From: Convolutriloba macropyga | Taxonomy: Eukaryota | DNA: 64,000 nt | Assembly (NCBI RefSeq): GCF_964194025.1 | Contig: NC_134481.1 | Span: 7,688,001 to 7,752,000, forward strand | Direction: 5' to 3' | Part shown: piece after piece, positions 1-64,000 of the stretch | Position numbering within the stretch: the stretch's first letter is position 1 | Layout: each line of letters opens with the position of its first letter | Translations under genes and position numbers: made by a program | The notes under the pieces: model-generated | Databases searched by the model: none | Told to the model about the DNA's origin: nothing | The model's input: only the letters and a program-made list of their open reading frames with translations

Positions 1-299
1 TGCGTGCTACAACTTTGGAATGCTGATTAAAATGTCTCCTAAAAATTTGGAATGTTGATGGAAATGCTATTCAAATACGATGGTTTTCGATGTAATTTTG
101 CGATTCGAACGTTTACTTTTGTTAACCATTCTAGTTTCACTCAGATTCCAATCTTAGTTTACATTGGTTTTTCACTGACTAACATTTTTTTTTCTTATTT
201 TTGAAGGCTGTAAAGGACTCCTCACCCTCTTTAACTATCAATTATGAAGGACAATTTACCATAGGGGAGACAGAGTTACATACAGAAACAGTAGCCTAC

Positions 300-435
300 C
301 TTTGAGTCGTTTGGCTAATTCGACAGTGAATAGAATGTTTGCTAGTTTGCTCTGTCCGTATGCTTTCCAAGGCATGTACTCTCTGTCCAAGTGGATGTCA
401 TCAAAGTGGATCTGGGCTGTATCTCGAATGCCAGC
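300..435 (-). CDS. Retinol dehydrogenase-like SDR (RDH11-14 group), internal exon carrying the catalytic YxxxK motif; gene continues beyond the left edge of the window
   Basis: Manual translation between cgcag| acceptor (436) and |gtaggc donor (299): AGIRDTAQIHFDDIHLDREYMPWKAYGQSKLANILFTVELAKRLK; phase 0 start matches the phase 0 end of exon 14590-14930. Not in the ORF track in this frame. Confidence 0.92.
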
Positions 436-1302
436 CTGCGAAAAAGAGGTGAAATAAATAACAGAGCAACAAAACGGAGTGCTGAAATCGATTTAACACT
501 AAAGACCTCTCTTTGTGTCCCAGTTTCATACATCCGATTAGTCAAGTAGTCAGAATAACCGACAAGATGGCTCGATCAGAAAAATTAATTTAAAAAATTC
601 CATCACTGATGTCCGAATCCGAATTTCCTAGATGTCCGAGTCCCGTAACCCCAACTTTTACAATATTTTTGGGCAAATTCTATTTTGAGCAAACATTGTG
701 AACTCCAAGAAGAGTGGAGTCATTTGAGAAGTGTCACCCAATGCCAGGGGACCATCGTTTTTTGTAAATACTGTCTCACCCAACGAGCGGGGAGAACATA
801 AATAATTTTCCAGAGTTCAATGAAGATTGAAATGAGAAGAATTCTGAAATTTAAGGAGAACAGGACTGATGTTATAGAGAGCGATTGAGAAGAATGAAGA
901 ATTCTTCAACAAAACAAACACTCCCTTATTTGAACTTTTAATGAGCAAAAACTTTTGATTCCGAATCAAAGTTTGATAATAAAGATTTGTTTTAATTTAA
1001 CATTTCAAGTTTCTATAAATTATTTATTTCTTTTAAAAAAAATTTCCTGGATTGTTTTAATAAGAAACGGACAAAACATTAACTGAGAGACAAGACAAGC
1101 TATGGTTCAACGACTTTGCTTATATCGTGGTTTTATATCATTCCCTGCAATTTGCACAAGAGTAATACATTTGACTCACTTCTTTGAACCATATTGCTCT
1201 GACCAGAGTTCCTGGCGAGACGAAGTAACAAAGGAGAAAACTTTTTTGTTAAGTTAGTTTTGAATGATCGGTATATTTCTCGTAAAACTTGTGATTGCCA
1301 TC

Positions 1303-4266
1303 AACAAGGAGGCTCGGTAATGTGCGTCCGCACATAATGTTCCGACCCCGCTTATCCACAAGTTTGGCTGCATTGTTTGAACTACACTGCCTATTAAGGT
1401 TGTTTCTGTTGATAACTTGATAGGAATTCAAAATTTTTTATTGTCTACCAAATTGTCTACTAAAAAATCTCACATATTGGGATTAAAAATAGTTGACGCA
1501 TGAATAAAAAAATTGTTTCCAACTCAAAAAATTTAGTAAAGTAAATGATGCATATAATGTAAATAAAGCAACGTTAGTGGGCCGATGAAATCTGCCAATA
1601 TTAAGACTACAAGGAAAGACGAACAAAAAATCAAATGCCAACAAACACTTACAGTCAAAATTCAATGTCTATTTCTTGAAAGAAAATTACACAATAACTA
1701 AGTCAAAATAGCGTCAACTGAACCTAAACTAAACAAATTAAAACGTACTTCACTAGAAAAAAACATGGGACCAGTCCTTAATGAGACTCGGTAACAAGTA
1801 AACAGAAAGAACAGAAAGAACAAAAAAAAATACGTCTGTTTTCTTGAAAAGAATTGCACATTAAAAACAATGGGAAATCAATGGAAACAGGTTCATTTTC
1901 ATTCATACCTCAATTTGAAGACATTAAGACCTGTCATTATCCAGATTATGTCGTACGTCTACAAAAACAAACGACGAAGTCAGACGAAAAACAAAACTTT
2001 CATTAAATTTTGCAAGAAAACCGTAACCCATGTCCCAACCGTAAAAACCATAATCTATTCCGTAAAAAGGTATAATCAAAGGCGCCTTCTTTGAACACCA
2101 ATAATGAGACATCTGATCTATGAATAAAGAGACTAGGTAACAAGTATTAAAAATGATTTTAAATTGAAAACTTAATAAGAGATTTGTATTTTTCGAGAAA
2201 AATTCACAAACAAAAAATTAGCTTGTAAAGGAAATCACTAAATAGGTTCTTTTAGTTCTCAAACGAAAACCAATGAGATCTCTCATTATTCAGAATGTGT
2301 CATACGTCTACAAAAAGAACAAAAAATGAACAAAAATCAAAAGCTAAATCAAACTTTTGTGAAAAAAACCGTCATCGAAGCCGTTAAAGCAATGCACGAT
2401 AAAACCCTTAGATATATTCAATTCTGCCTTTCTTCAGCAACAATTATTTGATATGCGACCTGTAAATAATGAGACTAGGTAGCAAATAGACAATAACGAA
2501 CAGCAAAGTGCAAATTTTAAAAAATCTAATTTTTTGTCATGAAAAACTAAAACTATTAACTGAAAACACTGAACAGGTTCCCTTTTTCATCCGAGAAAGC
2601 CCTTAAGACCTGCAATTGTCCCGAATTTATCAATTATCCCGAAATCAAAAATTTAATTATTCTCTCGCGAAAAACCAGGATTGAATCCGTTAAAACAAGA
2701 AGCAACGCACTGAAAACCATAGACAAATTCCAATTTGCTTATCTTCAACACCAATAATTTCCTATGCGACCTGCAATTAATGACACTAGGTGACAAGTAG
2801 ACAGCAAAGTTAAAAATGTCCTATATTTTAAAATATTTGAGTTCGAAGTCATGAAAAAATTAAGCGATCGACTGAAATCAGTAAATAGATTCTTTTTTTG
2901 ATCCATAGGAATCCACGACCTGCAGCCATCCAGAATTTGTCAAACAACAACAAAAAGAACGACAAATAAACATGAAAATAAAACGAAATTCCATTAAATT
3001 CTGATAGAAGACGGTTTCAAAACATTTAAAACCATAAACTATTCAATGAAAAACCGATGAGTTCAATTGTACCTTCTTTTGAAATACCAGTCAAATGATA
3101 TCTGACCTGTCAATTATGTGACAAGACAAGAAAACGAACCTCAATGATGCGAAAAGATCTGAAAAACAAAAAAAAACATTGTGAAAACTCGTAGTATCGA
3201 GGCAGAAAAACCAATACTTCAAACGTAAAACCGCATTGAAAGAACAAATTTTAGTCCATTAAAAAGGCAATGTGATATGTCTTCGCTGACCTCAGGCAAC
3301 AAGTTGACCAAAAATGAGAAAAAAAGTCAAACACCCAGTGTTCATAGTGAAAATATATATTTCTAAGTCAAAACGAAAATAGGCTTTAAACTTAAAAGTA
3401 GATAGGTTTCTTGAGACTAATTAGAAAGCCAATTGGACCTGTTATTAATATGACTGGATTTGAATTGTTCTCTTCTGTAATTTAGCCAAAAATCAAAACA
3501 GACAAAAATAATTTTAAAAAAAGCATCGACAAATTAAAACAGCGATTAAACCAAATCCACCTTCCTATTGCCCTTGGTTAATAATAAAAAACTGTTCCAA
3601 ATATTATGGATATGGATAATGCGACTAAAAAACTCCATATATCAAAAAAAAGATGTACTTTGCATAATTATCGAGTTAAACTTTCAAAAAAAACCTGCAA
3701 AATTTTAATTCAAGAACATTTGCAAAGTTTCTACAAAAACCACCATCCTTCTTTGCAGTAACAAAGATGATGTCAGTAGTTTTTAGGTGTTATTCTGGCA
3801 AATTTAAACAAAGATGATTGAAGAGCTTATGTCGTTTAATTTTTGATGCAAAAAGGCTGAATACTGAAAAAAAATTCTAGAAAAAAATTTAAAACTATAG
3901 CTATCAACTATAATCAGTGAATTGGTTCCCTTTTTCTTCCAAAGGAAACCAATAACATCTGCAATTATCCCGAATTTATCAATCGTCCCGAAATCAAAAA
4001 TTTAATTAATCTCTTGCAAAAAAAACTGGTATTGAAGCCGTTAAAACAATAAGCAACGCACTAAAAACCAAAATTATAGCCAAAAAATTGGATGAAACAG
4101 TTCAAGTTCAAAAGCACTTTGCTGTTGATCATGGTAAAACCAACAACACTATCGTTACATATTTGTTAAGCAAATTGGCAAAAAATGCTTTAAAACACGC
4201 AAATGTGAACAGTAACAACGAAAATCCGTCAAATGTTCAAAATTTTAAACTTCGATAACTCCCTGA
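1303..4266 (-). mobile_element. Helentron/DINE-like non-autonomous element, copy A (one end missing)
   Basis: Begins aacaaggaggctcggtaatgtgcgtccgcacataatgttccgaccccgc (hairpin plus subterminal IR) as at 17431 and 39038; shares internal ~330 bp subrepeats; similarity to copy B is lost near 4266. Confidence 0.6.
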
Positions 4267-6559
4267 ACATTGTTCCAGAGTTTAATATAATTGCTTTTAC
4301 AGCCAACAAAATTTTCATTGGGAACTTGTTAAACTGAGGGTCAAATTCCGCGATCTTGTTAATCAAATTAACTTTTTTCTGATCAAACTTTTTTAAAAAA
4401 TCTGCTAAACGATTAAAAAAGTCTGATTAAAATATTAATACGCAACTTTCAGTACAAGCAGCAATCATCGAACACAAAAGTACGAAAGAAAAACATTCAT
4501 CGCAACAGTCTTTTCATAGCTTATAATATGAATTCAGAATCTTTCGCAAAATGATGAAATAACTCAACAAAATTTGTAACCTCCAAAACAGTTTTAAGCT
4601 ATTCGTTATTCTTGAACAAAAATTTGAACAGAAGGCTCGGTAATGCGCATTTGGATATAATGTTCTAACTTTAACAAGCTCGTCCACATTATTGGCTTAA
4701 TTGTCAACAAGCAAAGTCGAGTTGACTCGAATACTGACGCTTATGAAAGGAACTCCCTTTGACCGTCAAAAAAGCAAATGACCATACATTTAGGGAAATA
4801 AAGAACGCTGAGAAAAAAAATATGAAGAATTCATTTTTCTTCAAAAACGTGGGTTGTTAAAATTATCAAATACAAATTCCAAGATAATGATATTATGAAC
4901 AATACGCGTTCCCAGCAAACATACACCAGCAATGCACAATAATGAGAAAAAGCAACGAGAACGGTCAAAATGGACAATTGCAAAATTAAAAATATTTTTG
5001 AAAAAAAGTGTCGTCAAAGTTAAAAGAACACGTAACCAAATATCAAAATATTTAAACACTTCTTACGACGCGTTGCTAAAAAACAACTAACATCATTTTG
5101 TTTTAATAAGCGACCAAATGCCAAAAACATCAATTAATGAAAACAAAAAATGAAGATATGCAAAACCCATATTGCTCACAATAATGGTCGATTAGTAAAC
5201 AATATTAGCTATAAACAGATAACGCTCAGCGAACTGTATAATGCCACATCAGAGAGTCGATGAGGACCAACTTTTTAAATTAAAACATTTTTTAATGAGC
5301 AAACAAACCAGAAACTACTCAAAAATTCAATCTTTAATTAACAAGAATTATCGCAGTCAGCTGTTAGATGAAAACTAAAACCACCTAAAAGACTTAATGA
5401 CATTTTACTAAAAACCAGCTGAAATTAATCAGACTAAACTACAATTCTACAAAAGCAACAGTCTCAATTCAAATTTAGGAAGTGGTTGCAGAAGTCAAAT
5501 AAGCTGAGTGGGGTGATTCATGCATGCTCAGACAATTCAACGCACAGCTAACCCAATAATCACAAAAGGAATACAGTTAAAATTCAACTCAGCCAAAAAA
5601 ACTGAACCGCCGAGCGGTATATAACTAAGAAGTAGTAAATAAAAGTTTGACATTTTGTTTATTACAACCCAAAAAATTAACGAATTGATCAATATATTTA
5701 CATCAAAAGCCTTTCATTGTCAGCAAGGCTCATGACTATGACCCTATATAAGCAAAAAGCAAAAAAAAACAAAATGCGAGATTAGAAACTGAATAGTCTT
5801 TTTGCAGAACTATTTTCGTTAGAATTGCCAAAATCATACACATGTTGACAACCTTCACAATAAGATGAGCAAAAAAATCACACACCAGCATTGTTGGAGA
5901 AAATTGGAAAACACGCAATGAGAAAGACAAAAATGGACACTCGTCAACTCTCAAAATGTTTTCAATTACGAACAGTGTAAAACAATAGATGAAACCTAAA
6001 AGCACTTGAGTTACGCCACTTTACATTGCTATTTAGCAGCTGACACCTGACGAAAATGAGACCAAGTTAAAGTCGACAATTAGAGTGACCAGTAGATAAG
6101 GCCAAAATTTTTCAAAACACAGTTATTGCAGAGAAACATAGAAACCATGAGCCATTAATAACGTTTTCATATGCAAAGGCACCTTCATAAAAGCTTCAAT
6201 AAGAAATGGACATTTAAGATCAGAAGACAACAAATACCATTGAAAACTCATACATTAACAATATTTTTCATGGAAAGTGTCAAAGTCATTAAAATCAAAA
6301 ACTACCTGTTACCGATTCCAATAACAGTATACATTATCAGACCACGTACATTCAATTTGGTAGCACTTGCGTGTAGACAACAAGAAAACAGCAAAAACAG
6401 AACATAAACTGCCGCACGTGAAAAAAATTCTCCAAAAACCAAAAAATGTTCAAACACCAATTTCTTGCTTGAGAAATTTACAATTTATAATTTTCCACTT
6501 TGACCCTCCATATGCTGTTCCAGAGTGATTAACACCACACTCAAACTAAATCTTTGATT

Positions 6560-7300
6560 GATATCAAAGATGTCGAAAAATGTGAACAATCTTTTAAAAA
6601 AGCCAGAAACCATAATCCAAAATATTAGGATTATGGACGGCCAGCCTGGGGTCAACAATACCTCACCATCACTTTCAGTCTATTATAATTTTGAAGAACC
6701 AGCTCTCCATTCAATTAATTCTTCTCTTAGGAATTCTATCAACTGAGCGCTTCAAATTTCGAAAATCCAAAAGTGACAGGTTTTTTCTGCAGGGCATTGA
6801 ACATGGGCTTATAATACTATTTGAGGGAAGCAATTGCTTTTACAGACAAGCCACAAAACTGCTTGATATTATCCTAAAGATTGAACAACGGGCAAATATT
6901 GAACAGTACATAAGGGCACTCTAGAGACGACACAGAAGAACAAACAATCCAATCGAAGAGGGTAACTAAAGTTTAAAAAACTTGTATGACTAGCCTGCTA
7001 TAGACGTTCAATTTGACTTTCACAATCTAGAATAAAATTTAATTTTCAGTTATCTAAAATTGTTTCTCACGTCAGTTGACGCGACTTCAGCATTTATTAG
7101 AAATCACCCCAGACAAGATATCACGTTGGAAATTCAATTACCAACGAAATGGCACAATAAATTCAGTAAAACTTCCGTGCAAAAACATTGTAAAGAATCT
7201 AATAAGGAACAGAAGTTTGCGCTGATTAAAAAATGTGGGCCGACTTTGACTAAGAATGCCAAAAAGAATTCACAAAATAATGATTGCAATCACCCATTAT
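6560..7300 (+). mobile_element. Possible highly decayed LINE RT C-terminal fragment
   Basis: gattatggacggccagcctggggt (~6629) encodes DYGRPAWG, resembling the LDYxxPxW motif of LINE ORF2; remainder frameshifted. Confidence 0.3.
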
Positions 7301-7576
7301 AAAACATAAGCCGATCAACGTCAGACAAATTCTCAAAATGAAATTTTCCACCTTGAAAAATACCCATTGCTTGGAAATTTAAGAGCTGGACTATTAGGGT
7401 CATGAAAAAGTTAGTAATTAATTATGACTACTGATTTGAGAAACGTATTTTTCTAGTTTCCGGTCCCAGCCCAACCACATAAAATCATTGATAAAACACA
7501 AGATATAAAATAGCAAAATCTCTTTCAAACAATAATTTTATCCCAACAAATAGCACCCTCACAACTCATACATTAT

Positions 7577-9249
7577 TCACATTTGTTTGATTGAAGTTAT
7601 TTCAATTGTTCCATCTTCCGACACTTCCTCTTGATTATTTTTCTCCAATATAAAGTTGAATACTTCAAACGCATACATCCCAATGACAATAAATATGAAG
7701 CAAAACGACCCAGCTCCCGAAACCACGCATGCTAGAATTGATGGTCCAGGGCAGAAGAAACAAAACCCCCAACCAATTCCAAATAAAAGTGATCCGGATA
7801 TCAATCTCCAATCCAGTGCGTCTTTGCAGGGAAGTTGGTATTCTTCAGTTAGCAATGGTTTGTCCTTTCGCTTTCTCAAAATGAGCTGAAAAGTTACCAG
7901 GTTGAAAGTAACAGCCGATATCAAAACCATCAGAAGAGTGATGTCCCAGTTTTTGTCAAAAGCTAAAAAGTTTCTGACTTTGCTCGGTCGGGTCATCCCC
8001 GATAACGACAAACCGACTCCGAAAACAATGCCCAGTATGTACTTGATAAAATAATGTCTGAGATCTGCAGAAAGTTGTTCAACTCCGTTGATAGCGAAAC
8101 TGACAATCCATAAGCAAATCATGAATATGAGGAGTATCCCGAGCATGATTCCAGCGACGGTTTCTGAAGCCTCCCGATCGAAGGATTCTCGTAAATCTTC
8201 AAGAAAGTCAATTTTGAAGAAACCTGAAACGGACATTGCGAAGTAAAATATAATCTCAGCTTCACAGAATTGTGTTTTCTCTAGGAAAGATCTCCATGCC
8301 CAGTCATGTTCACAATTATGCATTTTATTCGCCACTTACCATCAATTCATAGCAAAAATTGATCTTTTCAACAACCCCCCCCCCCCCCCCCCCCCCTGTT
8401 GCCAGGTAGAAAATTTCCCCCTTTCTGTGTTGTACTTCGACGACAATGTTCTTGGCCTAAAGTTTAGACAGCATTATACCAGTTTCTGCGAGACCACTGT
8501 TCACGGTCATGTTTCTCAATTGCTGTGGGATGTAATGCGGAATCGCCTGTCGGTTATCTTGCAGGTTGGATTTTTTTCAATTTATATTCTAATTCGACTC
8601 AAAGCATTAGCATTGCTTAATTTATTCTATTGCGTTTACCATACCATTCAAATGCGTGGAATTTTAATACTCGTTTATGATTGGTTAGTAAATCGTCCGT
8701 TGAAATTCTATTCAAGAATTGCCCAATAGGGTAAAATTGTTGACAAGATCCTTAAATTTATACTATATAGAACAGGTCAATCTTACCTGTATGTCTCAGG
8801 ATATTTGCAGTTGCTAGAGCTAGTCCAAAGAAACATCCAACAGCAACGAACGACCGCTTCGAGAACCTTGCCAATCCCGAGACACCATGTCCACTTGTGC
8901 ACCCGTTGCCCAATCGAGTTCCAAACCCAACTAGGAGTCCTCCGAACAAAAGCCGGAACGCATTCGGGGCCTCGGAATCCGCATCGTACAACTCAATGTC
9001 TTCAGATCCGATTGTCAATTCCCGACCTCCGAAGATTAAATACGCAACCAATATTGACGAAATGAGGCCACAGATATAAGTCAATTTCCAGAAAAACCCA
9101 GATTTAATTCGAAGCATTAGGGACACAGAAAGGTATCCACTAAGCCCCGTAAGATGTCCGTAAAGAAAGAGATTCAAAGTCGAGCTGATGCCAATTAAAA
9201 GACCTCCCGCTAAACCACGGGCTACATCCACACCATCAAAATTTACCAT
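7577..9249 (-). CDS. YeeE/YedE-family (TsuA/PmpAB-like) sulfur/thiosulfate transporter, two exons join(9249..8787, 8223..7577), ~369 aa
   Basis: Exon 1 has GGLLIG...GLSG and GGLLVGFGTRLGNGCTSGHGVSGLARFSKRS; exon 2 has FGVGLSLSGMTRPSKVRNFL..WD and DWRLISGSLLFGIGWGFCFFCPGP, the two hallmark halves of YeeE/YedE proteins. Phase-1 intron 8786..8224 (GTAAGA...tttcAG) joins them in frame (..LRHT-G-FFKID..). Confidence 0.93.
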
Positions 9250-9345
9250 TATACACTCACCTAATTACAATATTATTTGAAGTAATTTTAACTTGTCACA
9301 AAGCGGTTAAACTACTTTTACCAGCAGCTCAAAATATTAGCAAAG

Positions 9346-9351
9346 TTTATA
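9346..9351 (-). promoter_or_regulatory. Putative TATA box for the YeeE/YedE gene
   Basis: TATAAA on the minus strand ~97 bp upstream of the ATG at 9249; AT-rich background makes this weak. Confidence 0.25.
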
Positions 9352-11643
9352 CTTAGACGTACGGGAATAGCAAGATTGTTATATTTGTAGAAGGTTATTG
9401 ATTATTTTGAACATACTTCAGTAACTCTCAAATGATTAATGGTCCAAAATTAAACAAATTTTAAAAATAATAAGCACATGACTGCTGGAACGCGATAGTA
9501 ATTGTTATTTTAAAAACTTCAAGAATATTATGAAAAAATTGACTAAGGCGCAAAATTATGGATAAAAAATTATGTTCATAAGGACATTTATGAGATAGAT
9601 ATACAGACTAATGTACTAATAAAGTACGTGCAGCTTACAGAGGTCACAAAATCTTAATTTAAAATTATTGCTAATGGTACATGAAATAAAGGGGAAAAAT
9701 AATAAAACAAATTTATGCAGATAAAATGCAGCAAAACGAAGGCTCTGTTTTGAAAAACGGAGGAATTTCTCCGCAGAAAAGAACACTTTTTGCATATTAA
9801 AGTGAAGGAAATACGTCAATCTAATAACAAAGCCATATGCAAAACACTTGCTGCTGATTGATGAAAAACTGCGCAAAAATTAATTAGCAGTGATGAAATA
9901 TACAATAATATGAAAAAAAAACAACACAAGTTGACGTAATTAGATCCTCCAAATTGAACCTCTTTTTGAACTTTTGCAGCATTGAAGCCATGATTTTGTG
10001 TTAAATCTAGATTAGGAAAACAGCGCGGAGTTATAGCAAAACTAAGACAACATGCCATGTAACTAATACACCTCGAAATAACTTCATCAAAGTAAAGCTG
10101 TCGTAACAAGATGCAAAATCTCTTAGAAAACTTTGAACGGCGAACTGAACGTCATTCCATTAAAAAAAATCAGTCAAAAAAGTTAAATCTTTCATGAAAA
10201 AAAGGCTTTCTTGAAAATATTTCAAATCATAAATTGATGAAATAGCTGAACTTTTTGAAAAATGCTAAATGAATCAAATTTTGAGGAAATAATACAGCCA
10301 AACTGTAGACAAGCTGGCATATAATTCGACAGTTTGATCTCACTCTTACAAAACAGAAAAGAGTTTTTTACGTTAGGCTAGGACTTGTTAGTCACCTGTG
10401 TTCCATTCTCTATTCTTTCTATATCTTCTACTGTCTTCAAATGTAAAGAGAATATCCTTGTAAAAATTGATTCCCGTAATTAACTTAAAGAAGCAAGCTC
10501 TAACCCAACATGGATCCAACTAAAAAGCAAAAAAAAAATCGTGAACTCTCCAAGCTAAAAAAAGAATCATGTGCTTGAAACCTGTGCAATAAAAAAACGA
10601 CAGAAATTAAAAAAACAAGACGGCTCGTGTGATTCTGTGCCTTGCACAGATTGTTCCAATATACGTCTCACATTTTAAAACTTTTTTGTTTGTAGAGGAA
10701 AAGCTCTTTTGATCATCAGTTTTGCTTTGCTCAGATTGAAAAAATTTTGCTGTATACCTTGAATACAACATTCATCACTATGTACACTGGAAACAAATAT
10801 TTTCAAAAAAACGTAACTTCAGAAAGTTTACCTTATCGAGAGCAATCAGTGACAAAGAAAATGCATCTTAAACGATCACAGACAATATTTTACTAAAAGA
10901 AATTACAGCGATCATTTTACACGATAAAAGATGCAAACAACTAATAGACTCAATTTTTTTCATCTGTTTTTTCTCTTTGAAAATACGCCCAAATGACTGT
11001 AGTAATTTTTAACAGTTAGTTACACTGAATATCCAGTTGAACTTTTTTTCTCAAAAATGTAACCGAATATCAAGAACTAATTTAAACAAAATCAGAAATG
11101 TTGTAGAAATGTTCATTGTCTAGTTTTGTCTTTTTTGGTAAGAACGCTGTTTGAAGTTACTTTCAAATAACTTCTCTTATCTTCGGAAAATTTCTAATTT
11201 CTAACTATTTGAATCGAACACAACAAAAACGTTTTCTCAACTTACTTAAACAAAATTCTTTTAAATTTACTTAAACAAAAAGTGGTAATAAGTTCAACGG
11301 GCGGTTGCTCTGTTGACAAAGATAACATGCTTCTCGGCTTTGTTCCCAAATGACTGTTCATTCTTGTTTTCTTGCTACAAAATCCCCATATGTAACTATT
11401 TCAGAATTTCGGACTCAAGTATTTGCTTTTGGCTATATTTTCTAGAAATTGATAAAAATTTTCAATACCTAAAAAAACAAATTTATCTGTTTTTTGTTAT
11501 TTAAAGTAGAGACCACGTTTCAGGGATCTTGTTGCTCCAGAAATAAAATTCCAACATGCCTGGTTTCACTGTAAAACTAAGGACCAAGGATACAGCAAAA
11601 CAACGCCAAGCGCCAGTAGTACTGGTACATTTGTATTTATGGC

Positions 11644-14237
11644 CTTAATGATCTCTTAAGATTACAGTAGTATTTTGACTGCAAATAACGAAGCCGAAAA
11701 CTAATAAAGAGAAAAATAATGTCATAATGGTCAGATGTAGAGTCAACATTTGGAATCAATTTGGAGGTAGATTGTAGTTGCAGATTTTACAATTTTAGAC
11801 TTCGATAACTGCATTTATATGTCGAGAGAATGAGCACTCAATCAATTTGGTAACAAAAATCCTTTTCGCTAATTTAGCATATTGGCGAGTCAGCCACAAC
11901 TTTTTTTGTCCATAAAATTTAGAGCAGCTAAACACAACACTTTTAGCAATGCATATCTGCATCTCACAATCGTACTTCCGCACCATCTTAGTATACCATA
12001 TAGTGAATTGAGCTTTAAAGTTTCCTCAGATCCAAAGCACTGATTTCAACATACCAAAAATTATTCATTCTTAAACATAGATGATTGACTCGCTACCATT
12101 TTCACTTTACATGATTTGAAAGAAATTTTGTTTCGTTGAAAACATATTTAAATTAATGTCGAAATTCAAAAAAAACACAAGACACTAATGTCGATAAAAT
12201 TGCTCCCCTAACGACCACCGTCTGGTGTGGCATCAGTTGAAAAGTTCTCTAGCAGGGGTCACCGGTTACGGGGCTTCAAAACTTTTATAAGAGGTAATTT
12301 TTTAAAAGAGCTTCAAAACTTTTTATAAGAACTTTTTATAAGGCTTCAAAACTTTTTATAAGTGCTTGAAGATCAATTTCAGTTCATTTTATATTTGCCT
12401 TCTGATAGTAAACTGCATCTGACTAAGTTAAGCCGCTGAAGCTTGTATTCTGAAGGCGAGCAACTTAGTGCGCAAACACTGCAAATACAAGAGTGACAAG
12501 GCCCTTGAAAAGTGGTCCGACAAAAAATGCATTAAAACAAACAGGATAAAAACAAAAATGCGAACTTTGTTTGAGACTAAGCAACAAACTTCAACAGACA
12601 CTATTAATTTTAGATATTTTAAGGAACGATAAATCTTCTCAGTAAGGTTGATTAAGTTTGTCAAATTAAAAAATTTCCCTAAGCATGTAATCCTTTGCAC
12701 ACTATCAATACAAAACATACCCGGAAGATTGCCAGAAAATAGCCGCCGTTGATTCCCATAACTCTATTGGGATTGAAAGAAAAGAAAAAATCGACAAATA
12801 TTGATTTTTGTATAAAAACATTTTTAAGTGCGATTTATTTTGATATCATTTCGTAATTGAAGATACTCCTGTCTCTCAGTGAGAGGCTACAGGGTCTAGT
12901 ATCAATACCAATAGGCATTATAGATAGTAACTAAAACTTAATGATCTCTTAAGATTACAGTAGTATTTTGACTGCAAATAACGAAGCCGAAAACTAATAA
13001 AGAGAAAAAATAATGTCATAATGGTCAGATGTAGAGTCAACATTTGGAATCAATTTGGAGGTAGATTGTAGTTGCAGATTTTACAATTTTAGACTTCGAT
13101 AACTGCATTTATATGTCGAGAGAATGAGCACTCAATCAATTTGGTAACAAAAATCCTTTTCGCTAATTTAGCATATTGGCGAGTCAGCCACAACTTTTTT
13201 TGTCCATAAAATTTAGAGCAGCTAAACACAACACTTTTAGCAATGCATATCTGCATCTCACAATCGTACTTCCGCACCATCTTAGTATACCATATAGTGA
13301 ATTGAGCTTTAAAGTTTCCTCAGATCCAAAGCACTGATTTCAACATACCAAAAATTATTCATTCTTAAACATAGATGATTGACTCGCTACCATTTTCACT
13401 TTACATGATTTGAAAGAAATTTTGTTTCGTTGAAAACATATTTAAATTAATGTCGAAATTCAAAAAAAAAACACAAGACACTAATGTCGATAAAATTGCT
13501 CCCCTAACGACCACCGTCTGGTGTGGCATCAGTTGAAAAGTTCTCTAGCAGGGGTCACCGGTTACGGGGCTTCAAAACTTTTATAAGAGGTAATTTTTTT
13601 AAAAGAGCTTCAAAACTTTTTATAAGAACTTTTTATAAGGCTTCAAAACTTTTTATAAGTGCTTGAAGATCAATTTCAGTTCATTTTATATTTGCCTTCT
13701 GATAGTAAACTGCATCTGACTAAGTTAAGCCGCTGAAGCTTGTATTCTGAAGGCGAGCAACTTAGTGCGCAAACACTGCAAATACAAGAGTGACAAGGCC
13801 CTTGAAAAGTGGTCCGACAAAAAATGCATTAAAACAAACAGGATAAAAACAAAAATGCGAACTTTGTTTGAGACTAAGCAACAAACTTCAACAGACACTA
13901 TTAATTTTAGATATTTTAAGGAACGATAAATCTTCTCAGTAAGGTTGATTAAGTTTGTCAAATTAAAAAATTTCCCTAAGCATGTAATCCTTTGCACACT
14001 ATCAATACAAAACATACCCGGAAGATTGCCAGAAAATAGCCGCCGTTGATTCCCATAACTCTATTGGGATTGAAAGAAAAGAAAAAATCGACAAATATGG
14101 ATTTTTGTATAAAAACATTTTTAAGTGCGATTTCTTTTGATATCATTTCGTAATTGAAGATACTCCTGTCTCTCAGTGAGAGGCTACAGGGTCTAGTATC
14201 AATACCAATAGGCATTATAGATAGTAACTAAAACTTA
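11644..14237. repeat. Near-perfect tandem duplication, ~1.29 kb unit (11644-12936 and 12937-14233)
   Basis: Identical spurious ORFs at 11795/13089 and 12428/13725; copies differ only in homopolymer lengths and a couple of substitutions; CTTA microhomology at the junctions. Confidence 0.95.
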
Positions 14238-14589
14238 TGAGAACAAAGTTCAAGTACCGGGCATCTAAAAATGGACTTTAAGGGATTATCCCGTTTCTAT
14301 TTCTGACTTTTGATTTTTTATACTGACTCCCATTTTGAATTGCTTTGCTGAGCAGCTGCTGTTTAAAAGGACTTTGAGCAGAATGACAGAAGAGTGAAAC
14401 TAGCCTAGAGAAGTCAAAAAGATTTCACGCAAAATGTCGAAAAAGCGGCAAAATGGGTAAAGCGAAAAAAAGTTCGACGAAGTAAAAAAAATAGGAGCGC
14501 TATAATTGCCGGCTGAGAAGATGAGGGCGGCTATTAAAAACTTAAATCTCAAAAAACTCGGAGAAGCAAAACCAATTGCTACCACTAAC

Positions 14590-14930
14590 TTTGGATGAAA
14601 CATTAACAATGCGACTCGGCTGGGACGCCTTGATAAGGTCTAAGAGTAGAGTAGTCAGTAGGAAGTGTCCGAGGTGGTTGACTCCCAACTGGTACTCGAA
14701 ACCATCTAGGGTGGATCCCTTCGGACATGCCATCACTCCTGCATTGTTCACTAGAATGTCACATCTACTCTCCTCACTCAGGAACTGGTCACAGAAACCA
14801 CGCACAGATCCGAGACTTGCCAGGTCTAGCTGCATTACGGATATGTTGCTGTTTTTGGTGGCTTTGATTATTCTATTAGCAGCATCTTGTCCTGCTTGGA
14901 CGTTGCGACAAGCTAGGATTACTCGTGCAC
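14590..14930 (-). CDS. Retinol dehydrogenase-like SDR, internal exon
   Basis: ttgcag| acceptor, |gttagt donor; (G)ARVILACRN...MQLDLASLGSVRGFC...DILVNNAGVM...GVNHLGHFLLT...RIVNVSSK, typical of RDH11-14/WWOX-like SDRs. Confidence 0.95.
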
Positions 14931-15368
14931 CTGCAACACAACAAAGTTACCGATATATCAACCTTCTGGTGGAACATTACAGCACTTTCCGTGGAGCAAT
15001 TACACCAAAGCAATCCCACGTTTTAGGCTTGAATGTAATGATTATGTTTAGACAAGGCGCAAGAACGTTGTCAAATTGGGTAAGTAGCATGCAAGAAAAT
15101 TTAGATTTCATGACAACGAATAACTGCCTACCGTAAAGGCAAATATATACGAAAACATAAAACGTTCCGGCACGGTAATAAAATTTTCGTTTCTGAATTG
15201 GAGTGCAATTTCTTTCTTAGAGCATTCACGGAAAGATGAGGTCTATCGATATCATTTACTGGTTGACAAAATCGAATTTGATCACTGCCACAAAACATTT
15301 TTTTAAAAAAACATTTTTTTTAAAAAACATTTTTTTAAAAAATGCAAGTTAAGTCTTTGCAGACCTAC

Positions 15369-15509
15369 CTCTCCTCGCAAAATCCTTAGCAGTCTCGAAT
15401 CCGATTCCACAATTGCCACCTGTGACCAGGGTGGTCTTTCCAACCAGACTGGCTCTAGAGTGACACACCCCACCCAGGAAGTACCGCTTGGCGATTGCTA
15501 TCCCCGTCA
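15369..15509 (-). CDS. Retinol dehydrogenase-like SDR, N-terminal exon with Rossmann TGxxxGIG motif
   Basis: tttag| acceptor and |gtaggt donor; TGIAIAKRYFLGGVCHSRASLVGKTTLVTGGNCGIGFETAKDFARRG; phase 1 end matches the next exon. Confidence 0.92.
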
Positions 15510-15670
15510 CTAAACATTACATTATGCTACATAACGGGTTCTAACTCCCATTCCAGTAACTTACTTCTAGAACCGATTCAACATCAAAAATGCAGAACGC
15601 TGCTCGCTACAAAATGATATCTTCTAATTAATCGGAACTATTTCTGATTGTCGTTTCTGGCTTAGCAGTT

Positions 15671-15796
15671 AGCTCAAAATCATCGGTTAGTAGAAATCAA
15701 ACTCTAGCAAATCCGGGTTTATTTAGCAAAGTCAGCTCAAAATCATCAGTTAGTAGAAATCGAACTCTAGCAAATCCGGGTTTATTTAGCAAAGTC
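15671..15796. repeat. 63-bp tandem duplication just upstream of the SDR gene
   Basis: agctcaaaatcatc(g/a)gttagtagaaatc(a/g)aactctagcaaatccgggtttatttagcaaagtc x2. Confidence 0.9.
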
Positions 15797-17430
15797 GGGT
15801 AATAAGACCTGCGGTAAGTTTTACCTGGATTAGAATTAAGGCAGACCCGAAGAGTGCTCCTTTTACAACCTTAAAGGTTAGTAAAAGGGGTCTGCTTATT
15901 TCTGTTTGTGATGTAGACTTACACGCTACAGGATAACTTTAATTATAACGACTCTATATTAATATGCGGGAGTCACATAAGTACAAATATCTCATACAGG
16001 CTGAAAGACTATCATTGAGTATTTATTACGGAATAGAACATTCTGAGTCTCTGATTGGTCAAATTAAATCACGGAATAGATGTCCGTCTTCTGCAGAATA
16101 TGACCCACTACAATTGACGTCTTTGCACTTTTGTAAGTGTATTTAAAAGTTGGAATGGATAGTCCAACCTATTTAGCTATAAAAATCATTATCGGCGAAA
16201 AACTACCAATTATACAGTTCACGCATGATTAAGGAACCATTTCTTCGTTCATAACATTCAGGCTTATTTATAGATAAGAACAGTTAATAATACTGAGAAC
16301 TTTGGACTACAAAACACAAAAAAATATTGCGAGTATTCGATACCTATTTTTGAGTGTTTTGATATATTTAGGGTTAAGCATCGGTTTTGATGTATTCCAA
16401 ACCTCGGCAAAATTTGCCAACTTTCACAGCTGGCTTTGCTTTGTATCCCTTTATCATAGCATCATAATTTGACCAAAAAATAGCCCAAACCAGCTTTATA
16501 AATTTGTATACGAAAAGATTTTGGCTGAAGATAACAATAAAACTGTCGATGCCAGATTCTCTCAACTTCGTTAAACGCGTCGGCCTTACAAAGCAGATGG
16601 CACTCAATTCTTTTCACATTGCACTGAGTAATGAACTGAACTCTTCTCAACAATTAGAGTCCGAAGACGCTCGCATGAAAAGAAAACAGATGTCGCCAAA
16701 ACAGCACGTTTTTAAGTATCAGATATAACTTGCGCATACAACATGCATGATTACACTAGTACCAGTGCCAAAATGGAAGAAGCACACCTTTTCTTCAGCC
16801 AGTAAGATGCAAGGAGCTATTTTATTTAGGTGTACTTTCCTCACACCAGCCGAGTAAAAGCATCTACTATACTTCACAACCTATAAAAATATTAAATAAG
16901 GTGTAATAGTTAACCCAATTAATGATTAGCCTGCATAAACCATTGAGAACCAAAATCACCGAACACTTTTTTGTGTCAATTAGAGTTACGGGAAAAAAAC
17001 ACTTCAAAGAAGAGCCACAGCAATGTCTCTATGCCCAGACAACAAAGTGAATGAATAATTATGCCATATGCCAGCACGTTTAGGGACAACGTTTAGCAAT
17101 CTAATAATGTCATTGGAAAAATTCATTTGCTTATGGTCACTTTGTCATCCTCTTGATCTAATACAACCTCTGGTAAGAGATACAAAAATATGACACTTAC
17201 CTTTGAGTTCATTTCAAAAGTTTTATAGATAACTCACTTTTATACCTTTGCTTAAACAAATTCTCATAAAAAACATTCCAGTTTTGACAACTGCGATTAA
17301 AAAGTTCTAAAAAAATTCCTATGAAATTGCATTTGTTGTCTTACAACACAAAATACGCCAATTTGGAAGAACGAAGGTCACTTTCTTCAACTTATTCCGC
17401 ATACAGATCTGAGGCATTAAAATTGAAACA

Positions 17431-20102
17431 AACAAGGAGACTCGGTAATGTGCGATCGCACATAAGGTTCCGACGCCGCTCATCCAGAATTTTGGCATAA
17501 TTGTCTACCAAATGCGGAACAGATAGAAAAACCCAAAAACTATTTTTGGGAATCAAAAAAACTTCAAAAAGAAAACCAAGTATTTTTCAAAAAAATATAG
17601 TGTATGAACGAAAAGATAGCTTCCAATTCAAATAACTCAGTGGAGTAAAAATGATGCACTAGATTGATGAGATATGCCAATATTAAGAAAGCGAGTTAAG
17701 ACGAACAGCGAAATCAAACAACAACAAACATTAATTACATCAAAAACTTTATGTCCGTTTAAAAACACAAAACTTAATAACAAAGTCAACGTAGCGTCAG
17801 ATAAAACTGAAACAAAACACAGTAACTTTTAATTCCCCATAAAAATTATGGGATCAGTTCAAAATACGGCTTAGTAACAATTAGACAAAAAAGAACAAAA
17901 ACAGTAAAGTTAAATTTTTTTAAAAAACAATTAGTTTCAAACTAATGAAAGCCATTAGAAGTCAACTAAAATATCCCATAGGCTCACACTTATCAATACT
18001 TCTGTAGATGGGCAGTCATACCTGTCCTTATTTATTTTTTATGCAATTAAAAAAGAACAACAAAAAGACAACAAACAAAATTCAAAAAAAAAATTTGCCA
18101 GAAAACGCTGTCGAAGCTGTAGAGCCATATTTTGGCCCTGAAAATATGTTCGATTGCGCCTTCTTCGCACACCGATAAAGTAGTATGTAGTAATTCCTTA
18201 ATGAGACTGGGTAACAAGTAGCCAAAAAAGAAAAAAGAGGAAAAAGTAAGCAAAAGTTCTGACTTTTTTTCGAAAAAAAATTACTTCCAAAGTCATCAAA
18301 AGCCAATAATTACAATATGAAATAACTAAATAGGTTCGTTTTTTGTCCAGAGAAAAAACCCTTGAGACCTGCAATAATTGAGAATATTTCTTGCGTCTAC
18401 AAAAAAAAAACGTCAAATAAGACAAAAATCAAATTAATTTACTTTGTGAAAAACCGTTGTCGAAGCCAGTAAGGTCACAACGAATTCATCAAAAATATTA
18501 GATTTTGTGACACCAATCACTTTTGTCGCCTTCATTTGCCATCAATATTGTCATATTTGACCTGTAATTAACGAGACTAGGTAACAAAAAGACAATAAAA
18601 AGAACAAAATTGCAAGTTAAAAAATTTTTTATTTTGGAAAACTATTGATTTCAAAGTCATGAAAGCCATCAGCTATCCACTAAAATCTGAATATCAGCTC
18701 ATCTATCTATCTAAGAAAGGCCAATGAAAACATTCCTGACAAAGAAAATTTCATACCACTAAAATGACAAAGTAAAAACGACAGTTAAAGACAAAATTAA
18801 AAAACTCAATTAAATTTTTCAAGAAAGAAGTGTCGAAGCCGTTAAAACGATAACCTATATCATTCAGGATTTTAATATGTTCAATTTTGTTTTATTTTGA
18901 ATGCCAATAATTTGATATGAGAACTGTCAAAAATGTGATAATGTGAAAAAACTAGAAAACGTGAAAAACTTGCAAATATCTAAAAAAAAATCTGAAATCT
19001 AGTAGTATCAAAGCCAGAAAACAAAGACTTAAAGCTTAAAACCTCAACAAAGATAAAATTTTACATCAGTTGCAAGAAGAAGCATTCTTTCTTTGCTGAC
19101 ACTAAGCTGCAAGTTAACCAAATTAAGAAAAAAAAATAGAGGAAAAGTTCATTAGGCCATTATTTATATAAAAATCAATTATTTTTTAAAGTCAAAACGA
19201 CCATAAGCTTTCTAGTAAAAATTTAAATGCATTAGCCTGGAGCTGCTTGGGAAACCAATTGGACCTATCACTTCTGAGCTTTGATTTGATATGTTCTGTT
19301 CTTTAATTAATATAAAAAATATCATTTTTATTAAAAAGACCGACTAATTACAATCCGAATTCTTTTTGGATTGTAACAGTTTAAGATCGGTGCAATACTA
19401 GCCCTGTTAATGCTTATGGTCCATTAGGAACACTTAATTTTCGAATATTATAGATATAGATAATTTGCTGGTTAAAAACTCAAAAAAACTCTGCGTTTTT
19501 GATAATCAATGAGTAAAGTTAGCAAAAACGGTGAAGTTTAAATTACAGAGCACTAACAACAGAAGTTGAAGTAGGAATAGCCACCCTTTGAGTCTAAAAA
19601 GATTGTATTAGTGTTTTTTGGGGGTGTACTTCCAGCAATTTTAATCAAAGTGGACTAAAGAAGCTTATTACGTGCTGTTTTGATGAAAAAGGCTGAATTT
19701 TGAAATATTTAGCCCAAATTTTTGACAAAAAAATTAAATCAAAATAATCAACAATACTTTTGTAATACTTTTGTAAGTTTAAAAATAAAATCAACAACAC
19801 TATTCTTAAAAATTTTAACAAATTTTAGCAAAATTGACGAAAATTTATGCAAAAATTCCGGAAAATGTGAATAAAAACGGAATTCACTACTTTTCTCAGA
19901 AGTTTAAACCTCCGTAACTCCCTGTAAAAAACGAAAATAAAATAAAAATCTTTTTAATTCCACATTCTACGCTGGACGAGCTTTCTAATTATATTAGTCT
20001 CAACTCTCTACGATAAATATATCGATCGGCGAAAATTATCTGAACAAAAAAAAACCATTTGAGTATATAGTCCCCCCCCCCCCTCAAGAGGGGTCGGAAC
20101 AA
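17431..20102 (-). mobile_element. Helentron/DINE-like non-autonomous element, copy B (both ends present)
   Basis: Left end aacaaggagactcggtaatgtgcgatcgcacataaggttccgac; right end gagtatatagtccccc...ggggtcggaacaa; subterminal IR (tgttccgacccc/ggggtcggaaca), terminal hairpin, A/T-run flanks, no TSD. Confidence 0.7.
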
Positions 20103-20496
20103 TAACCTCGAGGTTAAAGTTACAACTTGAAAAATTACAAATCAAACGAAACATAAATTTTATATATCAAACACATTAATGTTCGGTTTTCATTCTTTAT
20201 GTCAACACCCTAATATATTTTTAAATCCTACATTTTTGTTTGCCTATTCGCATGCTTCGTTCTTTATCTTTCCTCAAATTTGTTTTTCGATTTCTCCTTC
20301 TAAATGCAATGTCGAGTGGGAGGTTTTAAACTGAAAGAACAAAAAAATGGGCTCCATCATTTCAACCGCTTCAAATCATCATTTCAAATACTTCGATTAC
20401 GGAATTCCTAATGGCAACGGAGAGTTCATTACAAATGAACAAACAATTCTAGTTTTGTTAGCGTTTTATAAAGTAAAAAGAGTACAAATTATAGTA

Positions 20497-22320
20497 ATAT
20501 AGCTGGTAGATTGCCAGAAAACAGCCGCAATTGCTCCGCAGCTCTCCAGTCTCGAAAAAAAAACAGTAAAAAAGACAGACTAAATAAATTACTCCTTTCA
20601 TTAAAGGATGAGATGTTATATTTTGATTAAGAATATGTATAAGTTATGGCTACCTGTATTAGCTGCTCTCAGATAACCTTCATTTAGAGTGACACACATT
20701 CACTTGACCTTGTCTCTTTGAATTAAAGTGAAGAAAAGCCAACTTCAAAGTGAGGAACTCATTTTTGAGAGTGGGGAAGTCACGTGTGACCGGAAACTTA
20801 ATCACGCGAACAAAAACCAAATCGTCCCATTACGAGTGAAAAATGACGTGACGCACGCATTTCAGTTGAAATTGAATGAACGAATGAACAAAATGAAGAT
20901 TTGAAGTGGTTGTGACGTCAAATGCTCGCAACAAAAATCTTGACGACGAAATAAAAGAAAATACCAAGAGAAGGCCAATACTAGCCCCAGCTATCGCTGT
21001 GCGGCTATTAATAAAACTTTTTGACAAGAAAAATTGTCGACTGTACAGTAAAAACGAAGAAACAGAATGTTTAAAATGACAACAACAACACCGTTTAAAT
21101 CGAATGCAACGACAACACCAAACCAAGAATTCCGAACCAATCATGACTGCAGAAGTCAAAATGTCGAACGTTTTTCGAGCATGAAGCACCGCTTCCTATT
21201 TGTAATTTAAATAGCAAAACATCACTAATGCCATCCAAAAAACAAATGCAATCAGAGAATTTTTGAAGAAAGTAGAAAAACACGAACAATTTGACGGCTG
21301 CCTTTAGAAAAACGTATATCTACGACTGACCAAAAGACATCGAAAAACTGTTACACATAGAAGTAAAATTTCCCTAAAAGAGAAGGCTGTTACTAAAACA
21401 GCTACGCCTCAAAAACCAGCGCTTTTATCTACTGTAAAGTACAATGTGTTATTTTCTCTCGCTTCGTTGTTTCGAGATAAACAGCGATGTCTCAAAAGAA
21501 AATCCGAAAAAAAAACTTTAAAAACTATTCAACCTCAACGAACAACAGAACACCGATAATGCTCTCGGGAAATCAATAAAAAGTAACAACACGCCAATCT
21601 TATCAATATTAAGATCAAAAGAAAATCAAACATAGCTGGCAGATTGCCAGAAAATAGCCGCAATAGATTTGTAGATCGGCAGTCTAAAAAAAAAAACAGT
21701 AAAAAAGACAGACCAAAAAAATTCGTCTTTTCATTGAAGGCTGATCTGTTATACTTTGATTAAAAATATGTATAAGTTATTGCTGCCTCTATTAGCTGCT
21801 CTCTAATAACCTTCATTTAGAGTTACACACACCCATTTGACCTTATTTCTTTGAATTAAAGTAAATAAAAGTCAATTTCAAAGTGACAAGTCCTGACGTA
21901 TAATTCAAAGAATTTTCATTGACTAAACAGAAAACTAGACCAAGAACGGACTGTGAATGGATTGGGAAAACCATTTAGAAAAAAAATCCGATCGAAAAAA
22001 TCGAAAAAACTGTAAAAATCAAAGTGAAATTGCCGCATGTGAACAAAAAACCCACTACCGATAAAGCGAATTTTTGTTCAAACACCGTATTCTCACTCTA
22101 CTAATTAGAGCGAAAAAATTTCACGCCGCAAAACCACTCGCTTTTTCGCTCCATTTCCTGTTTCGACGATCACTACTCCAATTTGACTTCAAAAATCATG
22201 AAAATGTGTGAACAGATCTTAAAAAAAAAAGAAAGCGCCCCAATACAATTCAAATTCTTTGAATTGTAAAAAACCAAGAGAAGGCCAATAATAGCCCCAG
22301 CTATCGCTGTGCAGCTATTA
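20497..22320. repeat. Second dispersed repeat family, two adjacent copies (starting ~20497 and ~21629)
   Basis: Shared start atagctgg(t/c)agattgccagaaa(a/c)agccgcaat with ~250 bp of clear similarity and shared motif ccaagagaaggccaata(c/a)tagccccagctatcgc (20964, 22274; inverted at ~63897-63931); related starts at ~12714, 14011, 26730, 27221, 30870. Confidence 0.65.
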
Positions 22321-23004
22321 AAAAGATATTGTAGACGTTTGACACGTCGCTTTTCATCTCGAAACAATGAATGAGAGGCAATTACACGTTGTATATAATT
22401 CAGTTTATTGAATTACAATAGGAGCATGATAAACTTCGTTTGATCACAATTTCAGCTTGGAAAAACAACACACAGGTTCTTTGGCAAAAACTTGAGAACC
22501 TTTCAATTGAACTGAAAATGAAACATAATATGATCCAAGCTACCCGGAGGAGCAACAAAATTTTAGTGGAACTCAAAAACAGTAAAGTTTTCTTTTCAAA
22601 GTTGGAGCTAAAGCACCACATAAGTTGGTCGTTCAAACGCTATAACTAGTAGACGCACTGCAGTTTTTATCAGCATCTTACAAAAAATCAGTATTTAAAA
22701 TGACATCACTTCGCTACTATTGCGAACGTGAACTCAGACTCATTAATTCAGCAAACCAAAAAGTAGGCGAAAATCATTTTTAAAAAAATTCTGGAAATAA
22801 CTCCCTTGCCAAATCAACAATTAAGTTCAGAAGCTTGAATTTATAGTTCATGCAACGCTTTTGCAAAAAAAATATTAGATGAACAACCCCAAAAAAAATT
22901 CTACACGTAAATTTTACCATATCTACTTATCCATCTTCCAAAAACAGTATGAAATAAAAAAACCTCTCGACTCCCCTGTGTTCCAAAATTTTTTCACGTG
23001 TTCC

Positions 23005-23045
23005 AACTAGAGCATGAAGCAGTTTTGCTGCTTCATGCTCTAGTT
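23005..23045. repeat. Perfect 18-bp inverted repeat (hairpin) with 5-nt loop
   Basis: aactagagcatgaagcag-ttttg-ctgcttcatgctctagtt. Confidence 0.9.
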
Positions 23046-24480
23046 CTCATATGAAATAGTACCACGCAACGACAAAATTTGGATTATCATAGCTGTTTAT
23101 TAATAGCATCACCATAGTGAAGTGAAGTGAACGATACCGTAGTTTTGTGAAGTGAACGATACCAATACTCCTAATTGATGCTGAAAAACAACTCCCCAAT
23201 ATAATTCAAAAAATGTTATCAAAGCAGTGAAAAAATATGATTACCGAATTAGAAAAGTTTAAAATTAATTAAGTATCAATCTATATGCAGCGCAAAACAC
23301 AAAAATGAAACAGAACGCTGTTTTCAGGCCAATCGTATTGAACGGAAGGTTTACAAATTACAATAGATCCGAAATTATATACTAACGCATTGCATAAAAC
23401 CAAAAGTCAAAACTTTAGGCTCACAAAGTCAAAACTTTAGGCTCACAATAAAGGATATTTGCCCGGCAGATAACTGAGCCCGTAAAATTTAGCAGTTCAA
23501 AGCCTAGATTTACATACTTTTCAAAACTTTTAAATAAGCATAAAAACTTACCTATAAGAAGAATTTCATCCTGGAAAAGCTTGCTTTCACAGATTTAAAT
23601 TTTATTTCGTCTGGATCGAACAAATTACAGAGGGACAAAATATTATTCATATCAATATTTTCAACTTTATTTAGCATTGCTGACTGACTTCGAACAAATT
23701 GTCTTCAAAAGATAGGCGGGTAAGAGGGAGATCTATTTTTTTTTAAAATAAAAAGGAGAGCACCTGAGTGCACAATATGATGCAAAAATTTTATAAATTA
23801 ACCTTTATGCCATTAATTCATGCCTTCTCGACAATTGCGGCAAGGTGCACTCCATTTATATACCATTGCAACTCTTAATTCTGCTCCTCAATTATATGAA
23901 TTATACAAAAAAAAACGGAATGCAATAATAACCAAATAATTCCTAAAAATTTACCTGAGAGCAACAAAAATAAACCGGTAAAACTATATCTGCAAGACCA
24001 AACTCCAGTCAGCAGCGCTTTTGACTTCGTTTGCTGCAAAATCATGTCTCTTATGAGCAATTCTACTAAACAAAAGTCTAATAAGGCAACTTTTATTTTT
24101 ATCAAACCCTCGAGAATCTCCAATGCTTAAAGCTTTTGGGAAAAAAGTCTAAAATAGTAACTTTTATTCATCAAGTTCAACAAACCATATATTTCAACAT
24201 CCTATATCATTATACCGAAAAACAGATTTGACACTAAATGGTATAAGACATCTTTTTTTTTACAAATTATGCTAACAACAGCCAACGATATTTCAATAAA
24301 CTTGACCTAGTTAAAAATCTGTAAATATACATTATTATCAACTTATTTTGAACACAACAGAGTAAAAAGACAATATGTATGACATTAAGCCCAAATTAAA
24401 TATGAACTGAACATGAAATTTTAGTTTTCAGAGACTTGGATTTTGCAACTTTTGTTTGTTCTTTGGTTCAAATCGCTCCA

Positions 24481-25084
24481 TTAGAACTCATCGTGTTCTT
24501 CAACGGGAGGTTTTCCATCTTTTCCATCCCAGGCTTCGATTTTGTCCACTTTTGGCAACTCGGTCATCTGCAAGGGTTCAGTACGACCTCTACCAACCGA
24601 AACAGCCTTCAGCAATTCAGTCACGTGATCCTGATCGAAGGCACTTCTCAAGGTCACGAAGACCTTCTTCTTGTAGTTCATCACAACCATGGCTGGGTAA
24701 CCGAATCCTCCGACGCCTACAGCATTCTCAACAGCCGGTTGGGTACCTCCCTCTGCCCAAACCCAACCCCAGTTTTTCTGTTTGAACTCATTGCCAACTT
24801 TTTTCATGAGAGCCAGATTCTTGTTTCGACCAGATGCCATGTCGTCTAAAATATGAGGCAAGAAAGTCAGCACACAGATGGAATGTTCTTCACAAGCTTC
24901 TTTGAGCACTTCTTGTGACGTGATTTGCTTCACTTCAGGTGGAGGGTAGTTCACGACTGTCTTCGACTCGGCCCAGGACACAATGTCACTCGAGGTTCGT
25001 CCACCATCGTATTCAAGAGGAGACTGTTTCGCAGCTTTGCCACTAGGGAAGTATTTGATGGTGGGATATCCTCGGATTCCGTAC
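24481..25084 (-). CDS. PDIA6: Protein disulfide-isomerase A6 (P5), terminal exon
   Basis: tttttag| acceptor then YGIRGYPTIKYFP...YDGGRTSSDIVSWA...CVLTFLPHILD...WGWVWAEGG...GGFGYPAM...GRG...WDGKDG..HDEF (ER retention variant); matches the PDIA6 C-terminal domain. Confidence 0.93.
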
Positions 25085-25212
25085 CTAAAAATAGATTCCA
25101 TCGTATAATTTAAAAATGCAGGAATATAGCCGCGGTTTCATTAAAATCGAAACAAAAAAAGAAGGAAATTACCAATTCGTTTTTCAAAGTATCAAAAAGC
25201 CTCCTAATTGCG

Positions 25213-25545
25213 TGTCTAGTTGCAGTTAGATTAGATGGTTCTACTACCTTCTAAGTTACCTTCTAAATTTAGGGCTATTGAGCTTAATGCTAATATCAAA
25301 CAAAATCAGAGAACATCGGGAGAATTGCTCTCAAATGTCTGGCTTGGGGTTGTCTTTGGTATTAAGTATTTAACTATCTAATCTAACTGTCTAGTTGCAG
25401 TTAGATTAGATGGTTCTACTACCTTCTAAGTTACCTTCTAAATTTAGGGCTATTGAGCTTAATGCTAATATCAAACAAAATCAGAGAACATCGGGAGAAT
25501 TGCTCTCAAATGCCTGGCTTGGGGTTGTCTTTGGTATTAAGTAGC
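25213..25545. repeat. Tandem duplication with 175-bp period
   Basis: tgtctagttgcagttagattagatgg...ggtattaagta repeated at 25213 and 25388. Confidence 0.9.
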
Positions 25546-25577
25546 TTAAACTTAAGCAAGCCAGGCTAGCGGGAGTG

Positions 25578-26357
25578 CCCGGGTCAACGATCATACAACT
25601 TTCTTTGATTTCGTACTAGGTCATATATGATTCTTAGCAATCATACTAGGTCATATATGATTTGTATGACTTCTTGGTAGTCATGCAAGGACCATACATG
25701 ATTTCTTAAAAATCATACGGGGATCATACAAAAAATTTCAAAGATTAAAAAGTGTATTATTTAGGTTTCTATTGAAGTTTAAAAAATTTCTTGGAAATCA
25801 TACAAGGTCATATACGACACATAGAACATTGACTGGTGCCACAAATTCTTGTATAATGAGGTCCGAGGACATTAATTTATTATATCGCATTTGCAATCCA
25901 CATTTGATTCCTTGTGTGTGCTAAAAGAATAACTTTGTGGTTTAAACATATTCAGAAAACGAATTTGAGATATGCAATTTTTTTAAATATTTTTTCATAA
26001 ATGTGCATTTATAAAAATAAACGGGCTTCAGAGTATGTCAAAAATGAGTATGTCAAATGTATTTGGACTTACTCTTTTATTGAGTGCCCAACTCTGCAAA
26101 CGATATTGTACGTTAGGGTCTTGTGGCGGATCATAATGTGATTCCGGGGTATCATATAGGTGATGCCCTACCGAATAAAAACAGAAAACATAAATGGTAA
26201 AACATTTTCGAAAAATAGATGTATGATTCCTGGTAATCATACAAAGATCATATATGATTTCTTTGGTTTCATACAAGGATCATACTAAGAAATCAAGCAT
26301 GGACAGTATGAAATCATATATGATCCTTGTATGAAATGAAAGAAACTTCAACCCGGG
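25578..26357. mobile_element. MITE with CCCGGGT termini and (a/g)tcata-type subterminal repeats (CMC/EnSpm-like)
   Basis: cccgggtcaa... / ...ttcaacccggg, inverted subterminal blocks (actttctttgatttcgtac vs gtatgaaatgaaagaaac), candidate 2-bp TSD TG/TG. Confidence 0.7.
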
Positions 26358-29300
26358 TGGGTATGGAAGCCGAGGTCAAAACTTATCTCCAAATATTAAA
26401 ATTGTACAACAGCTTATCATTTCTGCAGTTTTGGTGAAAAGCAACTAGACTAGTAAAGCGCTGAGAGCACTGAACACGGACTTAATGCACTCTGGCTCTA
26501 TCAGTTTACAAGGACAAAAGTCAAATGGTCAGATCAAAAAACAATGAAGCATGAACAGAAAAAGACGAATATGATACAAATAATTAGTACAAACTACGTG
26601 CAATTATCATTTGTCCTTTAAAAAATTGTTTTTCCTGTTTTTTATACTGCTCTTGGTTGAAGCAGAGAAGGGAATATGTCTTAAGTCAGGTGAAATGTTA
26701 AACTTGACCAAAACGACAAACAGATAGCTCAAGGACTGCCAGAAAATAGCTACGATATCTACAACTTTCTTTTTTAATTGCAGAAATGCTATATTCTGAT
26801 TAAGAATCTGTATTACTTATTGATGCTTCTGTTATACGCTCTCAAACAACTTTCACTTAGAATGACGTACACTCCGTTCATCTTATCTCCTTCAATCACA
26901 GTAGGCAAACGTCTCTTTGAGAATGAGGAAGTCACTTTTCAGTGTGAGATAAGTCACGTGCGACCAAATAATTAATCCCCTGATGAAAAACTCGCTTCAC
27001 TAAAGGTGGAAAAGGACGTCTCTGACTGTGACATTATATGGTCGCACAAAAATAGATGAAGTAAAAACAACATTACAAGTCCTGAATTACAATTTAAAGA
27101 ATTCAACGAAATTTGACGACACTATCGGCCTCCTTAGAAGAACATTTTATAGTTTACATCTAAAAAACACAACATATAAAAAAGCTCTACGAAAAAAACG
27201 AGCCCAATAAAAATCTTTAAAACAGCCGGAAGATTGTCGGAAAAAAGCAGCCGGTTACCCCATTGACCGAAGAGATTGAAACAGTTAGAGGAAAAAAGAC
27301 AAAAAACGATATCCGTCTACTTTTTGTTCTAGGTGTCAAACAGTGTGGTCCACAGTTTCATTAGATTCGCTAAACATGATGAGTGCAGCCTCTAAATTAG
27401 AAGACTAAGCTTAATACTGACACCAGTTAGCAGTATGCTCTAAGAACTCTTTTAAGTTAATGCACTATCTTTACATGAAGTCTTATTGCCTGGGCTCTAT
27501 ATCTATAGGCTTATCCGCTTTCATCCAATTTCATCTTCTGACCATAAACGTATTCGAGTAAATTGGTTAAATGAAATCTAATTTCAGTAAAAAAAACAAT
27601 GACTGAGTTAAGTCCTAGTCAAGCTTCATAATTATGAAAAACAAAAACATTAAAAACAAAATCCAACAGCACAAAGGAGAGCCTAAATAGTACCCTTTGA
27701 GAGGCTGACAGCTGCTATAAAAAAACTCATTTCATTTCTTTCAGAAAAACAGGGTTACAAAACTTACAGATCAACAACTTCAAAAATTAAATCCGCTTTA
27801 CACAATGGGGATTCAGACAGTAAATGCTATCTTTACAGTAAACCTACAGAGCCAAAGTAAAAAGACGGCAAACATATTTTTTCAACAATAGATTTCTATT
27901 AATCAACAAGTGACATTGAAACTTGCTGCTGAACGCTGAATTCCTCAAAATTTATCGCAGCAGCCATCAGTAGAAAACGCACACAAATTTAAAAGAATTA
28001 GCAAATCTGCAACCCTCAACTCAATTCAATTATTCGTCATAAACCAAAAAGACAGCCATTAGTGTCTACGTGACAGAAAACTTTTTGAAAACAAGATAAG
28101 TCCAAGTAGTCGAAATCTTCAAATTGTATTTACAAGCATTAGAAAAACTCAAATCTGTCTAATTAGAGCCATTGTGACCTATCAATGATAAGATTGAAAC
28201 ACAGAACAACAAAACAAAAAGGGTGTGAAAACCATTCACTGTTTTTTAAACAAGTCGTGTCAAAACCGCTACAACAATTATATCGCACTTCCATGCCCCC
28301 CAAGTGCTATCTAACGGTGGTAGCGACCCTGACGAGCCCCTAGGTAAATACTACCAGATTAGTTCGCAGTAGTTAGCGAAGCAGATAGTCAGAGGAGTGT
28401 ACCCTGAACAAGCAACCTTGGACTCAAAACAAATTCTATTTTGAACTCCTTGCCAGTCTAGTACTTATCAGCGCAGGCAGGAGCTTGAGATGAAGTCGAC
28501 GCAGAGCATTGAATAGCGCCCTTGAAAACAGGGAGCAAAATTGGTTGTTAACAAATGGCTCTTGCACTCATTCCTCACCGATTTCTGTTGGAAATGTCTC
28601 CAATGAGCAAGAAATGGTCTTACTGACTCAAAAGTGAACAAAGTAAAGAAAGTCAAGTCGAGATTGGCAGATGAAATTTTACTTTTCAGTAAGGACTTCG
28701 AAAGATTACAATTGAAGTCTCTTGTGAACTCTTATCAACATGAGCCTCCTTGTGTAGGCATTAAATGCAGGGTTAGTATGGCTGAGATGTGAGGGAGCGT
28801 GGGATGAGTACTACATTGTATTCTCCGAAAGTCGATGAGTAGTGTAAGAGAAAACTGTGTCCCCTGCGCAAAATTACAATCTGGAATAAAATCGTCTTGT
28901 AGAAAATACTGTGTCAAGGTGCAGACAAAATAGAAGTGAAAGTCACAGAAAAAATAGTGCAGACAAAATATTGATAGTCACAGAAGTGTTGCAACTGTGA
29001 TTGCAGAGCTAAAATGCTAAAGAGTAGCTACATGTTCCAGACAATACATGGTCCAGACAACAAATGCTCTACTAGATCTCGAAAGATATTTTAAGGAGAC
29101 CTGAGGATCACGAAACTCAACTCCACAAAGAGCTGGACCTCAAATGGTCTTCGCAACAATGCTCTGGTCTTCATGGCTCCGAATTCATTTCTGAAAGGTC
29201 TGATGACTAAAAATCTAAGGCTCTGCCAAAGGAGAGGTGCACAACCATTAAGAACATTTAAACAGATCCAAAAATAAGATCCAATGAGAGCTGTGATACT

Positions 29301-31519
29301 CCGTGACAGAACGAAATAACTAAAAAGGACAAAAACAAGTTTATTAGGAAACAATTTATGGCAAAGTACTTAAAATCTTAAGATTTTAAAATCAAACCAC
29401 TAATCTATTTTAACTATACCCAATTGAGACCTGTCATTAATGAGACTAAATAACAGAACAAAAAACCGTTCGCACAATTTTTGGGTCTTAAACTACTCGC
29501 TTCTCGCTCCTTTTACCACTCCGGCGTGGTTAGAATCACTTCTCCAAGTTGACTTTCTATTGACAAAAAATGTTTCCGAAATAATAGCAATTTGAGTGAC
29601 TGACGTGGCTATGAATCAGCATCACAAAGACCAAACCGCTCCATATAAAAACTTGTTCTTACGAACTTCATTTGAGAGCACCAAAATTATCTTCAAAATT
29701 GTCACTCATCCCCTCTATAAGGAAATATGACAAATACACGCATCCGACAAACAGCTCAAATGATCTGCAAGATAACATCTCTATATTTAAAAAAAAACTG
29801 AATGCTTCAACAATCCGGGCTAGAAAAGGAAGTGAACACTGAACCGACACAGTTAGTGAGAAACTGACCTTACCTAAACTTTCTATGACAATATTAATCA
29901 CAGTGAGATATTCAATCAAGCGTCAATGTTTCATGAAGTCAAAAACTGCCGTAGGGTAGTATAAGACGTTTTTAAGACGTTTTTATTCCTACTCTCATCT
30001 TCTATTTGTGGCAATATGAAGATCCATTATATAGGTAAAGTAGTCCGAATAAAAGGTATAGTAAAATAAAACAGACAAAAAGCGAGCCGAATGTTATTTA
30101 ATTTTTCAGAAATAATACATTAAATGTTACAATAAGACAAACTCGTAGTATTTTGAACTGTAAGGTTTTTCTAGTGCACCAGAGAAACAAAATACGTCAT
30201 TTTTAAGAAATCCACTGGTTGCTAGCCCTAGCGAAGCGCATTCCATGGCCAGGTTCCTCGTCAACTCCGGGATGCAATTCGCAAGCCGCGGGCCGGTTAT
30301 CGTCGCGCTGCAGCAAGACGAGCCCATCGGTGAGAATTCATAACACCAAATTCTCTACAATTTTTTTGGCTAACTTGACCTCTTTCCCAAAACATGGCTT
30401 GCTTGCCTACCAGCTGGCGTGACCGCCACCTATTATATCACGCACACTCAGCTATTAACAACAGGAGTCCCACTGTACCCATTAATATTCGGTTAAATAC
30501 AAAGAATAAGCGCTAAATCTATATCAAAAGGTAAACAAACTCCTATCGACGTCCACAGAGCTCAAAATAATGGGCTCAAAAAGCATCTAGTCTAGCGTGA
30601 AAAAAACAGAACGGAAAAATTCCGAAGAATGATATAATGGAAACAAAAATTGAAGAAAAACAGAACAACATTCCAAAATTAATCTCTAGAAAGACTACAA
30701 ACAACTTATACGCGATGGTCTCTACGAAATATATAACCACAATACCAATTTTCAAGTCTTACTAGATTGATCTTTAAACGCCTGTCAATCCATCTTGTTC
30801 AATAAAAATAAATTCAGTCGAAACACAGTTTGATATAGCAAAAAATGGAAAATCCGTCTAGCTCTAACAAACAGCCGGCAGATTGCCGGAAAATAGCCGC
30901 GATAGACGCTCGTTGCCTTCCATGAATTGAAACATCTAAAGAAATCAGATAGACAAATTGACCACCAGTCCTTTAATAGAACACTAGTCTTTTTGGGTTA
31001 GATTCTGTCAATTTTTTGACACATACGTTTTATAAGGAAAAAGCCCTTAAAGAGCTATTTCAAAACTGATATTCGAAATCAAAAACTCAAGACCAGTAAT
31101 CACGAAATAGGGCATATAAGTTTGGCACTACTTAGATGCACACCATTAACTAGTAAATCTTCATAAAAAATTAAAGTTCCGTAAGTGAGTTCAGAAGTCA
31201 TTTTTCTGAGTGAGGTAAGTCACGCAATTGACCTAAAAGCAGAAATGACGTCACGTACACAAATTTTAACTGCAAAGCAATAGAAGTTACTGAAGTCAAT
31301 TCCAAAAAGTCAATTCCAAGAAGTCAGGTCGTAAGAATCATCGATGGAGACGACGAATTAAAAAACATAGCCGGTAGAATAACGGAAACGACTCGAATCG
31401 TCGTGCAAAATAATCTCTACCATAAATTGGACAAAATCAGAATATCGAAAAAAACACTAGAAAAAACAAAAATAACAGACCAATATAACATAAAAATCGT
31501 TAAAATTTTTTCAGTTCAG

Positions 31520-31640
31520 GGGTGTGGGTAGGTGCTGGTGGGGGGGGGGGGGGAAGTTGGTAGGTGGGGGCAGGTAGGTGGTGGTGAAGGGTGTAGGTAG
31601 GTGGAATGGGTGTAGGTACGTTGCGGGGGGGGGGTAGGTA
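31520..31640 (+). repeat. G-rich low-complexity tract (ggtaggtg-like units and G-runs)
   Basis: Repeated gtaggt motifs separated by runs of 4-14 G. Confidence 0.8.
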
Positions 31641-31925
31641 GTTAATTGGGATCAAATTTTCTCAAATTGACCTCTTCACCTTGAATTACAGACTTTTACC
31701 AATTGCTATACTTTACAAACTAAGCTATTGTTAAAATCCAATGTTCGAAAACAGAAGTCAACAATCAAAAACGGAGGTATATGCTCGAACAGAAAAGTCA
31801 AAATTCAAGTCATGAACAAACTTGCTTTCTGCTAAAAAAAACATAACCGGTAGAATACCGGAAACGACTCGAATCATCGTGCATCATAATCTCTAACCTA
31901 ACCTTACCAAAATCAGACAAATGAA

Positions 31926-32125
31926 NNNNNNNNNNNNNNNNNNNNNNNNNNNNNNNNNNNNNNNNNNNNNNNNNNNNNNNNNNNNNNNNNNNNNNNNNNN
32001 NNNNNNNNNNNNNNNNNNNNNNNNNNNNNNNNNNNNNNNNNNNNNNNNNNNNNNNNNNNNNNNNNNNNNNNNNNNNNNNNNNNNNNNNNNNNNNNNNNNN
32101 NNNNNNNNNNNNNNNNNNNNNNNNN
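31926..32125. other. Assembly gap (200 N)
   Basis: Run of N; round length suggests a scaffolding gap of unknown true size. Confidence 0.99.
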
Positions 32126-35100
32126 GGTGAAAACGCTGAGAGCTGGGATGAGGTGTTCAGTTCTGATGACCATGATGGTGTACCGTGCGATACAGGAGCA
32201 TCACAGCTTCAGTGAAGGTGCGAAACAGGTTCAGAGTTGCCCGATTGTTGATGTGAATGTTCCAAATCAAGGTTTTGCTACCCTCAATATTTCTAGCGAT
32301 CAACCATCAGACACTGTGTACTGGAATTCCGGTACAGCAACCGGATTTCAACATCAGGCAATGCCTGACAATTTCACTCAAACTTTTGCAGACAATCACT
32401 ATCCGCGGGATCAATTGTGTGTCAATTGCTTGAAGAGACATGAGGGTGGATTTTGTAAATCAAAGATTCGATGTCTTGTAGACAGATGCAATGGGTTTCA
32501 TCATTCAACTCTCCATCGAGACGACTTCAGGACTTCGCAGAGAAGTGATTTCCCAGCAACGATTAAAGGGGGATTTCAATCCAGGAACAACCCGGTGCAG
32601 TCAAACTACGGTAGAAACTTCAACCATACAACGTCTCAGCTTTCGTCAACAACCAGTAACACGCCAAATACCAACAACAGAAGGGGATACAATCAAAACA
32701 GTTTCAACCCTCGTAATCCAAGCTATGGAAACAACAACTCGCATCAAACTGCCAATCGGCAGCACATCAATCCCCAGCAAACTAATGACAGAAGTAACAC
32801 TCACTTTCAATCAGTGACTAGCAACGAACTGAATGATGATCCATCAAAACTTCCACGGGTGCAAAACCACACTTGTAGCAGAAATCGGGAACCCACATGG
32901 GTCAGAGCTTTTATTCAACTACAGGCAATACCAGTCACGCTCTTCTACAAAGACTTCAACATAGAGACCTATGCACTTTTGGACAGTGGAAGTGATAATA
33001 CACAGATCACACAAAACATTGCTGATGCTCTTCGGATTAGAGTCCCCAAAGATATAGAACTTCCTCTAGCTTCGCTACATGGGGAGCACACGGTGACAAC
33101 AGCTGATGTCATGATTGGAATTGGTTCACTTCACAGCTCAAAACCGGTGACAAGTCTTCCTGTGTACGCAACCTCCATCGAGCAGTTCCAGATGCCAATT
33201 GTTCCCGCAGAAATGTTGAATAGACTTTGTAGAGACCATGATCATTTGGCAGAAATCAACTTCCCACAAATTCGTGACAACAAAATTGGAATACTCATAG
33301 GGGCAGATGCTTTTCTGGCTACTGTTCCAAGACAATTCACTACCGGCAAACCAGGAACACCCTACGGAGTCAACACACTGTTAGGATGGACTTTGACAGG
33401 CCCTGTGCCACAAGAGTACTTTCAACCAAACCATAAAGGAAGCAGCAACCACAACATCACTCTTTTCAACCATCTCAAGCGAGGTAGTGACGACCCGGAC
33501 GAAAATCTTCTACATCTTTTTTGGACCTTTGAAGGTGTCAACTTTAGTCAGGGTTCTACGAAGGGACACAATGAAGAAGACCAGAAGGCAATAAAGACTT
33601 TGGCAGAGACCACACATCACAATGGGGAAAGATATGAGATTGGACTCCCTTGGCGAGAAAACGTCACGCTACCCAACAACTATTTCATAGCAAGGGTTCA
33701 GTGGCACGCCCTGCAGAAGCGATTAGAGAGAGACAACCAACTGAAACAGAGATATATGACCACTATCGTTGATGATATGGATAAGGGATACATAGCAGCT
33801 GTTACGAACCAAGACGCAAAGAACATTTGGTACCTACCGCATCATCCCGTCATCAACAAGCAAAAACCAGACAAGATAAGACGAGTGACAAATGCAGCCT
33901 CAAAATACAAAGGGGTTTCTTTGAACGATGCACTGCTAACGGGACCGGACCTTTTGTGCAATCTACATGGACTTCTTCTACGGTTTCGTCAGTACAAGGT
34001 TGCAGTAACAGCAGACATAGAGGCTATGTTCATGCAAGTTGGAATCAGAGAAGAAGACCAAGATGCTCTCCGTTTTTTGTGGAGCGACAATGGTCAGGAG
34101 AGGACATCCAAATACCAACGACTCATTTTTGGAGCAACATGTTCTCCTGCCTGCGCAATTTTTGTTCTGCAAAAGTGCGCCAACGATAACAGACAAGAAC
34201 ACCCAAAAATCTTTGACTCAATCACAAAACAATTCTACATGGATGACTTCATTCAAACATTCTCAACAGAGGAAGAGGCAGCAAATACAGCGACTGAGCT
34301 GAAACATGTTCTCAAAACAGGGGGATTCAACCTCACCAAGTTTCTCAGCAATAACCCTGCTGTGCTGGAAAAGATTCCAGAGGAAGACAGAATTGGAGTT
34401 CTAAAGTTACAAAGGATACTTGCTCAAACATGGAACCCTGAATCCGATCAACTTCTTTTTGCGAAACCCAAACTGAGCTTTGAAAGAGAGAATATCACAC
34501 AGAGAAAGCTTCTTTCAATGGCTGCTTCTTTGTTTGATCCCATTGGAATAATCTCGCCTTTTGCAATTCGACTGAGATGCATCTTGCAAAAAGTCGTCAA
34601 ACAAGGACACAATTGGGACCAGCTACTATCAAAGGAACATTACGACGAAATTCAGCAATGGATGGAAGACTTCGAGAATATGCCTTCAATTCAAATCCCC
34701 AGATGATTAGTTCCCAACGTCGATGGAACTCACGAGTTGCACACCTTCACAGACGCTTCACTTTCAGCAGTATCAGCAGTAGTGTACCTGAGGACAATCT
34801 CCGCTGACGGCTCAATAGCTACCCACTACGTCATCAGCAAGTCCAAGGTGGCACCAATCAAACAGATGAGCATTCCCAAATTGGAGCTCGAAGCAGCTAC
34901 ACTGGGAGCAGAACTAGCAGGCTTCTGTGAGACCGAGATGACAATTGATGTGAAGAGCAAAAAATTTTGGACCGACACCACAGCAGTACTCAGCTGGATC
35001 AAATCAAAGTATCGACAGAAGATGTACATCGCAAATAGGCTCAACAAAATTGCTGAGAACTCAAACAAAGACGACTGGCGACACGTACCAGGAAAAATGA

Positions 35101-36090
35101 ACCCGGCTGATCATGGTACCAGAGGTCTAGCTCCATGCGATCTTCAAAAATTGTGGATAACAGCACCTTCTTTCTTGATCAAACCTGAGAGTGAGTGGAC
35201 ATTCTCCGGTGACAAAACAGCTCAAACATACGCCACTCAAGTTGATGTCAAGGACAGTGATAAACCGTTGGTAGATCCAAACAGATTTTCAAATTGGCCT
35301 AGACTCCTTGGCACACTTAGAACAGTGTTTCGAGCAGTGCGCGTACTGAAGAGGTTGATCAAACGCGACATACCTTGCGACTTGGACGACTTCGCGGCTG
35401 ACGAAAACAAGGCTCGGAGCTTTCTCTTGAGGATATCTCAGTCCACACACTTCAAGGACACACTTTCTCGACTTCAAAGTGGACTACCCCTAGACAAGAA
35501 GGACAAACTATTACCATATACACCCTTTGTGGATAGCGACGGACTACTCAGGGTTGAGGGACGAATTCAAAAATCTGGATTGCCTTTTCAGAGCAAACAT
35601 CCGGTGATACTCCACAGCAAGTGCAGAGTTGCCAAACTGCTTATTGAGAAAGCACATCACGACTGCGGGCACCATGGAATTGAACATGTTCGTGCACATA
35701 TCCAAGCAACGTTCATGATAGTTGGAATCCGCAGAGCTCTAAGAACTTTAGGAAAGTACTGCTTCATCTGCAGACGCTGGCGAGCAGACAATGTCAGACC
35801 GAAGATGGCTCCTCTACCAAAATTTCGCTTTCCGGAGCACTCCAAACTCTATCCATTTGTGAATACTGGAATGGACATGTTCGGTCCCTTTCACATTGAA
35901 AAATCCAGAACCCAGACAGAACTCAATTATGTCTGCATGTTTACATGCTTGGTCACACGAGCAGTACACTTGGAAGTTTGTGAGGACCTTTCTACTGACT
36001 GTCTACTAATGGCTATTCGACGTTTTGTATCCAGACGAGGATACCCTGATGCCATTGTTTCGGACAACGGGAAAAATTTTGTTGGAGCTC
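32126..36090 (+). mobile_element. BEL/Pao LTR retrotransposon internal region, truncated at both ends, no LTR visible
   Basis: Domain order gag Zn knuckle (CVNCLKRH..C..C..C..HH), protease (LLDSGS), RT (WYLPHHPV, ADIEAMF, FGATCSP, YMDD), RNase H (FTDAS, SKVAP, PKLEL), integrase (HHCC, GMDMFGP, RAVHLE, SDNGKNFVGA). Confidence 0.96.
32127..34706 (+). pseudogene. BEL/Pao polyprotein, gag C-terminus + protease + reverse transcriptase (ends in premature TGA)
   Basis: 859-aa ORF with LLDSGS and YMDD; in-frame TGA at 34704-34706. Confidence 0.9.
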
Positions 36091-36122
36091 AGACTAAAGA
36101 AAAGATAACAGAACTCTTGTGA
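34707..36122 (+). pseudogene. BEL/Pao polyprotein, RNase H + truncated integrase
   Basis: Same reading frame as the upstream ORF; homology stops after SDNGKNFVGA, so the third catalytic residue of DDE is lacking. Confidence 0.9.
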
Positions 36123-37300
36123 GGTTTTTTATTCCATGGAATTCAAGTAAGGTGGTAAGATGAAACAAATCATCTACTAATTGACTGTTCAATGTACCAT
36201 TAAGATCATTTGATATTTCTAAGCAAACATTATTGTGCGTAGCCGTCATCTAAAATTTTTTAGGCAATCAATATCTGACTCTTAGAAAAAAGTCTTTTAT
36301 TGTTAAAGTCAAAAATAGCAAAAAGTGAGAACAATTTTTATTCATTTTAATGTGAAAAACTATCAAGTAAGTAATCTTTAACTTTTATATTTTCTTAGGG
36401 ACGAGAGAAGGTTTTTCATTGTACAATACAGACTTTACGTCTCTTTTTTGCGCCCCACATTTTTGCGCATTTTGCGCAAAACACCATTTTTTCACTCTTT
36501 ACCATTTGAAATAGCGTGCAATTTGTTAAATAAAGTTCCTTTAAGAAATAATGAATGGGATATACAAGATTTGGGAAGAGAGTTAAGGTAATAATAAAAA
36601 TTATTGCTCATTCTAATAGTTTTGAGAAAAGTTCTGGGGTGAAAACGACACAGGATGAAACGGCAAATGAGTTAACAGATTCGAGGTTAGAATATTTGGG
36701 CTGGTAACTGAATCGGTGTAAGATAATAGAACCAAAAACTCAAGCTGTATCATAGACAGAAAATTTTTATGGTGGTTTTTTGCCTATTTTTCTGTTTATC
36801 TTATCATAAGTTGTGCGAACTGAAAACAAGTCAACAGAAGATCAATTCAATAGCCGAAAAATCACCTGCTGGCCCGATAATTGGTAACGCTCTTTTTTGA
36901 GTTACAAAAAATAAGTAACGGAAACAACTGATTATGGTTCCATTTTCTATTATGTTTAGTGTTTTGCAATTGAAATCGTTTTAAAGATAAACAAATCAAC
37001 TTATGAGCAGTATTTCAACAACTTTAAAAGCAGTATTTAAAAAAAAAGTATTTCGAAAACTCATAGTAGCAGAAATTTTGACTTTGCATAGAGCCTGAAA
37101 ATTATTAGGTTATGCATGCAGTTGAAAGATTTTTTTTTTGCGAATCAAGATGAAATCAAATCATCTATTGGGGCATTCTGAACGTACCACCCAAATAATC
37201 ATTTTTACTGCCGAAAATTATGTTGCAGAAAACTAGGGACAGCTATGTTGGAGATAGCCAAAGTAAGGAGAAAGATGTTGTCAGTAAACTCAAAGTGGAT

Positions 37301-49100: not shown

Positions 49101-50399
49101 TGTCTAATCTTTGATTTTGAAAGATATAGAGTCACACTGATATTCTGTGGACATTGCGGCAGGGAAGCAAGGGGATTAAGTAAGTGACAATGAAATGCAT
49201 AGATGTAGAAGAGAATAAACTGTCAAATTAAAATTAAATCTGATAATTAGAACAAACGTTTTCGAACTTTACGTAAATCGTCAGCTTAAAACAGTTTCAC
49301 AAATTTTTAAAAGATAAAATGAATATAAAACTTAATTTGTCTGAGACCACAATTTAAACAATTCTAGTAGCTATCTTAAAATTTAAATCAAATAACTTTT
49401 CCATACATAGTATTTAGTTTTTTTTACAATTTCATAATTACAGCTGTTATCAGTTTCTTGAAAACGATCTAGAATGAAAAAAGTATGGAAATAATATAGA
49501 AAAAATATAGAAAGAATAGAAAGATATAGAAAGGTTTAGAGTGAGAAAATTACTATTCGTGCCAAAGGTTGAGTAACATAACATGAGAAGTGGACACCAT
49601 CTTTACAAAAGAATTTGAGGTCATAAATATGATAAAATTACACTAACAACACACGGGAAGGAACTTAAAAACAGCAGAATCAAGGGTGTTTAGCTCCTTT
49701 TTTGTTCAAGCATATTAATTACTCAGAATTTAACCCTGAGGTTAGATATCTACATGCTGTAAAATGTCAATTAAACTAGTCAGTATTGTTATTTATATAA
49801 CAGTCTTAAAATTGTCGCTGTTCGTTGTCATAGGTAAAAATAGGATTTAAAGGCTCCTATTTTTCTATTAACGGGTACTTTTTTGTGCTGATCGCGCAAA
49901 AACTCTGTTAACACTTCTTTAAAGCAACATTTACTGTGAAAAGCTCTGATTGAAGACGGCAATTTGTTCCATTTTTGAATGCTTTTCAAGACCAAAAATT
50001 TGCTGCTCTACTTCGCTTTTGCTCTCTTTTTTATAATAATTTGACTTGTTCTCTAGTTCTGTCTAGCGCTATGTTGACTGGTAAACATTATAAGATCTTC
50101 TTATGTTTCTCAGAGTCTTATATCTGTTTGTAGCTTCATTAGGTGAATTTTGAGATAAACAACTTGGCTGGCAGTATACGATCCTCAATTAGACGATCAA
50201 TGGAATGGTCACTTTTTTGTCGACGATAACAATCTTTTAATCCCCGGTTAGTTTGCCTGTTTATGCGGCTTATGTTTTGCACTAAATGTTTGAAGGAATA
50301 TTCAACTGACAGAAGAATGGAAAGTTCAACTGAAAACATCAATTCTTACTTTCAAAGGAATTTGATTTCTTACAAGATACAAAGAAAAATTTGACTAGC

Positions 50400-51200
50400 C
50401 ATTTTATTAAAACTGAATTGAGGTAATTTTTAAAGGTTTGCTCAAGTTGTACTACCAGATAACGAGAAGCATGAGCTGGTTTGATAACTTCAACTTTAGT
50501 TAACTCTGGATCCGAATTAGTTTGATTTGTGAAGATTTACATCTCTTTTTCATCGGCATTTAAAGTGAGTTGATTCTCTGTCCGGCATCTGTCTGTTGGT
50601 TCAATATTTTTTCGTTTTGTGGAATAGTTTCAATACTTTCAAATTTGCACAAAGTACTCGTTTCATTGACAAATTGAACAGCATCATTTTCGCTTTCCAG
50701 TTTTTCAGAAAAATTGTTGAAATATAACAGAAAAACAACAAGTCCTTGTGGAACACCATGAATAAAAGTTTTTTTTGTCTGATAAGTCAATACCCAATTT
50801 TTTTTCGCATTGTAATCGAATTGAGAGAAAAGATTTAAAGGTTTGACAATTAAAATTGTCGATAGAAAGGGATTGAAATTTTCAGTTTTCTTGAAAAAGA
50901 TCCCACGTGAAATTGAATCGAAAATTTTAGCGAGATCTAAGAACAGAGCAACTCTGTTGTTTTGATATTCCAAAATTACTATTATTTCATCAATAAAGTA
51001 AATCACAGCATCAATAGACGATTTTCTAGATTTCTAGATGGGGAACCAAATTGTTTTTTGTTCAAATGCGCATTTTTTTCATAATATTCTACTAACTGAT
51101 AAGTAATTGAAAGTCTTTCAAACTTTTTTGCAAAAGTTGGTGTTACAGAAATGGGACGCGAATTAGTTGCAACAGAAACTTCTCCTTTACTGTTGCTCCA
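50400..51200 (-). mobile_element. Decayed LINE RT fragment (3' part of the outer element)
   Basis: NSRPISVTPTFAKKFERL, QFG, LFLDLAKIFDSI, HGVPQG. Confidence 0.85.
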
Positions 51201-51289
51201 AAGTCTTTGAGAAGATAAATTTTGACGCGCTCTACGAGACTGTGAAAGATTGTGTACATGCAACCCAGTATGGAGTTAGAAAGAATGGA

Positions 51290-52007
51290 TCAGCTTAACT
51301 TCAACTTTTGACCACCCTGGATAAACTTTATGATTTCAACGACACTGAGTCGCATGAACAAATATGTGTACTGTATATTGACTTTGCGAAAAGGAATTTG
51401 ACAATGTATCACTCGACCTTGTGATTGGAAATTTGGCTATCTTTGGAATCGGTGGAAAACTGCTGAAGCTTTTTGTGTCCTTTTTGACCGACAGAACCCA
51501 GTTTGTTCAAATAAACGATCTCAAATTGAATTTGCGGAAAGTAAATAGTGGTGTGCCCCAAGGCTCAAATAGGGCCGTTCTTTTTCTTAAAGTTCATTAA
51601 TGACTTGCCTGACGTAATACCTCAACGGGACAGTTTCGGTTATGCCGTTGATCACAAAGCCTTTTTCAGTGCTCACAGCGGAATTGACCTTGCAGTGAAT
51701 GCATTCGCTATATGGCTAAAGGAAAAAAATGTCTGTTAACATCATTAAGACAAATATTATGAACCTGAATGGCAAAATGACAGCTAGTCTATATAACCAG
51801 TGTATTCCCGTTACAGGGTAATGTCCTTTTTCCCGCTAATCTCAGAAAGAATTGGGACTGATAGTGAATGACTCTCTGAACTGGACAGCGAACTGCAGCA
51901 AAAGATGCACTAAGGGGTTGAGTGCCCTTTTTCAAATCAAGGAAAACTTAATTGAGAAAACTCACCAGAAGACTGAACTAAACATGTACAATAAACGTGT
52001 TGCACAT

Positions 52008-52008
<1 letters not shown>
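51290..52008 (+). mobile_element. Decayed LINE RT fragment (CR1/L2-like)
   Basis: LYIDFAK, SGVPQGS, FINDLPD, YAVDHK, GLIVNDSLNW across frameshifts. Confidence 0.85.
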
Positions 52009-52040
<32 letters not shown>

Positions 52041-55000
52041 GGGAATTTACGATTACATTTCAAGGGGTCGTTCTGAGAGAATTGTCCTCAAATTTCTGCA
52101 TTGGTGATAATCGCAACACAGTTGCCACGTGCAGATATTTTGAGTGTTGAACAATTTATTAACAAACTTCCACATCAAGTTTAGTATTCGGTTTTTCAGT
52201 CCTCGCGGTTCTATGAAATTTATTTCTTTGTCCATTCGGTTTTCTAGTCTGCAGTTTCTGAAAACGAATTCGTTTTGCATATTTTCGAGCCTTACTTTTT
52301 TGAGAGTGTACAATTCTGTGGATCTTTCTTGAATTTTGTTTATTTCAGGTAATTCAATATCGTCTCTGCCTTCTTGAGTAAGCTTTGAGAGGGTGAGGAG
52401 ATCGTTCATCTGCATATACATTGGTAATGGCAAGGTGTTCAAAAGCCTCTGTGATACTCATAGGGCTCGTTTTGTCCTGTTATTCACCTAACTGCTTTCC
52501 GCTGGAGTTTTTCAAGATTGCCTCAACCAGATATTGAGGGCGTGGTACAGTTGATTCCGTGTAACAGGAGTGGCAGAACCAGCGATTTGTATAATCCCAG
52601 TTTTATGAAGGGTTTTACGGCATAGGCGACATTCCTTTTTATCAAGTAAAAGACTCTGTTGGCTTTATTTAGAATAGCATTTATATGAGCCGACTATGTC
52701 AGTTTCTTACTGACGTTTTTACCAAGGTCCTTGACTGTTTGCAGAGAGTTCACATTTTGATTTACGAGTTCAAAATCTTTTTCTAGCCCTCTTATGTTTA
52801 GTATTGCATTTATTTCGACTGCAAGTTTCATTTTGTTTGTCGCTGCCAAATTTTGTACTGCACTTATGTCCTCCTGGAATTCGGTGTCACTGTATCCTAT
52901 TGAGAGGATCTTCAGGTCATCGGCAAACAGGTATAGATCGCTAAATCTTAGGACATCTGGGAGGTCGTTGATGAGTATACAGAACAGAAGAGATCCTTGG
53001 GGGACGCCACTTGTGATTTCAAGAATCCTGGAGCTTCTTTTTATCAGCTCTGACGAATTGTCTTCTACTGTGGAGATAGCCAAACTTCGAGGAAACATCC
53101 TCCCACACCAATTTGACCTACTTTTATGAGCGATTCTTTATGCGGTACTTTGTTGAATGTTTTGGAGAAGTCAGAGTAGAAGGGAACTATGTTGTCACTT
53201 GTGTTCTTGTCCAATGCCTCGTAAATCTTTTGCAGGAAGGATAGCATATTTGTAGTTACAGATCTATCTTGAGAAAACCATGGTGATGCTTGCTCAAGTG
53301 TTTTTCAGTGTTAATATAGTGATTCGTACATGCATTTTTTGAAAATTTTACCGTCGATATTCAGTAGAGAAAGCGGACGATAAATCGTGACCAACCTCCT
53401 GTCGCCATTTTTATATATAGGGGTGACTTATGCGATTTTCCATTGGTCGGGAAATTTTCTCAGGCGCTTTATGTTCTTAAAGACTAGGTATAAGACGTCA
53501 GTCAATGGTTTCGCTGTTTTATGTTAGAAGATAGGGGGTACCCGTTAGGGCTTCTAGTCATAGTGATATCGAGCTCCAATTGTATTCGATTAATTTTTTG
53601 CTCTTTTAGATACAGAAGTTTGTTAAAGTTGGGTTTATAGAATTGATGTCTTCTATGCTAAAATAATGTTTAGGAGTGTAGACAGAATAAAAGAAGTTTT
53701 TTATTAAGTTCACGTTGTCTTCAATATTGGATGCTCATCTTCAACCATTGATTAGAACTTTTGGGAGGTTTGGTGACTTATTAAGACTTTTGAGATGTTG
53801 GAAGATCACACTGGTGTCTCTGGTGCTCAATATTTTCTCCTGATAATTACACCAATCTATTTATGCGGCCTCTGTCACAACGTTTTGAAACGATGAGGTC
53901 ACTCAACTAGAAAACTGATTGCCTTGTGATCTGAGCAGTTATTTTTTTTTGCGAATTTTTCGTCAAGAGTGGAGTGCATGTGACAATTTCGATAGAAGGC
54001 AACGTCCAGTTTTTTGTTTTCGCGGGTGTTAAAACCAATACTTTGAAGAAAAAAGTTATTTTCAAAGAGTTCTAGTATTTCCTTTTTGTCAATGTCTTCA
54101 TTTGAGAAGTTGTGACCATTTTTGTTAGGAAAATTAAGATCTCCACAGATTATTCCTGTAATGTTTTTTAGTAGGTCTGACAGAATTGTTCCAAAGTCCA
54201 CTTGTGTGTATCTGTACCCACTTCTTTGCGGGGGGTTGTAGAACACAAAAATAAAAAGCCGAGTTTGTTAATTTCTAGTCTGCAGGTGAGCGAACAGGCG
54301 GGTTGGTCAGTATTAAATTGTTCAGATGCTAGGCTGTTTTTGATGGCAATGAATGCCCCTCCGTGAGTTTTGTTTTCCGCATCTTGTTTTCTGTTTGATC
54401 TATATATGTTGTAGTTGTCTAAGAGTAGTTCAGATGATGAAATGTTGCCTTTTAACCATGTTTCGCGAGCACAAATAAAGCTATAGTCGTTGAGCATTAC
54501 TGCATTAGCAAATTTCGATCTTTTTTCAGGAGTTTTATCCAAGTTGATTTAGCTCCGTTATTTGGGTTGTCACTGCAATTCGATTTATCACTTCGTTCAC
54601 TTCATTCGTAGTGGGGAAAAGATTCTCGGCTTCGAATTTGTCGGGGTCTTCTGGAATCCCTTGTATTCGAATGCTTTTTTTGATATTGTGATCCAAGTCA
54701 GGCGGCTCTTTGGAGTGTGCTTTGGATAAAGTAACTATATTTCTTCGCTGGACGGCAACAGCTTCCGCATAGTTCTAATCTACTTTTTCGCATGCAGATT
54801 TAATGGCATTATCTTCTCTTGTATCAACGACTGCTGTTATTGTCTCTTCCTTTGTCTGCAATTTTTGTTAATCTCCTGCGTTTCTGTTTCAATCTTTTCA
54901 TTCATCTTGTCAATCTTTCGACATTTTATGAAGTTGTCTCTTTCCTTATTATTCAGACATTTTACACAGAGACGCATTGCCAGTTGACCCACTTCTTTGA

Positions 55001-55260
55001 GACCTTTAAAAGCAACTTGCGTAAGTCCAGTACAACTTGGCTCGAAGTGCATATGATTATTACAGGCGACAAATATGTATCTTGGCAATGTTTGATTTAA
55101 CACTTTTTTTACGTATAGCAACTTTTTGACATTGTTAAGGGGGGATAAATAAAGCGAGACTCAAGGAACAGAAGGCTAGATAATGCTAAAAGTCTGGACA
55201 ACTAAATCCAGCCTCTTAACAACAGAAGAAGAGTCGATACAAAGTTTTGTTCAAAGCCTG
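52009..55260 (-). mobile_element. Near-full-length but frameshifted CR1/L2-type LINE with PHD-finger ORF1 and (CAA)n tail
   Basis: ORF1 C..H...C...C..C PHD-like (54837-55121); APE motifs ETWL, HGG, GDLN, SDH; RT motifs DFSKTFNKVPH, SGVPQGS, FADD; Cys-rich C-terminus; (TTG)11 at 52009-52041. Confidence 0.9.
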
Positions 55261-56014
55261 GACATTTTAATCCAGTCTTTTCACAAAAAATTACTATAAA
55301 TTATTCGGTGTCCTGAGTTTCTTCCAGTTTCTGTCGTTTTGCTATTCGTTGTTGCTCGTTCGGCTTCTTTCGTTTCTTTAAGTGTCTATTGAGCTCTATA
55401 CCGTTATTGATAACAATTCCGAGACTGTGAATTTCTAAGGAATATTGTTGGTGAGGCTCGTTGTACTCGTTGGTCTGTGAGCTGTCTTTTCGTTTACTGT
55501 TAGACATGAGAACACCTTGTCTACATTGACAACCGGTATGTTAAGAGTTTGCAGCTTTGATTGTATGCCGGGTGCAACCTCTCGCTCGTAATACACAACA
55601 CCTACTATTTGTTTTAAAGCCCGAATTTCCTTCAGCAGTTGAGCAGATGACAGGGATGTTCGGGAGTCGAAAGAATGATCTGTTTTAGTGTTGCTTATAA
55701 CGTCGTGCAAAACAATAAATTCTTGTCCGTAATTGAAATCTTAGATGATGTTCTGTAGCAATTTCCTTGGGTTTCTTGCAAAGTGGATGTAGAGAAATAC
55801 CAGTGTCACTGTAGACGTTTGCTGATAGTGTCTCTGCTTTTTGTTGTAGGTGAGTGGTCTCATGTTTGTAGTGCGTGGTGGAATGAACTGTAGTGCGTGG
55901 TGTATTGCTCCAGTAATGATAGGTACCATCAGAAAGATAAGGGGACCATCTCGGCTGCCCCGTAATCCATGTTAATCTGAAACTTGGATGCATCACAGAC
56001 TAGATGTGCATCAC

Positions 56015-56625
56015 AAGCTTGGATGCCAAGCAAAATGAATACTGAGCAATTGGAAAATGTTCAAAAAAGGCCACAAATTGGATCCCTTCTTCAATCGAAG
56101 ACCAAACTGGACAGAGAACTGCAGCAAAAGGTGCTCTAAGGGGTTGAGTGCCCTTTTTCAAAACAAAAGAAACTTAAGTGAGAAAACTCATGGACGACGA
56201 AACTAAACGGGTGCACTGGGTACGTAGTGCTTATGCGTAGTTTCTTCTGAGACGGTATTTCGCAAGTGGGAATTCAACGCTCACTCCTTGTCTCGTGAAG
56301 TATTGTTCATCGCCATGAACAAGTAGTTGATAGTCGAACTTATTGTTGCTGATGTCAGTGAACATCAGAAAGTCGTCTTACTCCATGCATTGTGAAAGAG
56401 GAAGAAAGTTGAGTGTACGGAAACGAAAACGGTCTTTGTAGTCTTCGTATGAGGAATTGATCCATTTTGTGGCCTTCTTTTGAACATTTTCCAATTGTTC
56501 ATTTTGCTTGGCATCCAACCTTGTGATGCATATGTGAGCATAGGAACTACGTACCCAGTGTACGCGTTTAGTTTCGTGCCAAATGCGACAAAAGCGTTCA
56601 GACTGATATCTACTGGAATTACGAA
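56015..56625. mobile_element. Scrambled LINE RT C-terminal fragments in both orientations
   Basis: 56105-56230 repeats 51880-51990; 56018-56085 is the reverse complement of 56460-56520; YTGYVVPMLTYASQGWMP and LENVQKKATKWI motifs. Confidence 0.8.
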
Positions 56626-56789
56626 CAAGCCTACTCCCCGACGAACAAATGCACATGGAGATTCCAATGCCGATGCATGAATTACATTATTGCTACAAAG
56701 CTAATGGTCAAACTGAAACTTGACTCACTAATGGGTGGAAACCCATAAACTGTGCTAAAAATTTTATTCTACTACTGCTACTACATATC

Positions 56790-57210
56790 ATACAACAGAA
56801 ACATATCCTTTTCAACAGAAACATATCCTGAGGAATTATTGGAAAATTTTTCTCTTGCATACAATCGTTATCGTTAAATATAAACTGAAGATGTGTTCCA
56901 ACAGCATATTTTCCGGATTTCAATGCCCAAGCATTGATATATCCCGGCAGTGGCGCTTTGTTCTTTAGGTCGTCAATAACTTTATAGATTTGCCTCAAAG
57001 TAAAAGGTCTAAAGTTAAACTCCGCTCTATTTTTTCACCGATCAATGGAACAATCTGCCCTCTGTAGACGCCCATTTCGCTAAAAACTGTTAAAAGCGTT
57101 ACAGATTGACTTTTTGTCTTTCGTTTTTGACATTTTTCATCAACTTCAGTGATGTTTGGACTTATGTTTCTTTCCAATTTGTTTCCTAATGAAGGTTGAT
57201 TACACGGCAA
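56790..57210 (-). mobile_element. Decayed LINE ORF2 fragment upstream of RT (5' part of the outer element)
   Basis: IDDLKNKAPLPGYINAWALK...LQFIFN...FP resembles the KxPGPDxI..IFN..FP region preceding NYRPIS. Confidence 0.7.
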
Positions 57211-57862
57211 GTTTGCACTGAGATAAATTAAAATTAAGATAAGTTAATAATTTTAAAAAGAAAAAAAAATTGGCAAGATACAACCTGTTGACGGAGATTG
57301 TCTCTTGGGCTTGTGAGCCAACGTCAAGAATTGTGAGCCAGCATCATCGAGATCATAACATATGAAGCTATTTAATGAGTTTATTACAACGGTGAGGCAC
57401 GATTTCTAATTGGCAATTTGAAAGTGGCCCAAAATTTATATAAAATAAGTCTCTAGATCCTACTCACCGTCTTGACTCTTTGACGTCGATATTACAAAGA
57501 AGAGGCTAACTTAATATTAAGGCAAGGCTCACTGTAATTTAAGAAAAATCTTTGCTGTGATGACTGCACCCTTGAATGAAAACTTCGCTGGAAAGAAAAT
57601 AACTTTTTTCGCTTTAAATATTCTTAAAATTCTTAAGTAAATAGAAGAAAAATAAATTGGCAGGGTGGGTGATGTTTTTAAAGTTTTTATATATGCTAAA
57701 ATACAGACGTCTCTCTAATCTCTGTTCAATTTTAAAACGTCTGAGACTGTGAAAGCAAAGTTACAGAACTTGAACTATCTACTCCGATGAGCATCAGCTG
57801 TAGTAAATCTGCTTCTAGAGCTGTTTTCATTCAGCGGAATATTTTTCCGTTTGAGGTTTGAC

Positions 57863-58411
57863 ATGATGTACATCGTCCACTACCATGCTCCAATCGGTGA
57901 TATAACTTTAAGATTCGGTGCTTCAGGGAAATTGAGGGAGGTCTTAGTCAGTCCCGATTTCATAAAAGTTGAGAGCAATCTAACTACAAAGACTTCCCCC
58001 AAACAAAATTGTCAGAATGATGTTTCCTCAGCATGTGTTTGCTGGTTAAACAACTATTTCTTGGGAATTAATCAAGAACCTATCGCGGAGGAGTATCTTG
58101 AGATATCTCAGTTTTCTACTTTTTCGAGAGAGGTTTATTCTACTCTTTTGAAGTCAGTTAAAGTAGGAAATGTGGTATCATATTCTCAACTTTCTGCTCT
58201 CACAACTGGAAAGTCTTGTTCTTCCAGGGCTGTTGGAAATTCGATGCGAAACAATCCTTTGCCAATTTTCATCCCATGTCATCGCGTTGTTCCAGCATCA
58301 TATTTCACTGCGCCGTCAGCCAAAAAGTCATGTGGAAGCTATTGCGGCAAGAAATCCAGCACAGTAAAAGAGTGGCTTATAGCTCATGAAAAGGAAATGA
58401 TCAACTCCTAG
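57863..58411 (+). CDS. MGMT: O6-methylguanine-DNA methyltransferase (Ogt/MGMT), single coding exon
   Basis: APIG, FSREVY, GNVVSYSQL, RAVGNSMRNNPLPIFIPCHRVV active site, KEWLIAHE; first ATG at 57863 (ORF track start is TTG). Confidence 0.96.
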   Translation: MMYIVHYHAPIGDITLRFGASGKLREVLVSPDFIKVESNLTTKTSPKQNCQNDVSSACVCWLNNYFLGINQEPIAEEYLEISQFSTFSREVYSTLLKSVKVGNVVSYSQLSALTTGKSCSSRAVGNSMRNNPLPIFIPCHRVVPASYFTAPSAKKSCGSYCGKKSSTVKEWLIAHEKEMINS

Positions 58412-61400
58412 CTTTTGGTAAACCAAGAAAAGCAACTGTTATTGTGCTCTACCTTTGACAGATCCTAGTTTTAGAATTAGCTAGTGAATTGTGAAAATTT
58501 TCGTTTTCTACAATTCTTAAAATTTTGAGCCGATAACGTTAGTATTCATTCCATCAGTAAATTTTTACGGCTGGTGTATAGGTTCATTTTACATTCGACT
58601 AAATATTTAAGATGCCGATCACTTGCGGTTTTGGGTTCTTTGAAGATGCTGATCACAAGTGAATGCGGTTTTGGGCTATTTGAAGACCAAGCTTGATCTG
58701 ATGAAATTGCTGAATTGATGGATCTCGAACTGCGTAGGCACTGTTAATTGCTCTGAAACAGAGTTTATAGCAATTAATTTGAAACTGGTATTCGGTTCAA
58801 TTTTTTCTGCAATTCAAAGAAGTTGCATTATATTGGGTCGCTGTCTCGAAGAGTATTGGCGGAGCATTTTTGTTGATCAGTTATTTTGTTGACGTGTATT
58901 TAAAACAGGACGTTAAAGTCAATGCCGCCCGTGAAAACTAAATGTTTTGGTCAAACTGCTGAACGAATTGAAGAGCAGAAAGAATAGAGCGATTTTCTGC
59001 TCCTGCAGCGTTTCTGAGAGCGAGAAAATTTTGAAAAATTTTCGTTAAGTGAGTAGATTTTATATCACGTGCTGCTTTCGTTTAGTTTTATAGTTTTTAC
59101 TTTTCGAGTGAAGTGATCCTAAATCATATTCACAAGTAACAGTCCGTTTGGGTGCATTTTTGATAATCTAAATCAAATATAAGAGTTTTATATGCAATTT
59201 TGAGCTATTTTTTTTATTTCGCCCATTTTTGTTTTAGACACCTTTTAGCGGTTTTTGTCCTTTTTTTTATGTTTTTAGCATCTGGAGTAATTTTTGGAGA
59301 TTGAAATTATTTTCTAGGTTGCGTTTCGTTGATATCATTTTAAACTTGTTTTTAGTAGAAAAACATATGACAAAATTAAGCAGTTTTTGCCATTTTTTCC
59401 TACTCAGCTGCTTACTTAAGCAGTTGTTGGTATATTAAAGGTTTTGATAGAAGCTATTTTCATTTAAAAAATTAGTCAATTCTACAGTTTTTTTTAGAGT
59501 TTTTACTAGTTGCTAATGTTATAAATGTGTTCAGTGCGTTTGATTGTCGTGTAGGTGCTCAACGAGTAAACAAGAACAGTTCCTTAAGGTCTGTTCGAAA
59601 AGTTCGGAGACTTTGTAATTTTAAAAAATATTAATTTTGTCCCTCAATTCTTTTTTACCTTTGATGTTTCAAATTAAATGATATGAAGTTAATAGTTTTT
59701 TTAATCAGTTAGTGGATGTTTAGAGTGTGTAAGTTTAATACTACTTCGAGCCGTTTCCCGAGTCTTCGGGCCATGTTTTTAAGATCTGTGCATGCATTTT
59801 CATGATTTTTGAAATCAAATTGACTCGATTATTTTGGACACGCCAAAACAGGAAGTTGATTGTTCCAATCAAGAAATGTTTGAACAAATGCGGCAATTTG
59901 AATTTGATTTTTGCTGTTTTTTCAATTTTTTTTCTCAGAGTTTTTTCTAAAAAGTTTTTCCAATCCATTCAGAGTCCGTTCTTGGTCTAGTTTTTTTGTT
60001 TAGTCAATGAAATTTCTTTGAATTTTTTATGAGTTCTCCTGCTATCTTTTATACTTCCACAACAAATTGAAAAAGGGGATGTGATCCACCTAATGCACGG
60101 AACAGTGAGCCCCCACTATGAAACATCACAGCAGCGTATTCAAATTTACCGCAAAGAGCGCACTGTATTTTAAACTTACATTTATTGCTAGGCTATAGGA
60201 GCCTCGTCGAAGCGTTGAATGAATACTATGCTACTAGGTGTCTAGCCTTCCCTCCCTCACGACAACACTACAGGTATTATCAGCCACCTCACTTTTATGC
60301 CCTGGCCACACCTAAGGCAAGCCCACGCGAGTTGGTTGAGTGCACAGCCGTGCCAGGTCGATGCTCGGAACATTGTCTCGGTGGGGTTTGCACGATGACT
60401 ATTATGAGGTACTTTTTCATTATAAAAAAATTGTTTAAGTATTGTATGAAACTACGCGTCGTGTTTAAAACTTTGCGAAGAGGGTAACTTTTTTCAATTC
60501 TCGACTTTTTTAACTAGTAGTTACCCATTTGATTTTTTTTTTGAAAAAAGGTTTGAGCTGTTTTATTTAATTGCTCTCGAACGAAGTTTGAAGCAATTAT
60601 TGTAGTCACGTTTAATTTTATGCTTCATTCAAATGTTTTGGGAGAAAGTTTTGAGTTCTGTGGCCTTCTTCAGTTTTGCATGATCTAAAATACTATTAGC
60701 TCAACTTGAAATTCAAAATTTTATCAGTGGTCTATAATTAGCTCCTGTCATCATTTGAGGTCCCGTCAGTTGCCCTCACCTGTTTAAAATATAGGCGTTT
60801 AGCTAACCTCTTGATTTTCCCCTAGACCTTATCTCTGTTTGTAGTTTCATTGAGCTAACTTTGGAGATGAATAGTTCAGCTGACAGGACGTGGTCTTTCT
60901 GGAGGTTATCTGAAAAAACCCATTATGTGAATGTTTTCAGTTATGCAATTTTGCTGACTACTGTTTTTCATCAATGTTAAAAGATAAAATCATTGGGAGC
61001 TTTGTATTTTGCAAGTTTTAAGCTACAAACTTCTCTAAAGAAAAATATTTTTGCGGTCTTTGTTAACAATTCTTTTAGCCACCTTTTTGACGTGTATAAT
61101 CCATTCTTAAGTCTCCAAATAACAATCTAAGTGTATTTGAAATGCTCCGCTTTAATAATTGGTCGTTACCAAAATTCGTAGATAGTTTATTTCTTGAGTG
61201 GTCTGTATCCAAACATTTACGAGACGTTAATTTTGTTCCGATTTTCTAGTTAGTTTCGACTGAGGCGGTTTTTGTTCTTTCTACATTTTGTATGCTAAAG
61301 ACAATATATAAAAATTCTGCAAAAAGAAAACAGCATAGCTCCAGCGCTGCTTTTATTTCGCATAATTTTTTGGAAGCATTTAAAAAAAATTGGCTGTTTT

Positions 61401-61991
61401 TCCAGTTTTTTTGTTATTGATTTAGTTGATTTTCATATAATGATTTCTAGAAGTTATTAGTAAGAATGAAGAAGTAATGACAGATTAAGTGAGTCCAAGT
61501 ATGTTCCTGGATAAACTTTTTGGATTGTTTTTCAAGGTTTTGCGGTTGTGTTTTTAAAATCAGTTTTGGCTTTACGATTTTTGACTTTCTCATTTAATCT
61601 TCCGACAACCAAGTTTTTAAGCTCAAAAGTTGAGTGCTGACGCCATGAACATTGTGTCTGAAAGTATGCTACTTTAAACCTGAAAAATATCAAGATTGAG
61701 AGTTTTTAAAGTTTCCAGTTTTCAGATAACAGGTCACGTTTGCTTTATCTACTTTGAAATATGTTTTTTTTAGTGTCTGGGTTGCAAAAACACTGCTATC
61801 AAACTATTCAGCCCATTTTTCTAGTGTTTATAGTAGTTTTATTCCATATGCATGTCATTGAATTTAACTAATCCTTTTGTCCATCTGACCGTATTGTGAC
61901 TATTGATATCAAACCGCTATTGATATTGTTTTTTTCGGATAATCAATTTTATAATATTTATGTTGAGAATCTAAGTTTTTTTAGATGTGTA

Positions 61992-63641
61992 ATGAATTAC
62001 GATTTGTTAACCGCAGGCGGATCATCAGGAAACTTAACGAAGAAAGCAAATTCTGGACCTGTAAGCTGTTTCTATTCAAATGTTTCAAAGCTATAATTTT
62101 CATTTAACATTTTCTCCGTTCTAGCTCAATTCCGATCTCTTTTCGGCAAATTCTGACCTTTACACAAATTCAACGACTAGCAACTTGTTTCAATCGACGA
62201 ATGACAAAGATGTTTTGTTTAATTCATCTTTGAGGACTAACGGAACGACCGACAAAAGCGATTTATTTCTGCGAGACAACGGACCTTCACTGCCAAAGGG
62301 AGGAATTTACAAAGACCAGTTCTCTCGGTTACCAGGGGCACCCCGCGATCATTTGAACGAAGTCTTCTCCGCATCCGAAAAATCCAATCATTCGTATCAA
62401 CGGTTGTCCGATAAAGACGTGAGCACATTTATAACAACTATCAATAACCCGGTTCGGCAGAAAATACAATGCATCGTAATCATACCAAGACATAAGTTTA
62501 TTATTTAATTTGTATCAAAAACCAGACGTATATGGTTTTCTAGTATTTAAACAAGGATCATATGATTTCTTAGCTTCCATTCAAGGGCTCGTTGTAGGAA
62601 ATACGCTATGATTCGTATGAAGTCATAACTGGTCCTTGTGTGACTACCAAAAAAAAATCAAATGTGAAATCCTTCCCAAAAATGCTTGCCAAATTTAGGA
62701 CCTTGCTTGTATCAAGTAAATGCATCCTTTGGGGTTGGGAGCGGAGGGTAGAGAGTGATACATTACGGTTGAAAAATTCTGAAAACACTATGTTAACACA
62801 TTTTGTCCCTTCACAGTTGAAGTCCCATCGCTGTTCCTACAAATTCTAATTTCTATCTTCCACCTGAACAATTGTCTGTAGTAAATGCTAGAATAAATAA
62901 GTTCACTGAAAGAACATTAATGATACATTTGAGGTGTAATGGTTATGTCAAGGTCAAAGCTCAATGATTGCGTTGAGGTGTTGCCTCTAAATAATCTAAT
63001 GATCGGATTGGAGTTAATGACATTGTCTGTTCAATTTCAGGTTTTCACTTCGTCCAACGGGCCCATGAACTTTCTTAACCAAACCAATCGATCAATAAAC
63101 TCGGTAAGAATTTCTCGCCATTGGCCAATTTCACTCCTAGATGCTTGCAAGATGTCTAGTATGTTTCTGTATTTATTTAGACTGCGTTTGGTTCTGATAG
63201 TCCCTCAATAAACTCTTCAAGTGCAACCGGAACTTTTGGCGGATCAATGCCGCCTCAAATGGGAAGGCTTTCTGCATTACCCCAACTCTCGCAACAGCTG
63301 CAAGGCTCCCCGAGTAGTCGGACAGGCGGATTCGCAAGCTCAGGAAGCGTGATACCGGGCGGAGGAGGTGGAGGGGGCGCAAGTCAATTCTCATCTCAAC
63401 AACAGAGTCAACAAAGTGCAGCGGCATCCCTGCTTTCGTCATCGGCTGCTGCCGCATCGGGTCTCCCACCATCCGGGTCTTCTTCTGTGAATAGGTCATT
63501 GTACAATCAACATATGGCTTCGAACAACTCGACGTCCGGTGGTCTGGGTGGCTTCACTAGTCCCTCTAGGATGTCCCCTAATAGCAATCTGGCACTGCAC
63601 CAACAAGCTAGCTATGCATTCAACTCTGCCCCAAAAAGAAG
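61992..63641 (+). CDS. 5' coding exons of a low-complexity S/G/Q/N-rich protein, possibly CCR4-NOT subunit 2 (CNOT2/Regena) N-terminus; join(61992..62060, 62125..62418, 63041..63103, 63181..63641), continues beyond the window
   Basis: Four phase-consistent GT-AG exons in one open frame; weak resemblance to the CNOT2 N-terminus (RLSDKD|VFTSS, VNRSL, TSPSR). Gene structure is well supported, identity is not. Confidence 0.7.
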
Positions 63642-64000
63642 GTAACAATCAATTCCTGTTACAATTAAATAAATGAGAACCGCCTATGAACAAAGTTTTT
63701 GTTTTCATCACAATATGTGATTACAATTATTCTTGTTTTTGCACTGATAATGTTTACAAATTATACTACATACCATTATAAAGGTGTAAAAGATTAGGTA
63801 TAATTTAAGCTATTTAATGACTTGAATTTTGATCTAAGGGTTTCGTCCACTTCGAAAATGAAAAAAATATCCATGATTTTCTGAGATAGCCTCAAAGCGA
63901 TTGCTGAGGCTATTATTGGCCTTCTCTTGGTTTTTTATTTCGTCGTCAAGATTTTTGTTAAGACTATATGGCGTCAGAATCTGCGTTTTGATCACTCATT

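Follow-up and report, generated by a model that had tools for sequence, protein, structure and literature searches.

A YeeE-type gene nested in a host-gene intron

The window analyzed here, a 64,000-nucleotide stretch of the Convolutriloba macropyga genome, carries two minus-strand open reading frames, 8758-9249 (163 aa) and 7577-8335 (252 aa), that join in frame as the two exons of one gene. Exon 1 (8787..9249, minus strand) runs from the ATG at 9249-9247 through codons 1-154 and the first base of codon 155; exon 2 (7577..8223, minus strand) continues from the remainder of codon 155 to residue 369 and ends with the TGA at 7579-7577. Joined, the exons make up 463 + 647 = 1110 nt, or 369 aa followed by the stop codon. 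Between them, at the splice 8787|8223, lies a spliceosomal intron of 563 nt (8224..8786, minus strand) that is of the GT-AG type, in phase 1, with donor GTAAGA and acceptor TTTCAG. Across all 369 aa, the translated splice product has 100% identity to XP_075261795.1 (P0239 among our homologues; LOC142353439 of C. macropyga), which RefSeq labels "uncharacterized protein", and the NCBI gene model thus has the identical splice. The splicing is predicted from the sequence together with NCBI's identical model, and it agrees with the initial annotation, which had joined the two frames into a protein of about 369 aa. The coding sequence has a GC content of 43%, against 31-33% in the flanks, and a scan of positions 7000-10500 with Rfam gave no match. 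The intron holds a poly-G run (poly-C on the plus strand, at about 8378-8397). As a separate observation, it is unusually conserved.

The gene is itself nested, on the same strand, within an RDH-like SDR gene, where it occupies an intron of about 14 kb at about 7.696 Mb of the 49-Mb chromosome OZ077312.1. The SDR exon 5' of this intron (14542..14835, minus strand) encodes the NNAG and VNVSS motifs, the next exon, downstream of the nested gene (256..390, minus strand), encodes the YGQSK catalytic motif, and the TGxxxGxG motif of this flanking same-strand SDR lies near 15349-15510. These exons bear out the metazoan gene context that had been proposed for the locus. A second copy of the YeeE-type gene, 97.8% identical, occurs at a distance of 146 kb and is nested likewise, and an adh_short gene was called across both paralogous loci. 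C. macropyga also has a 63% identical paralogue, which brings the copies in this species to three, with the third locus on another chromosome, and an orthologue lies on a 61.6-Mb chromosome of Symsagittifera roscoffensis.

As the host animal harbours algae and the sample was the whole organism (PMC13650328), symbiont, prey or bacterial DNA could have been mis-joined into the assembly, or the segment could be a decaying insertion; that the four sequencing runs covering the locus are all genomic would fit either. Their contigs show even depth across the intron and no joints, and their variant letters mostly match paralogue L001. A search confined to RNA-Seq libraries listed no run. Against a contaminant or chimera, Logan contigs from several runs extend from the gene into its flanks with even depth, its introns are GT-AG and its GC is host-like, and it sits within a host SDR intron on a 49-Mb chromosome, a position that speaks against contamination and recurs at the second copy; the further locus on another chromosome and the S. 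roscoffensis orthologue point the same way. Against a dead relic, the open reading frames are undamaged in all four acoel genes, and the two close copies differ with a dS of 0.12 and a dN of 0.0095. The YeeE-type gene is under purifying selection (dN/dS 0.079), with the invariant residues of the family retained. We therefore rejected a contaminant or chimera on the strength of the host-intron nesting, its recurrence and the selection, and the chance that the gene is an artefact or a relic is negligible.

When L001, L002, L003 and L006 were compared with the window gene, both the position and the phase (phase 1) of the intron were common to the four acoel genes and the homologue L006 (ENA ERZ25074608). 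The gene predates the split between Convolutriloba and Symsagittifera, with the phase-1 intron already in place, and the duplication in Convolutriloba came after that split. L006 has four introns, and a search of the 12 kb downstream did not turn up its last exon. A tblastx comparison of L006 and L090 (both ERZ25074608) with the acoel loci found no similarity beyond the YeeE-type gene itself.

The predicted protein joins two YeeE-type halves through a central helix

Each exon matches a Pfam family: exon 1 matches PF04143 (Sulf_transp; E 1.5e-10, 41.6 bits, cut-off 27), and exon 2 matches PF20398 (DUF6691; E 1e-31, 110.6 bits, cut-off 27). Exon 1 encodes an entire N-terminal four-helix half resembling PmpB/YedE1 (residues 3-155), and exon 2 a linker with a central transmembrane helix followed by a C-terminal half resembling PmpA/YedE2 (DUF6691, residues 209-354). 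HMMs built from bacterial N-halves and C-halves score 140.7 bits over residues 3-155 and 146.2 bits over residues 209-354, respectively, and the intron falls at the exact boundary between N-half and linker as defined by the first of these. The linker (8063..8221, minus strand; residues 156-208) comprises 53 residues and has a hydrophobic central helix, with a maximum 19-residue hydropathy of 2.9 and a helix at 175-200 in the model described below. In 214 of 214 fused homologues the linker is 29 aa or longer, and in 178 of them it has a hydrophobic stretch; this linker helix sets the fused proteins apart from the bacterial split pairs.

Both half-motifs that had been read from the sequence are present. 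GNGCTSGHG (8884..8910, minus strand; residues 114-122) places Cys117 at 8899-8901 within a helix-break-helix of residues 97-113 and 118-127; across 68 fused homologues, G116, C117, T118, G120 and H121 are invariant. GWGFCFFCPGP (7742..7774, minus strand; residues 305-315) places Cys312 at 7751-7753 within a second helix-break-helix, 293-309 and 313-322. At least 90% of the same 68 homologues retain Cys312, which corresponds in position to an invariant Cys101 of the bacterial C-halves; the acoel motif adds Cys309. The paralogue P0248 is a natural Ser-containing variant. In the bacterial proteins, the motif of Cys117 corresponds to that of YedE1 Cys104, and the YedE2 mutant C101S is inactive (PMC10812762). 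PmpAB-type proteins have one cysteine per half, and PmpB and PmpA have been described as the two halves of YeeE, their cysteines matching Cys91 and Cys293; the equivalence of Cys117 and Cys312 with Cys91 and Cys293 is taken from that work (PMC11582611).

An AlphaFold2 model of the protein (pLDDT 92.3, pTM 0.90) predicts a nine-helix membrane protein of the YeeE fold, in which a central helix in the linker connects the PmpB/YedE1-like half to the PmpA/YedE2-like half. Both halves provide a re-entrant helix pair with a conserved cysteine, Cys117 in GNGCTSGHG and Cys312 in FCPGP. The only specific matches in the PDB were the YeeE/TsuA structures 8J4C, 8K1R, 6LEP and 6LEO (Foldseek probability 1.0, TM 0.54-0.62); VIA-align aligned the model to these four with Z 22.9-24.2, and the next fold reached Z 6.7. 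A phmmer search of PDB sequences with E up to 1 gave no real match. The Pfam matches and the fold together uphold the assignment of an intact, intron-bearing gene to the YeeE/YedE superfamily.

The protein is of the fused PmpB-PmpA type

The initial annotation had named TsuA among the relatives of this protein, and a TsuA-type reading did not survive closer comparison. Over about 270-300 residues the acoel protein shares the fold of YeeE/TsuA from Spirochaeta thermophila and E. coli (Z 23-24), including a nine-helix layout with two cysteine-bearing re-entrant hairpins. However, identity is 12-15%, and the first conserved cysteine of S. thermophila YeeE, Cys22, has no counterpart in the acoel protein, whose first cysteine is residue 60. 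The NCBIfam equivalog for TsuA, NF052577, scores 18.4 bits, below its cut-off of 400. The best NCBIfam match is the YedE/FdhT selenium protein, at 28.8 bits over residues 93-276 and far under the cut-off of 350. YedE/FdhT belongs to the same superfamily; the Atlas structural comparison with it (TM 0.64-0.67) was made with the top chlorophyte match, not with the acoel model. YeeE/TsuA also works with a TusA-like partner, YeeD/TsuB (PMC11073785).

The bacterial PmpB/PmpA pair, equivalent to YedE1/YedE2 (Serratia; Cupriavidus pinatubonensis and Sinorhizobium meliloti), is closer, with 40-48% identity per half, the same order of halves and the same essential cysteine motif in each. In bacteria each half is a four-helix chain of its own, of about 130-145 aa, whereas the acoel protein is a single chain of 369 aa with an added central helix, and the operon partners of the pair have no bearing on the acoel gene. 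Closest in architecture are eukaryotic fused Sulf_transp-DUF6691 proteins, which, at 30-41% identity, resemble the acoel proteins in domain order and in length (about 335-390 aa), have a hydrophobic linker in the middle, and keep the GNGCTSGHG and GWG..CPGP motifs as invariant features. Examples come from Blepharisma stoltei, Paramecium octaurelia, Protocruzia, Porospora and Nutomonas longa, and also from Galdieria partita, Rhodosorus, Chlorokybus, diatoms and Umbelopsis. Unlike these, the acoel clade has a long stem and an animal-type gene structure with the shared phase-1 intron, and its linker sequence (FLED..) is recognizably common to L006 alone. By sequence, we assign the acoel protein to the fused PmpB-PmpA/YedE1-YedE2 type and not to the TsuA-type thiosulfate importers.

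The acoel genes belong to an already-fused family with eukaryotic labelled members

If the gene had come directly from bacteria, an adjacent pmpB-pmpA (yedE1-yedE2) pair would have entered the acoel genome and its intergenic spacer would have become the intron. Consistent with this, the intron falls precisely where the N-half ends. Of 80 bacterial loci, 79 have the two half-genes as immediate same-strand neighbours with the N-half first, which is the order in the fusion, and the spacers of these pairs are mostly 0-40 nt. Per-half identity to bacterial proteins (40-48%) is also no lower than that to eukaryotic fused proteins. However, exon 2 opens with the 53-residue linker and its transmembrane helix; the bacterial pairs have no such helix, and a linker of this kind is present in each of the 214 fused homologues. 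A maximum-likelihood (ML) tree of the concatenated halves separates the fused proteins with a long linker, as a single clade (100/99), from 14 bacterial split pairs, and the acoel sequences and L006 form a clade of their own within the fused clade, also at 100/99. In a tree of the C-halves, 113 of 117 bacterial halves fall in a group free of fused proteins. Apart from the acoels, every labelled member of the fused clade is a protist, alga or fungus, with most tree homologues carrying no taxon label and some members of the clade possibly bacterial. Direct acquisition from bacteria was rejected on the separation of the fused clade from the split pairs, and we regard it as very improbable. The gene descends from a family that was fused beforehand and in which all labelled members are eukaryotes; it does not stem from a pair of bacterial genes.

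Within the fused clade, the acoel stem has a length of 0.61 and no supported sister group. Among the named matches of a full-length search, which covered annotated sequences and listed the best 120-150 matches, most of them without a name, the animal proteins were those of two acoels only, in keeping with the claim that such genes are not standard in animals. Likewise, the named EukProt and MMETSP entries among the matches listed included no holozoan. A homology search with exon 1 gave no further animal candidates, in a result dominated by bacterial half-size proteins that also missed the exon-1 open reading frame of L006; its top short matches (P0400, P0401 and P0403) were N-terminal fragments of protist-type fused proteins that have no acoel linker. 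The fused family as a whole spans ciliates, a gregarine, an ancyromonad, Picozoa, red algae, a streptophyte alga, diatoms and a fungus. Its Atlas clusters contain eukaryotes only (100%); among those listed, two are commonest in Ascomycota or Basidiomycota.

These distributions bear on how the gene reached acoels. We give about an even chance to a transfer in which an ancestor of acoels received the gene from a microbial eukaryote. Alternatively, a fused gene present in early eukaryotes and early opisthokonts could have been inherited vertically down to the acoels and lost in other animals, a possibility that we take seriously while tending to doubt it. The occurrence of the family in many eukaryotic groups and its wholly eukaryotic Atlas clusters would fit such retention, and the four introns of L006 suggest a long residence in intron-rich genomes. 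In addition, the best non-acoel identity among 1.84 billion representatives was 41%, leaving no identifiable donor, and an AU test did not reject a grouping of the acoels with the fungal clade that contains Umbelopsis (p 0.275). On the other hand, vertical inheritance would need many independent losses and is at odds with the restriction of named animal matches to two acoels and with the lack of holozoans among the named entries, and the ML tree places the acoels with protist lineages (94/90), away from the fungal clade. Neither the ML tree nor the AU test yielded supported nesting within one donor lineage. A recent transfer from a sampled alga or symbiont was rejected, as nothing above 41% identity was found with MMETSP and EukProt sequences covered. 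For the initial proposal of a laterally acquired or anciently retained gene, the 41% identity and the AU result leave transfer and retention both plausible. As a case of gene transfer the gene is a candidate only.

A putative passage for reduced sulfur

Collectively, our data make it likely that this is a genuine, selectively kept acoel nuclear gene with the YeeE fold and a descent from the eukaryotic fused family, and that its product would serve the passage of sulfur. By analogy with the solved structures of YeeE/TsuA and with the YedE1E2 pair, Cys117 and Cys312 would line a narrow central passage. Reduced inorganic sulfur, either sulfane (zero-valent) sulfur or thiosulfate, would cross the membrane through this passage and would then be handed to thiols or to persulfide-oxidizing enzymes. 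We infer thiosulfate or sulfane sulfur as the substrate by this analogy, with both the substrate and the direction of transport carried over from bacterial proteins that share about 40-48% identity with each half. In Cupriavidus and Sinorhizobium, YedE1E2 imports zero-valent sulfur, and both cysteines are needed (PMC10812762). The bacterial split pair is often found with a persulfide dioxygenase and BigR, and a yeeE-yedE-pdo2 operon is controlled by the persulfide sensor BigR (PMC7315123). Within the fused clade, P0216 and P0374 each carry a fused Lactamase_B domain and a Lactamase_B gene adjoins P0199, which suggests a functional link of this clade to persulfide dioxygenase-type enzymes.

The same fold could also carry another cargo, such as a selenium species, sulfite or another small anion, or it could form a membrane-bound sulfur-relay or redox protein. 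The best NCBIfam match is, after all, to a selenium protein, albeit far below the cut-off; published views differ on what the split pairs carry, and their cargo has been described as an unknown form of sulfur (PMC7315123); and expression of PmpAB in Hyphomicrobium was unresponsive to thiosulfate (PMC11582611). However, the closest characterized relatives of each half are YedE1E2, which take up zero-valent sulfur via the same two cysteines (PMC10812762), and the Lactamase_B fusions and neighbourhoods of the fused clade also argue for sulfur. We therefore consider a different cargo unlikely, and sulfur passage stays the preferred reading.

Reduced-sulfur handling in animals is usually described in terms of mitochondrial sulfide oxidation and sulfate carriers, and to our knowledge animals do not use YeeE/YedE-type membrane proteins. 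Our literature search found no paper on YeeE/YedE in acoels or other animals, in line with the view that the gene is undescribed in animals, its entry in RefSeq being that of an uncharacterised protein. Photosymbiotic acoels thus have a conserved, selected family of YeeE-type genes in up to three copies, which offers a concrete and cheap candidate for how these animals handle thiosulfate or sulfane sulfur and for any relation of this handling to symbiosis. The search likewise found no eukaryotic member of the fused family with a tested function, and the acoel gene would be a first handle on the function of this whole subfamily.

A more specific scenario is one in which the ancestor of convolutid acoels captured the gene from a microbial eukaryote, for instance prey or an algal partner, and now uses it as a route for the uptake or transfer of reduced sulfur. 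We hold this full combination to be improbable, and the sulfur exchange with sediment or a symbiont that was first suggested is speculative. If it were true, the captured gene would give acoels a route for thiosulfate or sulfane sulfur that has not been reported from other animals, and this route could serve life in sulfide-rich sand, or the supply of sulfur to the intracellular green algae and detoxification around them. The three C. macropyga copies would then reflect an expansion for this sulfur role.

A two-exon YeeE-type gene nested in an acoel dehydrogenase intron

An ORF scan returned two minus-strand ORFs, 8758-9249 and 7577-8335, which the initial annotation had proposed to splice in frame into a membrane protein of about 369 residues. 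The sequence fits this proposal: with a GTAAGA donor after base 8787 and a TTTCAG acceptor before base 8223, removal of a 563-nt intron would join 463 and 647 nt in frame to give 369 codons and a TGA. The NCBI gene model for LOC142353439 uses the identical splice, and its protein, P0239 (XP_075261795.1, "uncharacterized protein LOC142353439", Convolutriloba macropyga), shows 100% identity to the predicted product. Assignment to the YeeE/YedE family was borne out by Pfam, which finds Sulf_transp in exon 1 (E 1.5e-10) and DUF6691 in exon 2 (E 1e-31), each with a score that exceeds the gathering threshold; the two expected half-motifs map to 8884-8910 and 7742-7774. Databases already contain the family and its fused architecture, and the gene stands in RefSeq as uncharacterised; we found no paper on YeeE/YedE-type genes in acoels or any other animal. 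The observation of such a gene in an acoel is itself well supported.

C. macropyga, an acoel with photosymbionts, was sequenced in the Aquatic Symbiosis Genomics project (PMC13650328); the gene lies at about 7.696 Mb on chromosome OZ077312.1 (assembly GCA_964194025.3). In keeping with the metazoan context first described for it, the gene has exons of an RDH-like short-chain dehydrogenase (SDR) on both sides, all on its own strand. By their motifs, these minus-strand exons lie near 15349-15510 (TGxxxGxG), at 14542-14835 (NNAG and VNVSS) and at 256-390 (YGQSK), and the YeeE-type gene is thus nested in an SDR intron of about 14 kb. GC content is 43% in the CDS against 31-33% in the flanks. A contaminant origin is ruled out by the nesting, by the further chromosomal copies and by Logan contigs from four runs, which extend from the gene into its flanks with even depth.

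The protein has a predicted YeeE/TsuA fold and resembles a bacterial split pair fused into one chain

AlphaFold2 gave a confident model of the 369-aa protein (pLDDT 92.3, pTM 0.90). Of the solved structures, it specifically matches only those of the thiosulfate transporter YeeE/TsuA, both by Foldseek (probability 1.0, TM 0.54-0.62) and by VIA-align (Z 22.9-24.2 over 272-300 residues; next fold 6.7). In sequence, however, the acoel protein is only 12-15% identical to TsuA, scores 18 bits against NCBIfam TsuA (cut-off 400) and 29 bits against NCBIfam YedE/FdhT (cut-off 350), and had no match in a phmmer search of the PDB. Half-specific HMMs built from bacterial half-size proteins matched residues 3-155 (N-half, 141 bits) and 209-354 (C-half, 146 bits), with a 53-residue linker between them that contains a strongly hydrophobic helix. 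In 79 of the 80 bacterial loci that were retrieved, the two halves are neighbouring genes on one strand, with the N-half gene immediately 5' of the C-half gene; these adjacent pairs are the PmpB/PmpA or YedE1/YedE2 of the literature.

A PmpB/PmpA-type pair corresponds to the two halves of YeeE, with one cysteine each, matching Cys91 or Cys293 (PMC11582611). Both half cysteines are present in the acoel protein. Across 68 fused homologues, Cys117 is invariant and Cys312 occurs in at least 90%, and the model places both at helix-break-helix elements. Unlike YeeE, the acoel protein has no counterpart of the third cysteine, Cys22, as it has no cysteine before residue 60.

The acoel genes form one clade within a fused eukaryotic family

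Full-length searches returned fused proteins of about 335-400 aa with 30-41% identity to the acoel protein among the matches listed. Those that carry a name, a minority, come from ciliates (Blepharisma, Paramecium, Protocruzia and a probable Oxytricha entry), the gregarine Porospora, the ancyromonad Nutomonas, Picozoa, red algae (Galdieria, Rhodosorus), the streptophyte alga Chlorokybus, two diatoms and the fungus Umbelopsis, save two that are not clearly eukaryotic: a contig of 1.3 kb that bears a Mycoplasma MAG label, and a short-linker fused Azospirillum protein that falls outside the long-linker clade. No holozoan, and no animal beyond acoels, was among these named matches. The closest match in a word-indexed search, P0121, is on a sludge-metagenome contig with eukaryote-type genes around it, and the Atlas clusters with the most similar features consist entirely (100%) of eukaryotic proteins.

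A tree of concatenated halves unites the long-linker fused proteins, acoels included, in a single clade (100/99) that leaves out the 14 bacterial split pairs, and a C-half tree agrees. We therefore rejected a direct bacterial origin in which an intergenic spacer became the intron, despite the close coincidence of the acoel intron with the boundary between the domains. With identity reaching no higher than 41%, recent acquisition from a sampled alga is ruled out as well. Inside the fused clade, the acoel stem is long (0.61) and has no supported neighbour group. The initial annotation had put forward a gene laterally acquired or anciently retained. Acoels did prove to be the only animals among the named matches; their sister group is unsupported, and a constraint that unites them with the clade of the fungus Umbelopsis lowers the log-likelihood by 18.9 units, a difference that the AU test does not reject (p 0.275). 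We give acquisition by transfer from a eukaryote about an even chance, and regard ancient retention as plausible but a little short of that.

The Symsagittifera roscoffensis orthologue (P0244, XP_063721754.1) is located on a 61.6-Mb chromosome, and an intron after codon 154, in phase 1, is common to all four acoel genes. A further multi-exon homologue (L006 10001-17273, also L090) lies on the 138-kb contig ctg181738_102x_l of ENA analysis ERZ25074608. Its first four exons encode 280 stop-free residues with an acoel-type linker, and exon 1 is 52% identical to the acoel protein. One of its introns is exactly at codon 154.33; of the three others, the first in the gene has a GC donor and lies within the GNGCT|SGHG motif. 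A last exon carrying the GWG..CPGP motif was sought in the 12 kb downstream and did not turn up, and the gene may be interrupted or its last intron very long. The same 12 kb hold a Ty3/gypsy-type element with a pol ORF of 1689 aa. In a careful ML tree, the four acoel sequences and L006 form one clade (100/99), with L006 sister to the rest, then S. roscoffensis; the C. macropyga copies unite as a trio (100/96), which places the duplications within the Convolutriloba line.

About 7 kb upstream of the S. roscoffensis orthologue (L003 449-2986) are two adjoining intronless genes, one for an aldo-keto reductase and one for a MOCS3/MoeZ-like ThiF adenylyltransferase, which aligns from end to end with a model that takes in the C-terminal sulfurtransferase part. 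As this sulfur-relay enzyme was not seen at the C. macropyga loci, its position beside the transporter may be fortuitous.

Copies in C. macropyga

The second copy, P0001, is 97.8% identical. It shares the chromosome and the orientation of the first, at a distance of 146 kb, and is also nested within an adh_short gene. We treated the pair (dS 0.12, dN 0.0095, dN/dS 0.079) as paralogues because of this separation and the dS. The low dN/dS is that of a gene under purifying selection. Some haplotype confusion between them may nevertheless have occurred, given uneven Logan contig depths and a genome heterozygosity of 3.65% (PMC13650328). The window intron (8224-8786) is 98.9% alike in the P0001 locus, L001 (6 mismatches in 542 aligned bases), more than the exons (96.1% and 97.1%) or flanks (about 94%), and identity is patchy, at 100% over 8800-8899 yet 92-93% over 8900-9099. 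The pattern points to gene conversion in tracts or to an intronic element under constraint; an Rfam scan of 7000-10500 gave no match. In run X1, a 2009-base Logan contig covering 7533-9559 is a mosaic, window-like at 7568-7962 and 8788-9190 and paralogue-like at 8030-8305, 8547, 8648 and 9273-9340, and is either a chimera assembled from both copies or an allele that arose by recombination or conversion.

The third copy, P0248, is 62.8% identical and is encoded by three exons on chromosome OZ077304.1, spanning about 9 kb with an additional intron near residue 88. Its C-half reads FLSPGP where others have FFCPGP, so that Ser replaces a nearly invariant cysteine, and a Cys is retained three residues upstream; its activity may be changed or lost.

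A predicted role in reduced-sulfur passage

Cupriavidus and Sinorhizobium YedE1E2 pairs accelerate zero-valent sulfur uptake and glutathione persulfide formation, and mutation of either conserved cysteine to serine abolishes the effect (PMC10812762). In Acinetobacter, the pair belongs to a yeeE-yedE-pdo2 operon controlled by the persulfide sensor BigR (PMC7315123). Two fused-clade proteins, P0216 (source name sulfur dioxygenase) and P0374, carry an additional Lactamase_B domain, and one fused gene, P0199, adjoins a Lactamase_B gene on its metagenomic contig. In P0216 and P0374, both metagenomic relatives, this metallo-beta-lactamase domain is of persulfide dioxygenase type and C-terminal. These links are a Rosetta-stone hint to what the whole fused subfamily does. 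Given the YedE1E2 data, the operon and the Lactamase_B links, the best-supported reading by analogy is that the acoel protein would form a cysteine-lined passage for reduced inorganic sulfur species (sulfane sulfur or thiosulfate), putatively coupled to persulfide or sulfite metabolism.

Other features of the window and the paralogous locus

Inside the SDR intron, a unit of roughly 620 bp occurs twice in direct orientation, at 12084-12702 and 13378-13999, with a spacing of about 1.3 kb; the two copies carry identical 96-aa ORFs (12428-12718 and 13725-14015), and both match a single L001 segment at 77%. At L001 15129-21318, a segment of roughly 250 bp is repeated in tandem at least eight times, once every 850 bp or so, whereas the window has it only once (1055-1307); this is a satellite-like expansion in one of the two duplicates. 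A 200-base N run at 31926-32125 of the window is an assembly gap or masked stretch.
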